Virus record (IMG/VR): IMGVR_UViG_3300044614_001780
Origin: a virus
Strand: one strand, 5' to 3'
DNA length: 64,000 bases
Part shown: piece after piece, positions 1 to 64,000 of the stretch
Layout: each line of letters begins with the position of its first letter
Position numbering within the stretch: position 1 is the stretch's first letter
Notes under the pieces: generated by a model
The model's input: only the letters and a program-made list of their open reading frames with translations
The model's database searches: none
What the model was told of the DNA's origin: nothing
Made by a program: the position numbers and the translations under genes

Positions 1-346
1 CAAAAGGTTCCAGAGTTTCAATATCACTCTGATACCGATTGAACAAGTCTTTATGTGCTTCATCATCTCCATTCACTTCTTCTTTGATTGCTCTCAACCT
101 TTCAGATAATGTTTGACCATTATCTCGAAGTTGAACCCAGAAGTTATAGAGATAAAAATATTTGTCATTTACCCAAATAGGAACCTTTGGGTAGTTTTGA
201 GAAATCATTAAAGAAATACTTCCACCACCCAAGAATGGTTCTCTAAACTCATTGAAGTCACTAGGAAACCAAGGAGCAAGAGTTTTTAGTGCTTTACTCT
301 TACCTCCTGGATAACGGAGACAGGTTTTTAGTGGAAATTGCTTCAT
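1..346 (-). CDS. dam: DNA adenine methyltransferase, D12/Dam class (5' part; runs off the window)
   Basis: Manual translation from ATG at 346: MKQFPLKTCLRYPGGKSKALKTLAPWFPSDFNEFREPFLGGGS...VNDKY; RYPGGKS and EPFxGGGS motifs of Dam/D12 MTases. Confidence 0.93.
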   Translation of the reverse strand, partial: MKQFPLKTCLRYPGGKSKALKTLAPWFPSDFNEFREPFLGGGSISLMISQNYPKVPIWVNDKYFYLYNFWVQLRDNGQTLSERLRAIKEEVNGDDEAHKDLFNRYQSDIETLEPF

Positions 347-948
347 CTATCTTTAATCCAATTGATGATTAAGTCATTTATTGCTTCAGAAAGTTTAACA
401 CTAGAAGAAGGAAATGTAAAGTTGGCAACATCCAAATCAAGATAAGTCAATTCATCATAAGGAAGATAGGAAAATACCCCATCACCTTCATGAACATAAT
501 ATTTTTGTGCAGTTTCTTTAGATGCAAATGCAACTTTAAGGCACTCTCGGTCAATAATCATTACATAATGAAATTTATTCTCTCCCTTAAATCGATTAAA
601 TGCATCCTCGTCAATTTTACCTCGATAATTCTTCATCTTGACTTTATTGCAAGTATGAAATTTATTAGTTCCTTTAATTTTTCTTTCTTTAAAGAAATTT
701 TTTTGGAATTTGCCTTCGATTAAAACTTCTTGACCGTCAACCATCAGAATAAAATCCACACCATCTTCATCAATGTGAATTAGTTCCGAAAAAGTAACTA
801 CAGATAATTCAAGAATTTTAGCTCGAAGCATATTATCTGCTTTACTTTTAAACCCTTTATCGGAATAAAGATCAACTAATGCTCCAAAAATTCTATTCCA
901 ATCCCATTGGGTTTCGCAGATGGTTTTTAGATAGTCAATGGTAATCAT
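343..948 (-). CDS. Putative PD-(D/E)xK nuclease / restriction-endonuclease-like protein
   Basis: Likely start MITIDY at 948 because the longer ORF overlaps tRNA-Leu; motif E...DGVDF...LIEGK; ATGA overlap with dam. Confidence 0.5.
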   Translation of the reverse strand: MITIDYLKTICETQWDWNRIFGALVDLYSDKGFKSKADNMLRAKILELSVVTFSELIHIDEDGVDFILMVDGQEVLIEGKFQKNFFKERKIKGTNKFHTCNKVKMKNYRGKIDEDAFNRFKGENKFHYVMIIDRECLKVAFASKETAQKYYVHEGDGVFSYLPYDELTYLDLDVANFTFPSSSVKLSEAINDLIINWIKDR

Positions 949-982
949 AAGTTTGGATAAAAAAAAGACCCTTTCGGGTAAG

Positions 983-1066
983 TAGGAGTAGGGAGACTTG
1001 AACTCCCACGGGGTTGCCCCCAACAGATTTTAAGTCTGGTGTGTCTACCGATTCCACCATACTCCC
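983..1066 (-). tRNA. tRNA-Leu(TAA)
   Basis: GGGAGTATGGTGGAATCGGTAGACAC...CAGA CTTAAAA TCTG, long variable arm, GTTCAAGTC T-loop. Confidence 0.95.
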
Positions 1067-1071
1067 TTAGG

Positions 1072-1143
1072 TAGGACTGTGGAGAATTGAACTCCATTCA
1101 CACCGTTATAAGCAGTGGGCCTTAACCAATAGGCGACAGTCCC
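1072..1143 (-). tRNA. tRNA-Ile(TAT)
   Basis: GGGACTGTCGCCTATTGGTTAAGGC CACTG CTTATAA CGGTG...GTTCAATTC...CAGTCCTA. Confidence 0.92.
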
Positions 1144-1160
1144 TTGATTGGGATATGACA

Positions 1161-1189
1161 ATCATAAGGCAGAGACCCTAGATTGTCAA
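1161..1189 (-). promoter_or_regulatory. Sigma70-like promoter between tRNA-Met and tRNA-Ile
   Basis: TTGACA-17nt-TATGAT. Confidence 0.8.
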
Positions 1190-1190
1190 G

Positions 1191-1263
1191 TGCTGGTTGC
1201 GAGGATCGAACTCGCCTCCCATCGATTATGAGTCGATTGCATTCGCCAGATTGCTAAACCAGC
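1191..1263 (-). tRNA. tRNA-Met(CAT) (CAU anticodon; Ile2 not excluded)
   Basis: GCTGGTTTAGCAATCTGGCGAATGCA ATCGA CTCATAA TCGAT...GTTCGATCC...AACCAGCA. Confidence 0.92.
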
Positions 1264-1297
1264 ATTTGCTATTCGCAAATAACGAATAGCAGGGTAA

Positions 1298-1528
1298 TCA
1301 GACAGAAATCAAAGTTCCATCTTTACGAAGACCAGAGATAAACTTCCCGAGACTCTCGTTTGCATTTACAGTTTCCTCCAACTTTTCAATAAAGTTATCT
1401 ACGTCTTCACATTGGAAGTAGTAATACTTATCAGGATTGGCAGTAAAAGCAACACCAATCTCACTGTCATCGTGATTAAAAGAAATCTTGGAGATGGCAG
1501 ATGAATTAGTGAACTCAATCAAGGACAT
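1298..1528 (-). CDS. KTSC-domain-like protein
   Basis: SSAISKISF...IGVAF...YYYF...ESLGKFI pattern. Confidence 0.65.
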   Translation of the reverse strand: MSLIEFTNSSAISKISFNHDDSEIGVAFTANPDKYYYFQCEDVDNFIEKLEETVNANESLGKFISGLRKDGTLISV

Positions 1529-1557
1529 TGGTGGTTTCCCCTCTCGATTACCTTGTA

Positions 1558-1613
1558 ATCATAGCACCTCTTGGGGTGCTTGGCAAGACTGGTGGACGGT
1601 TTCAGGACTGTCC
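1558..1613 (-). promoter_or_regulatory. Early promoter with upstream palindromic box
   Basis: GGACAGT-N6-ACCGTCCAC followed by TTGCCA-17-TATGAT. Confidence 0.75.
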
Positions 1614-1772
1614 TCAGTCGGTTATGATTAAATTAAACCAAGTATCACTCATACCTTCAATAATCTTATCTGCAGCATCTTTATCATCTGCATAACCTTC
1701 TGAGATTAAATGCTCTACAACACTCTCATAGGTCTTATAAGTTTCCTGCAATTCTCTTGGTGTTGGCTTCAT
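1614..1772 (-). CDS. Small protein with the EGYAD...MS..W domain (52 aa, not in ORF track)
   Basis: Manual translation MKPTPRELQETYKTYESVVEHLISEGYADDKDAADKIIEGMSDTWFNLIITD; homologous to the C-terminus of 2509..3429. Confidence 0.75.
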   Translation of the reverse strand: MKPTPRELQETYKTYESVVEHLISEGYADDKDAADKIIEGMSDTWFNLIITD

Positions 1773-1776
1773 TTGA

Positions 1777-2016
1777 CTACTTTTTTCTTTTATTTATTTG
1801 TTTTATCCACTCATCAGGTATTTTACCGTGAGTATCAACAAAAGCATTATGTAGTTCTTTTGCACTCATCTTGTGCTTTTTCATAATCTTACGCATCAAT
1901 TTATCAATTGAATCATAAGAAGTATCATCTAACTTTTTAAGTCCATCTTCAAGTTCACCAACTGCGTTATCTACGCAACCACAATGTTCAGAAATGAATT
2001 CTTTATAAGTTTTCAT
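1777..2016 (-). CDS. Putative head-packaged internal protein (CTS-like N-terminus)
   Basis: Starts MKTYKEFISE; AATAAATA late-promoter-like site just upstream. Confidence 0.65.
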   Translation of the reverse strand: MKTYKEFISEHCGCVDNAVGELEDGLKKLDDTSYDSIDKLMRKIMKKHKMSAKELHNAFVDTHGKIPDEWIKQINKRKK

Positions 2017-2024
2017 TTTTACTT

Positions 2025-2432
2025 TTATTTATTGAGAAAACCTCGCATACCAGTAGCAGCAACAAAACTCTCAAGACCTTTGTTAATTGGTCGAACCTTA
2101 ATGTAAATCTCATCAGGAACTTCACCAAAGAATCCCTGCAACCAAGGGCACAACCAAACAGGAATACACATCGTCGTATCAGTATAAGTTGTACCTTCTT
2201 CATCAGATACTTCTTTCACCAGAAGAGTATCACAATCAGCAGGTTCTTCAAGGAAGAGAGAAATCTCAACTTCATCACCTTCAATCGGATACTTTCCAGT
2301 CTTGAAGTAGCAATGCTCATCAATTGCTTCTTCAGTTCCATTCATCAGGAGTTCTTCAACTGTATCATTATGAGGATGGTCAAAGTGATACAAACCGTCT
2401 TCACGTTTGATTGCTACAACTGTAAGTTCCAT
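2025..2432 (-). CDS. Hypothetical early protein (WLCP motif, DUF6717-like)
   Basis: Likely start MELTVV at 2432 downstream of a promoter; C-terminal WLCPWLQGFFGEVPDEIYI. Confidence 0.6.
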   Translation of the reverse strand: MELTVVAIKREDGLYHFDHPHNDTVEELLMNGTEEAIDEHCYFKTGKYPIEGDEVEISLFLEEPADCDTLLVKEVSDEEGTTYTDTTMCIPVWLCPWLQGFFGEVPDEIYIKVRPINKGLESFVAATGMRGFLNK

Positions 2433-2452
2433 AAGATTCGTGTGTTTCAAGT

Positions 2453-2510
2453 AGTATAGCACAAAAAAAGACCCCTTGCGGGGTCTTAGGGACAGTTTGG
2501 GAATTGTCTC
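2453..2510 (-). promoter_or_regulatory. Intrinsic terminator overlapping an early promoter (extended -10 plus palindromic box)
   Basis: AGACAAT-N6-ACTGTCC; AAGACCCC-GCAA-GGGGTCTT-T run; TGCTATACT. Confidence 0.7.
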
Positions 2511-3429
2511 ATTCACCAAGAATAGTTTGCTTCCACTCTTCACTCATATTTGCCATAATGACTAAAGCATTCTCATTAGTATCTGCATAACCTTCTGCAA
2601 CCAGATACTCAAGAATGATATCAAATGCATCATACTCATAATCTTGCTTCAGAAGACCACCAACAGTCTCCTTTGCTTTATCATACATTTGTTGCCCTTG
2701 CTGTCTTCCTTTATTCCTTCCAATTGCACCACCAATATCACTGATAACAGGAAGATTTCCAGTTCTATTTCTACCTTCTCTTTCACCAATTCTACTACCA
2801 ATTTCACCAGCAGTATCTCTTGCCATTTTGTCAAGACTACCCAAAAGACCACTTGGTTTCGGTGCTTGTGCTACTGGTCCTGGAGTTGGAGTCTTTACAG
2901 GTCCACCTGGAGTGCTAACTGGACCACCAGGAGTTCTTACAGTTCTATCAGTTGTTGGTTTAGGTGCTTTTGCTCTTGCGATATTCGCAGCAAGCATTTC
3001 ATCTCTTCCAGTTGCCTCATAAACATTATCATATGATTCTGCTGGATAAGATGGATAAAAACCTTTCTTATCTTTTGGAACATCAGTTCCAAACATTGTT
3101 CTTTTTACTTGTCCTTCAGTTTTCTTCCAGAATGGATTTTTCTTAAATTGATGAGACTTTCCTTTTGGTTGTTTTCCTCTTTTACTCATCTTTTCCTGTG
3201 CGGCAGCAAGATTTCCGTGTCTTGCATACTCTTTCTCACCAGGACCACCCTTCTCAAATGAAGCAGCATCAGGATTATCTACACCAAGTTGCTTTCTTTT
3301 TGCTTCTGATTTTTCTTTTGGTGTATATCCAGAAGGATTTGGGTTTTTAGGGTCGTGCCAAGCAACTTTACCCTCACTATAAACTTCCAAATATGCTTCT
3401 TGAAGATTATGTAAGTCCTGGTAGTCCAT
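2509..3429 (-). CDS. Modular basic protein, putative internal head protein
   Basis: N-terminal MDYQDLHNLQEAYLEVYSE, basic modules, TPGGPV repeats, C-terminal EGYADT...MSEEW domain. Confidence 0.65.
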   Translation of the reverse strand: MDYQDLHNLQEAYLEVYSEGKVAWHDPKNPNPSGYTPKEKSEAKRKQLGVDNPDAASFEKGGPGEKEYARHGNLAAAQEKMSKRGKQPKGKSHQFKKNPFWKKTEGQVKRTMFGTDVPKDKKGFYPSYPAESYDNVYEATGRDEMLAANIARAKAPKPTTDRTVRTPGGPVSTPGGPVKTPTPGPVAQAPKPSGLLGSLDKMARDTAGEIGSRIGEREGRNRTGNLPVISDIGGAIGRNKGRQQGQQMYDKAKETVGGLLKQDYEYDAFDIILEYLVAEGYADTNENALVIMANMSEEWKQTILGE

Positions 3430-3457
3430 ATACTTATATTTTTTTAGTTATTTAGGT

Positions 3458-4720
3458 TTAGTCTGCTTTTCCAACCATCAATCCAGTTTTTTCTGACTTT
3501 TCAGTGCTTCTTTTGCCGAATGCTTTCTTATAAAGTTTTGCTCTCTTTGCTACTCCAGTCTTCTGGTCTTCACCATGCATAACTGCAGTTGGTTTTCCAA
3601 TTACAGCTTCACCTTTCTTTGCTCCTGCTGCTTTCAGATGCTTTGGAGTATCTTTTAGTGCTTGGATAAAGTTTCTACCCCTCTCCATTTGTTGGTCTTT
3701 ATCACCTTTTCCAACTTCACTATCTCGGTGCATAATATCTACGGTATGAACTTTACCTGTCTTATTTGCACCTGTCTTTGTCATTTGCTTTTTCAAGTCT
3801 CTCACTCTTCTTACACTTTCACTTGAAGGTGCAGTCTTGAGTTTAGTCATTCCAGTCGCAGTTTTTCCTGCTGGTTTGAACTTCTTAATTAGTTGTTCTC
3901 CCTTTGCTGCTTTTCTTGCAGAAGAGTGAGTGCGGATGTAATGGTCCTGTTCTGTGCTGCCATAATCATCCTCAGTATCTTCACTATCATAAGTTGTATA
4001 ATCTTTTGCTTTGGTTCTCAAATCTTTAGTGGAATACTTACCAGTTCCCTTCAGTCCTGCTTTCTTTGCAACTGATGCTGTAGTTCTCTCTTGTCTATCC
4101 ATATCAGCACCACGACCACGGGCAAGAGTTACCTTACCTCTTGTTCTTCTACCACTTCTTTCACCACCTGAACTTTCTTCGAGTTCATAATCATATAAAT
4201 CAAATTCAAACTCTTCCTTTGGTTCTTTTAAATCATTTTGATGATAAACTTTTTGCCTTTCATCATTTTTATAAAGTTTTGAGTTAAGTTTCGTCTTTAT
4301 ATTTTTGTGGTCTTTTTGTTGCCTTCTTAGTTCTCCCTTTGGAGCAACACTTGTTAAAGAACCAACTTTAAACAGACCAAATTCGTGTCTCTTTCCTCTA
4401 GGTGTTTTCTTGTCCTTTTCATCATCGTGGGCCATCTTCAACTTTCCATATCTCTCATAATCTTTATCACTTATATCCCAAGATTTTCCACCAAAGGAAT
4501 TTTTATTTGGATTCTCTACACCTAATGAAATTCTTTTTGCTCTATTTTTTTCTCTTGGAGTCAATCCAGATTGAAGAGGTTTCTTTGGGTTATCCCAATC
4601 CACTTTTCCCTCTTTCACGCAACGATTATAAGTCTTCCCAAATAGTTTTTGAGTGCCTTTCTTTTCATATCCAGGCCAGCACTTCTTTGCTTCTACTACA
4701 AACTCTTGATATGTCTTCAT
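3458..4720 (-). CDS. Modular basic protein with T4 CTS-like N-terminus
   Basis: MKTYQEFVVEA (compare T4 IPII/IPIII MKTYQEFIAE); acidic linker EEFEFDLYDYELEE. Confidence 0.7.
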   Translation of the reverse strand: MKTYQEFVVEAKKCWPGYEKKGTQKLFGKTYNRCVKEGKVDWDNPKKPLQSGLTPREKNRAKRISLGVENPNKNSFGGKSWDISDKDYERYGKLKMAHDDEKDKKTPRGKRHEFGLFKVGSLTSVAPKGELRRQQKDHKNIKTKLNSKLYKNDERQKVYHQNDLKEPKEEFEFDLYDYELEESSGGERSGRRTRGKVTLARGRGADMDRQERTTASVAKKAGLKGTGKYSTKDLRTKAKDYTTYDSEDTEDDYGSTEQDHYIRTHSSARKAAKGEQLIKKFKPAGKTATGMTKLKTAPSSESVRRVRDLKKQMTKTGANKTGKVHTVDIMHRDSEVGKGDKDQQMERGRNFIQALKDTPKHLKAAGAKKGEAVIGKPTAVMHGEDQKTGVAKRAKLYKKAFGKRSTEKSEKTGLMVGKAD

Positions 4721-5574
4721 TTTGAACCCCAGATAGAATATCTACCACCATACTGACCTCTCCAAGAATCTACTGCCTTACGTTTTGCTTGAACTCTATC
4801 AGTTGCAGTTGTTCCTGGTTTTGGTGCAGTCTTTGCACCTCTCTCCTTCTTCACTCCTCTTCCAGAACCACCTTCACCGTGTTCGTGTGGTTTGTATCCC
4901 ATTGTAGGACCACCGTGTGTTCCTCCTGCCTGAATTGCTGGGGCACCACCTTCTTTACCTTGCTTAAATCTTCCAAGGGAAGCAGTAGGATTGATTTGCT
5001 TTTTCTCAACAGTTTTTGTTTCCCACTTTTTACCACTACCTTCTGGTGCTTTTTGCACAGTTTTATATTTCTTAGTTAGATAAAGAGGAGTCTTCTTCTT
5101 TCCTTTTACTTTATCCTCTTTACGCATCTCATCAAGACGTGTTCTTTTTGATTTTTTCAATGCAACTTTATATTCTGGAGATGGACCTGAACCCAATGGT
5201 CTCTCACCTCTTTCTCTTTGTGCCTTATCAATTTTTTGTTGCTCCAACTTACCAACACCTCTCTTTCTTCCAGGTGCCTTTGCTCCACTTCCACCACCAC
5301 CGTGTGCGTGTCTGGTAGCACCATAGGTTTCTGGTTGACCGTATATGTTGAGAGGGTCCTTCATACCCTGCTTAATTCTACCAGTTGCTGCTCTAGGTGA
5401 TAGTGAAGTTCTTGTTGATTTCTTGACTTCTGAACGACCAGTCTCAGGGTTCTTCACAACTCTTCCAGAAGTTTTGGTTACATAAAGAGGAGTTTCCTTT
5501 TCTCCCTTGACTTTATCTTCTTTACGCATCTCAACGAGATATGCTTCTTCCAGAAACTCTTTAAAGGTCTTCAT
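4717..5574 (-). CDS. Modular basic protein with CTS-like N-terminus and internal duplication
   Basis: MKTFKEFLEEAYLVE; module EMRKEDKVKGxKxTPLYxTK occurs twice. Confidence 0.7.
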   Translation of the reverse strand: MKTFKEFLEEAYLVEMRKEDKVKGEKETPLYVTKTSGRVVKNPETGRSEVKKSTRTSLSPRAATGRIKQGMKDPLNIYGQPETYGATRHAHGGGGSGAKAPGRKRGVGKLEQQKIDKAQRERGERPLGSGPSPEYKVALKKSKRTRLDEMRKEDKVKGKKKTPLYLTKKYKTVQKAPEGSGKKWETKTVEKKQINPTASLGRFKQGKEGGAPAIQAGGTHGGPTMGYKPHEHGEGGSGRGVKKERGAKTAPKPGTTATDRVQAKRKAVDSWRGQYGGRYSIWGSK

Positions 5575-5614
5575 CTGTTTACGACTTTTCTTTTATTTAT
5601 TTGCTTTCTTTTTA

Positions 5615-6445
5615 CTAATCTTCCCCCCTCCTAGTCTTTCTTCTTGCTTTATTCACAAGAGTAGTAAAAGCTCTCATAGGAGTAATTACATTGCCAATAT
5701 CTTCTAGTTTTTTGCGATTACCTCTTTCAAATGCATGGAATTTACCGTGATGAAATCCTGGTTGTTGTGGTTTAAACTTTGAGACTGGACCTTTATTTGC
5801 AACAACTAGGTTTTTGGGGTCATTACCGTGATACTTCTTGTCTTTTGCTTGCTCTTTCTTATATCTCAATACATCACCAGGAGACATATCCTTCATTTCT
5901 TTTCCAGAAGTTTCTATCTCAGTTGCGTGGTGAACTTCTCCACGACGCTTTGCTGATAATCTATGTTTAGATTCAACCTTTGCTTTTTCTCTTGGTGTTA
6001 GTTGCCCTGTTGCCTTTTTAGTTCTTTCTTCACGGTCTTGTTTGTGCTTTTCTCTAGCTTGAACTGAAGCAATGCCATACTTAGGATTTTCTCTGGTTCC
6101 TCTATTTTTAATAAAGGTTCCATCTGGCAGTTTTCCCCCATGATGTTTTATTAACTCATCTCTACTTGAAAAATGTCTTCCTTCACTAATTATTATTGCT
6201 TCTTCAACAAATTCTTTAAAAGTCTTTCTCTTACGATTACGTGCTGGTTCCGATACTCTAGGACTATCTAGATTTCTATTTGCTTCCTTTCTTTTTCTCA
6301 TCAGCTCTCCCATCAAAGGAAGACTTGGAGCAGCATCGTGTCCAGACCTTACTAATGATTGTGGTGATTGTGCTGCATTTGCTGCGAATGATAGTGCTAA
6401 AACAGCATTTGCAGCAGCATCTCTTTTCCTTGCCTCGTCAAGCAT
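5615..6445 (-). CDS. Modular protein with internal CTS-like motif and possible HNH-like C-terminal domain
   Basis: Internal KTFKEFVEEAIIISE; EVHH...GNDPKNL...HGKFH. Confidence 0.55.
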   Translation of the reverse strand: MLDEARKRDAAANAVLALSFAANAAQSPQSLVRSGHDAAPSLPLMGELMRKRKEANRNLDSPRVSEPARNRKRKTFKEFVEEAIIISEGRHFSSRDELIKHHGGKLPDGTFIKNRGTRENPKYGIASVQAREKHKQDREERTKKATGQLTPREKAKVESKHRLSAKRRGEVHHATEIETSGKEMKDMSPGDVLRYKKEQAKDKKYHGNDPKNLVVANKGPVSKFKPQQPGFHHGKFHAFERGNRKKLEDIGNVITPMRAFTTLVNKARRKTRRGED

Positions 6446-6454
6446 CTTGATACT

Positions 6455-6483
6455 AAAAGACCTCTGACTATTTATCAGAGGTC
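6455..6483 (-). terminator. Intrinsic terminator with a late-promoter-like TAAATA in its loop
   Basis: GACCTCTGA-TAAATAG-TCAGAGGTC-TTTT. Confidence 0.75.
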
Positions 6484-6615
6484 AAATACGGCATCTATTG
6501 ATTGTTGCGTTAAATCGAGCTGCAACTGAAGAATTTGTGTATCTTCTTCTAAAACTGCAACTCTAATTTTAAGTTCTTCTATTTCCCTTAAAAGTTGTTC
6601 TATTGTTTTTTCCAT
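6475..6615 (-). CDS. Small coiled-coil protein (46 aa, not in ORF track)
   Basis: MEKTIEQLLREIEELKIRVAVLEEDTQILQLQLDLTQQSIDAVFDL; TGATG coupling with the upstream ORF. Confidence 0.6.
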   Translation of the reverse strand: MEKTIEQLLREIEELKIRVAVLEEDTQILQLQLDLTQQSIDAVFDL

Positions 6616-6806
6616 CATTCCTCTAATGGATGTCCAGTACGCCATTTTGTAGTTTCTGGGGGATCACATTTTGCATCCCAAGACTTGACGAGAAGTTCAG
6701 TGAAAAGTTCCATTTTATCTGGGTGTACTGCTGCAGGATTATCATTAATTGCATTTTTAAGTGCAACAAGTTCATCCCACTCTTCTTTAGTCAAATTCTG
6801 CATCAA
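6615..6806 (-). CDS. Hypothetical cyanophage protein
   Basis: ORF in the codirectional array with an AAAGGA RBS. Confidence 0.65.
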   Translation of the reverse strand: MMQNLTKEEWDELVALKNAINDNPAAVHPDKMELFTELLVKSWDAKCDPPETTKWRTGHPLEE

Positions 6807-6897
6807 TGGTTTCCTTTGTTTTTGTGTGAGGTTATCCTAACATAGTTAGGCGGGAAACCCCTGTTCCTTAATAGTATTTTTAGATTTGTATGAAGTT

Positions 6898-7551
6898 TTA
6901 CAACTTTGCATATGAAAAAAGAAAGTCATCAACATATTTTTTGGCAAATTCTTTTCCAAATCTAGATTCCATAAATCCACTAACAGGGTCTAGTTTGTGC
7001 ATATATCTATCAAAATCTACATATGTTGATTCATCTATTTCTGTTGGTTTTTCTTGATTTACCAAAATTTTATAAGTAGAAATATATTTTTTAAAATCAC
7101 TAAGATAAGAATTTATTTCATGAACTGTGCATTTTCTAACAAAGATATAATTAGAGAAATGATTTCCTGGTTCAAAAAATCTTATTTCTTTTGTATTATT
7201 TTTATACTCACCCATTAATGTTTTTACAATTTCATGGTCAAAATTATAGTGTTCTGTAGGGTGCTGAAAATCAAAAACGAGTATAACTTTTTTTTCCATA
7301 AATGCCATTAAATCTATCCCAAATGCTGGCAAATTCTTTCCAGTTTTGGGATAGATAATGTTATTATAAATCGAGGAACTTTCTGTAGTTATGATAGTTT
7401 CTCTTGATTTTATAAAATAGTCTCCACCATAAAGAGTAGAAACTATTTTATTTTCTTTTATTTGATATGATTCCTCTGATGCAATTTTTAAATCTAACTC
7501 ATTAACAATTGTTTCTTTAAAATCACACCAAAGATTACTGTAATCAATCAT
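6898..7551 (-). CDS. pebS: Ferredoxin-dependent bilin reductase, phycoerythrobilin synthase PebS-like
   Basis: IYNNIIYPKTGKNLPAFGIDLM...KKVILVFDFQHP...RFFEPGNHFS...FDRYMHKLDPV...DFLFSY matches the phage PebS motif series. Confidence 0.88.
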   Translation of the reverse strand: MIDYSNLWCDFKETIVNELDLKIASEESYQIKENKIVSTLYGGDYFIKSRETIITTESSSIYNNIIYPKTGKNLPAFGIDLMAFMEKKVILVFDFQHPTEHYNFDHEIVKTLMGEYKNNTKEIRFFEPGNHFSNYIFVRKCTVHEINSYLSDFKKYISTYKILVNQEKPTEIDESTYVDFDRYMHKLDPVSGFMESRFGKEFAKKYVDDFLFSYAKL

Positions 7552-7936
7552 CTTTTTGACTCTGAAATTTTTTTAAATTTTCTATATCTTTTTCAAGTTC
7601 CTCTTTTTGCGTTTTGTCATGATAGTATCCCCAAAGAGCATTGTGAACATCCATCAAATGATCCACCCAGAAACCAGCAGGATAGATTCCTAAAGCATCT
7701 TGGAGACTACGATGAGAACAACCTTCTTCTTCTGCCTTACACATAATATAACAGATTGCCTGAACCATATCCATCTTATCAGATTCAGAAAGCATAAAGT
7801 ACTTCCCTACTGCTCGTTGCTTTGCTTCTTCATTTTCTTTTTGAAGTTGCTTACAAGCATCAGAGTCCCACCACTCTTGAATTGCTTTACCAAAACTATT
7901 TGGCTCTTTATTCTGTGATTGGTCCCCAGGTTCCAC
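7544..7936 (-). CDS. Hypothetical protein
   Basis: Overlapping codirectional ORF. Confidence 0.6.
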   Translation of the reverse strand: MEPGDQSQNKEPNSFGKAIQEWWDSDACKQLQKENEEAKQRAVGKYFMLSESDKMDMVQAICYIMCKAEEEGCSHRSLQDALGIYPAGFWVDHLMDVHNALWGYYHDKTQKEELEKDIENLKKFQSQKDD

Positions 7937-8129
7937 GGTCTCCCTCCATGCGATTCTCTAGTTTATCTAGTATATCATCAAATGTCATGATATGATCAAT
8001 TTCATTAATCAATTTTGAAATTGTTGTACAAACGATTGGTCTTTCTTGACGTGCTGCATAGGACAGGGCATTACGAAGAGAAGATTCTGCTTCTTTTAAT
8101 GAATTTTCTACTGATTTAGATAGTGCCAT
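7908..8129 (-). CDS. Hypothetical cyanophage protein
   Basis: MALSKSVENSLKEAESSLRNALSYAARQERP; codirectional array. Confidence 0.7.
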   Translation of the reverse strand: MALSKSVENSLKEAESSLRNALSYAARQERPIVCTTISKLINEIDHIMTFDDILDKLENRMEGDRGTWGPITE

Positions 8130-8370
8130 AATAATCTGGATAAATTTCTTTGTACTTTGTTACGATTCTTCTATTAGTGTTTGCGATTAGAAGATTGGTG
8201 ATATCACGAATTACAGGAACAATGTGGACATTGACTTGAGTGTTTGAATCAAATTCTCCAAATAGTTTATTTCTAACAATGTTGAAGCAATGTGCATATT
8301 CTTGTGCTTTTCCGTCAAATTCATTTAACCATTCTTGTGCATGAGTTTCATCAGCAAAATTGTCAAGCAT
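8116..8370 (-). CDS. Hypothetical protein
   Basis: AGGAGG RBS upstream. Confidence 0.6.
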   Translation of the reverse strand: MLDNFADETHAQEWLNEFDGKAQEYAHCFNIVRNKLFGEFDSNTQVNVHIVPVIRDITNLLIANTNRRIVTKYKEIYPDYYGTI

Positions 8371-8387
8371 AATTAATTTTAACCTCC

Positions 8388-8618
8388 TTATTTTTTATTG
8401 AATAAATTGTGATAGTATAATACTTGTTGATTTTTTAAATCTTCGCAATTTGGATAGTACACATCATCTTTATAGCAAGAATCTTTTAAATCTTGCTTCT
8501 CATATTTTAACACAACATTTGGTGGTTGTCTAAAATTGCAAATTTCTCCTTGCATTGTAAGGAAATTGTCAACACAAAGTCCAATAATAACTTGAGCAAT
8601 AAAATATACTGTGTCCAT
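8388..8618 (-). CDS. Hypothetical protein
   Basis: TAATG coupling; hydrophobic N-terminus. Confidence 0.55.
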   Translation of the reverse strand: MDTVYFIAQVIIGLCVDNFLTMQGEICNFRQPPNVVLKYEKQDLKDSCYKDDVYYPNCEDLKNQQVLYYHNLFNKK

Positions 8619-9418
8619 TACACCGAATGGTGAATGATAGATTTTACTACTTTACGAATCAGATATGAACCATCACCTTGGGATACCCATTCAACTTGGT
8701 CACCTTCTTTAAGGTTTGCTGCTTCCAATAAATCATCAGGAAAATTTACATAGTAGTCATCCGTTCCATCAACAACTGATTGTTGAACAGGAAGAACCCA
8801 CTTTTTTACTTTTTCTTCTTTAATCAAAGTTTTTTGAGTATCTCCTGGTTTTCTTGCATATACAGTCTTTCCCTCATCTGGAGATTCATAAATGTACCCA
8901 TCTCTATAATCTAAACGATTTGGGTCATTTCTTGAAATTTCATTTTTGAATTTGTCTTTATTGGGAAACATTTCGTTAAATTTAGATTCATTCACAGTTT
9001 TCCACCCAATATTTTTTTGATGTGGTCCTGGATTTGCAATACTATATTCTAAATCACTATGACCCCAGGGACGCATACCGTCATCTTTTACTTCTTCTGG
9101 ATAATAATTTTCTTCCCAGAAAGAAGTCCAAGACTTTTGGCACTCTGGGGATTTGTCATCTTTATCGCATACAAGATTTTCTTTTTTCTCAAGATACTCA
9201 TCGTATGCTTGAATATGTCCCTTTCCATTACCATTCAGGAGAGCAAGAAGTTCATAACACTGATTTGTATGATGCTTGTAAATATAGTATTCTTCATTTA
9301 CTGCTTCAACTATAGTATCATAAATTTCCTTTGGGGATGCTCCACCAGAAGAAATTGCGTCTTGAATCCAGGTTTTGAGATTATCAAGAGAATACTTTTT
9401 ATACTCACTCATGCTCAT
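8618..9418 (-). CDS. Protein with C-terminal AbrB/SpoVT-like DNA-binding domain
   Basis: C-terminal YYVNFPDDLLEAANLKEGDQVEWVSQGDGSYLIRK; likely start MSMSEY. Confidence 0.7.
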   Translation of the reverse strand: MSMSEYKKYSLDNLKTWIQDAISSGGASPKEIYDTIVEAVNEEYYIYKHHTNQCYELLALLNGNGKGHIQAYDEYLEKKENLVCDKDDKSPECQKSWTSFWEENYYPEEVKDDGMRPWGHSDLEYSIANPGPHQKNIGWKTVNESKFNEMFPNKDKFKNEISRNDPNRLDYRDGYIYESPDEGKTVYARKPGDTQKTLIKEEKVKKWVLPVQQSVVDGTDDYYVNFPDDLLEAANLKEGDQVEWVSQGDGSYLIRKVVKSIIHHSV

Positions 9419-9560
9419 AATCTTTAATTGCTTGCTCCATGATAACTTGGATTTCACTTGATGTCAATCCATTTAACCATTTCCAATCTGGGTCTTCTTT
9501 ATTCCATTCCATTGAAAATGACCCATCTTTATTTTGAATTATTTTTAAGGAATTATTCAT
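9405..9560 (-). CDS. Small hypothetical protein (51 aa, not in ORF track)
   Basis: MNNSLKIIQNKDGSFSMEWNKEDPDWKWLNGLTSSEIQVIMEQAIKDYEHE. Confidence 0.6.
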   Translation of the reverse strand: MNNSLKIIQNKDGSFSMEWNKEDPDWKWLNGLTSSEIQVIMEQAIKDYEHE

Positions 9561-9711
9561 CTATTTTACTAGCAATAAACTCATTTATTTTTTTCATACA
9601 TTTTTTACAATAGTACTCAAATGCATTAGGAATACTATCAACTTTATTATAATATTCTTCAGAAAGTTCGGTTGTTTTTTTGCAGGATGGGCAAGTTCTT
9701 TCTAACATCAT
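9553..9711 (-). CDS. Small zinc-finger protein (52 aa, not in ORF track)
   Basis: RTCPSCKK...YYCKKC, two CxxC pairs. Confidence 0.55.
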   Translation of the reverse strand: MMLERTCPSCKKTTELSEEYYNKVDSIPNAFEYYCKKCMKKINEFIASKIDE

Positions 9712-9732
9712 TTTTATTGAAAATAGATATTT

Positions 9733-9927
9733 CTATATATTTTCATTTTCCCAATCAGACTTTTCTTTTTTTCTAAGTTTTTTAAGTTCCTTCATCATGT
9801 CTTTAATTTCTTGATAAGCAACTTCTGGTTCCATCTTATCCGAGATTTCAAGTCCAACAATATATTGAACCTTATCTCCAAAACGAGCAAGTGCTCTTTC
9901 AAATTCTGTTAAATTTTCATAGACCAT
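9733..9927 (-). CDS. Hypothetical cyanophage protein
   Basis: MVYENLTEFERALARFGDKVQYIVGLEI; downstream of talC. Confidence 0.7.
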   Translation of the reverse strand: MVYENLTEFERALARFGDKVQYIVGLEISDKMEPEVAYQEIKDMMKELKKLRKKEKSDWENENI

Positions 9928-10573
9928 TTGCTTTCTCCCAATCTTTCTGAAAAAGTTCTAGACCTTTATCGGTCATAATATTTTTATACATTGCCCAAAA
10001 CACTGTTGGTGGAATTGTTACAACGTCTGCACCCATCATAGCACACTTTTCTACTTGACGCACCTCTCGAAGAGATGCTGCAAGTATTTGGGTTAAACAC
10101 AATTGTCCTTGTCCAGTATATGTCTGTCTAATATTTTTAATAAGTTCAATACCATCCACGGAATTATCAAACCACCTACCAACAAAAGGTGATACATACG
10201 TTGCTCCTGCTTTTTCTGCAAGAATTGCTTGAGCAACTGAAAAAATTAAAGTAACGTTTACATGCTGCCCTTGACTAGACAATGCTCTACATGCTTTCAA
10301 TCCTTCAACAGTACAAGGAACTTTGATTGTAACGTTCCAAAGTCCATTAAATGCTTGTGCTTGCTCTATCATTTCTTCAGCAGTATCAGCAACAACTTCT
10401 GCAGAAATGGATTGCAGTGTTTTAAATGAGGTTGAAATTTCTTTAATTACCTCTACTGGGTCTCTACCACTTTTCATAATTAAAGTTGGGTTAGTGGTTA
10501 CACCATCAATCAGTCCAGTAGAATATGCTGGACCAATCATATCAACATCAGCCGTATCAAGAAAAATTTTCAT
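9917..10573 (-). CDS. talC: Transaldolase TalC
   Basis: MKIFLDTAD...GVTTNPTL...TIKVP...VNVTLIFS...YVSPFVGR...LAASLR. Confidence 0.97.
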   Translation of the reverse strand: MKIFLDTADVDMIGPAYSTGLIDGVTTNPTLIMKSGRDPVEVIKEISTSFKTLQSISAEVVADTAEEMIEQAQAFNGLWNVTIKVPCTVEGLKACRALSSQGQHVNVTLIFSVAQAILAEKAGATYVSPFVGRWFDNSVDGIELIKNIRQTYTGQGQLCLTQILAASLREVRQVEKCAMMGADVVTIPPTVFWAMYKNIMTDKGLELFQKDWEKANGL

Positions 10574-10896
10574 GCGTCTCCAAGATTAAAATCTTCTAGT
10601 GTTTTGTTATTTAAATTGTAGATAACTGGGTGTATATTGTCAATCTTTGCTTGTAGTTTGTTTTCAACTTCATACAAAGAATTTGTTAATTCAATATTCT
10701 CTTCTTCCAAACGTTTTACATCAAGAAGAAGTCCTTCATATTTTTCTTCAAGTTCTTCAAGATTAGTTGAAAGTAAAATTACAATGTCTGCAATATTATA
10801 TTCACTTCCAGTAATTTTATCAATAAAATGCTTTGAAGATTCTTCTGTGTGATTTGAAAACTTATAATCGAACAAATTTTTAATCCAGTCTTTCAT
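10570..10896 (-). CDS. Hypothetical coiled-coil protein
   Basis: ATGA overlap with talC. Confidence 0.6.
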   Translation of the reverse strand: MKDWIKNLFDYKFSNHTEESSKHFIDKITGSEYNIADIVILLSTNLEELEEKYEGLLLDVKRLEEENIELTNSLYEVENKLQAKIDNIHPVIYNLNNKTLEDFNLGDA

Positions 10897-10923
10897 TTTC
10901 CTGCTCTTTATTTACTTTTTGCA

Positions 10924-11436
10924 TCAAACCCATTCAGGTTTTCGTTCTGGCATACGAAGATAATTAGATGCAACCCAAGGTTTGGATGCGATATACATCT
11001 TGTAAGCAGTAAAAGTATCAATGCTTGTGTCAAGTTTATACTCATCTGGCATTGCCCGTGCGAATGATGTTACCTCATCTATTTTACCTTTTGGAAACAA
11101 ATAATACGCATCAATTAAAGTTTTGTAACAAGCATGTGTTTTATTATACCGAAGTGTATATTCATCACATAAGTTTAATCCATGCTTAATCAACCAATAT
11201 GCGTTGTTAATTGACTCTGCTGCCCACTGTGTACATGGATGGTTGCGAAATGCACCCTTTTCTGTTTTATATGGAGTATTATCAGTCTTGTACAAAGGAC
11301 CATAACCATGACCCCACTTATCAGATGCCACAATAGAAAGCATTTGACAGCACTCTAAGGGCATTTTAACAACGTGCTTATCTGGAAGGCATATAGCACT
11401 CTCTGCAGGCCATGGTGATGTAGCAAAGATGTTCAT
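10924..11436 (-). CDS. Pyrimidine-dimer DNA glycosylase / endonuclease V family protein
   Basis: MNIF...DKHVVKMPLECCQMLS...NHPCTQW...EYTLRY...AMPDEYK. Confidence 0.8.
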   Translation of the reverse strand: MNIFATSPWPAESAICLPDKHVVKMPLECCQMLSIVASDKWGHGYGPLYKTDNTPYKTEKGAFRNHPCTQWAAESINNAYWLIKHGLNLCDEYTLRYNKTHACYKTLIDAYYLFPKGKIDEVTSFARAMPDEYKLDTSIDTFTAYKMYIASKPWVASNYLRMPERKPEWV

Positions 11437-11452
11437 AATAAAAGTTTTTTTG

Positions 11453-11674
11453 TTATTCGGTATCAGATACTTGTGTGTTTTTATTAAAACCAAACTTAAT
11501 CTTTTCTTCTTCTAGTCGAAGTTTCTGTGCAAGAGTGCAAACAGTTTCCATCACTTTAAGTGTATCTTCTGTCTTGGACCCATCGGGCATACGAGCACGA
11601 ACAATGTCAAACAGGGGAAAGAATTGTTCTGCTGCCTTTGTTACTTCCTCAGGAGTTAGTGGATTTTGATTCAT
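11453..11674 (-). CDS. Hypothetical cyanophage protein
   Basis: Likely start MNQNPLTPEEV. Confidence 0.6.
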   Translation of the reverse strand: MNQNPLTPEEVTKAAEQFFPLFDIVRARMPDGSKTEDTLKVMETVCTLAQKLRLEEEKIKFGFNKNTQVSDTE

Positions 11675-11790
11675 TTTCTTTGATAGTTTTCCAATAAGTT
11701 TCAAGTGCTTTTACGGATTCTTGGGTTTCTTCCCATTCCCAAATAGTTCCGTCTTTTTGTGTATAAGTTCTTTTAGTCATTTTTTTAATT

Positions 11791-12888
11791 TCAAACGAAC
11801 CAAGTAATTATAGAATACCTTATTCCATTTTGTACAGGCATTACTTCATGAGGGTACATAAAATTGGAGGGGAACATAACAACAGAACCTTTTTTTGGTT
11901 TTAACTTTATCTTCCTATCAAAAAATGCAAATTCTCCCCCCTCATAATCATCATTCAAAATAAATGAACAAGAGAGTGCTCGTTGTTCTTGTTTAAATGA
12001 ATCGACATGTTGTTTATAAAATTGACCCTCCTCATACTTAAGTAATGTATAACCAGAATCTGAAGAAATTTCTAAATCTGGAAAATCATCACAATATTGT
12101 ATGATTGCATTTTTTGTACATTCAAAAATTTGATTATCTAAAGATTCTCTATTTTTTTTATTCTTTGAAATAGAATCTTGCAAAGAAATCATTATTTGAG
12201 TGCAACTTCTTACTTCTTTGTTTATTTCATTATCTTTTCCAAGATAAGAAGATTCCCACTCATCATCGTAATATTCATTTAGAATTTGTTCACAAAGTTC
12301 ATCTGAAATAATATTTTCATAAACTTTTATGTAATTTTTAACATCATTTTTTCCATGATGTTTTTTATTATCAAAGTAAAAATCGGAGTATTTTCCTTGG
12401 CTTTTTACATAGTGTAAGAAACATTGCGTATAGGTTTCTCCTTTGTATTCTTCTCTTCCATGTTCAATCTCACATCCCAAATATATAATTGCATCTCCAG
12501 AATTTAATTTGATAAATTCTTTATCATCATTTCCAATAAAAAGTTCCCATTCAGAATCACCATCCAAATGAACTGTTAAAGAAATTTCACAAGATTCTCT
12601 ATCTTTATGTTTTTCTAAAATATTTTTATTTTTATAAACTCTAGCATAAGAATATGTGGGAAGAACAGTCTCTCCAAGAATCTCAGAAACTTCTACTGTC
12701 TTTTGATTCAACAATTCTAAAAAAGAAATATAATTGTAAACTGATTTACAGTCTTCTACTTGACTGTCACCAGAAACTTCATTGCTTTTACAATAATCAT
12801 TAAATTCAACAGAAAGGGATTTTGCCAATTCTTTAGGTATAAAATTTCTAATAATTTTATACCCCTTTTCTTTTATTTCTAAGTCCAT
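11791..12888 (-). CDS. Tandem two-domain 2OG-Fe(II) oxygenase (prolyl-hydroxylase-like)
   Basis: Two HxD...H...R sets: HKDRESCE/HGRE and HVD...YEGGEF...PHEV...RYS. Confidence 0.9.
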   Translation of the reverse strand: MDLEIKEKGYKIIRNFIPKELAKSLSVEFNDYCKSNEVSGDSQVEDCKSVYNYISFLELLNQKTVEVSEILGETVLPTYSYARVYKNKNILEKHKDRESCEISLTVHLDGDSEWELFIGNDDKEFIKLNSGDAIIYLGCEIEHGREEYKGETYTQCFLHYVKSQGKYSDFYFDNKKHHGKNDVKNYIKVYENIISDELCEQILNEYYDDEWESSYLGKDNEINKEVRSCTQIMISLQDSISKNKKNRESLDNQIFECTKNAIIQYCDDFPDLEISSDSGYTLLKYEEGQFYKQHVDSFKQEQRALSCSFILNDDYEGGEFAFFDRKIKLKPKKGSVVMFPSNFMYPHEVMPVQNGIRYSIITWFV

Positions 12889-12897
12889 ATTTTTTAA

Positions 12898-13104
12898 TTA
12901 AAGTTTCCCCCCAACTTCACCCGAATAAGTTTTGGATTCAGACCAACCCTCCTGCCGTCCTTTAAGATAAAAACGGGTTGCCGATAAACATTGCTCTTCA
13001 GAGAGAGATGTGATAAGTCCGTTACCTTCTTTGTCTGTTGAATACCAGAGTCCATATTTTTTTTGTTCGACATAAAAACAATCATCGTACAACTTGGGTT
13101 CCAT
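12898..13104 (-). CDS. Hypothetical cyanophage protein
   Basis: Ends YSGEVGGKL; codirectional array. Confidence 0.65.
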   Translation of the reverse strand: MEPKLYDDCFYVEQKKYGLWYSTDKEGNGLITSLSEEQCLSATRFYLKGRQEGWSESKTYSGEVGGKL

Positions 13105-13363
13105 AATTAGGTTCTTCTATTTGAATTATAACTTTTGTTTCACGGTTCCATTGCCTAATGACACCAGCAACAATAAAACAATTTGTGATTAGATAAGTTG
13201 CAAAAATAATAGTTCGTATTACTGCAACATTATCGGATTCTTTATCACACTTGGATGCCTTTTCTCCAAGTGCCTTTGCCCACCATCTCCAAGCAGTTTT
13301 TTTCTTTTTCACTTCGTCTGTGGTTTCATAAAGATTTGATAGTCCGTCTTTTTGAATTTGCAT
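13082..13363 (-). CDS. Hypothetical membrane protein
   Basis: WRWWAKALGEKA...RTIIFATYLITNCFIVAGVIRQW. Confidence 0.7.
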   Translation of the reverse strand: MQIQKDGLSNLYETTDEVKKKKTAWRWWAKALGEKASKCDKESDNVAVIRTIIFATYLITNCFIVAGVIRQWNRETKVIIQIEEPNYGTQVVR

Positions 13364-13581
13364 CGAGTGATGTACTTTTGAGCATAGTGTTCACTTTGAA
13401 AATAGCAGGTTTTTGTTTCCGATAAATCCTTGCCATCTTTATGTATAATCTTTACGGGAAACTGATTATACGGAAATGATTGTTTATCTGTTTCTGTAAT
13501 TTTTAATTGTGGTGGTTGTTTTTTCTTTGTATTTTTTGCAGTTACTTTTTTTACTGGTTTTTCTTTTTTTGGTTCAGTCAT
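13309..13581 (-). CDS. Hypothetical protein
   Basis: Likely start MTEPKK, coupled to the upstream stop. Confidence 0.6.
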   Translation of the reverse strand: MTEPKKEKPVKKVTAKNTKKKQPPQLKITETDKQSFPYNQFPVKIIHKDGKDLSETKTCYFQSEHYAQKYITRCKFKKTDYQIFMKPQTK

Positions 13582-13895
13582 CAAACAATCCTCCAACATA
13601 CAACAGCATTTCCTTTACGAGGGGAAGCAATATGACTAAATGAACTATAACTCATATCTAAATCTGCGTGTGAATATGGTCCCCTATCGTTCACTCTCAC
13701 AATTACTTGTTTCATATTATCTTGATTAGTCACCCTAATCCTCGTACCCATAGGAAGATAAGGATGAGCTGCAGTCCAACGATAAGCATCAAACCGTTCA
13801 CCATTAGCGGTTTTTTGTCCATGAAATCCGTCTCCTACTCCGTAAAAAGTTGCAATTCCACAAGTTAGTCCAGCAACAAGTAATGTACTAAGCAT
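13581..13895 (-). CDS. RlpA-like double-psi beta-barrel (lytic transglycosylase family)
   Basis: ATFYG..DGFHGQKTANGERFD...TAAHPYLPMGT...VRVNDRGPY. Confidence 0.9.
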   Translation of the reverse strand: MLSTLLVAGLTCGIATFYGVGDGFHGQKTANGERFDAYRWTAAHPYLPMGTRIRVTNQDNMKQVIVRVNDRGPYSHADLDMSYSSFSHIASPRKGNAVVCWRIV

Positions 13896-13918
13896 CAATG
13901 AGTTTTATCTACCCCCTT

Positions 13919-13976
13919 ATTATAGCAAAAAAATCTGGAGAGTTCAATGGGTGCTGTGCCACTTCATGGAGTGTCA
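13919..13976 (-). promoter_or_regulatory. Early promoter with upstream palindromic box
   Basis: TGACACT-N6-AGTGGCAC; TTGAAC-17-TATAAT. Confidence 0.7.
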
Positions 13977-14182
13977 AAGCACACACTATTGAACCTTCCA
14001 GATATTCCTTCTAGGTATATTTTGGTATGAGATGAACGAATGTCAATATCACTAATTTTATATAATTGGTCTATAGATAAGACTGGATTTGGATCATCAT
14101 TATTTCCCCATTGAATTTGTTCTTTTGAACAACCAATAAATCTTACCAAATCACCTTTTTTAAACATCTGCATCTGTTTCAC
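13964..14182 (-). CDS. Hypothetical protein
   Basis: FKKGDLVRFIGCSKEQIQWGNNDDP. Confidence 0.6.
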   Translation of the reverse strand: MKQMQMFKKGDLVRFIGCSKEQIQWGNNDDPNPVLSIDQLYKISDIDIRSSHTKIYLEGISGRFNSVCFDTP

Positions 14183-14211
14183 GGAATACTCTATGTTTTT
14201 TGAATTGAACT

Positions 14212-14421
14212 TCAGACATTATTGATATTTGACAAAAGACTATTTTTTACTAATTCAAATTTATCAGCTCTGCCTCTATAATAACTTTCATTTTCATATA
14301 AAATATCTACAATATCCCCAACAATATCCTCAACAGAAACATTATCATCAAAATACTTTTGTATTGCTTCCGATAAGTATCTTTTTCTTGTCCATTCAAT
14401 TGTATAAGGTTTGTATTCCAT
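14212..14421 (-). CDS. Hypothetical protein
   Basis: Codirectional ORF. Confidence 0.6.
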   Translation of the reverse strand: MEYKPYTIEWTRKRYLSEAIQKYFDDNVSVEDIVGDIVDILYENESYYRGRADKFELVKNSLLSNINNV

Positions 14422-14469
14422 GGTGAAAATAATATATTTTTAAGATGTTAAAGGGTGTGAGAGATTTTG

Positions 14470-14673
14470 TCAAGTATTATCAATTTCCCAACACTTCTCA
14501 AATTTATGTCTCAACTCATTGAGTTTCATTTCTTCCCAATAAGTTAAAAGATGCTGATTAATTTCTTTTTCTTCTTCCGTAAACTTCATTCTATATTTGT
14601 TTTTAATTTCAACAACTTTAAGCATGTCATCCATAAAAGTTGTTGGTAAATCTAAAAACTCTTCGTAAGTCAT
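14470..14673 (-). CDS. Hypothetical protein
   Basis: Overlaps the stop of the upstream ORF. Confidence 0.6.
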   Translation of the reverse strand: MTYEEFLDLPTTFMDDMLKVVEIKNKYRMKFTEEEKEINQHLLTYWEEMKLNELRHKFEKCWEIDNT

Positions 14674-14903
14674 ATTAATTTTTTTTCTTTAAAATATTGA
14701 AGAGTTTCTTTTAGACTTCCAATGTGCTCATGATTAATTGTTATCTGAGGATATACTGCATCTTTTCCAAATTCTGCTCGGAATTGTCTATCACTAAAAT
14801 CAACTCCAAGTTGATATTCTAAATATTCCCCATCCAAACTTTTAAGTAGCATACGAATGCGTTCACATTCCTGACTACCATCTGTATATAGAACTGCTTG
14901 CAT
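14670..14903 (-). CDS. Glutaredoxin-like protein (single Cys)
   Basis: AVLYTDGSQECER...YPQITINHEHIGS; Grx fold without CxxC. Confidence 0.7.
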   Translation of the reverse strand: MQAVLYTDGSQECERIRMLLKSLDGEYLEYQLGVDFSDRQFRAEFGKDAVYPQITINHEHIGSLKETLQYFKEKKLI

Positions 14904-15223
14904 CAATCTCTTTGCCTCCAATCATCGGGTTTATCATCAGTCCACCAATCAACAATATCATCAATACTATCAAAACCACGTTTTCCGAATCTTTCATTTC
15001 CAAATCCACCAATATCAAGTTGATTCAGAAAGTCATCCATATCACCATCCTGCATATCAGGATTTTCTGCCTTTCTCCTTGCTTGACGAAGAATAGTAGC
15101 AGCAGACCGATTTGATTTAGCAAGTTTTTCTGCCCAAATCATATCTTCAAGTTGGACTTCTTCATGATTTGCAATTCTATTACAAATAAATTCCAACCGA
15201 AGACGATACTGTGTAGATAGCAT
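14903..15223 (-). CDS. Hypothetical cyanophage protein
   Basis: MLSTQYRLRLEFICNRI...WRQRD; GAGGA RBS. Confidence 0.75.
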   Translation of the reverse strand: MLSTQYRLRLEFICNRIANHEEVQLEDMIWAEKLAKSNRSAATILRQARRKAENPDMQDGDMDDFLNQLDIGGFGNERFGKRGFDSIDDIVDWWTDDKPDDWRQRD

Positions 15224-15251
15224 TTAGAGTCCTCATGTAATTTTATTTATT

Positions 15252-15935
15252 TTAAAGATTTTTCCAGTCAGGATCACTGGTTGGATTATCTGGGAGTAAA
15301 ATCATCCAAGGAGTATCAAAATATTTTTCAAATTTAACTTCAACATTTTCCATTTCGGAAATGTATGATTCCCATTTTTTCTTTTGATTTTCAGTGAACT
15401 TTGAAGTATCAGTTTTCTTTTCTAGTTCTAGTCTAAATTTATAACCAGATAAAAACTCTTCCCTAGTTATGTGTGGTTTTTTCCATGGATGTGGTTTTTT
15501 CCATTCACCTTTTTCTAAATCATACTCACACTCTTCCAATTGTATGGTGTGATCTGGAACAGTTGGATTTGGCCTTGCGTACATCCACTCACCAGTTTCG
15601 TGATGATAATAATTTTTAACTTCCATGTCTTTCATTTCTGGTGCAGGTTGTGCAATCGCAGAAATCAATAAAGGATCATTTTCAAAATCAATAATTACTG
15701 GATAAGAATTAAATCCAGCACGTCTTGACATTGCAGTGAGTTGTTTTTCATAATTTACATCATCACAATATTCAATAAAACTTTCAAGTCTTATGAATCT
15801 ATTTGTTTCTTTATCGACAAATACCCATATCTTATCTGGTCCAGTGTAAGTCCAATCCGCCTTCAATCCCAAAGTTGTTTTATCGGAAAGATAATCATCT
15901 GGGAGATCGTATTGAAATTGTCTAGTAATTTCCAT
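15252..15935 (-). CDS. Hypothetical protein, possibly tail-fibre assembly related
   Basis: Long ORF downstream of an AT-rich promoter-like site. Confidence 0.55.
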   Translation of the reverse strand: MEITRQFQYDLPDDYLSDKTTLGLKADWTYTGPDKIWVFVDKETNRFIRLESFIEYCDDVNYEKQLTAMSRRAGFNSYPVIIDFENDPLLISAIAQPAPEMKDMEVKNYYHHETGEWMYARPNPTVPDHTIQLEECEYDLEKGEWKKPHPWKKPHITREEFLSGYKFRLELEKKTDTSKFTENQKKKWESYISEMENVEVKFEKYFDTPWMILLPDNPTSDPDWKNL

Positions 15936-15955
15936 ATTCAATAAAATTTTTTTTA

Positions 15956-16189
15956 TTATTTAGATTTTAACTCTTTTTCCAATTCTTTGGCAAGTTTCAT
16001 AGAACGACGATACATTGAATATTTTACCCATGGTGTTGCTGGGTTATGAATTAACCACCACTGAAAAATTAAATATTTTTGTTTTATAATTTTACTACAA
16101 TAATAGACTGCCTTTGCCACACTTTCATCTGTTAAAATAAAATATGCTGTAACGGCAAAAAGAAAAAACCAAAAATAATAGTACTCCAT
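15956..16189 (-). CDS. Hypothetical membrane protein
   Basis: Hydrophobic N-terminus MEYYYFWFFLFAVTAYFIL. Confidence 0.6.
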   Translation of the reverse strand: MEYYYFWFFLFAVTAYFILTDESVAKAVYYCSKIIKQKYLIFQWWLIHNPATPWVKYSMYRRSMKLAKELEKELKSK

Positions 16190-16755
16190 TAGTCCCACCA
16201 AAGTTCTAAAGATTTAAGTGCTCTAAGAAATTGTCCAGCATGGTATTGGTCTGGATTTTCCATCCTCTTCAATTCCTCAATGTACTCAATAATACCTTTA
16301 GTTGCTGGGTTAATTTCAAAAAATTCATAGAAACGAAATACATCAAACTTTTCAATGTACTTAATCATCATACTTTCGTTTCTTTGATAACCTTTAATAT
16401 AAACATCTTCCCTTTCGATTCCATCCCTATTCACAATATTAATTGGAATAAGTTTATTCTCATCAAAATCTTCCTTTTCCTTTTCTTCTTTCCATCCGTC
16501 CAATAGGTCTTTTCCAGTTCTTGCGTCTAAAACATTAAGACCCATAACATATTTTTGTTCTAACTCTAGGTCTTGAACAATCTCAGATTTATGCCACTCT
16601 TCGGTTTCATACATAAACCTATCTTTAGTGCTGTAATATTCATCATCTTTATCGGATGCACGAAAAACAAGGTTGAGATTATAACAACCTTGTTCATGAT
16701 ATGAATTCCATTGTCGATATGAAAAATGAAGAATTTCAAATGAAGAGGTGACCAT
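16189..16755 (-). CDS. Hypothetical protein
   Basis: Coupled codirectional ORF. Confidence 0.6.
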   Translation of the reverse strand: MVTSSFEILHFSYRQWNSYHEQGCYNLNLVFRASDKDDEYYSTKDRFMYETEEWHKSEIVQDLELEQKYVMGLNVLDARTGKDLLDGWKEEKEKEDFDENKLIPINIVNRDGIEREDVYIKGYQRNESMMIKYIEKFDVFRFYEFFEINPATKGIIEYIEELKRMENPDQYHAGQFLRALKSLELWWD

Positions 16756-16952
16756 CACTCCCACCTAATTGTTTTCAGATATTCTAAAACATTATCCCTT
16801 ACTTCCATCAATTCATGAAAACACTTTTGATCGTGTGCTGCTTGTCTCAATTCACTGTCTGGTTTATGCACACTCTCAATGAATAAATCTAAACCTCTAT
16901 TCCATTTGTCCTGTTTGGATTCTGCATCGTATATAAAATATGGTTTTTCCAT
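16755..16952 (-). CDS. Hypothetical cyanophage protein
   Basis: DKWNRGLDLFIESVHKPDSELRQAAHDQKC; AAGGAG RBS. Confidence 0.7.
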   Translation of the reverse strand: MEKPYFIYDAESKQDKWNRGLDLFIESVHKPDSELRQAAHDQKCFHELMEVRDNVLEYLKTIRWE

Positions 16953-16953
16953 A

Positions 16954-17127
16954 TTACTTCTCCTTATTGTTGTTTATTCTGACTGGGCAAGATGGAATGA
17001 CTTTTCTCAATTCTAATGTTATCTCTCTTTTTTGCAACTCTGTCAGTCCAACAACAGAAGAAATTCTATTAATTAAACTCAGTGCTTGTGAGCAAGTTAT
17101 TATGGTTGTTGATAGTAGTACAACCAT
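16954..17127 (-). CDS. Small two-Cys protein (57 aa, not in ORF track), paralog of 60809..61015
   Basis: MVVLLSTTIITCSQALSLINRISSVVGLTELQKREITLELRKVIPSCPVRINNNKEK; GAGG RBS. Confidence 0.7.
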   Translation of the reverse strand: MVVLLSTTIITCSQALSLINRISSVVGLTELQKREITLELRKVIPSCPVRINNNKEK

Positions 17128-17168
17128 TTCTTTACCTCAGTTCTAATAATATTTAACCTTAATTTTTC

Positions 17169-17426
17169 TTAATCATTACAATGATAGTCATCGTCAGACA
17201 CCAATTCCCAATCAAGATTTAAATTTTCTAGATATTCAATTAGTTGTTCTTCATCACTTGGGAGTATTTCATCTTCATCAAGATAAAAAAGTGCTTTACA
17301 AAGACCAGGACCATACTCTGCTGGGTCATATAGAGTAGCAGAATATACTAATTTAACGTCCTCTACCACTGCAGTTACTGTTACTTCATCCTTTTCTTGT
17401 TCAACACTATAGATTAAAGTAATCAT
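17169..17426 (-). CDS. Hypothetical acidic protein
   Basis: ATLYDPAEYGPGLC motif. Confidence 0.6.
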   Translation of the reverse strand: MITLIYSVEQEKDEVTVTAVVEDVKLVYSATLYDPAEYGPGLCKALFYLDEDEILPSDEEQLIEYLENLNLDWELVSDDDYHCND

Positions 17427-17900
17427 TTTTTGTTTCTATTTTGTTTCTGAATGAATTTTTTTGCTGTTTCTAATGTGAGATGCACACATATTTGTTCTCC
17501 ATTAAAAATGGAGATGTATTTTTTACCCCAAGGAACTGCTGCCCATAGACCATTAGAGCTGATGTATCCATCCATGATTTCCTCTTCTTGTTTACTCATC
17601 TTGAATAATCATCATAATCAACATCTGGATGCAAAAACTCTACATAATCGTCAAAGTCAACCCCAAGATATTCGGCAAATTGTTTTAATTCTTCAAGGTG
17701 TTTAGCATCATTTTTGCTTTTTACTTTTGCTTCTTTGTTCATCTCTACCACCATCAGTAACCATGTCTGGAAATCATTTGCTCCATTCTATCTTCTCTAT
17801 ATTCGTCTTCTTCTTGTTGTGTCTCTTGATGAGTTTCAGATAAATTTTGATAGTCCTCGTAAATTGAATCTGCGTCTTTTTCGAAAAAAGGGGAACTCAT
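17423..17900 (-). CDS. Three coupled small ORFs (17754..17900, 17596..17754, 17423..17599), not in ORF track
   Basis: Manual translations MSSPFFEKD..., MVVEMNKEA..., MSKQEEEIM...; TGATG and ATGA overlaps. Confidence 0.6.
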
Positions 17901-17950
17901 AAGAAGAAAGGGGGTAGAAGGGTCGTTTTTATATAGTCAGGAAGGGGGGA

Positions 17951-19087
17951 TTACCCCACCTCCTTAGTTTCGGTTTGCTTAAATTCAGCATCAATCTTGT
18001 CATACAACTCAACAAAAGTTGTTTTAGTTTCATCATCAAAACGATTCAGACAAACTTTGATTGCTTTGTCCTTCTTACCGAAGATGGAATATGCCTTGAT
18101 GATATGTACCAGACGACGAGTGCTGATGACTTCATCAATACCACCATCGTTGAAGGTCTTACGAATAATCTCAGACCAAGTACAAAGGTGTTTGATGAAA
18201 TCGGTATGCTCACCAATCATAGGAATATTAAGTGATTCCGCAACCTTAGTCAAGATTTTAGTCTCAACAGTAACAGTAGGATATTCCTGCTCAAAGGTGA
18301 TAGGGAATCGTTCCAGGAATGCCTCGTTGAGAACATTGGTGCCGATGAAACGACCATCATCAGAACCTTTACCCTTGGTGTTTGCAGTTGCAATCACATT
18401 GAAACCTGCCTTGGGCACAACGTGCTTACCGATTTTCTTGAGGAATACACCCTTACCCTCAAGCACAGACTGCAGACACATAATCTTGTTAGAAGCAAGG
18501 TCAACCTCATCCAGTAGAAGGATTGCACCACGTTCCATTGCTTCTACCACAGGACCGTTATGCCAGACAGTTTCACCATTCACGAGACGGAAACCACCAA
18601 TCAGGTCATCCTCATCGGTCTCAATCGTGATGTTGACACGAATCAGTTCACGACCAAGTTGGGCACAAGACTGTTCCACACCGAAAGTTTTTCCGTTGCC
18701 AGAAAGACCAGTGATGAAAGCAGGATAGAATAGACCAGACTGAATAACTTTCTTAATATCCGAAAAGTTACCAAAGCTGACGAAGGTAGCATCTTTCTTG
18801 GGAATGAGATTTTGCACGACAGAATTCATAGTTGCCACACCAGGAACCGTATCGGAACCCTCTGCAGCAGGAGAGTTGTAAGTTTCTTCAAGTTCTTGCA
18901 CGGTTGCCTCCAGATTCCATTTGCCACGACCCACTTTATACTGATTCAGATATTTGGAAAGGGTCGCATACGAAGTGCCAATTTCATTTGCAACTTCTTT
19001 CACTGCATCAGCACCAAACTCGGTGCCGAACTTTTCCTTCAGAATGGAGATTGCTTGGTCAGTCATAATGTTAGATTTGTAAGGCAT
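17951..19087 (-). CDS. cobS: CobS-like AAA+ ATPase (MoxR family)
   Basis: Walker A GLSGNGKT, Walker B LLLDEVD, ATANTKGKGSDDGRF, CbbQ-like C-terminus; likely start MPYKSN. Confidence 0.93.
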   Translation of the reverse strand: MPYKSNIMTDQAISILKEKFGTEFGADAVKEVANEIGTSYATLSKYLNQYKVGRGKWNLEATVQELEETYNSPAAEGSDTVPGVATMNSVVQNLIPKKDATFVSFGNFSDIKKVIQSGLFYPAFITGLSGNGKTFGVEQSCAQLGRELIRVNITIETDEDDLIGGFRLVNGETVWHNGPVVEAMERGAILLLDEVDLASNKIMCLQSVLEGKGVFLKKIGKHVVPKAGFNVIATANTKGKGSDDGRFIGTNVLNEAFLERFPITFEQEYPTVTVETKILTKVAESLNIPMIGEHTDFIKHLCTWSEIIRKTFNDGGIDEVISTRRLVHIIKAYSIFGKKDKAIKVCLNRFDDETKTTFVELYDKIDAEFKQTETKEVG

Positions 19088-19108
19088 CGGTTGGTTGATT
19101 ACCCTCTT

Positions 19109-19165
19109 ATTATAGGGCATATTGGGGCAGAGTGAGGGGCAGAGTGGACACTGCCCCAACTGGTC
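19109..19165 (-). promoter_or_regulatory. Early promoter with upstream palindromic box
   Basis: GACCAGT-N6-AGTGTCCAC...TATAAT. Confidence 0.7.
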
Positions 19166-21353
19166 AGGCAACCATAGAAATAAAGTTGCTAAGGAGTTTC
19201 TTGTTAGTCTTTTTCTTACCAAGAACTTTACTAAAAGCAGTTTTAATTTGTGCTTTTGTTGCATTCTCGGGAACAACAAAGTCCTCATCTTGTGCAAGAG
19301 AACTGGCAGCAATCACATTGAATTGGTCAAATCCAGTGTCTTGGAATTGAACACAACCTTGCTTACGAAACTCACCTTTGACCTTTTCGTAGTTCTCACA
19401 ACCATTGCCATACCAACGATGACACATTGCGAAATCACGTCCAGGAGTGATGCGGAAGTTAATCACATTCACAGTCGGGAACCTATCTTTCACAGTTTGC
19501 AGAAGAACCTTGGCATAACGAGGGAAGTTATCATAATCCAGTGCAGCATAGACACGACCAGTCTTCCTATCACGAATAGCAGTGCGATGATGCTTTGTGT
19601 TGCCAACGTAATCAGGAGAATCGGGATAACGACCTTTACGGGAAACTGTCACAGAATTCTGATAACCTTCACCGTCAGTCAGGAAGATAACATTCACCTT
19701 CTGCAATTTATTCTTTGCCTGGAAGTCAGGAATCAAAGAATGAAGTGCCATCAGACTTTCACCGATAGGAGAACCAGAAAGGTCCAGGTGAGGAGGAACA
19801 GCACCACTGCGTTTCTGATAAGACCAGCAAGCACACCAGATATTCTTGAGTTGTTCTTCAAGAACACGATTGTTGGTTTTACTGGTGAAGAAGTTCATCA
19901 GACGGAAAGAGTTTTCAGGTGCAAGAACACCAGGAACTCGGTCATACACAGGAGGATGATGTGGTTGCAGTTCCATATAAGAATGTGCATCCAGAGTGAA
20001 AGCATACACTTCAAAGGGAATGTTCACCTTACGGCAGAACCAAATGAGATTCAGCAGTTGCTTGTAAGCATCCAGAATAAACTCACTCATTGAACCAGAC
20101 CAGTCAAGAATGAAGACGAGACCGTGATTCTTACCATCAGGAACCACAGAAATCTTCTTAAACAGGTCTTCGTTGAACTTATAGGTGTGGAGTTTAGAAG
20201 TATCCAGAACACCCGTGCGAGCAGTGCTAGAACGAGCATACTGGTCAGCAGACTTCTTGCACTCAAACTCTTTTACCAGATAAGAAACTTCCTTCTCGGC
20301 AGACTTCTTATAGGTATTATATTCCTGACAAGCAACCTTGAAGGTTTCTGCAACATAGGTTCCCTTCTGTTCATAATATTCCTTTGCTTTTGCGTGAATA
20401 AAGTCATTAGGAATCACCATCGTCTCAAGATTCATCTTGGGAAGTTCCACATAGTTAGTTTCTTGTGCAAACTTATCCACAAGGTCTTGAGACTTTTCAT
20501 CAAAGGAACGAGAAGTTTTAGAAGTCAACTCATCACGATTAGTTTTCTCATGCGTATTGCTTGCTTCCTGACCGAAACCACCACCATTCGGTGCCTCCAT
20601 AGACTTATTCATATCATCACCGAAGGATTCACCTTCAGTTTGAGACTGACCCTGCGAATCTTGCTGAAGATTACTTTTGTTCTGTCCGTCTTCATTTTCT
20701 CCATCCTCAGAAGAAGAACCCTGCGGACCCTCTACTTCTTCACCACCAGGACCAGACATTTCATCTCCACCACCTTGAGTAGGCATAGAGTCCACCTTTT
20801 GACGTTTGTATTGAACAAACTCCGTGATTTCACGAGCAAGTTGCAGCACTTCATCAAACGTTTCGGTCTGAATTGCACGAGTCAGAAACTCATTCTCTTC
20901 ATCAGAGAAAGCAATGTTATGAAATGCACCAATCTTGTAGTACAGATTGATTCGATCAATGAAAGTCAGTTCATCCAGGTTCTCTTCCTTAGTTGAAAAG
21001 AAATCATCAGTGTTCAGTTCATTATAACCATTGTAGAAGGTGCGAGAAAGACCAGGATACTTTTTCTTCATCAGACGTTCTACACGAACATCCTCAAGAA
21101 CATTCACAAAATCCTTAGGAACTTCAGAATACTCTTTGGTCCAGTCAATATTATCAGTAAACAATGCGTGTCCCACTTCGTGACCCACCAGAAGGTCATA
21201 GACAGTCGCAGATGCTTTATCCCAAGTAGGGAGAGTCAGAACACGACGGTCCACATCAAACATTGCAGTCGGAACTTTCTTATGTTCGATAATCAGGTTC
21301 TCAGTTGCCAGACATTTGGCAAGGGAACCTTTAACTTCTAGGTTGACGGGCAT
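19164..21353 (-). CDS. CobT-like metallopeptidase/VWA-domain protein
   Basis: HEVGH zinc motif, acidic linker, MIDAS DWSGSM and LTDGE; likely start MPVNLE. Confidence 0.88.
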   Translation of the reverse strand: MPVNLEVKGSLAKCLATENLIIEHKKVPTAMFDVDRRVLTLPTWDKASATVYDLLVGHEVGHALFTDNIDWTKEYSEVPKDFVNVLEDVRVERLMKKKYPGLSRTFYNGYNELNTDDFFSTKEENLDELTFIDRINLYYKIGAFHNIAFSDEENEFLTRAIQTETFDEVLQLAREITEFVQYKRQKVDSMPTQGGGDEMSGPGGEEVEGPQGSSSEDGENEDGQNKSNLQQDSQGQSQTEGESFGDDMNKSMEAPNGGGFGQEASNTHEKTNRDELTSKTSRSFDEKSQDLVDKFAQETNYVELPKMNLETMVIPNDFIHAKAKEYYEQKGTYVAETFKVACQEYNTYKKSAEKEVSYLVKEFECKKSADQYARSSTARTGVLDTSKLHTYKFNEDLFKKISVVPDGKNHGLVFILDWSGSMSEFILDAYKQLLNLIWFCRKVNIPFEVYAFTLDAHSYMELQPHHPPVYDRVPGVLAPENSFRLMNFFTSKTNNRVLEEQLKNIWCACWSYQKRSGAVPPHLDLSGSPIGESLMALHSLIPDFQAKNKLQKVNVIFLTDGEGYQNSVTVSRKGRYPDSPDYVGNTKHHRTAIRDRKTGRVYAALDYDNFPRYAKVLLQTVKDRFPTVNVINFRITPGRDFAMCHRWYGNGCENYEKVKGEFRKQGCVQFQDTGFDQFNVIAASSLAQDEDFVVPENATKAQIKTAFSKVLGKKKTNKKLLSNFISMVA

Positions 21354-21377
21354 CTGGTGTGCTTTTGAACTCCGTTC

Positions 21378-21438
21378 ATCATAGCAGAAAAAAGGGGAGG
21401 ACACCACTCCCCCCCTTGACACTGCGTAAACCGTCCAC
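21378..21438 (-). promoter_or_regulatory. Terminator overlapping an early promoter and palindromic box
   Basis: GGACGGT-N6-AGTGTCA; GGGGAG...CTCCCC-TTTTTT; TGCTATGAT. Confidence 0.65.
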
Positions 21439-21487
21439 CACCATAGACGGGTCTAGATTTCTCAAAGTTACAAAGAAACCTCAAGAC
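21388..21487 (-). ncRNA. Candidate small RNA of about 100 nt
   Basis: Own TTGACA-17-TATGCT promoter (21522-21494), internal hairpin CCGTCTAT/GTGGACGG, ends in a terminator. Confidence 0.4.
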
Positions 21488-21554
21488 TTATACAGCATAA
21501 CACTGAATCTTGAGGTTGTCAACTATTGACGAGGGTGGTTTTATTTGGTTAAAA

Positions 21555-21731
21555 TCACTCTGCTGAGTTTGATGATGAATCTTTATCTAATTCGTTAAGA
21601 GCTTCTAATGCTCCTTGAATTTTTAAATATTGCTCTTTTTTTAGATTAAAATCTTGTTCTAATTGAATAAGTTCATTTCTAAGTTCTTCTGCTTTTGCGA
21701 GAAGAGTTTCATTCATTGTTTTCGCATCCAT
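21555..21731 (-). CDS. Small coiled-coil protein after the fibre genes (58 aa, not in ORF track)
   Basis: MDAKTMNETLLAKAEELRNELIQLEQDFNLKKEQYLKIQGALEALNEL...; TAAATA site upstream. Confidence 0.65.
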   Translation of the reverse strand: MDAKTMNETLLAKAEELRNELIQLEQDFNLKKEQYLKIQGALEALNELDKDSSSNSAE

Positions 21732-21767
21732 ATGCTTATTAATTTAAAATAACTACAAAAATATTTA

Positions 21768-22568
21768 TCAGGTTTTCATAATGAAGCAAAGAGCATAATA
21801 TGGAGGTCTGTTTTCGTGTGCTGCTCCACTTCCTGCTGTAGACATAGAGTGAGAGTGATTTCCAGCACTATTAATTGAAACACTGTGTGAGTGTCCTCCT
21901 CCAGTTATACTAAAATTATGTGCATGAGGTCCACTTGCCCCACCAGTGTTAAAATTATGAGCATGGTCTCCAGCATCACTAGTAGTTCCACCTTGCGGGT
22001 TTGCACCATCTCTAGCACCACCACCACTTGTTCCTCTTTGTGGCAGAGTTAAAGTATATCCGTGATTGTGTCTTCCTTGAGTATCTGTTGTTCCACTATG
22101 AAAATGATTTGCTGTTTCATTACTGGTAGTTCCAGTATGGGTGTGATCTCCAGCACCACTAGTAGACCCACTGTGAGAGTGATCTCCAGCACTTGAAATT
22201 GAATGACTATGCGATGGCATTTGAGATTCAGAAAGTGATACTGAATCTACTCCACCAATAGAACCAGTAGAATAATTACTTCCAGCACCGACAATGAATC
22301 TATCCCTTAAATCTGGTGTTCCATTTTGTCCATTACATAATGTCCATCCAGAAGGAATATTAAGTACTGTTCCAGACCACATAACAATTCCACCAGTTGG
22401 GAAAAAGTTAATAGATGCATCTAATTTTTGTGCAGTAACTGAACGGTCTGCAAGTTTTGCTGTTGTTACTTGGAGATTTCCAATTGCTGCAGTTAAAACA
22501 GAGTCTGGTGCCAAATCTGCAGCAACTATTTTTCCATCTTTAATGATTTCTATTTCTGTTCTTGACAT
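21768..22568 (-). CDS. Short tail-fibre / tail-collar protein with HxH metal-binding repeats
   Basis: PTGGIVMWSG...GWTLCNGQNGTPDLRDRFIVGAG collar domain; AGDHSH repeats; HENRPPYYAL. Confidence 0.85.
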   Translation of the reverse strand: MSRTEIEIIKDGKIVAADLAPDSVLTAAIGNLQVTTAKLADRSVTAQKLDASINFFPTGGIVMWSGTVLNIPSGWTLCNGQNGTPDLRDRFIVGAGSNYSTGSIGGVDSVSLSESQMPSHSHSISSAGDHSHSGSTSGAGDHTHTGTTSNETANHFHSGTTDTQGRHNHGYTLTLPQRGTSGGGARDGANPQGGTTSDAGDHAHNFNTGGASGPHAHNFSITGGGHSHSVSINSAGNHSHSMSTAGSGAAHENRPPYYALCFIMKT

Positions 22569-22601
22569 ATTATATCCTTTTTAATTATTTATTTTTTGGG
22601 A

Positions 22602-25600
22602 TTAGTATTTAATAACAGGAAGTAGTGCTACATATGGAGGTCTATTTTCATGAGCAGATCCAGAACCAGTAGAAGAAACTGTAATTGTGTGGGTATGACC
22701 AGTAACTGCATCAATTGAAACACTGTGTGAGTGTCCTCCAGAAGGATTTAATGACATATTGTGAGAATGACTTCCTCCAGGATTTAATGACATAGTGTGT
22801 GAGTGGTTTCCTGCTGGATTCAGTGACATACTATGAGAGTGATCTCCAGCATTTCCAGTACCATCACCATTTGTGCTAGTCCATTTTCCAGGTCCACCTC
22901 CAGGTTGTGTACTTGATTTGTCACTTGGTCTTTGATAGTTGTGATTGTGACTACCAGCAGAACTTGTAGAACCACTGTGAGAGTGATCCCCAGCAGAACT
23001 ACTTGAACCACTGTGGGAGTGATCTCCAGCAGATGTAGAAGAACCACTATGTGTATGGTCTCCTGCATTACTAGTAGATGAACCAGCATGAGAGTGACCA
23101 CCAGCATCAGAAGAATTTGCCGAATGGCTATGAGATGGGAGTTGATCTGTAGTTAATGATACGGTATTAGCACCTCCAGTAGACCCAATTGGATAAGAAT
23201 TTCCAGAACCCGCAGTAAAATAATTTCTCAAATCTGGTAGTTTTCCAGCAGCACCATAGGTTGTTGCTAGCATTGTATATAACGGAGCAAAGTTGGCTGT
23301 TACTCCTTGTACTGTTCCTGTTCCATTTGGAACTAGGTCTCCATTACATACCAAATATCCATCTGGTGCTGCAGCAGTAGCAAAATAAAATACCGATCCA
23401 GTTGGAACACCAGGTGGAATTGATTTCCATCCCACACCAGTCTGAGAAGAAGAATCTGCAGTTAAAACAGTTCCATTTGCTCCAACTTCTTGCATGACAG
23501 CAGTGTTGTCACGAATGCCAATAGGAATCTGACCCTTTCTATCCCATGCTGGGTCTGAAAGCAGTGCTCCCTGTCCACCAAGTGCAATAATAAAACAACC
23601 CAATCCAGCACTAGGAGCAGTAGTAAATCTTATTGTTGAAGTATAAGCACCATCTACATTAGTTGGAATTAGATAATCAGTATTTCCTTTTTGAATTACA
23701 CCACCAAGAGAAACAATCAGGTTAATAGGTCCAACTGGAACAAATGGAGTTCCACCATCTCTAGTTAAGTTAAACGTAATTGTTGTTCCATCAAATGCAC
23801 CAGATATATCATCAAGAATAATTGAGTTTCCTACTGGATATGTTGAAACTGTAATTGGAGGTCCAGGAATGAATCCGAGAGAATTAATGAAATCTTGTCC
23901 AGTTAAAATGCTATCTGTTCCATTTGCTCTTAAGAAGTTTGTTGGTGCTCCTGGATTCTTCTTAATAAATGATCTGCCAAAAATATCACCATCAGCATCA
24001 GCAGAACCAGTTAGGTCAAAGTCACCACCAACAAGCAATCCTTGAGTAATTGTAGTGATTCCAGCAACTCTTAAGTTACCTCCTATCGCAGCATTGCTTG
24101 CCAATGAAAGTGTTCCACCCAGAGTGGTATCACCAGTTGCACTCAATGTGCCTTGAATTGATGTATTGCCATGGTAACCACCAACATAAAGATTACCAGC
24201 AATTCCAACACCACCACCTACAACAAGAGCACCAGTTCCAGTGCTATTGGATTGTGTTGTACCTCTGATGGTAACAGTGGCATTTGCAGCATTACTTCCC
24301 ATGCTTAATGTTGTTGCTGCTTGGAAAGCATTTATAATTACAGCATTATTGTTTAATAGACTAAATGTTGGACTTACTGTTGCTAAAGAGTTTCCACCAA
24401 GAGTTAGTGTTCCAGCAATAGTAGTATCACCATTTGAAGCAATTCTTAGTTTTGTTTCTAATGGGTTTTCGAAATTTTCTAATCCATAAGCAAGAGTTGC
24501 TTCTGGATTTGCTAATTTCCATGCATATGAATCACTTGCATCAATTCCAGCATACCAACGACGGTTTGCATTATTATTTGTAATATCCCATGACATTACA
24601 ACGTCACCACTTCCTGCTTGAGTTAATTTGAAGTGATTTCCTTTTAATTCTGTTCCACTATTATTTTGGAAAACTGTTACTGTTCCAGAAGAACCAACAA
24701 GAACTCTCTCTATATTCGAAGTTAATATTGATACTTGACCACCTGCATCAAAAGCATTAATATTTAATTTTGATAGTCCTCTATGAATGATATCGGTTCC
24801 TTCACCAGATGCCAAATCATTCTTTCGGATAACAAGTCCACCATTCTGATAAGTTCTATCATCTCCGTGAAGAATTACTGATGTGGACCCATCTGTATTT
24901 CCAATACCAATGTCAAAGACTCTTGAATTGTTGATGCGTGTAGTAATTGTTCCACCAATTGAAACAGAATTTCCAGTATTCAATTCTATCTTATTTCCAT
25001 CAACAACTAAATTATCAATAATTCTTGTTGTTCCAGAATCACTATCAATTGTTAAATCACCAATTACGGTATCAATTGTATTATCATCACGAACACCAAT
25101 ACGAATATTGCCAAATTTTGCACCAATACCAAAGATATTTGAATTGAAATCTACTCTTCCCGCAAAGGTGGAAATTCCAGTAACTTCTAAATCATTTAAT
25201 AGTGAAATTCCAGCAAGATGTATTTGGGTATAAGAGGAAGTTAATCCAGAAATTGGGTCTAATCCAGTTCCAGTAAATATTGCAGTTCTTTGAACAGTTG
25301 CATTTTGGAAAGTAACATTTCCCAAACTTTGTGGTTGAGTGAATACTACTTGACCATCTACGATTAAGTTTTGTACCTTTGATTCACCACGAACTTCAAA
25401 GTTAAATGAACTATCTGCTACAGTATTGACATGTAATTTATCTACTCTCACATCAAGAGTATCTGGTTGTCTGCTAATTACCCCGAATGGTCTCCATTCA
25501 TTGTTGACTCTTACATGACCAATATAACTCGATGGATTGGATAGTAAAGAAATATCACCAGAACGAGGAGCAGAAAGTGTGAGTGATGTTGGAGTTGAAA

Positions 25601-28600
25601 TACCAACAGTAATTAGTTTTGATTGTGCTGCTGTTCCTTTCAGGAGTAGATTTTTAGTCTCTATTCCAAAGTCTGATAAGTTAGTTACTTTTTGAGTAAA
25701 GTTTACTGGACCATAGAATTGTGATGCTTGATTATTATTCTCTCCACCCTCAACAGTAAGTCTTTGACGAACAAGCAATTCGTCAAAAATACCACTAGAA
25801 ACTGTTGCGGACTCTCCTTGAGAATCGTCTCCAGTGTATGTTAGGATTGGTGCTTCAATAACACTCTCTTCACCAGTAGCAGAACTTAGTTTTTTGCTTC
25901 CAGAGAAGAATTCACCTAAGTCATTCATTCCAGTATAAACTACTGAACCACCTCTCTGCTCTTTTGCTTGAGATGTCAAAACTTCATCTTCGGAAAGAAT
26001 TCTGTTTTGACGTTGTGGCATACCAGTTGAGTAGTTACCAGGACCGAAACCAAGATATTCAAAAGTGTGTCCAGATGCCCTCATGAATGAAGGTCTTCTA
26101 ACCTCTACTGGAAGAATTTTTATTTTTCTAGCTGCAGAACCAATAGGTGCAGTAGTCTTAAATGTTCCAAATTGACCACGAAGAACAGTAAATGGATTGG
26201 AAGAACTTGCAATTCTAATGATTTCGGAGTTTACTTGATAATAATCTCCTCTTCTTACTGCTGTAGGATCAGTAAAACTTATGGTGTTACTATTTCCGTC
26301 AAAAAGTTGATTTGTATAAACAGTGATTTTATCATAGATAGTTGAACCACGAGAACCAAGATTCTCTTCACCTCTACCAATATTTCTTGCATTAGGTGAT
26401 AGTGTTCTTCTTAAAACTACACCAGATGAAGAATATGCAGTTTGAGTTAGTCCATAAGAAACTACACTAAACGTATTGATTCCTACTGCTTCTCTAACTA
26501 CAAATTCACCGTTCAGAATATTTGAACCAGTTTGAACAATTCTTACTTTATTTCCTGGAAGCAATCCATGTGGAGATGCTGTGGTATAAGTAATAATTCC
26601 TGTTCTTACGTCACTAATTACTGAAGATGTAATTCCGCAAGATTCACCAGAAACAACTAGATAAGGCAATTCTCCATTGGTATTTGGTTCATACGTACTA
26701 ATTCCTGTTGGGGCACCAAGGACAACAGAATTTGAGTCTGGAATAGAAATAATTTTAAACGCATTATTTAATTCTTCTTGTGGGAAACCATTTAATTCAA
26801 TAACAGAATTTGAGTTATCATTAATTGCAGTAACGGTGACAACACTTGCTGTAGAACCACCAGGAATACTTAAAGTATCATTTACTCTATAAGAAGAACC
26901 AGGGTCTAGCAATTCCACATTAGAAATATTTCCAGATGGATCTGTGGTTACTTTTACAGTAGCACCGTTTCCACTTGAAATTACAGGGAATAACTGCTTG
27001 GAATATAATGTTTGGGATGCAGGATAACCAGAACCAGAAGTAAAAGTAATACTCTTGATTGAGTTTAGATTATGCTGAACATCAGTATTAACTGTTATGG
27101 TAGTATTTCCTACTCCACTCAATGCAACATAGGTTAATCCATATCCAACTTTGCTATTCTTTGCAAAGTAATTTAATGCTTCTCTTGTAATAGAATGTCT
27201 CTTATCACTTGTGACAATTTTTCCAAGAGTTTGAAGTTCCGCATAACTTACAGATGCCTTTGGATTTGTATCGAAATTATCTCTATCTAATTGAGGATAA
27301 AGATTTTTTACGTCTTGGTTAAATTGCTTTTTATTTAATCCAAATCCAACGTTAGATGTGGGAGCAACATTAGAACTTAAACAAATCAAATGATAAATTC
27401 CATCTTGTCCATCTGCACCTGGAATGTGTCTCTTTATTTGAGAAACTCTATAGATGAAGTAGGTATTTTTGTATGAATCTCTAGAGAATACTGGCAATGC
27501 CTCTCTTTGTTGTCTAGTATTTCTCGCATTAATATCATTCGAGAATGTTCCAGGATTTGTTGAAACCCCACTAATTGTGTATTGGAATTGTTTGGAACTT
27601 AAAATTGACTCTACTGAATAAATTCCATTATAAGAAGATACAATTCCAGTTGCATTTGGATTATTTGTACTTCTTACTTTTTGTATTTTTACTGTATCCC
27701 CAGCAATCAATCCATGAGGAAGTTCTGTGGTGATTGTTACTACTTGATTATAGTTAATTACTGTCCCTGCAGAAGCATCAATAATCACTCTTTCATTTCT
27801 TAAGTCCTTAGAACTTAATAGAGGATCATTTGTATATGAAATGCTAGTAACACCAACAGTCTTAGATTCTTGAATTACATAACCTGCTTCTGGTTGTTTC
27901 GCACTTTCATAGTCTTTTGGAATTACATATCTAATTTTATAGATTTTATCATCAATAGAACGATTATCTAACTTTCTCTTAATAAATGTTGATGATGTCT
28001 CTGTTCCAATAACGACAGTCCCAATGCCAACAATCGCACTATAAATTTCATTTTGGGTAGGATTAGTTGAACCAGTAACATACCAATTATTCTCAGACTC
28101 ATCAAATTGAATTGGGTGTCCAATTTCTCCTGGAAGTTTATCTGAAACCCTACTTACTACTGTTAGAACTCCTCCAGTATTTGACAAACCAAGTATTGGT
28201 ATATTGGCAATAGCATCATTTAGTGACTGTGCCAATTTAATTTGATTAGCACCAATACCTGTAGTGATTGCATAGTAAATTCCTTCGTTTTCGACTCCAT
28301 CAGGTGTCTGTCCAGTATCACTAACAATTCTAATTTTTTCACCATTGATTAATTGGTGATTTGTAGTGAATGACAGAATGTTGTTTACAATATTATTCTG
28401 TCCGTTTATTCTGGTTACTTCATATTCTTTCTTTGCGGAAGTTCCAACACCACCAGAAACTGGCATTAAAACTGGAGAACTATAGGTAGTTTGTGCTGTT
28501 CCAATAGTAATAGTTAAATATAATTTATCATTATCTCTTGCACCAATTCTATATCCATCGACTTGGAATGCAGGAACAATCTCTACATTATTTGCACCGT

Positions 28601-30326
28601 AAAGGTATAGTTTATCTGCACTTACCGAATTTATTATCTTCAGTGAGTCTAGAGATAACCAAGTTACTTCATTCTCCTCTACTACTACTTCTCTTGGAGG
28701 TATAATATGAGTAATATATCCAGTATCATCTCTATCAAAAGATTCTGGTTTAAATCCAACAGATTCTAAGGAAGTATTACCAAAGTTTGAGTTGGAGTTT
28801 GTAATAGACATATCCGCACCAGACTCGGTAAGGAAATGTCTAGCAAAACCAATCGCAAATACAGAAACTGCCTGAATAAAAGCATTATTTGATGCTTTTA
28901 TGTGATAGTTTTCATATGATGGTTTATATATTGCTCTGGAATTTGTATGTAATGGTTTTTCTAGACTATTTGCTGGTAATGTAGTCTCATCATAGAAAAT
29001 ACCATCATCATAAAGAATAAATGCATTATTGTCTTTTTGTAGAGAAACACCAGTATATTGAGCAACAACTATAGACTTGAATCCAGTTGCTTTATTTCCA
29101 TCTGCATGAAGACCATTTAATCCAAAAACTGATCTAAGTGAACAGTTGAAGATATATGGTGAAGCAGAACTTACTGTATCTGAACCAATAGTTAATGATG
29201 CAGTGTCAATCTCATTTGTATTTGGTAGATATTCTGTAGGAGCAGAATTAGTTACAAATGTAAAAGTATTAATTCCTACAATTTCTTTTACAGTGAATGA
29301 ACCATTATATGAATTTGAATCAATAGTAACACCATTAATTAAGAATGGACTATCAACAAACAAGTTGTGAGGAACTGTTTCTCCAGTTTGTTTGTTTGAA
29401 GTAGTTACTGTGATTACATTTAGTTCTCCAGTACCATCACCGTTTCCTGCTCTAATGCTAGAAATACCAAGTGGATTTGGATCTAGGGAACCAACAATTC
29501 TAAATTCATCAACAGAAGGTTCAAAGTCATTTCCTATTGGGAAGTCTACCAATCCTCTTCCAGTTATATCACCATATGCTCTTGCGACCTTGTAATAATA
29601 CATATCAAGGTCTGTAATATAAGTTTGGTAATTACCAAGTTTCACATTGTTCACACCATCCGCATATTCAAAAGCGGTAAGTTTGTGGTGAGAATAATTT
29701 GGTACGACTTTTGCTGATGTATAATCTCTGAATACACTCTTTGTTAGATCACCATCAAAAATACTAAAAGCAGTGAAATAGCATGTTCCAGTAACATTGA
29801 AAATGCTGGTTGAATCAACCGTGTTGTCCTCTGGGTTTGGAACAAATAATGGACGAATTTTGGTTTTTCTTAAGTCCAGACCAATAATTGATGTTCCACG
29901 AGGAAGTATCGCACCACCCAAAACGGAATTATACTTATATAAATCGTTATTTGGATCTAGGACATCAAAATTTGTAGAAAGACCAAATTGATCTAAAGTT
30001 GTTTCTTGCCAAGTTGTTGGACTTACTTTTCTTTTATAAACGGCAGTTCCGTTAATTTCTTCAATAGAATAACCAGGTCTGTTGTCAATATAATGTGTTC
30101 CAGGATAAACTAGAATGGTTGTTCTATCAATCCTATCGTTGTTCTGACCTTGTTGATATGAAAATCTTGCTGCTTCAATTAATGCTCTTTGAATAGTTTT
30201 GAATGGTCTAGATAAAGAGTTTCCTTGGTTCTCAAAACTATCAGTAGCATCAAAATCTGATGGGTTTACGTAAAGGATATTACCTTCAGCATTTTTGAGA
30301 AAATTCTCTAACCTGGAAAGAGGCAT
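22602..30326 (-). CDS. Large virion/tail-fibre protein (2574 aa) with C-terminal collar domain and HxH tip
   Basis: MPLSRLENFLKNAEGNILYV N-terminus, RPFKTIQRAL, VGI-type repeats, collar GYLVCNG...LPDLR, HxH repeats. Confidence 0.85.
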   Translation of the reverse strand: MPLSRLENFLKNAEGNILYVNPSDFDATDSFENQGNSLSRPFKTIQRALIEAARFSYQQGQNNDRIDRTTILVYPGTHYIDNRPGYSIEEINGTAVYKRKVSPTTWQETTLDQFGLSTNFDVLDPNNDLYKYNSVLGGAILPRGTSIIGLDLRKTKIRPLFVPNPEDNTVDSTSIFNVTGTCYFTAFSIFDGDLTKSVFRDYTSAKVVPNYSHHKLTAFEYADGVNNVKLGNYQTYITDLDMYYYKVARAYGDITGRGLVDFPIGNDFEPSVDEFRIVGSLDPNPLGISSIRAGNGDGTGELNVITVTTSNKQTGETVPHNLFVDSPFLINGVTIDSNSYNGSFTVKEIVGINTFTFVTNSAPTEYLPNTNEIDTASLTIGSDTVSSASPYIFNCSLRSVFGLNGLHADGNKATGFKSIVVAQYTGVSLQKDNNAFILYDDGIFYDETTLPANSLEKPLHTNSRAIYKPSYENYHIKASNNAFIQAVSVFAIGFARHFLTESGADMSITNSNSNFGNTSLESVGFKPESFDRDDTGYITHIIPPREVVVEENEVTWLSLDSLKIINSVSADKLYLYGANNVEIVPAFQVDGYRIGARDNDKLYLTITIGTAQTTYSSPVLMPVSGGVGTSAKKEYEVTRINGQNNIVNNILSFTTNHQLINGEKIRIVSDTGQTPDGVENEGIYYAITTGIGANQIKLAQSLNDAIANIPILGLSNTGGVLTVVSRVSDKLPGEIGHPIQFDESENNWYVTGSTNPTQNEIYSAIVGIGTVVIGTETSSTFIKRKLDNRSIDDKIYKIRYVIPKDYESAKQPEAGYVIQESKTVGVTSISYTNDPLLSSKDLRNERVIIDASAGTVINYNQVVTITTELPHGLIAGDTVKIQKVRSTNNPNATGIVSSYNGIYSVESILSSKQFQYTISGVSTNPGTFSNDINARNTRQQREALPVFSRDSYKNTYFIYRVSQIKRHIPGADGQDGIYHLICLSSNVAPTSNVGFGLNKKQFNQDVKNLYPQLDRDNFDTNPKASVSYAELQTLGKIVTSDKRHSITREALNYFAKNSKVGYGLTYVALSGVGNTTITVNTDVQHNLNSIKSITFTSGSGYPASQTLYSKQLFPVISSGNGATVKVTTDPSGNISNVELLDPGSSYRVNDTLSIPGGSTASVVTVTAINDNSNSVIELNGFPQEELNNAFKIISIPDSNSVVLGAPTGISTYEPNTNGELPYLVVSGESCGITSSVISDVRTGIITYTTASPHGLLPGNKVRIVQTGSNILNGEFVVREAVGINTFSVVSYGLTQTAYSSSGVVLRRTLSPNARNIGRGEENLGSRGSTIYDKITVYTNQLFDGNSNTISFTDPTAVRRGDYYQVNSEIIRIASSSNPFTVLRGQFGTFKTTAPIGSAARKIKILPVEVRRPSFMRASGHTFEYLGFGPGNYSTGMPQRQNRILSEDEVLTSQAKEQRGGSVVYTGMNDLGEFFSGSKKLSSATGEESVIEAPILTYTGDDSQGESATVSSGIFDELLVRQRLTVEGGENNNQASQFYGPVNFTQKVTNLSDFGIETKNLLLKGTAAQSKLITVGISTPTSLTLSAPRSGDISLLSNPSSYIGHVRVNNEWRPFGVISRQPDTLDVRVDKLHVNTVADSSFNFEVRGESKVQNLIVDGQVVFTQPQSLGNVTFQNATVQRTAIFTGTGLDPISGLTSSYTQIHLAGISLLNDLEVTGISTFAGRVDFNSNIFGIGAKFGNIRIGVRDDNTIDTVIGDLTIDSDSGTTRIIDNLVVDGNKIELNTGNSVSIGGTITTRINNSRVFDIGIGNTDGSTSVILHGDDRTYQNGGLVIRKNDLASGEGTDIIHRGLSKLNINAFDAGGQVSILTSNIERVLVGSSGTVTVFQNNSGTELKGNHFKLTQAGSGDVVMSWDITNNNANRRWYAGIDASDSYAWKLANPEATLAYGLENFENPLETKLRIASNGDTTIAGTLTLGGNSLATVSPTFSLLNNNAVIINAFQAATTLSMGSNAANATVTIRGTTQSNSTGTGALVVGGGVGIAGNLYVGGYHGNTSIQGTLSATGDTTLGGTLSLASNAAIGGNLRVAGITTITQGLLVGGDFDLTGSADADGDIFGRSFIKKNPGAPTNFLRANGTDSILTGQDFINSLGFIPGPPITVSTYPVGNSIILDDISGAFDGTTITFNLTRDGGTPFVPVGPINLIVSLGGVIQKGNTDYLIPTNVDGAYTSTIRFTTAPSAGLGCFIIALGGQGALLSDPAWDRKGQIPIGIRDNTAVMQEVGANGTVLTADSSSQTGVGWKSIPPGVPTGSVFYFATAAAPDGYLVCNGDLVPNGTGTVQGVTANFAPLYTMLATTYGAAGKLPDLRNYFTAGSGNSYPIGSTGGANTVSLTTDQLPSHSHSANSSDAGGHSHAGSSTSNAGDHTHSGSSTSAGDHSHSGSSSSAGDHSHSGSTSSAGSHNHNYQRPSDKSSTQPGGGPGKWTSTNGDGTGNAGDHSHSMSLNPAGNHSHTMSLNPGGSHSHNMSLNPSGGHSHSVSIDAVTGHTHTITVSSTGSGSAHENRPPYVALLPVIKY
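22690..23135 (-). repeat. Tandem 39-nt (13-aa) repeats encoding GxHSH motifs
   Basis: SSSAGDHSHSGSS and LNPAGNHSHTMS units. Confidence 0.85.
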
Positions 30327-30385
30327 TTTATAACTACAGTAACTTAATCTTAAGTTATTTAGCTACCAAAAAAATATTACTACCT

Positions 30386-30649
30386 CTAGTCACAGGGAAG
30401 TTCTTCTGGATTTTCTAAGTCCAATTCAAACATTAATGGATGGCATTCTTCCATAATTAAATAATTTGACCAATAATATAAATCTTCTGCAGTATAATCA
30501 AGGTTGCCCTCTGCCTCTACTTGAATATACGGGTCATCTTGCATTACTGTGGGAATATCATCAAATGTGAAAGGAATTCCTTGGATAAAATACATATCCA
30601 CTATTACCCCTTCATGATAGCAATAGTTTGAGGATATTTTGTATTTCAT
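30386..30649 (-). CDS. Hypothetical cyanophage protein
   Basis: MKYKISSNYC...YFIQGIPFTFDD. Confidence 0.65.
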   Translation of the reverse strand: MKYKISSNYCYHEGVIVDMYFIQGIPFTFDDIPTVMQDDPYIQVEAEGNLDYTAEDLYYWSNYLIMEECHPLMFELDLENPEELPCD

Positions 30650-30696
30650 GATACATCCCACTACAATGTATTTATTTTGAAATTAATACTAAAATA

Positions 30697-30900
30697 TTAA
30701 TTCACATATGTTGGTGGATGGTATTTCAAATATTCAAGAAATGTCATTTTCATTTCTTTTTGTGTCATTCCACAATGTTTTGCCGCAGCTGGCAAAGTCA
30801 TTTTTGAACAGAATAGGGATTCGTTGGCTTCTTTTACGTTTTGCGGGGTTGTTTTCACAGGAATATCTTTAAGGGTTGAATACTCAGATTTTTTATTCAT
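30697..30900 (-). CDS. Hypothetical HTH-like protein
   Basis: KTTPQNVKEANE...MTLPAAAKHCGMTQKEMK. Confidence 0.65.
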   Translation of the reverse strand: MNKKSEYSTLKDIPVKTTPQNVKEANESLFCSKMTLPAAAKHCGMTQKEMKMTFLEYLKYHPPTYVN

Positions 30901-31063
30901 ACACAAGTTCTCCCCTGAGTTCTGCAAGTTTTGCTTCTGCAAGACATTGAACACATGTCCAATATGTTTCTCCACTTATTGGGAAATGCTCCTCAGTAAA
31001 ATGAGATGCGATGTCCTCTTGAATCCCTCGCAATTCGTTAAGACTATCCCTTGAAATTTTCAT
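30893..31063 (-). CDS. Small early protein (56 aa, not in ORF track)
   Basis: MKISRDSLNELRGIQEDIASHFTEEHFPISGETYWTCVQCLAEAKLAELRGELVYE, directly after a promoter. Confidence 0.7.
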   Translation of the reverse strand: MKISRDSLNELRGIQEDIASHFTEEHFPISGETYWTCVQCLAEAKLAELRGELVYE

Positions 31064-31091
31064 TGGTTGGTGGTGCTTTCAATCTCTTATT

Positions 31092-31147
31092 ATGATAGCA
31101 CCATTCCCCAGCAAAGTCAAGATGGAGTGGACAGTATTTTAATTGGC
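31092..31147 (-). promoter_or_regulatory. Early promoter with upstream palindromic box
   Basis: GCCAAT-N6-ACTGTCCAC; TTGACT-17-TATCAT. Confidence 0.75.
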
Positions 31148-31708
31148 AAAATATGTTACGGTCTCTGCTAAAAAGTCTACAATAACTCTTGAGTGTCGTT
31201 GTCCATCAGTTTCAACGTTTGATGATTGGAAATCAATTTGTCTTCTAATTGATTTAGATGCTGGGAATGTATTGGTTGCTGTTGGGTTGCTAAAAGTGTG
31301 TGTGGTATTGTTTAAAACCATTTGACCACCTTGATATGCATCCATACTCACAATAACTTCCGATCCAATAACTGCGTTCCAAAAACATCTCAAATCAAAT
31401 GTAAATGATGTTGCAGATGGAAATGCCTGCAGAAATCTTGTTTTATCTAGATAGATTGATTCAACACCAACTCCTGTATTATCTCCTCCCCAATATGCAA
31501 ATGTTATACCACTTTTACTAATAACATTATCTCTACCCCATCCTAAAACTGCAGAAGTACCAGTTGGACTCAATAGTGATGCCCTTATATCTAAGTCAGC
31601 ACCAGTTGTTACCAGATAGTTGAATACAAAAAATGTTCCATATGTTACCCCTGGGTCACGAAATTCCCCAGAACGAAATGCTTTTGCAACACCAAATGAA
31701 TTAGGCAT
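31139..31708 (-). CDS. Putative virion-associated protein
   Basis: In the fibre operon; DLD...WGGDNTGVGVESI motif. Confidence 0.6.
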   Translation of the reverse strand: MPNSFGVAKAFRSGEFRDPGVTYGTFFVFNYLVTTGADLDIRASLLSPTGTSAVLGWGRDNVISKSGITFAYWGGDNTGVGVESIYLDKTRFLQAFPSATSFTFDLRCFWNAVIGSEVIVSMDAYQGGQMVLNNTTHTFSNPTATNTFPASKSIRRQIDFQSSNVETDGQRHSRVIVDFLAETVTYFAN

Positions 31709-31723
31709 AATTTATTAAAAATA

Positions 31724-34087
31724 TTAACTAAAGTTGAGAGCAGAGGAACCATAGACTCTTATAGTTCCAGTTGAATCAGTTGCAATTGTGAAACTTAGAA
31801 TATCTTCGTTGTTAGTTGGAAGAGGTGCAATACCACCACCCCATCTAACACCTCCAGTGATATTAGTTCCGTTTACTGTGCAAGTTTCACCATATCCCAA
31901 AAGTGAGTCAGAGTCTATAATCAATGTTACTGTGGTTGCCTTTGATGCTTCGGTATTGACTCCAGTGAATGCCCAAGTAGAAACTGCTTCTGTTAATACT
32001 CCAACAATTACAGTTCCAGCATTGACATTGATATTCATTACTCCACTTGTAGATGGAATATTTGTTCCAAAAGTACTGGATATTTTTTCTGTAATTGAAC
32101 CTTCAAAATGGGTGATTCCATTAAGTCTTCCTTCACCGACAAGTTCAAAAGATGATCTTGGAAGAGTTGTTCCTATTCCAACTCTTCCTGTGCTATCGGC
32201 AATAGAAACAATAGTACCAGCAGTTCCGACATGAATTAGTTTAGATGTTATAACTCCAACGTTTAAGAATCCATCATTTATAAATGTAATTCCATCTAAG
32301 AATGTATTTCCTTTTACTGTGAACTTATGATTTAACGCACTAGTACCAACACCAACATTTCCGCTCAATCTCCAAATGTTGCTATTTAATTCATTAATTG
32401 CCCATCTTGATGCAACATAAAGGTCACCATTTTGATATAATGTTCCAGTGAAGTTTATATCTCCAAGAACATCAACATTGAATGCTGGTGAAGTGCTTCC
32501 TATTCCTAGATTATTTGTTGATGAGTTATATACAAGACCATTAGTATCTACATTCAAATAACCAACATCAGAACTAGACGATGAGAAAGTTAGATATTGA
32601 TTAATGTTTGTATTATCATTTGTTAAGTAAATAGATTGTGCTGCACCAACAGTCACTGCATCTGGGGCACCCCAGACAGGAGGATTTGGTCCTTGTGAAA
32701 TCAATACTTGACCAGTAATACCTCTACCATTACTTACATAAACTAAATCACTAACTTTAAAGTCTCCTTCAACATGAAGTTTATGTCCAGGTGTTGTTCC
32801 TAGTCCAACCCCATTTGCTATAGAATCTACAATTAGGGTATTTGTGTCAACTGTTAAACTTCCACCAATAGAAACATTGGATGTTGTGGTTACTGTGTTT
32901 GTATAAACACTTCCAGTTGATGTTAGACCAGAAACTGTTGCATTTGTTGCAAAGAAGTTTGCTATTGTTCCTGCAGTAGAAACATTTGCATACTTTGTTT
33001 TTAAGTCATTAGTTGTTGTTATGCCAGAAATAAATGCATCTGCACCCTTTAAAGAAGTTATTTGGGAATTAGTTGCATATATTGTCCCTATAGTTGCAAT
33101 TCCAATAGTTGCAATTCCAGTAACAACGACATTTGTTGCGGCAAGTCCAACTGTTGTTGTAACTCCAGTTACATTTACACCAGTTGCTTGAATATATCCA
33201 AAAGTTGAAATTCCACTTACAGACAAACTTGCTAAACTAGAACCACCACCAATTTGTAGTCCACCATTAGCAATTACAAGTCCATTAAATGTTGATACTC
33301 CACTTACAATTAAATCTGTAAAAGTATTGGGGGCATTTGCAATTGCTGCTTCTATTGTTGCTGTGGTTGTTGCATCAAGAGAAGCAATATTTCTTAATTG
33401 TCTATTTGAACTTATTACTTCTGTACTTCCAATCGATAGTCTATTTACTGATGCTAAATCATTAATAAGAATTGTATTGGATGTTACGGAACTAGAAAAT
33501 AATGTTGTTAATGTAGATACTCCAGTTGCTCTAATTGCACCAGAAACATCTAATGAAACGCCAGGAAGTGTTGAACCAATTCCCACTCTATTTGTAGAAT
33601 AATCAAATACAAAGTTAGAAGAACCAGCTAGTTGATTATCTGCTCCATGATATTGGACATTTCTTAATGTTCCAGCAGCAGGAGAAGTAATTCTTACAGT
33701 TGCAACTCCAGTTTGTTCCCCTGGGTCACCACTGACAAAATCAACAGAAACTCCAGGACCAATAAAGTTAAGAGTCGTAAAACTACTTGCCGCACCAACT
33801 AGAACATTTTCATCTCTAATTGTAAATGCTCCAGGTATAACACCCAAACCAAGACCAGAAAGTGCAGATGGTGGGACCCAATATCTATCAGATTTATCAG
33901 TTTGAGCAAAAGATGCAAGAATATATGCACCACCATTTGGATATGGCTTTGCACCAATCGAGGATGGTCCAACTAATGGATTTCCTAAATCTGGTTCTGT
34001 TTGGTCTAACGACAGATAATCATATCTGGTTGAGGATAAACCAACACCAAACTTCTTCTTAACTCTATTACTTAAATAATCAGCCAT
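31724..34087 (-). CDS. Tail-fibre-like structural protein
   Basis: Repeated VGIGST/VSGVST motifs; G/T/S/V-rich. Confidence 0.8.
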   Translation of the reverse strand: MADYLSNRVKKKFGVGLSSTRYDYLSLDQTEPDLGNPLVGPSSIGAKPYPNGGAYILASFAQTDKSDRYWVPPSALSGLGLGVIPGAFTIRDENVLVGAASSFTTLNFIGPGVSVDFVSGDPGEQTGVATVRITSPAAGTLRNVQYHGADNQLAGSSNFVFDYSTNRVGIGSTLPGVSLDVSGAIRATGVSTLTTLFSSSVTSNTILINDLASVNRLSIGSTEVISSNRQLRNIASLDATTTATIEAAIANAPNTFTDLIVSGVSTFNGLVIANGGLQIGGGSSLASLSVSGISTFGYIQATGVNVTGVTTTVGLAATNVVVTGIATIGIATIGTIYATNSQITSLKGADAFISGITTTNDLKTKYANVSTAGTIANFFATNATVSGLTSTGSVYTNTVTTTSNVSIGGSLTVDTNTLIVDSIANGVGLGTTPGHKLHVEGDFKVSDLVYVSNGRGITGQVLISQGPNPPVWGAPDAVTVGAAQSIYLTNDNTNINQYLTFSSSSSDVGYLNVDTNGLVYNSSTNNLGIGSTSPAFNVDVLGDINFTGTLYQNGDLYVASRWAINELNSNIWRLSGNVGVGTSALNHKFTVKGNTFLDGITFINDGFLNVGVITSKLIHVGTAGTIVSIADSTGRVGIGTTLPRSSFELVGEGRLNGITHFEGSITEKISSTFGTNIPSTSGVMNINVNAGTVIVGVLTEAVSTWAFTGVNTEASKATTVTLIIDSDSLLGYGETCTVNGTNITGGVRWGGGIAPLPTNNEDILSFTIATDSTGTIRVYGSSALNFS

Positions 34088-34093
34088 TTCTTA

Positions 34094-34450
34094 TTACTGG
34101 TTAAATGTTTCAAGGATGCTGGAAAGGAATTTCAAATCTGCATTTGAACTTCCGCTTATGGAAATGGTATCACCAGTTTCTATAACTAATTTTCCAGAGA
34201 GTAAATTCGCAGTATCATTTGCTGGAATTGGATAATCTTTTAGAATCTCGGTAGTAACTGTGCCAAAACCAATAGTAGTTCTATTGTGATATAAACTTAA
34301 TGTCTGTTCAGTATTTCCAACATTTGCACATTGTGCTAGCAAAATAACACCAACAAAACCAACTGGTGACTCATAAATTGTTTCTGTAGTTAAACCTACT
34401 ACTTTAGTTACAGTTCTAAAATTATTAACTGCTGCGGCTGCTACTGCCAT
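34094..34450 (-). CDS. Small virion structural protein
   Basis: Between fibre genes; GKLVIETGD...SILET. Confidence 0.7.
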   Translation of the reverse strand: MAVAAAAVNNFRTVTKVVGLTTETIYESPVGFVGVILLAQCANVGNTEQTLSLYHNRTTIGFGTVTTEILKDYPIPANDTANLLSGKLVIETGDTISISGSSNADLKFLSSILETFNQ

Positions 34451-34468
34451 TTTTTAAGTTCCTCCTAA

Positions 34469-37400
34469 TTATGAGAGTGCAAGAATGAATGGTGTCATTG
34501 TTGTGAACAATGCTTTTGTAAAGTCTCTACCAGAGACGGCACCAGTTGCTTGATTTATTGTTACTCCATCACCAATTCTAAAGTTACCTGCTTGGTCGGT
34601 GCTTGTATAAACAACATCACCACCATCCAATTTAACAACTTCATTTTCTTGAATAGTTACTCCACCAAGTGCTGGTTTTGCTTTTAGAATTTCCGTGCCA
34701 GAACCAATAAATTCAAAGGCATGGGAAGAAGCAAGTTGTAAACTCAATCTAGAAAAATATGCAGTTGTTCCAGTACTTACTGTATTATTTAGATTCTGTG
34801 CAAGAGTGACTGTTGTAATTCCTGCAGATGGGAGAGTTGATTCAAGAACACGATAATAAATTGGATCAATTCTTGAAACTTCTGCGGTAGCAGTAGTTCC
34901 AGAATCTGGTGATTGAATGGTTATATTTGGAGCGGAAGCATATTGACTACCCGCAGTAACAATAGTAACAGAAGTTACGGAACCATTTTCAACTGTTGCT
35001 GATGCTTGAGCAGTAATTCCATTTGGTCCCGTTGGAGTATCAATAGTAACTCTAGGAACTGCAGTATATCCAGAGCCACCATCAGTAATTCTTACTTCTT
35101 GAACAGAATAGTATAGTTTATCAAAATAAACTACTTGTCCGTCATATGGTCTATAACTTCCTATGCCAGATATAATAATTTCATTTTGTCCATTAGTTAC
35201 TGTAGTTGTTGCAGCACCAGTTAATGTATAGATTGATTTTGTACTATTGTCCCCAACTCCAATTGAAACTAATCCTCTATTTCCAAATGAAGAGTTTGAG
35301 TTTGTAATATCACACTGACCACCAGATTCGGTATAAATTGCAGTATCACAGCAAATAGTAAAAATAGAAACTAACTGTGCATAAGCACCATTGGTAATAG
35401 AAACTCCAATACCACCTTGATTGTACTGGGTATATGAGTCAACAGACATTGACCCAGTTACACCAACATCATCTTGGTCTCCTGGTTCTGCTGTAAATCC
35501 ATCTACTTTCATACCAATACTCTTTGGAATGAAATTAGTACAGTTTCTAATGTATGGTCCCTGTAAAATTGGACCGACACCTGGAGAGAATGATGGATGA
35601 TTTGGAATTGTAGTTCCTGCTCCTGCATTTCCAGGATAAGTAGTATTAATTCCAACACCTAAGATTGTCGTACCTGCCCCAATAATTGTAGTAACAATAC
35701 CAGCACAAGTATGGACTGCTGACAATACATTTGCACAAGATGCGATATCTTTATTTGAACCAGTTGCTGGGTCTGGTAAAATCCCCAAATCTTTAACTTG
35801 TGTGACTTGGGATTGATGATTTCCTGTCCAAGAGACATTATTAACACAAGAAAATGCAATGCCAACTGCATATTTAATCGTATCTATTGTTGCTTGTCTT
35901 ACACTGTATCCATTTACATCAGTTCCAGTGATGTGTTGAAGTGCTCCAGTATTGTTAAAGTAAGTTTTTGCTGCACCAACAGATTTTGAGTTTCCACCTC
36001 TAGTAATGTCATAGCATATTGCTTTGAAAATATCTTTAATGTCATCACTACAGTCTCTTGCATTTCCTGTAGGTACAACAAATGCTGGAGATTTATATGC
36101 AGTACTTGTTAAATAACCAACTGCCTCACCTGCAATATAATCAAGATTCATTCTGATGAGTCTTGCTGCATCAAAAAATCTGTTGCTAGAAACTCCAACC
36201 AAAGGTTGGAATGCAACTACTGCAGCACCATTTGTTGAATCTGGACCAACAAAACTCAAGTCAGTAATGTGTACCGCATTATTAACATGGAATAAATCTT
36301 TATCTGGATTTAATGGTCTAACTTGACAGTTTCTTAGTTCTGCCCCCTCTACGGCAACATTTTTTCCAAGTATAATTGGATTATTCTCTGCATAATATCC
36401 AGGGAAAACTTTAATAGTATCTCCAGGTAGTGCTATTGCTGCTGCTGCCTTTATAGATGCCTTTGAGTCATTTTCTGTCAATCCACTATTTGAATCATTT
36501 CCATTTTGTGTGACAAAAATTGTTTTTCCAATTGGTTTATATGCATCAATTCTAACACTACCTTTGCCATTTCCTGGTGTAATTGTAACTCCAATTCCAG
36601 GAATAATAGTAGTTACAATACCAGAAAGTTGAGAACCAGAACCTAAGAATGTTGCTGCATTTATGGTTTGGAATGTTGCACCACCAGAAACATTAACATT
36701 AGTAAGTGAAGTAATTCCTGCTACAGTTACATCTTGGAATGTACTTAATCCTGTTACATTAATGCTCGTTAATGCATTTAATCCAAGGTCTGCCCTAAAT
36801 GATGCAGCAGTTGTGGAATCAATACCAGTTAGGTTTTGAAGTTGTCTTGCACTACTAAGGATTTGTGTTGAACCAACACTAACTGAAGATACAGTTGTTA
36901 CTCCAGTTATATTTGCTCTTGTTGCTGTTAAATTTGTAATGTTTGCTGTTACTTGAGTTGATACTCCAGTAACATTTAATCTGTTTAACGTTGTTTGATT
37001 TAATACCCTTGTATCATCAAATGTACTCAATCCAACGACTGTTAAATCATTTAAAACATCCAATCCCAAAGAAACTTCAATTGTATTTCTTGTAGTTGCA
37101 TCAATCGAAGTAACACCTTCAAGAGTTGGAATTTTTGCAACCAATGCAAATAAGTTGTTAGTTGTAGTTAAACCAACATTCCTCAATACTCCACGAACAT
37201 CTAAGTTTGCTAATGGAATGCTGGTTCCAATTCCAACATAATTTAATGCTGGGTTATAGACAAGACCTTCTGGATTTACAAATGCACTGGTGTCACTATC
37301 AAAATTCTTTGTATAAGTTAAAAATTGAACCTGATTATCTGTCTGCCTGTTTATAGTTAATGATGCAGCAGCACCAACTGCTTGATATGCTGTACCAGTA

Positions 37401-37834
37401 ATATCAATGTTATAAACACCACTAAGTCGTGCAGAAGGAAGAATACCTCCAGTTATATTTGATGCACTAGTAAGTGAGTTGGAAGTTGCTGCAGTACCAG
37501 TGATATTAATATCATAGTTACCTGACAATCTCTCTCTTGGAACTGTTCCACTGAGAATGTTTGTTGCATTGTTTAAAACATTTGCAGTTGAAACACCAAT
37601 AGGATAGAATCCACTAAGTCTATCTGGATTAATTGTTCCAGATAAAATATTTGCACCACTAAAAAGAAAAGTTGAAGTAGTAGCAGATCCAGCTAAATTT
37701 CCAATAAATTGATTGGCAGTAATTGTCGATGCTCCAACAATACTATTTCCCAACAAACTTAGATTGTCATTAGCTGCCAATTCCTCTATTTGATTAGACG
37801 TTGGATTGGCAATTAAGGGATATCTGTCTGCCAT
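34469..37834 (-). CDS. Tail-fibre/tailspike-like protein with beta-helix region
   Basis: MADRYPLI, GTINPDRLSG repeats, FVTQNGNDSNSG...ASIKAA, PYIRNCT. Confidence 0.8.
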   Translation of the reverse strand: MADRYPLIANPTSNQIEELAANDNLSLLGNSIVGASTITANQFIGNLAGSATTSTFLFSGANILSGTINPDRLSGFYPIGVSTANVLNNATNILSGTVPRERLSGNYDINITGTAATSNSLTSASNITGGILPSARLSGVYNIDITGTAYQAVGAAASLTINRQTDNQVQFLTYTKNFDSDTSAFVNPEGLVYNPALNYVGIGTSIPLANLDVRGVLRNVGLTTTNNLFALVAKIPTLEGVTSIDATTRNTIEVSLGLDVLNDLTVVGLSTFDDTRVLNQTTLNRLNVTGVSTQVTANITNLTATRANITGVTTVSSVSVGSTQILSSARQLQNLTGIDSTTAASFRADLGLNALTSINVTGLSTFQDVTVAGITSLTNVNVSGGATFQTINAATFLGSGSQLSGIVTTIIPGIGVTITPGNGKGSVRIDAYKPIGKTIFVTQNGNDSNSGLTENDSKASIKAAAAIALPGDTIKVFPGYYAENNPIILGKNVAVEGAELRNCQVRPLNPDKDLFHVNNAVHITDLSFVGPDSTNGAAVVAFQPLVGVSSNRFFDAARLIRMNLDYIAGEAVGYLTSTAYKSPAFVVPTGNARDCSDDIKDIFKAICYDITRGGNSKSVGAAKTYFNNTGALQHITGTDVNGYSVRQATIDTIKYAVGIAFSCVNNVSWTGNHQSQVTQVKDLGILPDPATGSNKDIASCANVLSAVHTCAGIVTTIIGAGTTILGVGINTTYPGNAGAGTTIPNHPSFSPGVGPILQGPYIRNCTNFIPKSIGMKVDGFTAEPGDQDDVGVTGSMSVDSYTQYNQGGIGVSITNGAYAQLVSIFTICCDTAIYTESGGQCDITNSNSSFGNRGLVSIGVGDNSTKSIYTLTGAATTTVTNGQNEIIISGIGSYRPYDGQVVYFDKLYYSVQEVRITDGGSGYTAVPRVTIDTPTGPNGITAQASATVENGSVTSVTIVTAGSQYASAPNITIQSPDSGTTATAEVSRIDPIYYRVLESTLPSAGITTVTLAQNLNNTVSTGTTAYFSRLSLQLASSHAFEFIGSGTEILKAKPALGGVTIQENEVVKLDGGDVVYTSTDQAGNFRIGDGVTINQATGAVSGRDFTKALFTTMTPFILALS

Positions 37835-37879
37835 TAGTTATTTGTATACTTTTTGTTCTTATAATATATAGGAAGCCTT

Positions 37880-39565
37880 TTATTTTTTCTTTTCATACTT
37901 AGAAAAATCAAAATTTTCCATTTCTTGAATTTGTTTTTTCAGTTTATCAATCTCTTCTCTCGTCCTTGCGGCAGATTGTAATAAAGACCAAGCATAGAGT
38001 TCTCTTTCGTCTCTTCTTTCTCTTAATCTCTTTGTCATTGAAATTAATTTCTCTGCAGTCGGTTGATTTGCAGATATTACAGAATTCATATTATTTGTGG
38101 CACTTGTAATTGCAGAATCATACTGGGAGCATGTTGCTCCATTTGGATCTGGTCCTCCTTGTGCCATTCCAGTATAACCAATCGAAACAGAGGTTGCTGT
38201 TCCACCAATTGTAACTTTTGTTCCAAGTGGAGCGTAAGTAGTTGTACAAGTTATAATTGGCATTTCACCTCCACTACTGGTACACGTTGTTATTGTCGGC
38301 CATTGCTTTGTTCCAATATAATAATCTGCTCTACCTGCTCCAACTTTTGGTTCTTTTATTTCTTTAACTATTACATCTCCCTTAGATTTTATTTCATCTC
38401 TTGCTTTTTCTGGTTTCCATGATTCTGTTCTATTTGGATCACCAGAAGTATCATAAAATACACTATGTCCTTTACCAACTGTTGATTTATCAATGATTCC
38501 TATTTTTACGGGACTATTTGGATTTTTCTCGTAATTAAAGTCTTCATCAATATTTGGAGTATTCCTAATCACATATATTGCTGTACTAGCAAAAGATGCC
38601 AAAGTAGTTGTTGATATAAACAAAGCAGGTATTGTTGTAAGAATTCCTACTCTAAAAATACCTTCTTCCAAATAATTAGTTGCTGGTTTATCTAAAATCA
38701 ATGAGGGAACGAGTAAAGTTGAAGTCGAGACTATTCCAACCTCGTCATAATATTCTATAGTTTGCGTAGTACTACCAAAACCAACGATTGAAGTATAACC
38801 ATTTGTGGTCAAGACTCCCACATAACTTGTAGACATTCCAGAAACTTCTGGCTCAAGAAGAATCATTCCAGTGGTTAACCCAGTTATGCTACCAGCACCA
38901 AAATTAGCAAAAGTATAAGACCCAGTGGATATGCCACCAACTAAAGTGGTAATGATTCCTACAACTGTAGTAGACCCAAACCCAACAACTTCTGGCAAAT
39001 CTCCAGTGGTAAATGCGACTGGATTATCAAGATTGTCTGATATTGTATCTCCAATCTTTATCTCTTGTGGAACTGAAGTTGCACTATTTACTCCAACTAC
39101 TGTTGACCCTAAAGAAAGATATCCATCAAATTCTGTGATTAAATTTGAACCATAATCTCTATTAGTTGGTTTTTGGTAATATTTTAAACCTTGATAAGGT
39201 TCATAGTCGTAAACAGCACTATTTTTTTGAACCTCATAAACGGTGAAAGTAACTTGTGATAATGATGCTCCATCACCAGAACCAGAAGTAACCCATTGTG
39301 TATATGAGTCTGTTTTTTTCCAAATTAAATCCGTTCTACAACCAGAAGTTATTCTAGAATCATATGCAGTTTTTACTGGAGTTATGGACTGATTTATTAT
39401 ATTTGTTGTTCCAATTGCATCTGCATCAATACCTTCTATCAACTGATCCATTTTATCAATCTCAATGTCAGCCAATGATAATCTATCGAGAATTCCTTCT
39501 CTTTGTTTGATTTTGAGTTCTAGTTCTTGCTTCAACTCTGCAATTATTTCTCTGGACTCTGACAT
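37880..39565 (-). CDS. Virion structural protein
   Basis: Coiled-coil termini and VGFGST motifs; baseplate module context. Confidence 0.7.
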   Translation of the reverse strand: MSESREIIAELKQELELKIKQREGILDRLSLADIEIDKMDQLIEGIDADAIGTTNIINQSITPVKTAYDSRITSGCRTDLIWKKTDSYTQWVTSGSGDGASLSQVTFTVYEVQKNSAVYDYEPYQGLKYYQKPTNRDYGSNLITEFDGYLSLGSTVVGVNSATSVPQEIKIGDTISDNLDNPVAFTTGDLPEVVGFGSTTVVGIITTLVGGISTGSYTFANFGAGSITGLTTGMILLEPEVSGMSTSYVGVLTTNGYTSIVGFGSTTQTIEYYDEVGIVSTSTLLVPSLILDKPATNYLEEGIFRVGILTTIPALFISTTTLASFASTAIYVIRNTPNIDEDFNYEKNPNSPVKIGIIDKSTVGKGHSVFYDTSGDPNRTESWKPEKARDEIKSKGDVIVKEIKEPKVGAGRADYYIGTKQWPTITTCTSSGGEMPIITCTTTYAPLGTKVTIGGTATSVSIGYTGMAQGGPDPNGATCSQYDSAITSATNNMNSVISANQPTAEKLISMTKRLRERRDERELYAWSLLQSAARTREEIDKLKKQIQEMENFDFSKYEKKK

Positions 39566-39603
39566 TGTAAAGGTAACTAACACGGTTTTTAGTATTTATT
39601 TTA

Positions 39604-40323
39604 TTAAAATGACCTCCAAAGAGATGGATTTAGTCTACTAAATTCGCATTTTAAATAATCTTCTTTTACTGTGAGTGTTATGTCTCCACAGATTGCAACT
39701 CTTTGTCCCTCCCGTTTTGTTAATTGTAACGTAGAATGCATCAATGAACTTGGAAAAAGAACTACAGTACCTTCTATTGGTGTGATATTGAAATTATTAC
39801 AATTGTACTTATTAAATTTTTTTATCAAATTATATTTTCCACTTTTTGTTGTTTGGAACATAAAATCAGATACTTCATTTGGATTCTTTGCTTGATGGAA
39901 ACATAATTTATCTGAAGTTTCATTGCAATCCAAATAATAACAAAAAGATATGTCACTACAATTATGGGTATGGACTTTTATATCAGGAAGGTCTTCTTTA
40001 TGAATATTCAACCAAGATTTTGTTACATGAATATCTAAATGAGATTCTTCAACATCAAGAACAGTCAAATATTCTCTAACGTTATCAGATAAGCATTTGA
40101 AAAACTCTTTATACCTTTCTTCATGGTGTAAAAAATATCTTCCCGAATTCTCTGGTGATTCTAATTCTTCCCTCGGCAAATCATCAGAATAATGCCAATA
40201 TCCTTTTAATTCCTCTAAGTAATTGTCTTTAAACTCAGTATGACAAGATATTTCTCCACGATAAATTATTGTTGGGAATATCTCATAAATCTGATGTTTT
40301 ATTTTCCCCTTTATGTGTAGCAT
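39604..40323 (-). CDS. 2OG-Fe(II) oxygenase-like protein (TIGR02466-like)
   Basis: IFPTIIY...KSWLN...HTH...EGTVVLFPSSLMH...RVAI. Confidence 0.8.
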   Translation of the reverse strand: MLHIKGKIKHQIYEIFPTIIYRGEISCHTEFKDNYLEELKGYWHYSDDLPREELESPENSGRYFLHHEERYKEFFKCLSDNVREYLTVLDVEESHLDIHVTKSWLNIHKEDLPDIKVHTHNCSDISFCYYLDCNETSDKLCFHQAKNPNEVSDFMFQTTKSGKYNLIKKFNKYNCNNFNITPIEGTVVLFPSSLMHSTLQLTKREGQRVAICGDITLTVKEDYLKCEFSRLNPSLWRSF

Positions 40324-41227
40324 AATCCCAACCACCTAATGCATATTCACTATTATCTCCTGGATAATCATATGGTGTCAATCCTTTATACTCTGGTTGC
40401 AATTTATCATTAGTTACTCTTTCTGCAAAGACAGTATAATGGCACTTAATCGGCACTCCAGAGTTTGTCTTTATTTTTATTTTAGTACCATCTTGTGAAA
40501 TAGAATCAACAAATAATTCTTGATATTGTCCTATTGGAGTTAAGTTTACTGTTATCGATTCTGGATAAACAAGATTCTTCCAATATTCTGGTAATTCGAT
40601 AATATTGTTATTTTCTAATTTCCCCCTAATATATGCACCAACTTCTGGTCCTTCGAGACAAATATATCTCAATCTATGGTTTTCTTTTGTTGGGTGTGGA
40701 ATATCAAATCCCTTTCCAGCAAGAGCAAGTGCTTGCCTTGCTATTGCATTTGTTGCAACCAAAGAATCTCCAGTTGTTGTAACAAAATCAAAAGCCTGTA
40801 CATACCCACCAAATGATCCAGAAGAATGCACTATTAACGGAGCATTATTAATTTTGGGAGCATTTCCAAGACTTATTGAATTCTTTAAATCAACCGCATT
40901 TTTTAAACTTAATGCATTTTTAATAGTAATTCCATTTTTAGTTGTTACTCCCTGGAATAAACTTACTGCAAATACATTTAATGAACCAATTATATTAGTA
41001 ATTCCAGTAACTTCAAGTGATGCTGGAACAGCAAGACTACCCAATGGAGGTCCTATCATGCAAGTTGCACGAGCAATTCCTATTTGAGGAGTTGCTCCAA
41101 TATAAACTGGTCCATTAAGAACTGCAGTTCCTGGGGTTACTCTAGAAGAAGCAGTTAAAAATGAAGTGTCAACCTGCCCAACGATTAATTTATCACCAAC
41201 GGTTGCTATAGAAGATAGTGCTGGCAT
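40283..41227 (-). CDS. Baseplate spike-associated protein with C-terminal chaperone-like domain
   Basis: KNx repeats; KGFDIPHPTKENHRLRYICLEGPE...IELPEYW. Confidence 0.7.
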   Translation of the reverse strand: MPALSSIATVGDKLIVGQVDTSFLTASSRVTPGTAVLNGPVYIGATPQIGIARATCMIGPPLGSLAVPASLEVTGITNIIGSLNVFAVSLFQGVTTKNGITIKNALSLKNAVDLKNSISLGNAPKINNAPLIVHSSGSFGGYVQAFDFVTTTGDSLVATNAIARQALALAGKGFDIPHPTKENHRLRYICLEGPEVGAYIRGKLENNNIIELPEYWKNLVYPESITVNLTPIGQYQELFVDSISQDGTKIKIKTNSGVPIKCHYTVFAERVTNDKLQPEYKGLTPYDYPGDNSEYALGGWDYATHKGENKTSDL

Positions 41228-41228
41228 A

Positions 41229-41780
41229 TTACAATATAGATAAGAATTTCTTTAAATTACCCAAAGCATTTAATATTTGTCCTATAAAAGAACCTTGAAA
41301 AATATCTACTAATGAAGAACTGGACTGTTGTACTCCTGCTGCCTGCTCTACAAACTGCCCCATAATATTTACTGAATTTTGTGCAGGAATATCAATATTT
41401 GTTCCTTTTATTCTACTTGTAGGACCATCAATCTCAACTACTTTTCCTGCTTGGATTGTTACCTCACCATCACCATCTTCAGCAACTAAACGAATACTTC
41501 TTGCTTTTAATGTAATTTGACCATTCACTGCTTCAAAATGAATGTCCCCATTCCTAGCATAGATTATTTTTGCTGGTTCCTTTTCATTTACTTTTCTTCC
41601 ACAAATTTCCATTGAAGTTTTCAATGAAATATCCCACTTGTCTCCATCCTTGTAATAAGTATACCCAGTATGCTCATCTGTAATCATTCCATAACCAACT
41701 TCTTTTCCGTTGATTGTTGTTCCAGATTGGACCTTAAATCCATATCCCTGCTGCCACCATTCTTTTTTCTGATCTGTCAT
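41229..41780 (-). CDS. gp5 C-terminal-like beta-helix spike protein
   Basis: Directly after gp5; NGDIHFEAVNGQITLKARSIRL. Confidence 0.6.
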   Translation of the reverse strand: MTDQKKEWWQQGYGFKVQSGTTINGKEVGYGMITDEHTGYTYYKDGDKWDISLKTSMEICGRKVNEKEPAKIIYARNGDIHFEAVNGQITLKARSIRLVAEDGDGEVTIQAGKVVEIDGPTSRIKGTNIDIPAQNSVNIMGQFVEQAAGVQQSSSSLVDIFQGSFIGQILNALGNLKKFLSIL

Positions 41781-41800
41781 TAGATATTAGGGAGTTTTTT

Positions 41801-44392
41801 TTATTTAGTAATACAATCAATAACTTCAATAACACCAAATTGATTAACAACTGTGATTTTGTTAAACTCTGGAGTATATTGCAAGACTGGATATGCAGTT
41901 GCCCCTTCTCCCGTTTGCGTAATAATTTCTGCAAATCCTGGGTTTGTATTAAATGAATCTCCACAAACACCACTTACTGATGTTACTCCAACTATAGCAC
42001 CTGTTGGGGCAATAATTACATTAAATGAGCAATTACCAAACTTAATTTTATCTCCACTAGTATATCCAAATCCTGGATTTGTAATAATAATATTTGTGAT
42101 TATTCCAACAACATTTGTTCCAATTCCAGTAAATGTTCCAATTCCAGTAAATGTACCAATTCCAGGGAAAGGAACAGTCGGTCCATTAATTGAAGTTGTT
42201 CCAATACCAGCAGTTCCCCCACTCTCATCTGGGATTGGAGTTCCTGGAGGAGATTCATTTGGTTGATTTGGTGCTGGGGGCAAAGTAGGAGAAAGTCTAT
42301 TTCCTATCAAAATAGTAGTCTTTGCTACATAGTCATCATCTGGATCATATAAATTAAACACTAATGTCTCAACTGGCTCAGTTTGATTATCTTGCCTTAC
42401 TTTTACTTTTAATGTTGCTCTATTATTAACTACTTTTATTTTATTTGATAATGAACTGATTTCCAAATCTTCTATTTTTATATCTCCAGTGATATCATAA
42501 AATAATTCAGTATCGTCCTTAACATTAGTAGTTAAAATTGTAAATGTTATAGTTTCACCTTCAAATACAGTATACTTGTCTGCGTAAACTGCATAAGTGG
42601 GAGGAATAAACACTGTAGAATAATTAGATGGGCAATATCCAGATCCAGGATTTACCACATATATTGATTCAATTCTTCCGTTAGAAATTTTTGCTTCAAG
42701 TTTAGCACCACTTCCATGATTTGTATTATCGATTACATTTATAGATGGTGGTTTTGTATATCCTTTCCCTTGATTTAAGATCTGAACAGTAAATATAGAT
42801 CCATCATTTCCAACAATTGGAAGTGCTTCTGCATTAATTCCTGTTCCAAATATTTCTATAATGGGGGGAATACATGAAGCAGACTTTGTTCCCTCTGATT
42901 GTGGTGTTTTTTCTTTTTGAGTGGTTGGATTAGTTGCTTTATTTGCACAATCTCTAAATGGAGAAGGACCAGTGTAACCAAACAAAGACGATGACCCCAA
43001 TGCTTGGTCTATATTTTCATTGATTCCCTTCATGAAGTTTAACTTCTTAAGGGTTCTTGACCAACTATCTTTACCACTTTTTGAAGACCCAGATTTGGAG
43101 CACCACTGTGAGGCTGTTTCACATTTCAATTGATCGCAACCAATGAAATTCAAAATTTGCTGAGCAACTGAGGAAATTTGTCCAAGTACACTTGAAATTT
43201 GTCCTATTCCCCCGAGCAACCAATCCAAACCAGACATTACTGGTCCAAGCAAATCCTCAATGAAATTCATTAATTTTCCAAGGATTCCTGCAACAAATTC
43301 TTCAACAGCACACATTGGAGCATTTATTGCTCTGCCAATCATGTTGGTTAAAAGATTTACAATATAATCAATAATTAAAGGAATAAGTTTTTCAAATAAA
43401 CAGAAAATAATATTAATGATATTTTTTGTTGCTTCTGCCACTGGTGGATGTTGTGGGAGAGGCAGAACCTTTGCAATAAAATCACGGAATAGTGATGTAA
43501 CTAATTTTATAATTGCTCCCCTAAGGTTATTGACTATGAATTTTATAACCCCGACAATTCTTCTCGCAAATCCTTTTATTTCATTTACAATATCAACAAA
43601 TTCATTCAATATTGGGTCAATATAAGTTCCAATAAAATCCTGTATTCTTCCAGTAAATTGTATAAATTCTTGAAGTATTTTTGATATTTTACCTATAAGA
43701 TTATCATTACATCCATTTTCTCTTGTTATGCAAATTTCTCCTTCGGCAGCAAATTGTTGAGCTGCTAAATCTTCCCTAATTAATTGATCAGCACCAGGTT
43801 TATTTTCATCTCTTGTTGATGGAGTCAAAGGACCAACTGAACTTGTGCTCGCAACTCCTGCTACTGGTATAGATGATGTGGTTGGTTGAGATTGTACTCC
43901 TGGGTTTTGTTTTCTTATTTGTGTTGCTGCCTGTTTTAATGGTCCAGAGTGCCCAGTAAAGGGTCTTAACTGGTCTTTAATTGATTCTGATGGAAAGTTC
44001 GTTACACTTTCGTTCCTATGAAGACATCCAACTACAACTGGTTGCTGCCCATCATCTCCATCCAAGAAAAATCCGAATGCAGTTTCACCCCCAGACAATC
44101 TCAGAGTTTGTCCGATTCCACCTTGGGCAGATCCTTCTGCTCCAGTAGTCATGACATGTGCCCAAGGCAAATCGTTATCTGGAAGAACATCCCTATCAAA
44201 GGGATGATAACCAATAATTCTTACTTTACAACGATATGCCCAACTTCCACTAGTCTCTCCTTTCTTATTCTTACCTGCATCTGGAGCAGATTTTTCGTCT
44301 CTCCAAACTGATGCAGGAGCAACTTGACCAATCCACCAAATGAATCCGTCTTTGCCCAAATAATTTGATTTTAATAAAGATCCTTCAATCAT
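41801..44392 (-). CDS. gp5: Baseplate hub subunit gp5 (OB-fold N-terminus)
   Basis: GKDGFIWWIGQV...RCKVRIIGYH...DLPWA...FGFFLDGDDGQQPVVVG. Confidence 0.9.
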   Translation of the reverse strand: MIEGSLLKSNYLGKDGFIWWIGQVAPASVWRDEKSAPDAGKNKKGETSGSWAYRCKVRIIGYHPFDRDVLPDNDLPWAHVMTTGAEGSAQGGIGQTLRLSGGETAFGFFLDGDDGQQPVVVGCLHRNESVTNFPSESIKDQLRPFTGHSGPLKQAATQIRKQNPGVQSQPTTSSIPVAGVASTSSVGPLTPSTRDENKPGADQLIREDLAAQQFAAEGEICITRENGCNDNLIGKISKILQEFIQFTGRIQDFIGTYIDPILNEFVDIVNEIKGFARRIVGVIKFIVNNLRGAIIKLVTSLFRDFIAKVLPLPQHPPVAEATKNIINIIFCLFEKLIPLIIDYIVNLLTNMIGRAINAPMCAVEEFVAGILGKLMNFIEDLLGPVMSGLDWLLGGIGQISSVLGQISSVAQQILNFIGCDQLKCETASQWCSKSGSSKSGKDSWSRTLKKLNFMKGINENIDQALGSSSLFGYTGPSPFRDCANKATNPTTQKEKTPQSEGTKSASCIPPIIEIFGTGINAEALPIVGNDGSIFTVQILNQGKGYTKPPSINVIDNTNHGSGAKLEAKISNGRIESIYVVNPGSGYCPSNYSTVFIPPTYAVYADKYTVFEGETITFTILTTNVKDDTELFYDITGDIKIEDLEISSLSNKIKVVNNRATLKVKVRQDNQTEPVETLVFNLYDPDDDYVAKTTILIGNRLSPTLPPAPNQPNESPPGTPIPDESGGTAGIGTTSINGPTVPFPGIGTFTGIGTFTGIGTNVVGIITNIIITNPGFGYTSGDKIKFGNCSFNVIIAPTGAIVGVTSVSGVCGDSFNTNPGFAEIITQTGEGATAYPVLQYTPEFNKITVVNQFGVIEVIDCITK

Positions 44393-44594
44393 CGAAAATT
44401 TTACATTCAGGTGCGTTTGGGTTTATATCACAATATAATTCAAAATTTGTTGGGCAATCAATAGCTTCTGGATTGTGCTTTTGATACTCTAGTAATTCAG
44501 AAAGATAATCTTCCAAATATCTTTTTCTTTGTTTATTTATTGCAGGACTCTCAAGTTCCTCGCATATATCAGTAATTACTGTTTGTAGTTCCAT
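44385..44594 (-). CDS. cp12: CP12 Calvin-cycle inhibitor (phage type)
   Basis: C-terminal PTNFELYCDINPNAPECKIFDD CP12 signature. Confidence 0.85.
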   Translation of the reverse strand: MELQTVITDICEELESPAINKQRKRYLEDYLSELLEYQKHNPEAIDCPTNFELYCDINPNAPECKIFDD

Positions 44595-44599
44595 TGTTG

Positions 44600-45910
44600 T
44601 TACCTATTGGTAGATCCGTAAAGCCCATAACTATCACGGATTAGTTTTAAACTAGTTACAACTTGATTTCCCTCGAAGTGGTGTCGTAATTCTTTAATCA
44701 AATAATTTCCACTTTGTTGTTTATCAATTTGTTTCTTATCTGTCATTTCAATTGCTGGAAATTCCGCATAGATTAACTCTCCAGCTTTCAGATTTACGTT
44801 GCATGGTACTACCATATTTAGTGACTGTGTGAACAAAATGTTATATCTCGAAGCAGATTTTGCCATATCTGCAACATCTCTGCCAGATTCTTTTGTTACA
44901 GTTTCAGTATCTAAAACACCTCTATCTGAAGTTCTTACTAAAATTCTTGTCCACGAATCTCCCAATTCTTTAGACACAGCAATTGTGTCATCTGTTCCTA
45001 GTGTATTTTTTATTTGGTCTTTTAACTTATACTGATATATGTCCATATGTCCAGTATAAAAATCATAAAAGTATGTTTTATTGGAATACATTCCAACCCT
45101 TAAACTTTTTAGTAGGTCAATATTTTTTTCAATATTGTAGTTTAATATTATAAAAGAATTTTGCTGTTGGTTTGCAGAAATTGCACCAGTAAAAGTATAT
45201 TTTGGTATATTCTTTGAGTCTGCTGAAGAAGAACCTACTTGAGTGTTTGAAACTAAACTATCAATACTTTTAAAATTAAATCCATCTCTGTTCTCATAAA
45301 ACAAATATCCTGCAGTTCCTTTTGCTTCACCAGTATTTCCTCCACCAGAAACTCCACCAGAAGATGCTGGCATTGCCTTTGGTCCTAACCAAGTCAGTAC
45401 TGTAAATGGTTTTCTGCTATTTGAAATAAAGCTATAACTATTTGAAGTATTTTCTATATTTTTTTCTTTATACTTTTCCGTCTTTAAATCATTTTTTAAT
45501 ATTGCTTCTACTGTTGTTTTTATATTTCCACCATATTTCCTAAAACATCTTGTTGTTTCATTTGTGATACCTTCTCTTGATACGAGGTGTAAAGTGAATG
45601 TTTCTCTGGTATCTTTTGCCATTACATCACTAACTTTAAAAACATACATTGAATATGTTTCATCCAAAGTAAATTCTCCAGAAGCAGTAGTTACACTAAT
45701 AGAAACTCTCTCTCCTCCTCTTATTGGTAGAAAATTATAAAGAGAAGTTGTATTTGAAACCATCATACTCATAGTTACACATGGAGAAAGAATGTCTTCA
45801 AAATAATCACAAAACAAAATAGAGTTTGTGATGTCAATTTTTTTCTTTCCATCAAGAGATTCAATTACAACAAAATTATATTTTAAACCTTCTATTGCTG
45901 GATTTGACAT
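44600..45910 (-). CDS. Baseplate hub protein (gp27-like)
   Basis: DYFEDILSP...LPIRGGE...GYLFYENRDGFNFKSID...SGNYLIKELRH. Confidence 0.75.
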   Translation of the reverse strand: MSNPAIEGLKYNFVVIESLDGKKKIDITNSILFCDYFEDILSPCVTMSMMVSNTTSLYNFLPIRGGERVSISVTTASGEFTLDETYSMYVFKVSDVMAKDTRETFTLHLVSREGITNETTRCFRKYGGNIKTTVEAILKNDLKTEKYKEKNIENTSNSYSFISNSRKPFTVLTWLGPKAMPASSGGVSGGGNTGEAKGTAGYLFYENRDGFNFKSIDSLVSNTQVGSSSADSKNIPKYTFTGAISANQQQNSFIILNYNIEKNIDLLKSLRVGMYSNKTYFYDFYTGHMDIYQYKLKDQIKNTLGTDDTIAVSKELGDSWTRILVRTSDRGVLDTETVTKESGRDVADMAKSASRYNILFTQSLNMVVPCNVNLKAGELIYAEFPAIEMTDKKQIDKQQSGNYLIKELRHHFEGNQVVTSLKLIRDSYGLYGSTNR

Positions 45911-48042
45911 TATGTTTGCGAAAGATTGGTTAAAAGAAGAGACTTCATTAAACTATTTACCACTTGAGATGGTGGTGTTCCCATTACAGTGGGTGTGGAA
46001 TTACTATTACCACCAGGAGCAGTTATAACAGAAGGTGGACTAGAACTTGATTGAGATTGTTGTCCTTCTATTGGAATTAAAACTATAGATGAACCTGGAG
46101 AATTATATTCTGGATAATCTGAAATATTTTTTCCCAATTTTGATAATTCCTCTGGAGCAAACATAGATGGGTCTACACCCATTCCACCCATTCCACCAAC
46201 ATTAGACTTGAGTAAATTTTGAAGCTTATTATTGTATTTGGTATAATCTGGATGAACTTTATCTTTTGCATTAAATCCCCCACCAAACTGAACAAAACCA
46301 GGAAATTCATTTGCAAGTGCTTGTAGTTTTGGATTCATTGCTGCCAAATCTCCTCTGTCAACACTTGTCCCCATCAATTGAACTCCCTTTGCTCCCATTT
46401 TCTGAGCATATTGTAATTGTTGACGAACTGTTGCTAAATCTGAAGTATCATTGGAAATACCAGAAGATAATCTAATAAGTTTACCTTTTAAATCTTGATT
46501 CTGAAGCATTCCCATAACATCTTTTGGACTTGCTCCGACTGTAGCAGTTCCTGCAGAACCAGAAGAATCCTTTGACCCCTTTGCTATGCTATCTCCTATA
46601 GTAAGCATTGGTGCTGCACCAATATCATTTGAAGTGAATTTTCCATTCATAGAACTTCCAGGTGCTGTCGCTGCTTGCGTTCCAGTTTTTATTGGTGCAA
46701 CTGCTGGAGTTTTTGGTGCGGTTCTTAAAAATGGTCTTGGGTCTATTAATTTTCCTGAAGTATTATAAAGTTCAAAATGCAAATGAGGAAAATCTGGAGA
46801 ACTTGCCTTATCTGCTGGTGAAATAGTGCCTATTTTTTGTCCTGTTTTAACTTCTGTCCCTGTAGAAACATTTGATAAAACATGAACATATCTGGTCATA
46901 CTTCCATCTTTATGTTTGATGCCAATTGTTTGACTACTTCCTCCTCCTTTTTGCCAAGCATATCCACGTCCAACTTCAACTACAGTTCCTGACATTGCTG
47001 CTAAAACAGGATCTCCTGCTTTTTGATCTGCAATATCTTGTCCAGCATGAGACCCATGTGATCTTGCTGCTCCAAATTGTGCTCCACCATAAGTGCTTAC
47101 ATGCCCAGTAACAAATGGAGCAACTCTTTCAACATTATCAAATCCTGGATAATTTGCATCTGTAACACCTTGGTCGTTTACTCCAGGTCCCATATTATTT
47201 GGGTCCGCAGAAATATTATCGGTATATGTTCCTGGTCCTATTTCTCCACCAGATACAGAAAAACCCATTGCAAAATTACTAAATTTATCCACAACACTTG
47301 AAAATTTGTCTAGTGCATTTTTAAATCCACCAGAACCTTCCGACAATCCTTTTTGTTTTTGTTCTTGTGCCTTGAGTCTTTCTTTTTGCTTTTGTTCTAA
47401 TGATTTTTCACCAGTAACTCCCTCATATGCTCTATCTGCAGCAAACCCACCAACAAAATTACCTGCCATACTCCCAATAACAAATCCAACTCCAGGAATT
47501 GGTATCAATGTTTGCCCTATAGCACCACCAAGTAAACTTCCAGCAAGAGCACCTCCAGTACCTGCTGCTGCTTTGCCAATAGATTCCCCCTCAGCAAGTC
47601 CAGTTGCAAAATCAAGTCCAGCAAAAATACTGTTTACAATTCCAATTGATCTCAACCCAGTAAATCTTAAACCTTGTCCTCTTGGAATTGGGGTTGCTTG
47701 CCTTGAAGGTTTTGAAGATGTTTTTGCTGGCTCACCAAGTTTTCCTTTTCCAGGGAACATATTTCCAAGAAAACCACCAACATCTAAAGCACCACCAACT
47801 AGTGACCTTAATAAATTACCAACATTCCCAAAATTATTAGCAACATTTAAATTTGCTAGTTCTTTTATTTTTCTTTTTGGTGGTAATTTTATGGTTTGAA
47901 GAGACTTGGTTTCTTTAACCAAAAAAGTAGAAAATGATTTATATTCTGACTGCATTTTTGACAAGTCACGTTTAGTCTTGCCGTTATACGAAGCAATACT
48001 ATTAAATGAAGATACTAATGGAGATGTAATTGCTTTTGCCAT
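45910..48042 (-). CDS. Tail/hub protein with M23 peptidase and SGNH-like domains
   Basis: HAGQDIA...YVH...PHLHFE (M23); IGDSIA...GISND...DKVHP (SGNH). Confidence 0.8.
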   Translation of the reverse strand: MAKAITSPLVSSFNSIASYNGKTKRDLSKMQSEYKSFSTFLVKETKSLQTIKLPPKRKIKELANLNVANNFGNVGNLLRSLVGGALDVGGFLGNMFPGKGKLGEPAKTSSKPSRQATPIPRGQGLRFTGLRSIGIVNSIFAGLDFATGLAEGESIGKAAAGTGGALAGSLLGGAIGQTLIPIPGVGFVIGSMAGNFVGGFAADRAYEGVTGEKSLEQKQKERLKAQEQKQKGLSEGSGGFKNALDKFSSVVDKFSNFAMGFSVSGGEIGPGTYTDNISADPNNMGPGVNDQGVTDANYPGFDNVERVAPFVTGHVSTYGGAQFGAARSHGSHAGQDIADQKAGDPVLAAMSGTVVEVGRGYAWQKGGGSSQTIGIKHKDGSMTRYVHVLSNVSTGTEVKTGQKIGTISPADKASSPDFPHLHFELYNTSGKLIDPRPFLRTAPKTPAVAPIKTGTQAATAPGSSMNGKFTSNDIGAAPMLTIGDSIAKGSKDSSGSAGTATVGASPKDVMGMLQNQDLKGKLIRLSSGISNDTSDLATVRQQLQYAQKMGAKGVQLMGTSVDRGDLAAMNPKLQALANEFPGFVQFGGGFNAKDKVHPDYTKYNNKLQNLLKSNVGGMGGMGVDPSMFAPEELSKLGKNISDYPEYNSPGSSIVLIPIEGQQSQSSSSPPSVITAPGGNSNSTPTVMGTPPSQVVNSLMKSLLLTNLSQT

Positions 48043-49925
48043 TATCCGTCAACAATATTATAAACGATTTTTGAATACATTGTTAAGAAATTAGCAGAGT
48101 CCGAAGATGGTAAAATAGGTATAGATGGACCACTATCACCCAAAGGATTGGTTGGTGGAATTATAACTTGTCCACCTCCCCCACCACCAGAAGATTGTTG
48201 TTGTCCTCCAGTAATCCCAGGCAATGTTACAACTGATGGTTTTGCTTGTGAAGGTGGTGGTTGAGATATGCTCATTGCTAATTTTGCCCTCTCTTCTGGG
48301 GCAAACATTGATGGGTCTACACCAAGTCCACCCATTCCTCCTTTTACTTGAGAAGTTTTTGGTAAATATTCTTTAACTTTTTTCGATGCTTCTTCTTTTG
48401 TTACACTTCCATCCTTATTTAAATCGAGACCTGCATTCTGAGTATAAGCACGTCCAGTATAACCACTCATGGCACCTTTGCCAAAAAGAACGAAATTGTC
48501 AGGTTTTCCTACAGCAGCAGGAAAAAGAACAGACATATAAACATCGGATAAAGATCCACCTTTATTTAAAGTTCCTTCAAAATATTTGTCAACGTATTTA
48601 AGTTGCTCTGTTCTTGTCATTTTTGACAAAGCATCAGTGGAAGTTCCCAATCCCTTTGCAGTATCTGGCATAAATTGAATCAATCCAGTAGCACCACTGC
48701 CAGCTTTGTTCTTTATTGAAGGACTAAATGTTCCTCCAGTTTCAAATCCCATGACTGCATAAAGATAATCTTCTGGAATATTATATTTTTTAGAAATATC
48801 AGTAACTCCTTTTGTGAAAGAGGTATCTTTAGAAACTTCTTTGGGAATTGTTCCTGGAGAATAAGAAGATGGACCAGAAGGCATCCCTCCAGGGGAAGAA
48901 GCAGGACTAGATGAAGGTGCTGGAGAAGGTGCTCCACCTCCAGGAGAAGAAGTTGATGGTCCTTGACCTATCTTTGCTGATGAACCTTTTATCATTTCTT
49001 CAACAGCATTTGCAAATTTGTTTACAATAAATGCAAATGTATCAACTAATCCTGTCGGTATATTTGAAATTTGTGGGATACTCTGCAATCTATCACTATC
49101 TGCAAGAGCATTAACTGCCATCCCACCACCAACTGCACCAAGACCTAATCCCAAAAGACCCGCCCCCCTTCTTCCTATCCTAGCACTTCTTGGGGTAGTT
49201 CTTCTTAATGGTCCACCTGGAACATCAATATCCAAATTTAATCCTGGACTTCCTCCAGGAGATGCTTGTGGTAAATTTGATAGTTGATTTACTATTTTGA
49301 GAATGGTTTGCCTAATTAATTTTGCAATTTCAAAACTTTCAGTAAAAGAAGTCTTAAGTGTTGCGAGACTTTCTCTTAACTGTTTTATGTTTTTTCCACT
49401 TCCAAAGAAATTTACAAATCCAAGGGCATTCTTATATGCATCTAAAAATTTATCTAAAATACCAACGGGTTTTGCTGCATCAACATCTCTAAGTCTTTTT
49501 TGATAATTGTCGGAAAGTTGTTTAGTGAAATTGGCAGTCTGTTGTCTTATATTTTGTACAACAGTTTGTAGTTGAGTTACTTGAGAATTTTGCTGCTGCC
49601 TAATTTGTTGTATTTGATTTATTGTATTTGATGCTACTTGTTGTAATTTTCCGTCTACTTGCCTATTTGTTATATTTGTAGCATTTCTAATACTATTATC
49701 AACCTGATTTAAAATATTGGAAGAAATAGTACTTACAATAGAATTAATGTCTGGAGTTACTGGTTTTACTGCAGCACGTTGGAATCCTACAATTTTATTT
49801 GCAGCAGAAGAAACAACAGAAGACCCTAAAGGTGCTCCACCAGAAATAAAATTCTGAGCAGATTGTGAATTTATTGGATTTCTTCTTACTATTGATTCTG
49901 GTCTAAGGGCAGATTTAATTGCCAT
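48042..49925 (-). CDS. Tail/hub protein with lytic transglycosylase (lysozyme-like) domain
   Basis: AVMGFETGGTF...SGATGLIQFMPDTA...Y.QNAGLD. Confidence 0.85.
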   Translation of the reverse strand: MAIKSALRPESIVRRNPINSQSAQNFISGGAPLGSSVVSSAANKIVGFQRAAVKPVTPDINSIVSTISSNILNQVDNSIRNATNITNRQVDGKLQQVASNTINQIQQIRQQQNSQVTQLQTVVQNIRQQTANFTKQLSDNYQKRLRDVDAAKPVGILDKFLDAYKNALGFVNFFGSGKNIKQLRESLATLKTSFTESFEIAKLIRQTILKIVNQLSNLPQASPGGSPGLNLDIDVPGGPLRRTTPRSARIGRRGAGLLGLGLGAVGGGMAVNALADSDRLQSIPQISNIPTGLVDTFAFIVNKFANAVEEMIKGSSAKIGQGPSTSSPGGGAPSPAPSSSPASSPGGMPSGPSSYSPGTIPKEVSKDTSFTKGVTDISKKYNIPEDYLYAVMGFETGGTFSPSIKNKAGSGATGLIQFMPDTAKGLGTSTDALSKMTRTEQLKYVDKYFEGTLNKGGSLSDVYMSVLFPAAVGKPDNFVLFGKGAMSGYTGRAYTQNAGLDLNKDGSVTKEEASKKVKEYLPKTSQVKGGMGGLGVDPSMFAPEERAKLAMSISQPPPSQAKPSVVTLPGITGGQQQSSGGGGGGQVIIPPTNPLGDSGPSIPILPSSDSANFLTMYSKIVYNIVDG

Positions 49926-50103
49926 GTGCTTGCTGTTTTTGCTTCAGTTTTTCTTCTTCAATATGCTGCTGCAATAATCCAACGTAAATGTCCCTTTCCC
50001 AAGGCATCATATTTTCAATCTCAGTCAAAGAGTATTTATGGAACTGCATTAAGGCAAAATTGATTTTGAAATATGCCTCAAGATCCATATGGGACATAAT
50101 CAA
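49915..50103 (-). CDS. gp51: Baseplate hub assembly catalyst gp51
   Basis: YFKINFALMQFHKYSLTEIENMMPWERDIY. Confidence 0.9.
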   Translation of the reverse strand: MIMSHMDLEAYFKINFALMQFHKYSLTEIENMMPWERDIYVGLLQQHIEEEKLKQKQQAHGN

Positions 50104-50831
50104 CCGAAAAAACTCGTTAATCCCTCCAACGTCACTTCATTCATTACTCCAGTCTTAGGATTTTTAACCTGAATTGTGTGAGAAAGTTTTGGCATTGTTT
50201 CAAAGAACTTTTCAATCTTTTTGAACTGATTAGAATTCATCTGCTCAATAAATTCTATTAATTCTTTCTTTGTACAATCTGCTGCTGCCCAAGATTCTTC
50301 ATCACTATAAACCATATCAATACATGATGCAATAATATCAAAGGACTTTTCAATATTACTTTCACTTTGAGCATCACTAAAATCAAAATTATTTTTGATA
50401 AATTGATCCAATGAAGGATATTTCATTCTCATTATTAAATTATTATCTAATTTGATATCAGATGAATGTTCTGGGTCTTTTTTCACCTTAATTTCGTCAA
50501 TATAGACTGTTACTGGAACTTGTGTATTGGAATCATCATCGTAACAAGTTACAATTAAATCAATATTTTCCCCTACAGACTTTCCTCTTACATTTAAGAA
50601 TACATATTCAATGTCAAAAGTGGGCAGTTCTTCTACCTTCACCCCTTTGGTAATAATACACTCCTTTAATACTTGTTTTATTGCAGTAGTAATTTGTTTA
50701 GTATCTTGTGATTCTAATGCAATAATTAAAATCTTTTCTTCTTTTACTAAAAATGGTCTATATTTTATAGTTTTTCCGTTTGAAGGCAACTCCAACTCAT
50801 ATGTTGGTGTAGAAATCTTTGGTAAAGGCAT
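50100..50831 (-). CDS. gp26: Baseplate hub subunit gp26
   Basis: MPLPKISTPTYELELPS...YRPFLVKEEK...RGKSVGE...LEGLTSFF. Confidence 0.92.
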   Translation of the reverse strand: MPLPKISTPTYELELPSNGKTIKYRPFLVKEEKILIIALESQDTKQITTAIKQVLKECIITKGVKVEELPTFDIEYVFLNVRGKSVGENIDLIVTCYDDDSNTQVPVTVYIDEIKVKKDPEHSSDIKLDNNLIMRMKYPSLDQFIKNNFDFSDAQSESNIEKSFDIIASCIDMVYSDEESWAAADCTKKELIEFIEQMNSNQFKKIEKFFETMPKLSHTIQVKNPKTGVMNEVTLEGLTSFFG

Positions 50832-50862
50832 AATATCCTAATATAGTCTTCATTACGATTAT

Positions 50863-51633
50863 TTATCGAGTATTACCAGTACCATCATTTTTCTCATAAA
50901 CATACCTAGAATAACTAAATTCTACAGTTGTTTTAGTTATGGTGCTTCCCTCATATGAAACTGGAAGTGCAGTTATGTTTGTTGGAAATGCATCAATTAG
51001 TCTATATGTAATGGTTGGAACATTTCCCAGTTTCCCACCACTTAATTCTGGTCTTTCCTTAAAATTTCTTTCAAATTTAACTATACTAATAATTCTTTTG
51101 TACTCATTTGGATATCTCATTCTAAAAAAATCATTTCTATTTTTAGCATCACCAAATCCAATTTTAGATACTGGATATGAACCAGTACCACCATAAAGTG
51201 GGTTGATGAAATTCATCCATTCTTCAAATAAACGAATAAGTCTATAATCATTATCGACATAAAAAGTTAAAGTTACTGGAGTATAGATTCTCCTCGTTGG
51301 TATCCTTTCGATTATTCCCTGACGACTTCCTGCCTCTTCAGCAACTTCGAATGTTGCCCCTGGAATTACTGCTTCTGAACAATAAAAGTCATAATAAGCA
51401 TTTTTAACTGCATCATTAGTCAATCCAGAATTTGTCAGCCATTGCATCAACCTATCATCATCTGACGTTGTATTTGTCAAGTGCAATGCAACTTTAAATT
51501 GACTTGTTAATGATAATGCACCAAGAATATTTCTGGCACCCTCAAGTGTGACCGCACCATCTGATCTCTCGGTGGTCATCTTTACATAAAGTGGCCCTAT
51601 GTCTGGTTGCCCCTTCGAATCTCTTTGTGCCAT
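50863..51633 (-). CDS. Tail-tube-like protein (gp19/gp54 family)
   Basis: VTLTFYVD...FEEWMNFI...YRLIDAFPTNI...TVEFSY. Confidence 0.8.
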   Translation of the reverse strand: MAQRDSKGQPDIGPLYVKMTTERSDGAVTLEGARNILGALSLTSQFKVALHLTNTTSDDDRLMQWLTNSGLTNDAVKNAYYDFYCSEAVIPGATFEVAEEAGSRQGIIERIPTRRIYTPVTLTFYVDNDYRLIRLFEEWMNFINPLYGGTGSYPVSKIGFGDAKNRNDFFRMRYPNEYKRIISIVKFERNFKERPELSGGKLGNVPTITYRLIDAFPTNITALPVSYEGSTITKTTVEFSYSRYVYEKNDGTGNTR

Positions 51634-51634
51634 T

Positions 51635-51642
51635 TATAAATA
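51635..51642 (+). promoter_or_regulatory. T4-type late promoter
   Basis: Exact TATAAATA upstream of gp4. Confidence 0.8.
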
Positions 51643-51667
51643 TTTTTAAAAAATATCTATACTATGT

Positions 51668-52135
51668 ATGCCACATAAAGATGATTCTGGGTACAGACAA
51701 GGAAAATTTAGACCACAAAAACCAGAAAAATACAAAGGAGATCCAACTAAAATAATTTACAGGTCATCATATGAATTAAAATTCATGCAATATTGTGACC
51801 TAACAGAAAGTGTAAATGAATGGAAATCTGAAGAATTTTTTATTCCTTACATATCACCAATAGATAATAAAGTACATAGATATTTCCCAGATTTCTTTGT
51901 TAAGTATAGAGATAAAAATGGAAATACTCGTACTTTAGTTGTAGAAATAAAACCAGAAAAAGATTTAAAAATGCCAGAACAAAACCCAAAAAGAAGAACA
52001 AAATCTTGGGCATATAATGTAAAAACATGGGCAATAAATCAGGCAAAATGGAAAGCAGCAAAAGAATATTGTGAAGATAGAAAATACGAATTTCGTATCT
52101 TAACAGAAAAAGACCTAGGAATTAAAGTAAGATGA
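51668..52135 (+). CDS. gp4: Head completion protein gp4
   Basis: GKFRPQKPEKYKGDP..IIYRSSYE...RYFPDF...EIKP...NQAKW. Confidence 0.93.
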   Translation: MPHKDDSGYRQGKFRPQKPEKYKGDPTKIIYRSSYELKFMQYCDLTESVNEWKSEEFFIPYISPIDNKVHRYFPDFFVKYRDKNGNTRTLVVEIKPEKDLKMPEQNPKRRTKSWAYNVKTWAINQAKWKAAKEYCEDRKYEFRILTEKDLGIKVR

Positions 52136-52629
52136 TATCAGAGGACATAAAACAACAAGCGGGAAAAAAATTCAGAAGTAGCAATTGGTGGACAAATGCT
52201 ACAATGAATGAATTAAGAAATTATCAAAGAAAAAATATAAATGAATTTGATACTAATTTTATAGTTCCTGGAGATTTAGTTTTTTTCTTATATTCAGCAA
52301 AATATCCCCAAAAATATCTTTGGTGGGATAGGCACCCATTATCCTTTATAGTTGATGTAAACCCGAGAGAAGGTAGCTTTATTGGAATCAATCTTCATTA
52401 CTTAAATCCACAATATAGAGGGGGATTTGCCAAATCACTCCTAAATAAAACAGGAATTTCCAATGCACCAAAAAAGACTATTCACAAATATCTTTTTTCT
52501 GGTGTGATGAGTGAACTGTTTAAAGTCCCAAAAAATGATTGGGTTGGTGTTTCATTATTACCGACAGAGCAATTTGTCGATAAAAACGGATTATCCGTAC
52601 CAAAATACCGAGTCTGGGACGCACCATAA
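52132..52629 (+). CDS. gp2: DNA end protector gp2
   Basis: FFLYSAKY...WDRHPL...GINLHYL...LPTEQF. Confidence 0.8.
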   Translation: MISEDIKQQAGKKFRSSNWWTNATMNELRNYQRKNINEFDTNFIVPGDLVFFLYSAKYPQKYLWWDRHPLSFIVDVNPREGSFIGINLHYLNPQYRGGFAKSLLNKTGISNAPKKTIHKYLFSGVMSELFKVPKNDWVGVSLLPTEQFVDKNGLSVPKYRVWDAP

Positions 52630-54153
52630 ATGAGTTATAAGTTATTAAAAGACAATTACTATACTTCTGGAATTGCCCCTCTTGGAGTTCCTTTAGGATT
52701 CGGATTAAGGTATGACCCCACAACTGGTGATTATGAATTAAAACAAAAAGGTCTTGGTGGTAGTTACGATATTGGAATTGGACTTGCAGTTTTTTACAAA
52801 AATGGAAGTTGGTATGGGGATGCTTTAAAAGACCCAAAACTATTCAAAGATGGAAAACCAACTGCATTAGCAAATCAAATAAGTGAAGATATTAGAAGAA
52901 AGGTTGGAGCAGCATACACAAAAGGTGGTGGGGCAAATTCTGGATTAAAAATAAACAAAACTGCATTAGATCCATCTGGGACTGCAGGAATTAATAATTT
53001 TTTCCCAGGGACAAATCCAGGTATTGCAACTGCTGTCCCTGGGGGACCAATTTTATCATCACCTCCAGGGTCATTACCTGCATTTAATTCTCCTCTAGAT
53101 TTCCCAAGTGTAAATGAAGATGCTCTTTTTGGGACAGAAGCAATAAGAGCATCCAAATTGCTTGTTTATCCAGTTGATATCCTTGAAAACCGACAAGATA
53201 CACTAAGGATAACAATGTATAATTATTCTTCTCCTTCTGGAGAAAGTCTATTTGGTGGTCAATCAGCAGAAAGCATAGTAACAGAAGGAGTACAAAGATC
53301 AAGTGGAGCAAAAGTAGGGAAAGAAGATTTTAAAGGAACCGTAATTCTTCCAATTCCAAATAATGCATCCGATTCAAATTCTGTTGCATGGGCAGAAGAT
53401 ACTATGAATAATATTAATGCTGCAATTCTATCTACTGTTTCTAAAGATTTGGGTGGAACTACTGCTGGAGCTCTTGCTGGAGCATTAACTAAGCAACTTA
53501 CTGGAGTAAATCCAAATCAAGCAATTTATTATCTTGATTTAATTCAAAAGATAGGTCCAGACTTAAAAGACCCTAATGTACTGAAGCAAGTTCAGGCAAT
53601 TACTAGCTCTTTGGTTATGAAGCAAGCAGGTTTTGACATTCCACCAGAAACAATACTTTCAAGAGGATTTGGAGTCGTTCCAAATTCTAATATGGAATTG
53701 CTATTTAATGCTCCAAAATTAAGAAGTTTTGAATTTTCTTGGAGAATGAGTCCAAGAAGTGCAACAGAAGCAAAAACTGTAAAAAGAATTATAAGATTCT
53801 TCAAACAGGGAATGGCAGCAAGAAAATTAAGTGCTTCTTCTGGTGCTGGAGCATCATCCGCACTACTCGGAACTCCTAATATATTTAAATTGCAATATAA
53901 AACTGTAGATGATAGACCAATTTCTGGATTAAATAGATTTAAATTATGTGCATTAACTGGGTTTAGTGTCAATTATACACCAGACGGTCAATGGTCTGCA
54001 TATGATGAGGGACAACCAGTTTCGGTAAACATTGGAATGGGATTTACAGAGTTAGAACCAATCTTTGAATCTGATTACCAGAATACCATCTGGGATAAAT
54101 TAAAAGACAAACCAGATTTAGATCCAATAGAAGCAGACGATGTAGGTTACTAA
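52630..54153 (+). CDS. gp48: Baseplate tail-tube cap gp48
   Basis: LPIP...NMELLFNAPKLRSFEFSWRMSPRS...YTPDG...FTELEPI. Confidence 0.9.
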   Translation: MSYKLLKDNYYTSGIAPLGVPLGFGLRYDPTTGDYELKQKGLGGSYDIGIGLAVFYKNGSWYGDALKDPKLFKDGKPTALANQISEDIRRKVGAAYTKGGGANSGLKINKTALDPSGTAGINNFFPGTNPGIATAVPGGPILSSPPGSLPAFNSPLDFPSVNEDALFGTEAIRASKLLVYPVDILENRQDTLRITMYNYSSPSGESLFGGQSAESIVTEGVQRSSGAKVGKEDFKGTVILPIPNNASDSNSVAWAEDTMNNINAAILSTVSKDLGGTTAGALAGALTKQLTGVNPNQAIYYLDLIQKIGPDLKDPNVLKQVQAITSSLVMKQAGFDIPPETILSRGFGVVPNSNMELLFNAPKLRSFEFSWRMSPRSATEAKTVKRIIRFFKQGMAARKLSASSGAGASSALLGTPNIFKLQYKTVDDRPISGLNRFKLCALTGFSVNYTPDGQWSAYDEGQPVSVNIGMGFTELEPIFESDYQNTIWDKLKDKPDLDPIEADDVGY

Positions 54154-54154
54154 T

Positions 54155-55006
54155 ATGCCATACTTTAGAGAACTTCCAGATTTACAGTACCCTTCTCCAT
54201 TTAAAACGAGAAATTATATTGATGAATTTGTAACAGCAAAAAATATTTTTAGAAGAGCAAAACTAAGAAATGATGTGGCAAATTTTGCTACTGCATTTAC
54301 TTATTATCAAATAGTTGATAATGAAAGACCAGAACAAATTGCCAAAAAGGTATATGATGACCCAGATTTAGACTGGATTATTCTATTAACTAATAATATT
54401 ACTGACTTAAATAATGAATGGCCATTGAATAATGACTCTTTGTATAATTATATGATTCAAAAATATGGATCAGACGAAGAGTTGGCAAAAGTTCATCATT
54501 ATGAAACTGTAGAGTATAAAGATGAATATGGAAGAATTATTATTGAAGGGGGATTACAAGTAGACCCTGCAAAGTCTGAATCAATTCAGACGAATGAAAA
54601 CTCAAATGAATATTTGTTAAATTCTTTCCCAAGTTCAAAAAGTAATACTGTAATTAGTATCAATCTTTGTCAAAAACTAACCATATATGGAAGAGACATC
54701 AGAACAAGTGAATATTTGGTAACAGATATTCAAACAAACGTTTCTTATTTAAAGGTAAAGTCAAAAATTGGAACGAATAATTTTGGTGATATTTCAATAT
54801 TAAATAGTTTAGCAGACTGGCCTTATAGTTGGGGTGGAGTATTAAAAGTAAAACAAAGAAGTGGTGAAGAAGTTGAAGTAAAACTAACTGATATTATTAC
54901 CGATAATAAAATAAGGATACCAGAAAGATTGTACGAAATTACAGGAACTCTTGTAAATGGAGTTCTTCAACCAACCTTTAAATTCACCAACGAGTTACCA
55001 GTATGA
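54155..55006 (+). CDS. gp53: Baseplate wedge gp53, N-terminal part plus extra domain
   Basis: YFRELP...KNIFRR...ERPEQIA...DWIILL...EWP...HHYET. Confidence 0.88.
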   Translation: MPYFRELPDLQYPSPFKTRNYIDEFVTAKNIFRRAKLRNDVANFATAFTYYQIVDNERPEQIAKKVYDDPDLDWIILLTNNITDLNNEWPLNNDSLYNYMIQKYGSDEELAKVHHYETVEYKDEYGRIIIEGGLQVDPAKSESIQTNENSNEYLLNSFPSSKSNTVISINLCQKLTIYGRDIRTSEYLVTDIQTNVSYLKVKSKIGTNNFGDISILNSLADWPYSWGGVLKVKQRSGEEVEVKLTDIITDNKIRIPERLYEITGTLVNGVLQPTFKFTNELPV

Positions 55007-55293
55007 AATTCCCCTATCCTGGAATGAAAATTTTTATCGAATCCGATAGTCAAATATTGGAATATCTCGATACCGAAGGAAATATACAGACAGTAAAAAA
55101 TGTAGTTACCCCAGTAACAAATTATGATTATGAAGTAAAAGAGAACGAAAAGAAAAGAACAATACTTCTTTTAAGACCAGAATATATTGGTTCTGTCACA
55201 TATGATATGAGAAATATGATGAAGTATAGTAGATCTTCTCAATACGTAGATTCTACGACAAAGAAAGCATATAATCCAAGAAATAATACATGA
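55003..55293 (+). CDS. Baseplate wedge gp53, C-terminal part
   Basis: PVTNYDYEVKENEKKRTILLLRPEY...MKYSRSSQYV is the usual gp53 C-terminal motif. Confidence 0.75.
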   Translation: MKFPYPGMKIFIESDSQILEYLDTEGNIQTVKNVVTPVTNYDYEVKENEKKRTILLLRPEYIGSVTYDMRNMMKYSRSSQYVDSTTKKAYNPRNNT

Positions 55294-55341
55294 AAATCCC
55301 GCAAAACTTTCACGATAGAAAATTTTGCGGGAATTTTTTTT
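55293..55341. terminator. Bidirectional terminator between convergent operons
   Basis: AAAATCCCGCAAAA...TTTTGCGGGAATTTTTTT. Confidence 0.75.
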
Positions 55342-55371
55342 CGACCTTTTTTTATTCAAAAGGGTGATTTT

Positions 55372-55611
55372 CTAACAGGGATAGTATTGAACCTCTTTAA
55401 ATGTTCTGACATAAGGTTCAATTCTTCCATCTCCAGAAACTACCTCTTCACGAATGACTTCCCTTCTGCAATTGCTATAATATCTTGGGGAATAGTATGA
55501 GGGAGCATAATAATATCCTCCCCCTCTAAATGGTCTCCAAAATTCATTCCAAGTTATTGCTTTTACTGGAAAAGCAATAACAAGCACAGAAAGAAAAATC
55601 AACGACTTCAT
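55372..55611 (-). CDS. Hypothetical secreted protein
   Basis: Signal-peptide-like N-terminus; ATGA overlap with gp32. Confidence 0.65.
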   Translation of the reverse strand: MKSLIFLSVLVIAFPVKAITWNEFWRPFRGGGYYYAPSYYSPRYYSNCRREVIREEVVSGDGRIEPYVRTFKEVQYYPC

Positions 55612-56546
55612 GATTCAGCAAGTTTTTGGAAATAACTTAGAGCATCATCTTCCCCATCTTCATCCTCGTAACTACTCTTAGACGAACTAGAAGTTACATC
55701 ATCATAAGATGCGGACCTAGAAGAGGACGAAGTTTCACCACGACGTTCACGATCCCAATCTTCTTCCTCAGCAACAACTTCTGGATCTTGATTCTTAGGA
55801 ACACCACGAAGACCAAGAGTATATTCAAGACGCTTCTTCAAGTCATCATAAGACTTGAACTCTTTAGGGTCTGTGAAATCATTCAGATTATTCAGAGACT
55901 TATAGACCTTTTCTAGATCGTCATCATCACCATCAAGCAGAGGAGAAGGTGCTGCAAATTCGGACTTGTCGTAGTTCCAATAACCATCTTTCTTGACAAG
56001 TTTCAGTTTAAAGTTAGCACCAGTCCAGAAGTCAAAAGGATTGATGGGAGTTTCATCTTCAAACTCAGGTTGCATTGCGGCAAGAATCTTGTCATAGATT
56101 TTCTTACCAAACTTATAAAGAAAAACTTTTCCCTCATTGTCTGGATTGGCAGGATCACGAATAACATAAATGTTCGCAAAATAAGAAAGTTTGCGTTTTT
56201 GTTTACGTGCTTCTTCTTTGTCACGGTCTGAACCAGAGTTCCAGAGAACACGATTCTTTTCACAAACAGGACATTGCTGACCAAGAGTAGTGAGGCAGTT
56301 GTCAATCAACCAACCACCAGTACCCTGGAATGCGTGAGACCATACTTGTGCCCAAGGCAGTTCACAACCTTCGGGAGCAGGGAGGAAACGGATAACTGCG
56401 GAACCTACACCGCTCTTATCCATAACAGGTTTCCAAAAACGGTCATCATCCTTGGAACCACCATCATTCAGTTTTTCTACTTGTTTAATGAGTTTCTCGG
56501 TGAGAGAACCCATTTTAGATTGCTTTTTAAGATCAGCAAAAGACAT
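55608..56546 (-). CDS. gp32: Single-stranded DNA-binding protein gp32
   Basis: MSFADLKKQS...DDRFWKP...AVIRFLP...HAFQG...CPVC...acidic tail LSYFQKLAE. Confidence 0.97.
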   Translation of the reverse strand: MSFADLKKQSKMGSLTEKLIKQVEKLNDGGSKDDDRFWKPVMDKSGVGSAVIRFLPAPEGCELPWAQVWSHAFQGTGGWLIDNCLTTLGQQCPVCEKNRVLWNSGSDRDKEEARKQKRKLSYFANIYVIRDPANPDNEGKVFLYKFGKKIYDKILAAMQPEFEDETPINPFDFWTGANFKLKLVKKDGYWNYDKSEFAAPSPLLDGDDDDLEKVYKSLNNLNDFTDPKEFKSYDDLKKRLEYTLGLRGVPKNQDPEVVAEEEDWDRERRGETSSSSRSASYDDVTSSSSKSSYEDEDGEDDALSYFQKLAES

Positions 56547-56631
56547 TCGTATTCTCCGTATTAGTAGTATTGAACGTGTATGTACTGTATTGGTACGTAT
56601 TAATTGTATCAGGCAATGGGTCAGTCGTCAA
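56547..56631 (-). promoter_or_regulatory. gp32 promoter and ATAC-repeat leader
   Basis: TTGACG-17-TACAAT; leader with repeated AATAC/TAC units. Confidence 0.65.
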
Positions 56632-56953
56632 GGGTTTTCTCAAGAGACTCAATATTGGATTCAAGCATTTCAAAGAAATCATTCACGGTCCCATCTTCTG
56701 CCAAACCAAATAATTTAGCAGAATCAATAATTCTCTTTTTCATTTCAATTGCTTCTGGATCATCAGACAAAGATAATCTAAAGATAAAAAGTTTTTGTTT
56801 TTCAAGAAACTCCTTCATCAATTCAAGATGTTCTTTTTTACCATTATTATCATAGAATGAAAGATTCAAAACTTGTTCAAAAAGTTTTTGTTGAATTTCT
56901 TCTAATTCTAATACAGATTTTCTGACCATCTCTGAATCAAAAAATCTAGTCAT
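56621..56953 (-). CDS. DUF1825-like protein
   Basis: FFDSEMVR...EKQKLFIFRLSLSDDPEA. Confidence 0.75.
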   Translation of the reverse strand: MTRFFDSEMVRKSVLELEEIQQKLFEQVLNLSFYDNNGKKEHLELMKEFLEKQKLFIFRLSLSDDPEAIEMKKRIIDSAKLFGLAEDGTVNDFFEMLESNIESLEKTLDD

Positions 56954-57540
56954 AATACTATCTCCTTTAAGATTTTTGTAAATTTTGCCTCATCAATATT
57001 TAGGAATGGTTTATATTTTTTAATTTTAAGACTTACGGTTTCCCACACTGGGTCTAAAATTTTTTTATCAAATTTTGAAACATATCCAAGAATAGAATCA
57101 AGTATTACCATAGTTTCCAAAGTAATTGCATTTTGCAAATACTTTTTTAATATCTCTGGATGTTTATTTGGTTTGCATGTAAATAAATGGTCCAAACTAT
57201 CCTTAGAAATAAAAATCTCACTTTCTGTTTTAAACAAATAAGTAAGACTCTGATATTTTTTTAACCACTCAGTATAATTTTTTTCCCCATTGGAAATTAT
57301 TTCCCCAATCCATAAAGATTGGGGATCTGTGCATTCTATAAAACTAGCAACAAAATAAAATTTTATCTCGTCATCTGTTTTTTGACGAGATAATTTTTCA
57401 AAAAAGTATCTATCTTTTCTTTTGTTATATGAATCTATAGATGCTCTTGACCTTCCGCAATACTTAAAATAATCATATTTTTCTTTTGTAAAGTGATTTT
57501 TTATAGCCAAATAAGTTTTGTAAACATCAAAGGGAGTCAC
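56950..57540 (-). CDS. gp59: Helicase loader gp59
   Basis: YKTYLAIKNHFT..YDYFKY...KRKDRYFFEKL. Confidence 0.9.
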   Translation of the reverse strand: MTPFDVYKTYLAIKNHFTKEKYDYFKYCGRSRASIDSYNKRKDRYFFEKLSRQKTDDEIKFYFVASFIECTDPQSLWIGEIISNGEKNYTEWLKKYQSLTYLFKTESEIFISKDSLDHLFTCKPNKHPEILKKYLQNAITLETMVILDSILGYVSKFDKKILDPVWETVSLKIKKYKPFLNIDEAKFTKILKEIVL

Positions 57541-57543
57541 GGT

Positions 57544-57798
57544 TCAAAAGTTCAAAGTTGCCCTACTAGTCTTTTTAAGAAAATTCAATTTTGTAGCTTC
57601 GTATTTTATTTTTTCTTTAAGTGGTTTTGGAATTAATTTTGGAACAGTCTCTATTTCTATTGAATTTTCCTCGCAATAAGTAACAATAGCATCAATGTAA
57701 CTAATTTTAGAAATTTTTACAATGCTTTCAATATCTTGAGCAAACTTTTGTGGACATAGAAACTTATCTTTAATTACATCTTTAATGTTATTTTCCAT
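57544..57798 (-). CDS. gp33: Late-promoter transcription coactivator gp33
   Basis: KFAQDIE...SYIDAIVTYCEENSIE...KPLKEKIKYEATKLNFLK. Confidence 0.9.
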   Translation of the reverse strand: MENNIKDVIKDKFLCPQKFAQDIESIVKISKISYIDAIVTYCEENSIEIETVPKLIPKPLKEKIKYEATKLNFLKKTSRATLNF

Positions 57799-57799
57799 G

Positions 57800-58495
57800 T
57801 TAATTAAGTTTACTGTTAACAAACTCTCTAATGTATTTTGCGAGCAACTTAATATATTTTTGTTTATCGTACTCTTCATAGACAATACATTCTCCATTTT
57901 CACATGCCATTAAAATTACTAATTTTTTAACTGGTATTTCAGTTAACTCATAAAACATGCAGGCATATGCCGCACATTGGACAAAATAATGCTCAATCCA
58001 TTCAATTGGTTTTGGTTTTTTAGAAGTTTTAAAGTCTATAATTGCCAATTCACCATTATATTCAGCAATACAGTCTACAGTACCAGCAACTCCAAGTACT
58101 TTACTGTAAAGAGAACTCTCTAAAGCATGAATATTATTTATCTTATTCAACTCTGGTTTTGCAATCTTGAATAAAAATTCTGATAATGGTTGAACTTTAG
58201 GCAGTTCTGGAATATTATAAAGATAATTTTCAACCAGACTGTGCATATCAGTTCCACGACTAGTTGCTTGTCGTGTAATCTTATCTGCCTTTTCTTCTCC
58301 AACTTTTTTTCTCCAATCAGCAAAAAATTGCCTATTTTTAAAAGAAGTTACTGAAGTAATGGAAACAAATCGTAGCAGTTCTTCTTTGTCTGGGATTTTA
58401 TAATAACGAACCCCATCAATCATTTCCCTTTCTAATTTGGGTAGGTTTAAATCAATGTGACTAAACCTACCATCAAGTTTTAAATTATCATCCAT
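57800..58495 (-). CDS. PD-(D/E)xK exonuclease (Cas4-like)
   Basis: SITSV...RGTDMH...AGTVDCIAEY...IIDFKTS...QCAAY. Confidence 0.88.
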   Translation of the reverse strand: MDDNLKLDGRFSHIDLNLPKLEREMIDGVRYYKIPDKEELLRFVSITSVTSFKNRQFFADWRKKVGEEKADKITRQATSRGTDMHSLVENYLYNIPELPKVQPLSEFLFKIAKPELNKINNIHALESSLYSKVLGVAGTVDCIAEYNGELAIIDFKTSKKPKPIEWIEHYFVQCAAYACMFYELTEIPVKKLVILMACENGECIVYEEYDKQKYIKLLAKYIREFVNSKLN

Positions 58496-59249
58496 TCAAA
58501 CCAGATTCCATTTTTGCAATCAGATATTCTTTAACAAGTCCAGAACGAACAATGTCATCAATACCAAACTCAATTATATCAAAAGAAGGCATTTTTCTCA
58601 AGATATCCATAAAATCACTAATTCCATTCCTTTCATTTGATTTTGTTAAATCAGATTGAGATGCGTCACCACAGAACATGATTTTAGAATCTTCACCAAC
58701 ACGAGTGATGATTGAATCCAATTCATGAAAATTCATGTTTTGAAACTCATCTACAATAATGATTGAATTATCTAAAGTAGTACCACGAACAAATGATGTA
58801 CTCCAGAATTTAACTGTTTCTTGCTGCTTTAGATTACCATAAAGCATTTCAAAATCAGTTTCTGTTGGAAGTTGGAACATGTATTTAACCATGTTCTTAT
58901 ATGGAATCTGATAAAGTGAAGACTTATCTTCATGATCTCCAGGAAGGAATCCAATTTCCCTTGTTGCTACCAGAGAACGGACAATATAAATTTGTTCATA
59001 TGGTGTAATTTCATTCAAAACTTCTTTCAATGCATTATATAAAGTAATAAAAGTTTTTCCTGTTCCAGCAGCACCATAAGCCACCAAATGTTTTCCCTTT
59101 GAATATGAATCAAAAAGTTTCTTTTGATTCTCTGTTAATGGTTCAATATCAATTAAAAGATCAGCATTGAGAGGTCTTTTCCTTCTCATCTGTTTTGCAG
59201 TCATGCCAACTCCAATTGGTTGGTCGGGATTTCTTCTTTTTCTTGCCAT
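58488..59249 (-). CDS. phoH: PhoH-family ATPase
   Basis: GAAGTGKT, REIGFLPG, RGTTL, DEFQN, GDASQSD, DIVRSG. Confidence 0.96.
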   Translation of the reverse strand: MARKRRNPDQPIGVGMTAKQMRRKRPLNADLLIDIEPLTENQKKLFDSYSKGKHLVAYGAAGTGKTFITLYNALKEVLNEITPYEQIYIVRSLVATREIGFLPGDHEDKSSLYQIPYKNMVKYMFQLPTETDFEMLYGNLKQQETVKFWSTSFVRGTTLDNSIIIVDEFQNMNFHELDSIITRVGEDSKIMFCGDASQSDLTKSNERNGISDFMDILRKMPSFDIIEFGIDDIVRSGLVKEYLIAKMESGLNG

Positions 59250-59497
59250 TAAATTTTTCCTACACGAGCTCCAGGCATTTTCGATGCTCTTTGCAGAACT
59301 TCATTCCACCCTGGTTTTGATTTTGCAAGTTTGTCTTTCCATTCACCAACTTCACCACTTCCAGGGCAAGTTGATGGGTCAGACCAGTCTCTATCCCAAT
59401 CTGGGTTATCTTTTTTCCACTGGTCCCATTCGTGAACACTCATTTTCACTTCTTTTTGTTCACCAGTTTCTTTATGAATAACAGGATAAGTCGCCAT
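59249..59497 (-). CDS. Conserved cyanophage protein upstream of phoH
   Basis: MATYPVIHKETGEQKE...GWNEVL. Confidence 0.75.
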   Translation of the reverse strand: MATYPVIHKETGEQKEVKMSVHEWDQWKKDNPDWDRDWSDPSTCPGSGEVGEWKDKLAKSKPGWNEVLQRASKMPGARVGKI

Positions 59498-59523
59498 AAG
59501 TTATGAAATCACCATATTAATAT

Positions 59524-60213
59524 TTATTCTATAATAATTGAGGGGGCATCTGAGCATTCTGGGCAATTTTCACGAGTCCACCCAAGTGCTTCGGATACTG
59601 CAGGAAACTGACATGTAAAAATACACTTAACAGCATTTGCAATATCCATGTGTTCTTTTTGGGTGCCATGCCCAGAACGCAAATCAATATAATGGATCCA
59701 TGACCTTACCGAACCCGTCATATAGAGTCTTGTAGGAGTTGCTAGGGGCAATACAAACCTTGCACACTCCTTTGCAATTCCAGCATCAAGCATTTGTTGA
59801 TACAGATCCATTGAATGTTTAAAATGGTCCTGCATCAAAATTTGAAACTTTTGAACAATAAATGGATCAACATCATCAATACTGTTTTGACGATTTTTGT
59901 CGTCTTGACGACGAAGTTCTGGCACAGGAATAGAATTCCCAAGCAAAGAACTATCAGCATATCTTTGTGAAAATTCTTGATATGTAAATGAACGGTGGCG
60001 CAAAATTTGAGCTGCTATACCTCTTGTGGTATTAATCTCAACAGTCATTGAAGCTTGTTCAAAGATACTCCAATGCTGATGTTGAATACAGTATTTAAGG
60101 AGTCCAGAAAACTTTTCATTTTCTTGGTTTGCTGGATTTGAAACACGAGCACAGTATGCCATGTGCTTCTCTGCATCTGGTGTTACTGAAATAAGTTTAA
60201 CAAGTTGTGTCAT
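59524..60213 (-). CDS. thyX: Flavin-dependent thymidylate synthase
   Basis: HWSIFEQ...[17 protein letters not shown]...ARFVLP; likely start MTQLVKL. Confidence 0.96.
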
Positions 60214-60214
60214 A

Positions 60215-60397
60215 TTAGTCTGGGTATCCATCATCATCTTCAAAAATTTCGTCGTAATCATGTAAACTTCTTGATTGTTTTTCAATTAAGTTTACGTTTT
60301 CTGTATAAGAATTTACATCAGAATAAACTTCTACCTTTAATGAGTCAACCAAAAGTTCTAAGTTTCTAATAATTAATTTTAATTTATCTTTGTCCAT
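60215..60397 (-). CDS. Hypothetical cyanophage protein
   Basis: [27 protein letters not shown]. Confidence 0.7.
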
Positions 60398-60417
60398 TTG
60401 GATAAATTCTTTCTATC

Positions 60418-60453
60418 ATTTTACATAAAAAAGGGGGGAAAGTCAATCCCCCC
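60418..60453 (-). terminator. Intrinsic terminator overlapping a sigma70-like promoter
   Basis: GGGGGGA-TTGACT-TTCCCCCC-TTTTTT; TTGACT-17-TAAAAT. Confidence 0.75.
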
Positions 60454-60459
60454 AGAGCA

Positions 60460-60561
60460 TCAAACAACTTGTGGTTGCTTTGCCATATTCAGTTGTGCAT
60501 TGTGAAGGAGTTGTTCCTTCTTTGCTTTTTTCTTAAGATAACGAACGAAGTAAGTATTCAT
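60460..60561 (-). CDS. Small basic peptide (33 aa) coupled to the DUF4278 gene
   Basis: MNTYFVRYLKKKAKKEQLLHNAQLNMAKQPQVV; AAGGAGG RBS, ATGA overlap. Confidence 0.7.
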   Translation of the reverse strand: MNTYFVRYLKKKAKKEQLLHNAQLNMAKQPQVV

Positions 60562-60695
60562 TTGTGCCCCTCCTTTACAAATTTAACACCACGATAGGTT
60601 TCGTTGTATTGTTGAGGTTGTTGCATCATCTGTTGTTGATATTCTAAACGCTTTTGCGTATCATATTCAACACCACGGTATACGACTTTAGACAT
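60558..60695 (-). CDS. DUF4278-family peptide (45 aa, IF17 N-terminus-like, Gln-rich)
   Basis: MSKVVYRGVEYDTQKRLEYQQQMMQQPQQYNETYRGVKFVKEGHK; two YRGV motifs; AAGGAG RBS. Confidence 0.85.
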   Translation of the reverse strand: MSKVVYRGVEYDTQKRLEYQQQMMQQPQQYNETYRGVKFVKEGHK

Positions 60696-60726
60696 TAGGG
60701 TTCTCCTTAGTTTTTAAGTTAAAGAG

Positions 60727-60768
60727 CGTTCCTTCAGTCGGCTTTTGCGTCCTCTAAGAGGATGAACG
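60727..60768 (-). ncRNA. Glutamine riboswitch aptamer 2 (glnA-type)
   Basis: CGTTCA-TCCTC-TTA-GAGGA-CGCAAAAG-CCGA-CT-GAAGGAACG: P1 CGTTC/GAACG, P2 and short P3. Confidence 0.8.
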
Positions 60769-60771
60769 TTC

Positions 60772-61025
60772 CGTTCCGAGTCGGCTTACTTCCGTCCTAT
60801 TGAATTGTTTAGCACTTAAGTTTCACAACATCCTTTCGGAGTTCTAATAGCAATCGGTCTTCTTTTCTCTGGTCTACTACATCGTCGTTTTTAACGATGT
60901 CCATTAGTTCCCACGCTGCGTCACAACTTATTGTCACTTGATTAGATATAGCAAATTGTGTCGTAGAAATAAAAAGAAGTGGAACCCATGCTAAAAGCAA
61001 AAGTGCTTTAGTCATAGGATGAACG
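60772..61025 (-). ncRNA. Glutamine riboswitch aptamer 1 (glnA-type), P2 loop interrupted by an ORF
   Basis: 5' half CGTTCATCCTAT (61025-61014); 3' half ATAGGA-CGGAAGTAAG-CCGA-CT-CGGAACG (60800-60772). Confidence 0.7.
60809..61015 (-). CDS. Small two-Cys protein with hydrophobic N-terminus, embedded in the riboswitch
   Basis: 68 aa; ungapped similarity to 16954..17127. Confidence 0.7.
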   Translation of the reverse strand: MTKALLLLAWVPLLFISTTQFAISNQVTISCDAAWELMDIVKNDDVVDQRKEDRLLLELRKDVVKLKC

Positions 61026-61072
61026 TTAGGGGATTATTTTACCCCTAGTTACCATATATATCCAAACACTTT

Positions 61073-61088
61073 TGTAAAATATGATACA
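61073..61088. promoter_or_regulatory. NtcA-consensus box
   Basis: TGTA-AAATATGA-TACA with TTT/AAA flanks, upstream of the riboswitch. Confidence 0.55.
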
Positions 61089-61103
61089 AAATTTAATTTT
61101 GTA

Positions 61104-61292
61104 TCAATCGAGTTCCTTTTCCTTTTTATCCATTTGCATTACTTCATACAAAGGAGTTTTTTGGAATTTTTTAATTTTCTTATAATCTTTTATTACTTTT
61201 TTTAATTCTGATTCATTCAATTGAACGTTTAACTGATGTTCAAATTCTTTTTTAAGTTCTTTTCTAAGAACATCTTCAAATTTTTCTTTCAT
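61104..61292 (-). CDS. Hypothetical protein
   Basis: ATGA-coupled charged ORF. Confidence 0.55.
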   Translation of the reverse strand: MKEKFEDVLRKELKKEFEHQLNVQLNESELKKVIKDYKKIKKFQKTPLYEVMQMDKKEKELD

Positions 61293-61546
61293 TTTTTCTT
61301 TTTGTTAGAAACCTTTGGTTCAATATTCCAAAGTTTTGGATTTGCTCTTCCTTCAGATTGTTTAAATGATAACAATCCATCCCTATACCTATCCCAATAG
61401 TAATCAAAAATATCTATTTTTTTATTTGTTAATACAAGATCATACTTTTTTACTTCATCATCGATATAATTAACAAGATATGTATTGTAAGGTAAACTTC
61501 TATCATTTGCTATTTCTGGACTACAATCTTGATGAAGTATTTTCAT
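61289..61546 (-). CDS. Hypothetical cyanophage protein
   Basis: MKILHQDC...DIFDYYWDRY...GRANPKLW. Confidence 0.7.
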   Translation of the reverse strand: MKILHQDCSPEIANDRSLPYNTYLVNYIDDEVKKYDLVLTNKKIDIFDYYWDRYRDGLLSFKQSEGRANPKLWNIEPKVSNKKKK

Positions 61547-62124
61547 TATCCTCTTCCACCCCAAGTAATGTCAGGATATGCTTGAGATACTATCTCTTTG
61601 GTAATTTTATATTTTTCTTGAAGTTTTTTATCTTTACACAAACAAATAATTTCTGATTCTAGAGGATGCATACCCTCCAAAAGATTAATAAAGATATTTT
61701 CTCTTCGCAGAGAACTCAAAGAGTCATTACCACCTTTGATGAAATTATAAAACTTTGTATATTCAGTCCTAATTGCTGTATGTTTTTGATCAGATGCACC
61801 AATAGAACTTGAACTCAAATCCCCCATTGTATCAACTGCCTGCTGAATTCTTTCAGTCATGGTTGAAGTCTTAAAATCATTATCACCAAAATATGGAACT
61901 TCACCTGGGGGAAGCATTGAAATTATACTTTCATCAAAGTTCCAAATAAAAATTGCCTTTAAAGACTCGTGTTCATATTCTTTTAGGATTTCCACTTTTT
62001 TTGCATTGCTTCTTTGTTTAGAAACAAGTTGAAGCACTTCAAAGGCAAATGGTTTTGGTGGCAATTTTACTGCTTTTGGTTCAGTCTTCGTCTTCGTCTT
62101 CGTCGTAGTCATGGTCATTTTCAA
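61546..62124 (-). CDS. Conserved T4-like phage protein
   Basis: WNFDE...LPPGEVPY...RRENIFINLLEGMHPLE. Confidence 0.75.
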   Translation of the reverse strand: MKMTMTTTKTKTKTEPKAVKLPPKPFAFEVLQLVSKQRSNAKKVEILKEYEHESLKAIFIWNFDESIISMLPPGEVPYFGDNDFKTSTMTERIQQAVDTMGDLSSSSIGASDQKHTAIRTEYTKFYNFIKGGNDSLSSLRRENIFINLLEGMHPLESEIICLCKDKKLQEKYKITKEIVSQAYPDITWGGRG

Positions 62125-62308
62125 ATCGTACTGCTATTATTTCATCTGGAATAATATTCCCATTATTATCAAACATTTCTGGATGAGTATATACCTGCAT
62201 CTGCTGAGTGCTGTATACATGCTGTTTTGTTAGCCAACCAATTACTCCACCTACCAATAAAAATAAAAAAGAAACTAAAGAAAAAATTGTGAGTTCTGCT
62301 GCTAACAT
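62081..62308 (-). CDS. Hypothetical membrane protein
   Basis: TM helix, then HPEMFDNNGNIIPDEIIAVRFE. Confidence 0.7.
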   Translation of the reverse strand: MLAAELTIFSLVSFLFLLVGGVIGWLTKQHVYSTQQMQVYTHPEMFDNNGNIIPDEIIAVRFENDHDYDEDEDED

Positions 62309-62330
62309 TGTTATTCCTCCGAGAGAACTA

Positions 62331-62513
62331 TTACTTTTCAGATATAGAAAATTTTAAATCTATTGTAATTTCTCTCTTAAGGAGAGAAATTGTCTTACAA
62401 AAATTAAACACTTTTTGTTTAATTTTTGGACTCTCTTTTTCCCTCCTTTTTCGAAGTAGTAACTCAACACCTCGGTTAATACCAGGATGCTCTGAATTAT
62501 TTATAGGGCACAT
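62331..62513 (-). CDS. Hypothetical protein
   Basis: INRGVELLLR motif; codirectional. Confidence 0.5.
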   Translation of the reverse strand: MCPINNSEHPGINRGVELLLRKRREKESPKIKQKVFNFCKTISLLKREITIDLKFSISEK

Positions 62514-62750
62514 TTAGATCAAGTTATTTTCTACCATATATTTTACTGCGTCTGTACATCCCCCTATATTTTTTTCATCCAAAACTACTTGGGGAAATGT
62601 TGCACCAACACCAAATTTTTCATAAAATTCATCACGAACAAAATCAACATCAAGTTCATTTAAAGTATACTCGATATTTCTTTGTTCAAGTACAGATTTT
62701 ATTTTGTCACAATATGGACAACCAGTTCTACTATAAACAGTTATATTCAT
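62514..62750 (-). CDS. nrdC: Glutaredoxin
   Basis: CPYC, TFPQV, IGGCTD. Confidence 0.93.
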   Translation of the reverse strand: MNITVYSRTGCPYCDKIKSVLEQRNIEYTLNELDVDFVRDEFYEKFGVGATFPQVVLDEKNIGGCTDAVKYMVENNLI

Positions 62751-63127
62751 AAAACTTTATTCCTTCTTGGTTTATATTTGTATAAATTTAAATTTTGAGT
62801 TAAAAGTTGTCTCTGCCAACTTATTATAGCACTATGTCTTTCCTCTGTAAAGAACTTTTGTCTGGAAAACCACTGTTCCCATTGTTCATGCCCCTTTGAC
62901 CTATTACATTTTACACAACAACATAGGACGTTTGTTATGTGGTCATTTCCTCCAAGGGATTGTGGGACAATATGATCAATTGATAACTCTTCAGTTTTTG
63001 TTCCACAATAAGCACACTGGTGATTCCATTTGTCTTTTATTGAATTCCTCCACATTTTTTTTGCTTCATTTGGAGAACAAGTATGCAAATGATACAAAAA
63101 ATCTTGTGGTGAATTTAAGATTTCCAT
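62747..63127 (-). CDS. HNH endonuclease
   Basis: CAYCG...IDHIVPQSLGG...NVLCCCVKCNRSKG. Confidence 0.92.
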   Translation of the reverse strand: MEILNSPQDFLYHLHTCSPNEAKKMWRNSIKDKWNHQCAYCGTKTEELSIDHIVPQSLGGNDHITNVLCCCVKCNRSKGHEQWEQWFSRQKFFTEERHSAIISWQRQLLTQNLNLYKYKPRRNKVL

Positions 63128-63133
63128 AGATTC

Positions 63134-63742
63134 TTACTCTGGTAGATTGTTATCGTTTAAATGAAGCCAACTAGTGGCAATATATTTTTCACCAGATAGT
63201 GGTGGATTTCCTCGATGAGTATGAGTCCACTGAACAGGAAAAATAACAACTCTTCCTTCTCTTGGTTTAACCCTTCTACTTTGATAAAGAAATTCCGTTT
63301 CTCCTCCATCTAGAACATCATTTAAATAAACCATTGTTGTTAGATGCCTTGTATATGTCAGGAAATTATTTGATTTTTCCCAATGAAAATTGTGAAACCC
63401 CTCCGATTTTTCTGTTCTTTGTATATTCACAGTGTACTGAACACAATTAATGTCATGCAAAACTTGATATTGCTTTGCGTATTCCCTTAAACAAAAGTTC
63501 ATCAAATCATTATATTTTTCCAAGATTAAAACATCAGCATTGATTCTATATGATTCAATGCCAACGAATAAAACTTCATCCAGAACACTATTTTTTCTGG
63601 AACCATAATCTCTTCTAAATGTATTATTAGTTTGTTTTAAAAACTTAAAATAATCAATAAATTCTTTTCCTTTAAAGTCAGTATCAAATACACCGATAAA
63701 ATCACTAACATCAGATTTAAAAATATTAAAATTATTTTCCAT
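63134..63742 (-). CDS. 2OG-Fe(II) oxygenase
   Basis: FHWE...YLNDVLDGGETEF...FPVQWTHTHRGNPP...KYIATSW. Confidence 0.9.
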   Translation of the reverse strand: MENNFNIFKSDVSDFIGVFDTDFKGKEFIDYFKFLKQTNNTFRRDYGSRKNSVLDEVLFVGIESYRINADVLILEKYNDLMNFCLREYAKQYQVLHDINCVQYTVNIQRTEKSEGFHNFHWEKSNNFLTYTRHLTTMVYLNDVLDGGETEFLYQSRRVKPREGRVVIFPVQWTHTHRGNPPLSGEKYIATSWLHLNDNNLPE

Positions 63743-63855
63743 AAATAAAATCTTTTTTATCATTATACAGCAAATGCCCCAAACACCAAAGTGTAAGGGG
63801 CAAATTTTTGGGGTTTTTTATTGTTCATAAAAAACATCTAACACATAATTATATA

Positions 63856-64000
63856 TTAAGTATTTTTATTTTTATATTTTTTCTCGCAAAGCATCCTACC
63901 CCAAGCACGATTCATACCGTTTAAGTATGAGCATATTTTATTAGTTTCACCACAATATGGGCATTTTGCTCCTGGTGGGTCACTAAAATATCCGTATTCA
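63856..64000 (-). CDS. Partial small Cys-rich protein (3' end)
   Basis: ...DPPGAKCPYCGETNKICSYLNGMNRAWGRMLCEKK. Confidence 0.5.
   Translation of the reverse strand, partial: EYGYFSDPPGAKCPYCGETNKICSYLNGMNRAWGRMLCEKKYKNKNT

Follow-up and report, generated by a model that had tools for sequence, protein, structure and literature searches.

Few regulatory units of marine picocyanobacteria are as numerous as glutamine riboswitches and DUF4278 "IF17-like" peptides. The control scheme to which they relate is described in Synechocystis sp. PCC 6803, where gifB and gifA, encoding the factors IF17 and IF7, are both repressed by NtcA and where the gifB leader carries a type 1 glutamine riboswitch (PMC6212724, PMC6316151), modelled as opening the ribosome-binding site when glutamine is bound (PMC6212724). 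IF17 binds glutamine synthetase (GS) through an IF7-like C-terminal module with three conserved arginines and reportedly does not need its DUF4278 part to function (PMC6316151). In picocyanobacteria, the loci of the yfr6/PMM1846 type combine an NtcA motif, a Glutamine-II riboswitch (Downstream-peptide, RF01704), and a short YRG ORF (Weinberg 2010; Klaehn 2018).

The riboswitch family and the NtcA motif are each already recorded in phage genomes. The glnA RNA is annotated in T4-like cyanophages, such as S-CREM1 (PMC9964418), and Sullivan et al. 2010 list 1-16 predicted NtcA sites per cyanomyovirus genome, read them as promoters, and propose that cyanophages exploit the host nitrogen-stress response (PMC3037559). 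We found no link between the two elements in the literature searched, the word "riboswitch" being absent from Sullivan 2010 (PMC3037559) and "NtcA" from the S-CREM1 paper (PMC9964418), nor a link to phages in Klaehn 2018, from which "phage" is absent (PMC6212724). The passages that we consulted in these papers do not discuss the peptides described below.

Organization and recurrence of the cassette

The stretch of viral DNA analyzed here (64 kb, hereafter the window) contains a promoter-to-terminator unit made of an NtcA-type box, two glutamine aptamers, two microproteins, and a terminator (Table 1), and its carrier is a T4-like cyanophage, freshwater or estuarine. All of the listed features read on the minus strand, at the coordinates given by the original prediction. 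The proposed resemblance to host gifB-type control is borne out: behind a promoter with an NtcA motif, a glutamine riboswitch stands ahead of a gene of DUF4278 type, and the gifB and IF17 facts that it cited are confirmed by the published work (PMC6212724, PMC6316151).

Table 1. Positions of the cassette features in the window, in order of transcription.
Feature	Position	Strand	Evidence
NtcA-type palindrome TGTATCATATTTTACA (GTA-N8-TAC)	61073..61088	-	read, motif match
TTGGA-TATATA-TGGT, conserved TTGAC-TATATA element	61051..61065	-	read, promoter scan, motif information content
Hairpin AGGGG-TAAAATAAT-CCCCT, directly 5' of aptamer 1	61028..61046	-	read, promoter scan
Aptamer 1, 5' half CGTTCATCCTAT (P1 strand CGTTC, hairpin strand TCCTAT)	61014..61025	-	read
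68-aa ORF nested in the aptamer 1 hairpin loop	60809..61015	-	ORF translation
Aptamer 1, 3' half ATAGGACGGAAGTAAGCCGACTCGGAACG	60772..60800	-	read
Aptamer 2, glutamine riboswitch type 1 (glnA RNA)	60723..60770	-	RF01739, 39.2 bits
Predicted expression platform	60703..60726	-	minimum-free-energy fold
45-aa double-YRG microprotein, DUF4278-like, MSKVVYRGVEYDT...TYRGVKFVKEGHK	60558..60695	-	translation, profile matches
33-aa basic helical microprotein	60460..60561	-	translation, family alignment
Intrinsic terminator, GGGGGG-ATTGACTTT-CCCCCC and T run	60427..60453	-	promoter/terminator scan

The tandem-aptamer junction is found in at least 120 IMG/VR contigs, and most features are shared by over 100 related phage contigs, so that chance is not the explanation. 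A DNA pattern served to gather loci with glnA aptamers. Box and spacing counts given below come from 106 non-redundant phage loci, and the insert count from 124 loci. The exact 45-aa sequence is present on 514 contigs, which suggests a strong, transferable effect of the peptides; to our knowledge, phages keep only those genes that pay off during infection. Logan metatranscriptome contigs from RNA libraries of three studies are identical to parts of 60392..61002. They establish presence in RNA libraries only, a weak hint of expression, and the end that they share at 61002 is not taken as a transcript start. On the whole, we consider it fairly probable that the phage encodes the two microproteins in an operon of their own, which parts borrowed from the host couple to the nitrogen status of the infected cyanobacterium.

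Promoter region and NtcA-type box

The predicted TGTA-N8-TACA box is present and has its GTA-N8-TAC core at 61087..61074, within a 78-nt gap between the stop of a 62-aa upstream ORF (61104) and the aptamer start (61025), where only about 0.01 such boxes are expected at the shuffle rate. The whole window contains 26 GTA-N8-TAC matches against 8.9 expected. We rejected this excess as a sign of regulation because most of the matches lie in coding DNA; the cassette box is the only one of the 26 with TATATA 13 nt downstream.

Two overlapping hexamers are candidates for the -10 element, TATATA (61060..61055) and TATGGT (61056..61051), which follow the box at 13 nt and 17 nt, respectively, as had been predicted. 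The promoter scan also gives TTTACA-16-TATGGT, a 9/12 match to sigma-70, and TGGATA-17-TAAAAT, where TAAAAT (61041..61036) forms the loop of the hairpin that precedes aptamer 1. The stems of this hairpin vary between loci yet stay complementary, and the loops remain -10-like; in loci that lack the hairpin, TATATA is located 6 nt before the aptamer. A composite TTGnnTATATA promoter as a general phage type was rejected for the window, where it occurs once in 64 kb. No promoter annotation was found in the S-PM2 and P-HM2 records, and a literature search for cyanophage transcription start-site data found none.

Across the phage loci, the box lies 12-14 nt before TATATA in 46 of 106; 22 have a recognised TATATA element with no box ahead of it, and another 26 could not be anchored on any TATATA element. 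Both half-sites are conserved and co-vary as a palindrome (TGTAAC..GTTACA, TGTATC..GATACA), with the highest information content at both GTA and TAC, beyond the -35-like half. This bears on the reading that the palindrome belongs to an ordinary early phage promoter, with TTTACA as a T4-like -35 and A/T-rich DNA upstream, or that it is the site of another factor, the riboswitch alone then sensing nitrogen. Such a promoter would fit the sigma-70 match of TTTACA-16-TATGGT and the 22 loci without a box, and the mostly coding surplus of GTA-N8-TAC makes the motif weak when taken by itself. Conservation and co-variation of both half-sites are nevertheless hard to reconcile with a plain -35 element, as is the same motif in 22 of the 23 host loci of a homologous peptide described below, and we regard this reading as unlikely. 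Instead, the conserved palindrome suggests that the host 2-oxoglutarate sensor NtcA probably modulates the promoter.

The direction of this control depends on geometry. Canonical activation by NtcA places the box centre at -41.5, about 22 nt before a TAN3T -10 element, and the window promoter does not follow this geometry with either TATATA (13 nt) or TATGGT (17 nt). With TATATA as -10, the box would be centred at about -32.5; with TTGGAT/TAAAAT as promoter, the centre would move to about -50. For comparison, the NtcA-repressed sites are centred at -30.5 and -28.5 in gifA and at -7.5 in gifB (PMC6316151). NtcA might still activate the promoter, following the model of Sullivan 2010, in which case the cassette would need high 2-oxoglutarate together with high glutamine. 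The NtcA sites predicted for cyanomyoviruses in that paper (PMC3037559) point that way, as do at least five phage loci of a sister group, which share the nested ORF of the window and have GTA-N8-TAC at the canonical class II distance, 20-22 nt ahead of TATATA; the box would also stand upstream of the -35 if TTGGAT/TAAAAT were the promoter. However, this activating spacing occurs only in a minority of related loci, whereas the window and the 46 loci spaced at 12-14 nt are about 8 bp off the activating register. Moreover, host loci encoding the same peptides have the box near the leader start, as at the NtcA-repressed gif promoters, and a promoter activated by nitrogen stress would run counter to a leader activated by glutamine. 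Activation appears distinctly unlikely in this phage; the repressive spacing proposed in the original prediction would hold only with TATATA as the -10 element.

Tandem aptamers and predicted expression platform

Of the predicted tandem aptamers, the second passes RF01739 (gathering score 35), and the first has both halves present but split around the 68-aa ORF, whose ATG overlaps the 5' half. With a 230-nt span between its halves, aptamer 1 is not reported by cmscan in the window. The same two halves, joined by a 9-nt loop, score 38.1 bits (RF01739) in locus L070, and by sequence the window aptamer 1 would be equivalent to this Rfam-positive aptamer with its loop replaced by an ORF. The 3' half is 97.6% identical to P-SSM4 and other cyanophages, and the closing stem varies between loci with complementarity kept (CCTAT/ATAGG, CCTTA/TAAGG, CTA/TAG). 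An insert of 204-230 nt occupies the aptamer 1 loop in 32 of 124 loci. The exact 68-aa protein is found on 25 contigs, and the ORF has no match in Pfam, NCBIfam, or PHROG.

After aptamer 2, the predicted fold joins the segment CUCUUUA (60726..60720) in a helix with UAAGGAG (60709..60703), the Shine-Dalgarno sequence, and the same pairing is predicted in Synechococcus-phage-type leaders. The anti-Shine-Dalgarno helix shows no covariation support, its fold z-score of -0.76 is not significant, and pyrimidine-rich sequences pair as well in a shuffle test. By analogy with the gifB leader, translation is probably turned on by glutamine.

The 45-aa double-YRG peptide

Translation confirms the 45-aa peptide with its two YRGV motifs (in YRGVEY and YRGVKF), 8 Gln, and the QQQMMQQPQQ run; this Gln run, proposed in the original prediction as a possible translational nitrogen sensor, is present in only 31 of 92 distinct peptides. 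The window peptide falls below the cut-off of Pfam DUF4278 (PF14105), with 19.1 bits and an E-value of 0.0017 against a gathering score of 25.3; of the 25 family members, 24 hit PF14105 with E<=0.01, the best at 5e-7. Compared by hhalign with six cyanobacterial IF17-type proteins, of which L126 scores 77.5 bits on PF14105, the family aligns to IF17 residues 2-60 with 96.4% probability (E 1.4e-9). The 45-aa family is a sequence relative of the DUF4278 part at the IF17 N-terminus. The peptide also matches phrog_5049 (E 1e-10). A word-index search for longer relatives returned only over-called ORFs reading through the riboswitch and no IF17, and all three small ORFs lack an NCBIfam match.

The columns Y-R-G..Y are invariant in the phage family, and among 429 downstream peptides, 355 carry a YRGxxY motif, which is conserved in PII (Weinberg et al. 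2010, Additional file 1, PMC2864571). Together with the two YRG motifs of the window peptide, this is compatible with a peptide that mimics the PII T-loop or targets PII, PipX, or NAGK, and thereby rewires nitrogen signalling. As this proposal is built on a five-residue motif only, we find it very doubtful.

The 33-aa basic peptide and the glutamine synthetase question

The second gene is translationally coupled to the first, as predicted, through an ATGA in which its start codon overlaps the stop of the 45-aa gene, and this -1 overlap is found in 50 loci. The predicted terminator follows this last gene, with a stem of 7 pairs, 6 of them G-C, and then TTTTTT. An exhaustive HMMER search with the 33-aa family among 1.84 billion representatives returned 67 relatives, nearly all of 27-43 aa and none of IF7 or IF17 length or type. 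At E<=0.001, hits of the profile occur in 36 of the 201 genomes from one picocyanobacterial family, and in 4 of 401 from across the phylum. Among 23 fetched host loci of these relatives, RF01704 is directly upstream on the same strand in 20, GTA-N8-TAC is found 86-130 nt before the start codon in 22, and the helix is fused to YRG in 11. Natural fusions of the two modules exist in either order, including P0064, P0095, and P0100, and fused phage forms are also found, such as the 48-aa peptide of S-CREM1, for which a search of solved structures gave only a chance spectrin match (E 0.68). Judged by sequence, both phage peptides are homologous to modules that stand behind the picocyanobacterial NtcA box and Glutamine-II riboswitch.

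These relatives allow us to evaluate the proposal that the two peptides are IF17 in split form and together bind and inactivate host GS, the YRG peptide being the N-terminus of IF17 and the basic peptide the IF7-like, GS-binding C-terminus. One part of this proposal is supported, since the natural fusions show the peptides to be the two halves of a single protein type. The N-terminal part of IF17 has a relative in peptide 1, peptide 2 is basic and helical like the IF7 core, the best local hhalign match pairs LLHNAQLNM with KQHNRQQSM in the right place, and the control logic matches that of gifB and gifA. In addition, truncated IF17-like proteins co-evolving with the picocyanobacterial GS were kept open by the authors of the earlier studies (PMC6212724, PMC6316151).

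The functional part is not supported, as the 33-aa peptide has no detectable IF7-like module and the DUF4278 part, which the 45-aa peptide retains, is the reportedly dispensable one (PMC6316151). The IF7-type module has the motif AR.LM...R.K..NRQQSML.R, and its three arginines, essential in IF7 (PMC6316151), are invariant in an alignment of 12 IF7-like proteins; two of the three corresponding positions hold no arginine in the window peptide. Comparisons of the 33-aa family with IF7-like proteins and IF17 gave hhalign probabilities of 0.5%, 0.2%, and 0.3%, with no relation detected, and the HMMER search points the same way. Earlier work also excluded factor-mediated control of GS in marine picocyanobacteria (PMC6316151). 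A functional split IF17 therefore seems quite improbable, and inhibition of GS by the phage peptides is speculation. The host matches and the missing IF7-type module lead us to interpret the pair as split, re-ordered host helix+YRG "downstream peptides". The label "GS inactivating factor", however tempting, is unsupported and is corrected by this reading, and the link between the second phage peptide and the host helix+YRG proteins provides a concrete pair to test.

Proposed mechanism

We propose that transcription would start at the promoter with the conserved NtcA-type palindrome, where NtcA would modulate it. When nitrogen is scarce, the box would likely occlude the promoter in this phage, a repressing geometry that applies only if TATATA is the -10 element. 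In the leader, the first type 1 glutamine aptamer would close around the 68-codon ORF, and CUCUUUA after the second aptamer could sequester the Shine-Dalgarno sequence. Bound glutamine would free the ribosome-binding site, by analogy with the Synechocystis gifB leader, and the ribosome would make the 45-aa double-YRG (DUF4278-type) peptide and then, via the ATGA overlap, the 33-aa basic helical peptide. With plentiful glutamine, the peptides would be made and may act on host nitrogen metabolism.

The NtcA box and the riboswitch may both read nitrogen status in one natural cassette. A broader hypothesis, which we put forward tentatively as possible but somewhat unlikely, is that cyanomyoviruses widely carry a two-input nitrogen gate driving a host-derived, two-part microprotein effector on GS, PII, or a partner. 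If this is true, 2-oxoglutarate would be read by NtcA at the promoter and glutamine by the tandem riboswitches in the leader, the effector would be the YRG peptide and the basic helix taken from the host downstream-peptide system, and nitrogen flow would be held in a state favouring phage replication. The phage pair would then also reveal the role of the DUF4278 and downstream peptides of Prochlorococcus and Synechococcus.

Comparison with known systems

As in gifB, the promoter of the phage cassette has a GTA-N8-TAC box, the 5' UTR holds a type 1 (glnA) aptamer whose P1 is followed by a segment predicted to sequester the Shine-Dalgarno sequence, and the ORF downstream carries DUF4278/YRG repeats. 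The cassette differs in being phage-borne, in having two aptamers, one of which encloses an ORF, and in having a second, coupled helical peptide; its DUF4278-type product has 45 aa and no IF7-like GS-binding module, compared to the 149 aa of IF17. The box of the phage is upstream of TTGAC/TATATA, whereas in cyanobacterial glnA-aptamer loci it is between TTGACA and the leader. The repressing gifA box at -30.5 is close to the phage box (about -32.5) only if TATATA is the -10.

With the cyanophage records, the cassette shares the riboswitch family of the S-CREM1 glnA RNA and the DNA motif of the NtcA sites of Sullivan (PMC3037559). The nearest cellular relatives of both phage peptide modules are found in the yfr6/PMM1846-type loci, which share with the phage the MNxLxLIRxxxxKxxRLHxAQLxMAK helix and the YRG repeats. 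Like the phage unit, these host units are small and carry a terminator, and nearly all (22/23) have the NtcA motif. The host has one type 2 aptamer, whereas the phage has tandem type 1 aptamers, and the order of the modules is reversed, with the helix first and often fused to YRG in the host, and YRG first, followed by the helix as a separate overlapping gene, in the phage.

Anatomy of the cassette

The cassette region belongs to a T4-like cyanophage, is read from the minus strand, and has a solid architecture (table below). The closest database phages are two Synechococcus phages of the Kyanoviridae, both from fresh water: S-SRM01 (75% identity) and DSL-LC02 (87% over part). Metatranscriptome contigs from libraries of three studies contain stretches identical to parts of 60392..61002, which gives only a hint that the cassette is transcribed in nature. 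The window also contains three phage tRNA genes (Leu-TAA, Ile-TAT, and Met-CAT; 982-1263, minus strand) and no tRNA-Gln.

Features of the cassette and its neighbours, in 5'-to-3' order
Feature	Position	Strand	Remark or basis
Upstream 62-aa ORF	stop at 61104	minus	5' of the box
NtcA-type palindrome TGTATCATATTTTACA	61088..61073	minus	sequence reading
TATATA, overlapping TATGGT	61060..61055	minus	13 nt past the palindrome
Hairpin AGGGG-TAAAATAAT-CCCCT	61046..61028	minus	sequence reading
Aptamer 1, 5' half CGTTCATCCTATG	61025..61014	minus	holds ATG of nested ORF
Nested 68-aa ORF	61015..60809	minus	within hairpin loop of aptamer 1
Aptamer 1, 3' half ATAGGACGGAAGTAAGCCGACTCGGAACG	60800..60772	minus	sequence reading
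Complete glutamine aptamer (aptamer 2)	60770..60723	minus	Rfam
Expression platform: CUCUUUA, spacer, UAAGGAG	60726..60720 and 60709..60703	minus	predicted pairing
45-aa ORF	60695..60558	minus	translation
33-aa ORF	60561..60460	minus	ATGA overlap with 45-aa ORF
G+C-rich terminator	60453..60427	minus	after 33-aa ORF
ThyX-like thymidylate synthase ORF	60285..59524	minus	among neighbours of cassette

Tandem aptamers and riboswitch output

Aptamer 2 is intact and, as first proposed, matches the glutamine aptamer in Rfam (39.2 bits against the gathering score of 35), whereas aptamer 1, its supposed tandem partner, exists as two halves flanking the 68-aa ORF. In another phage locus, L070, identical aptamer 1 halves are bridged by a 9-nt loop and pass Rfam with 38.1 bits. 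The tandem junction sequence recurs in at least 120 IMG/VR viral contigs and 43 phage records. Of the parsed loci, 88 have an intact aptamer 1 and 32 have one with an insert of about 204-230 nt; for aptamer 2 the counts are 45 intact and 67 interrupted. The product of the nested ORF has two Cys residues and a hydrophobic N-terminus, and the start codon ATG forms part of the aptamer 1 closing stem; in P-SSM4 both aptamers hold ORFs, and in S-SRM01 and DSL-LC02 aptamer 2 does. P-SSM4 also has a manA RNA (RF01745, 184 bits, L004:319-504) a short distance upstream of its glutamine riboswitch cassette. Marine SAR116, SAR86, Pelagibacteraceae, and other proteobacterial genomes commonly carry glnA-type aptamers in tandem (L128, L130, L141, L162, L174, L188, and others), where, by a simple rule, often no ORF lies within 120 nt downstream; a palindrome of type ATATGCAAAAAATGCATAT precedes many of the alphaproteobacterial copies.

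In the minimum-free-energy fold of aptamer 2 with its platform, CUCUUUA pairs with UAAGGAG, and the same pairing is predicted for Synechococcus-phage-type leaders. The helix is invariant across these loci and so shows no covariation, nor is the z-score of the fold significant. The pairing resembles that of the gifB model, where a helix blocks the ribosome-binding site until glutamine binds and melts it (PMC6212724). By analogy, bound glutamine would open the phage helix and free the ribosome-binding site.

NtcA-type box and direction of its effect

The predicted box 13 nt before TATATA is present, and the copy at 61087 is the sole GTA-N8-TAC match in the window with TATATA at that distance; chance would give about 0.01 matches in the 78-nt spacer (shuffle rate). 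Across 106 non-redundant phage loci, the position of the box upstream of the aptamer is fixed. The TAC-TATATA spacing is 12-14 nt in 46 of the 106 loci and 20-23 nt in five, all with the nested ORF of the window; 22 TATATA-anchored loci have no box, and 26 loci offer no usable TATATA anchor. A subgroup with the nested ORF of the window (L019, L065, L081, L103, and L123) has the box 20-22 nt ahead of TATATA and extra GATAC/GTATC palindromes upstream. We found no description of these two spacing classes in the searchable literature. With the phage loci anchored at the conserved TTGAC-TATATA element, the G, T, A and T, A, C of the half-sites carry the most information, and the eight inner positions vary. 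The half-sites covary between loci (TGTAAC..GTTACA, TGTATC..GATACA), the pattern expected if a dimeric protein binds there. Window-wide, GTA-N8-TAC is about three times commoner than in shuffles (26 found, 8.9 expected), an excess that we rejected as regulatory evidence because the other matches lie mostly in coding DNA. Many share the form GTAnnnATTCCTAC in coding DNA at about 26-39 kb (e.g. 26473, 29266, 38637, 38949) and look like a repeated coding motif, not regulator sites.

Two promoter assignments fit the sequence. TATATA may be the -10 element, which would put the box centre at about -32.5. In the five hairpin-free loci CGTTCA follows TATATA after 6-7 nt, which would put the RNA start at the aptamer; in hairpin-bearing loci 7-8 nt separate TATATA from the hairpin's first base, and the hairpin would become a 5' stem-loop of the mRNA. 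Alternatively, TTGAC(T) may be the -35 element and the hairpin loop the -10 element, with the box centre at about -50; the loop is nearly always TATAAT-like and 17-18 nt past TTGAC(T) (TGGATA-17-TAAAAT in the window). The hairpin could thus be a stem-loop or a -10 element, and two overlapping promoters are possible. This hairpin (61028-61046, minus strand) also occurs in about 95 phage loci (L005-L124), with stems that vary yet stay complementary.

Neither assignment places the box centre at the canonical activating -41.5. With TATATA as -10, the box would be near the site of NtcA-repressed gifA, at -30.5 in Synechocystis and -28.5 in Anabaena; the gifB site is at -7.5 (PMC6316151). The fetched cyanobacterial glnA-aptamer loci have their box between TTGACA and the leader, at a distance of 23-33 nt upstream of the aptamer; the corresponding distance is 21-33 nt in picocyanobacterial Glutamine-II loci, and in P-SSM4 the palindrome GTAGCAATTGCTAC directly abuts the aptamer. 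Repression would also suit a glutamine-ON riboswitch, since both signals would report nitrogen sufficiency. The minority class with 20-22 nt spacing has canonical NtcA-activating geometry. For this phage, repression is accordingly the likelier, though still putative, reading. The predicted nitrogen regulation of the cassette is plausible.

The two peptides and the glutamine synthetase inactivating factors

The 45-aa peptide (MSKVVYRGVEYDTQKRLEYQQQMMQQPQQYNETYRGVKFVKEGHK) matches phrog_5049 (E 1e-10). Its assignment to DUF4278 holds for the family, 24 of 25 members matching at E<=0.01, but the window peptide itself reaches 19.1 bits, below the gathering score of 25.3. Aligning 25 diverse phage homologues shows Y-R-G..Y and a second R-G to be invariant. 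In a comparison with six IF17-type proteins of cyanobacteria, taken from glnA-aptamer loci, the family profile aligns with IF17 residues 2-60 (96.4% probability, E 1.4e-9), so the peptide is a relative of the N-terminal moiety of IF17. This moiety is described as dispensable for glutamine synthetase inactivation and as promoting stability (PMC6316151). At least six Gln separate the YRG motifs in 31 of 92 distinct peptides, and fewer than three in 50; the Gln-rich linker is a trait of one subfamily, so the suggested translational Gln sensor is not family-wide.

The 33-aa peptide (MNTYFVRYLKKKAKKEQLLHNAQLNMAKQPQVV) has the family pattern (M)NxLxxI(K/R)xxxxKExRLHxAQLxMA. An exhaustive HMMER search of 1.84 billion representatives returned 67 relatives (E<0.001), almost all of them 27-43 aa long and none of IF7 or IF17 type. 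In 50 loci the YRG gene precedes the helix gene and the two share a -1 overlap; elsewhere the helix is fused behind the YRG motif (S-CREM1, L108), lies ahead of YRG (L053, P0064, P0095, phrog_545), or is the first ORF (L047, L096, L113). In L004 (P-SSM4), L051, L083, L087, L090, and L113, the ORF after YRG encodes a hydrophobic peptide of about 28 aa instead of the basic helix (e.g. MLVVSEILLASVVFLGIIYAETQLLYNYK), resembling a single membrane span.

The original prediction of a split IF17 finds support, as sequence relatedness, for the 45-aa half. For the 33-aa peptide as the IF7-like half, profile-profile probabilities are 0.5% against 12 aligned IF7-like proteins encoded behind cyanobacterial glnA aptamers, 0.2% against IF17, and 0.3% once host helix sequences join the phage profile, leaving this role unsupported. 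The three arginines essential in IF7 (PMC6316151) are invariant in all 12 IF7-like proteins. Glutamine synthetase as the target of the peptides is the weakest link of the proposal. The glnA aptamer directly precedes short IF7-like proteins in L137, L144, L171, L173, L175, L190, L191, L201, L219, L230, L243, and L244, from several cyanobacteria including Crocosphaera watsonii WH 8501; these proteins have no DUF4278 part, so DUF4278 is not a fixed companion of the riboswitch.

Host relatives and comparison with known systems

The glnA RNAs of T4-like cyanophages (PMC9964418), predicted NtcA sites in cyanomyoviruses (PMC3037559), and the host combination of an NtcA motif, a glutamine riboswitch, and a DUF4278 gene (PMC6212724, PMC6316151) are already published. 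The accessible part of Weinberg et al. 2010 (PMC2864571) records the YRG motif of downstream peptides, points out the YRGxxY of PII, and includes NC_006882.1, where a YRG ORF behind a Downstream-peptide RNA adjoins a gene annotated as a phage capsid protein; that part makes no mention of the helix module. In the searchable literature we found neither the joining of NtcA site, glnA RNA, and DUF4278 gene for phages nor a description of the 33-aa peptide or its host relatives.

Such relatives occur in cyanobacteria: the 33-aa profile matches four of 401 genomes across the phylum, all small, and 36 of 201 in the family of one of these matches. Among 23 host loci fetched, an Rfam-significant Glutamine-II (Downstream-peptide) aptamer lies directly upstream on the same strand in 20, and a GTA-N8-TAC box lies 86-130 nt ahead of the start codon in 22. 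Host and phage helices align full-length, with N2, K15, and A22 invariant. In 11 of the 23 the helix is fused to two YRG motifs (e.g. MNVLELIRKKIIKDRRLDDAQFLMAKAYRGVPYVDAHHDDP...LTYRGQRYEH), and the YRG part of these fusions matches DUF4278. The phage gene pair accordingly corresponds to the modules of one host microprotein under riboswitch control, now separate and reversed in order: in host downstream-peptide loci the helix is often fused ahead of YRG, whereas the phage carries the two as separate genes in the opposite order.

Follow-up and report, generated by a model that had tools for sequence, protein, structure and literature searches.

A predicted double glutamine sensor with a gene inside one of its hairpins in the leader of a small cyanomyovirus operon

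Riboswitch aptamers are usually treated as compact, non-coding leaders. Conserved RNA folds arranged around a complete open reading frame (ORF), which sits in a tolerant hairpin loop, are familiar from group I and group II introns, but these are ribozymes whose ORFs encode mobility or maturase proteins, whereas at the locus described here a predicted metabolite sensor forms the fold, its closing helix includes the start codon, and a small, cysteine-stapled protein is encoded by the ORF. In the coat/replicase coupling of the RNA phage MS2, translation of one gene disrupts long-range pairing and so controls the start site of another, with no ligand involved; the long-range helices considered here belong instead to a predicted glutamine-binding core. 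The SAM-II, SAM-III/SMK box and preQ1-II riboswitches hold a ribosome-binding site or start codon within the aptamer and bury it upon ligand binding, but the gene that they regulate lies downstream of a compact aptamer and not, as here, inside it. To our knowledge, the coupling of metabolite sensing to ribosome traffic through a translated gene inside the ligand-binding fold is undescribed for any riboswitch class.

The closest described relative of the locus is the type 1 glutamine riboswitch in the gifB (IF17) leader of Synechocystis, where glutamine turns translation on and the C that follows P1 pairs to the ribosome-binding site (PMC6212724). Our locus shares with that leader the motif CGUUCA, the stretches ACGGAAGUA and GAAGGAACGC, a three-helix junction, a long-range G-C pair next to P1, a position upstream of a DUF4278/IF17-like gene, and a C after P1 in a stretch able to pair with the ribosome-binding site. 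It differs from the type 1 riboswitch in that a translated gene of 68 codons makes up the P2 loop and has its start codon in the P2 stem, in that the P3 loop is, in our reading, a permuted second core, and in a predicted span of approximately 300 nt against the usual 55 or so; furthermore, the gene-bearing unit is undetected by the Rfam model. Double and triple glnA aptamers in tandem have been reported (Weinberg 2010, PMC2864571; Ames and Breaker 2011, as cited in PMC10265488), and in these, too, two consecutive cores precede a single gene; such tandems are frequent among marine sequences and in cyanophages. In the glnA alignment of 2010 (PMC2864571), unit 1 of such a pair is aligned alone, and the gene and the 3' half of unit 2 fall into the unaligned flank, as in P-SSM2 (NC_006883). 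Within the full-text literature searched, a coverage that lies outside Ames and Breaker 2011 and Ren 2015, we found that work on tandem glnA elements mentions neither nested genes nor a linchpin between units nor a P3 that they share, and we came upon no account of a glutamine aptamer that encloses a gene. An earlier note on this DNA, written from its letters, had known of no description of the layout, and this holds as far as that literature reaches.

The window analysed here is a 64 kb stretch of viral DNA, and the features described below lie on its minus strand. Read along that strand, the core of a glutamine (glnA, RF01739) aptamer is present in two halves, AACGUUCAUCCUAUG (61027-61013) and AUAGGACGGAAGUAAGCCGACUCGGAACG (60800-60772), and a complete 68-codon ORF (61015-60809) lies between them. 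The 5' half, AACGUUCA-UCCUAUG, comprises CGUUC (61025-61021), a single A and UCCUAU (61019-61014), the last two bases of which are the A and U of the AUG start codon (61015-61013). The stop codon UAA (60811-60809) is followed, after an 8-nt spacer, by the 3' half: AUAGGA (60800-60795), the junction CGGAAGUA (60794-60787), AGCCGACU (60786-60779), a C and GGAACG (60777-60772). After a further GAA there follows a second, compact unit (60768-60726) that reads CGUUCA-UCCUC-UUA-GAGGA-CGCAAA-AGCCGACU-GAAG-GAACG-C, and the exact 11-mer AACGUUCAUCC occurs twice in the window, both times on the minus strand, at 61027-61017 and 60770-60760. The coordinates and motifs given by the earlier note proved correct on rereading this strand, as did its placement of the start codon in the 5' strand of P2 and of the stop codon 8 nt ahead of the 3' strand. 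The Rfam model, applied to the native sequence, does not recover the split unit that the note had described: the match in this region is to the downstream unit only (60770-60723), which scores 39.2 bits with RF01739, above the gathering score of 35, and even a permissive scan (E<=10) of the 451 nt from 60650 to 61100 returned no match to the gene-bearing unit. An intact unit 1 from phage DSL-LC02, whose core outside P2 is identical to that of the split unit, scores 35.6 bits with the same model; it is because of the inserted gene that the gene-bearing unit misses the gathering threshold.

The two units form the leader of a transcription unit of approximately 600 nt. A consensus scan places a sigma-70-like promoter (TTGGAT, 18 nt, TAAAAT) at 61036-61065, where relatives have TTGACT, 18 nt and TATAAT. 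A hairpin, AGGGG...CCCCU, holds the -10 box in its loop, and its stem covaries between the window (61030-61065) and relatives (L087-L166) as AGGGG/CCCCT, AGAGG/CCTCT and GGGAG/CTCCT; the promoters of S-PM2 and P-SSM7 have their -10 box in a hairpin as well. Transcription is predicted to start near 61029, approximately 4 nt before CGUUC, so that the nested gene would have about 14 nt of leader, in which there is no Shine-Dalgarno sequence. Downstream of the aptamer units, 60697-60726 is a putative expression platform, in which CUCUUUA (60726-60720) pairs with UAAGGAG (60709-60703), the Shine-Dalgarno region of the next gene, in a minimum-free-energy fold; this hairpin fits the model of the Synechocystis gifB leader (PMC6212724). 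The gene that follows (60558-60695) encodes a 45-aa IF17-like protein with a weak match to Pfam DUF4278 (PF14105, 19.1 bits, cutoff 25.3) and a match to phrog_5049 (E 1e-10), and its P-SSM4 counterpart reaches 24.7 bits with DUF4278 at the same cutoff of 25.3. Its stop codon overlaps (AUGA) the start of a 33-aa ORF (60460-60561) that has no family match in Pfam or PHROGs, and the annotation of S-SRM01 has a small ORF at this position. An intrinsic terminator, GGGGGG...CCCCCC with a T run (60427-60453), ends the unit. A 253-aa ORF (59524-60285, minus strand) with an RHR...S...S.R motif, which is typical of ThyX thymidylate synthase, is found two small ORFs downstream of the operon; this neighbourhood is shared by S-SRM01. 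Elsewhere in the window, a cluster of three tRNAs occupies 983-1263 on the minus strand (Rfam, 54.7-56.1 bits).

The main evidence that this layout is beyond chance is its recurrence among cyanophages. A search with a neutral query, the junction between both units, yielded 82 viral contigs; among the distinct units, the first hairpin, the second or both are occupied by an ORF of 51-68 codons. In 23 distinct split units the AUG comes 4-8 nt after CGUUCA, and the frames of split units are always open from the AUG in P2 through a stop codon in or adjoining the 3' half. That stop lies inside the 3' P2 strand (as the UAG or UGA of xUAGGA or xUGAGA), in the conserved core GACUGAAGG, or a few bases before P2, as it does in the window. 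The converse test selected loci by similarity of the ORF protein alone. In this set, the best 80 of 243 viral contigs together with the window, CGUUCAUCCUAUG stands at the start codon of every member (81/81), the P1 strand CGUUC is invariant, and the 3' half is also present in 74; the remaining seven do not fit the 3'-half pattern, some of them ending at a contig edge and one having its stop codon inside UAGGA. A sister subfamily selected by protein in the same way is embedded likewise in 77 of 80 loci, as are all four of the further members taken from a profile search, and no free-standing member of the family was found among the loci examined. Which hairpin is occupied differs between phages. 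Prochlorococcus phage P-SSM4 has genes in both, and an Rfam scan of its region gives no glutamine element; in P-SSM7, S-SRM01, DSL-LC02 and DSL-LC03 it is the second hairpin that contains a gene, and in S-PM2 neither does. In P-SSM4 a manA RNA (RF01745, 184 bits; L004 519-704) lies directly upstream of the gene-bearing glutamine unit, so that two leader RNAs stand back to back. In many loci the second-hairpin genes read through the aptamer core (e.g. L004 1199-1217), and their proteins end in W-D-A-K-A-D or W-D-A-N-D, encoded by GGGACGCAAA...GACUGA, with the UGA of the conserved CUGAAGG as stop codon.

The earlier note had proposed that P2 closes over the whole 68-codon ORF, and both parts of this proposal, a coding gene and a stem that is maintained around it, were borne out. 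Across the 23 distinct split units, stem positions 4-7 pair at 3.09 of 4 on average, compared with 2.26 when partners are shuffled, and none of 10000 shuffles reaches the observed value. Within one orthologous sister subfamily (85-100% protein identity) the stems UCUCAUG/CAUGAGA, UCUUAUG/CAUAAGA and UCCUAUG/CAUAGGA occur, with rare G.U or mismatched intermediates; given these three stem haplotypes, whether UGA, UAA or UAG serves as stop codon varies in step with untranslated bases ahead of the AUG. In an alignment of 59 sequences, 98% of the cells are paired and 26 are changed on both sides, where shuffling gives 9.4 +/- 2.1 (0/500 reach the observed number) and slid partners give 0-1; matching insertions on both P2 strands, that is, correlated indels, are present in L236 and L241. 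The compensatory change between homologues for which the earlier note had proposed to look is thus seen in sister subfamilies, from which the covariation comes, and P2 in the window's own subfamily is invariant while the adjoining spacer varies. On this comparative evidence, the P2 pairing across the gene is under selection. A recent neutral insertion is rejected, since the two halves are invariant beside a variable spacer and changes in P2 are compensatory. The additional GA/UC pairs over a bulge with which the earlier note had extended the stem are not conserved, the spacer between stop codon and AUAGGA differing among relatives. In a thermodynamic fold of a 351-nt RNA the 5' P2 strand prefers a local hairpin, CCUAUG/CAUGGG, and the long-range P2 has a pair probability of approximately 0.03, a calculation that excludes ligand and tertiary energy.

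The remaining hallmarks of the class bear upon how the two units relate to each other. P1 (CGUUC/GAACG) has its 5' strand at 61025-61021 and two candidate 3' strands, 60776-60772 and 60731-60727, all of them invariant in relatives. P2, the hairpin expected after CGUUCA and before CGGAAG, is supplied by UCCUAU and AUAGGA, which pair across 213 nt and covary in related units. The E-loop, for which the class has ACGGAAGUA and GAAG around P3, is complete only if strands of both units are combined: unit 1 has AGUA and is without GAAG and without a P3 hairpin of its own, and unit 2 has GAAG and carries CGCAAA in place of CGGAAGUA, without GUA. The strand after CGGAAGUA (60786-60779) pairs with the strand that follows CGCAAA and precedes GAAGGAACG in unit 2 (60743-60736), and this helix, a P3 shared between the units, is flanked by AGUA (60790-60787), which fits the Rfam consensus ACGGAAGUA, and by GAAG (60735-60732), which with GAACG (60731-60727) fits the consensus GAAGGAACGC. 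Its two strands occur as 15 distinct pairs with compensatory changes and always of equal length (5, 6 or 8 nt), among them AGUCG/CGACU, AGUCA/UGACU, AGCCGACA/UGCCGACU, AGCCGACG/CGCCGACU and AGACAACG/CGUUGCCU. The solved aptamer has a critical long-range pair, G23-C60 (Ren 2015, as described in PMC6212724), and, by our reading of the consensus, G60792 and C60726 would occupy the same two positions. The third base of the unit 1 junction, G or C, is a Watson-Crick match to the base after the last GGAACG in all of the 143 distinct units, and both states, G-C and C-G, occur among them, although with only two states this covariation may rest on a single evolutionary switch. Judged from its core sequence, junction, linchpin and gene context, the element is a predicted type 1 glutamine riboswitch.

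Because the shared P3 covaries and the G60792/C60726 match is kept in 143/143 units, the gene-bearing core most likely spans 61025-60727, closing P1 with 60731-60727 and enclosing a permuted second core. This outer core would consist of P1 (61025-61021/60731-60727), P2 (61019-61014/60800-60795) over the gene, the junction CGGAAGUA, and P3 (60786-60779/60743-60736) between AGUA and GAAG. The second core would lie, circularly permuted, in the 'loop' of P3. There GGAACG, GAA and CGUUC (60777-60764) would form an inner P1 with a 3-nt loop, followed by the P2 hairpin UCCUC-UUA-GAGGA (60762-60750), which lies within the Rfam match and in other phages contains a paralogous gene, and by CGCAAA (60749-60744). 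Its proposed linchpin joins C60747 to G60771: a G follows the first GGAACG in 142 of 143 distinct units, and the C faces it in 141 of 143. S-SRM01 (L173) has an A after the first GGAACG, which gives a C.A mismatch at the inner linchpin while the outer G-C is kept, and its inner core may be dispensable or work differently.

A simpler arrangement would set the units side by side, with one aptamer (61025-60772) carrying the gene in its P2 and an independent second aptamer (60768-60727), each binding glutamine, and with the complementary strands 60786-60779 and 60743-60736 reduced to a kissing contact. GGAACG and CGUUC in 60777-60764 would then be the 3' P1 strand of the first aptamer and the 5' P1 strand of the second. 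All four P1 strands are identical and cannot tell the two arrangements apart, each type of unit is aligned by Rfam as a single aptamer (39.2 bits for unit 2 and 35.6 for unit 1 of DSL-LC02), and unit 1 is likewise handled as a single aptamer in the alignment published by Weinberg 2010. We nevertheless consider independent aptamers unlikely. The AGUA/GAA E-loop beside a covarying helix is rebuilt only by cross-combination of the units, and in the group to which the window belongs, 42 units with the G/C state, independent aptamers would place G.G and C.C at the linchpin positions, where nesting gives G-C and C-G. The spacer between units is held at 3 nt (GAN) in 161 of 165 units, and the side-by-side fold lies 6.9 kcal/mol above the minimum free energy compared with 4.6 for the nested one, a difference of 2.3 kcal/mol in favour of nesting. 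The tandem-aptamer picture of the earlier note therefore stands with regard to the gene inside P2, and is not supported with regard to two independent aptamers, the units being most likely interlocked.

It could also be argued that the conserved halves are boundaries at which small-gene cassettes recombine, or that pairing of the 5' and 3' ends stabilises the mRNA, with glutamine sensed by the compact downstream part alone. Nested genes of one orthologous type ('HHDD...GWHMSCERF') occupy the first hairpin in some contigs and the second in others (L023 and L027 against L005, L028 and L056; the first in L005, the second in L023 and L027), as would be produced by cassette exchange between repeated aptamer cores, an exchange that this distribution suggests. 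Promoter stem-loops flank shuffled small genes in T4-type phages, and the promoter with its -10 box in a hairpin resembles those cassettes. Yet the aptamer core retains all of its consensus nucleotides, beyond the stretches useful to recombination, P2 evolves by compensatory change, and without the 5' half that precedes the gene there is no complete canonical core. Sensing and recombination could in any case operate together, and an account by recombination or end pairing in place of a gene-enclosing sensor seems to us improbable.

The nested gene itself is, on the comparison of 37 distinct sequences of the window's subfamily, under purifying selection, since the pooled dN/dS is 0.17; third codon positions are 3x as variable as first and second positions. 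That the ORF is untranslated and its 213 nt merely a long structured extension of P2 is a view we reject on this ratio and regard as very improbable, for although a Shine-Dalgarno sequence is lacking and hairpin-forming parts (61015-60985 and ~60900-60879) are unusually conserved at synonymous sites, third-position variation is threefold higher, the frames stay open in every case between the AUG in P2 and a stop codon within or beside the 3' half, and the two cysteines are kept throughout a strongly diverged family. All nested proteins align as this one family, with a hydrophobic N-terminus and two invariant cysteines approximately 37 residues apart (Cys31 and Cys68 in the window), and a profile search extends it to 572 protein clusters at 90% identity, over which the DNA diverges to <20% protein identity with both cysteines invariant. 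An AlphaFold2 model of the 68-aa protein, of low confidence (pLDDT 65), places helices at 31-43 and 49-65 as a two-helix hairpin between the cysteines. The protein has no significant match in Pfam (best E 0.16, below the cutoff), and searches of PHROGs and the ESM Atlas were also blank; two subfamilies of the family are PHROGs lacking an assigned function. Two stretches inside the gene (60985-61018 and ~60879-60900) form minimum-free-energy hairpins and are nearly invariant at all codon positions, which suggests constraints at the RNA level within the coding sequence. The former, CCUAUG...CAUGGG, can conceal the start codon locally, and the latter has an 8-bp stem, ACAUCGUU/AACGAUGU.

Taken together, we read the locus as the leader of a small cyanomyovirus operon that holds a predicted double glutamine sensor of the glnA kind (RF01739) with a translated gene in one hairpin, and we give this reading a probability of roughly 0.6. 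As for how such a leader may operate, the entire leader of the nested gene would consist of the 5' strands of P1 and P2. Since the sensor would fold only after approximately 300 nt of RNA have been made, the first ribosomes would load unhindered. A ribosome starting at the AUG (61015) would cover both 5' strands, and a terminating ribosome would reach the 3' strand of P2; with such footprints, the nested gene would not be translated while the sensor is folded, nor would the sensor fold during translation, and we infer from a start codon and gene held within P2 that the two processes compete. At high glutamine, helices of the bound outer core would tie up the start codon along with the 5' end, blocking re-initiation and turning the nested gene off, and the G60792-C60726 linchpin would withdraw C60726 from the CUCUUUA/UAAGGAG hairpin, so that the ribosome-binding site of the IF17-like gene is freed and that gene is turned on. 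At low glutamine both states would be reversed. An IF17-like gene that is on at high glutamine would agree, by analogy, with the behaviour of gifB (PMC6212724). The ~300-nt fold would thereby take two of its strands from the nested gene's 5' end and start codon, with the anti-Shine-Dalgarno of the next gene as linchpin partner. The full proposal, a glutamine fold that assembles only around a translated gene and in competition with it, switches two genes in opposite directions, takes translation status as a second input and is the common cyanomyovirus form of this riboswitch (with P-SSM2, P-SSM4, P-SSM7 and S-SRM01 among the cultured examples), is tentative, and we hold its chances to be slightly short of even.

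A survey of phage riboswitches found two glutamine aptamers in cyanophages (PMC5473149). The split layout, which is carried by hundreds of viral contigs and also by isolates that have long been studied, would explain the near-absence of riboswitches in phage scans; if the ~300-nt gene-enclosing sensor is indeed the common cyanomyovirus form, the published conclusion that riboswitches are rarely used by phages (PMC5473149) would no longer hold. Phage-host pairs are available in culture for direct tests of its action. A whole translated gene inside a ligand-binding fold, to which it contributes its own start codon, would couple metabolite sensing to ribosome traffic, and the finding that a family of 572 protein clusters is embedded in a glutamine sensor in every case examined suggests that these proteins help the phage to deal with the nitrogen status of its host.
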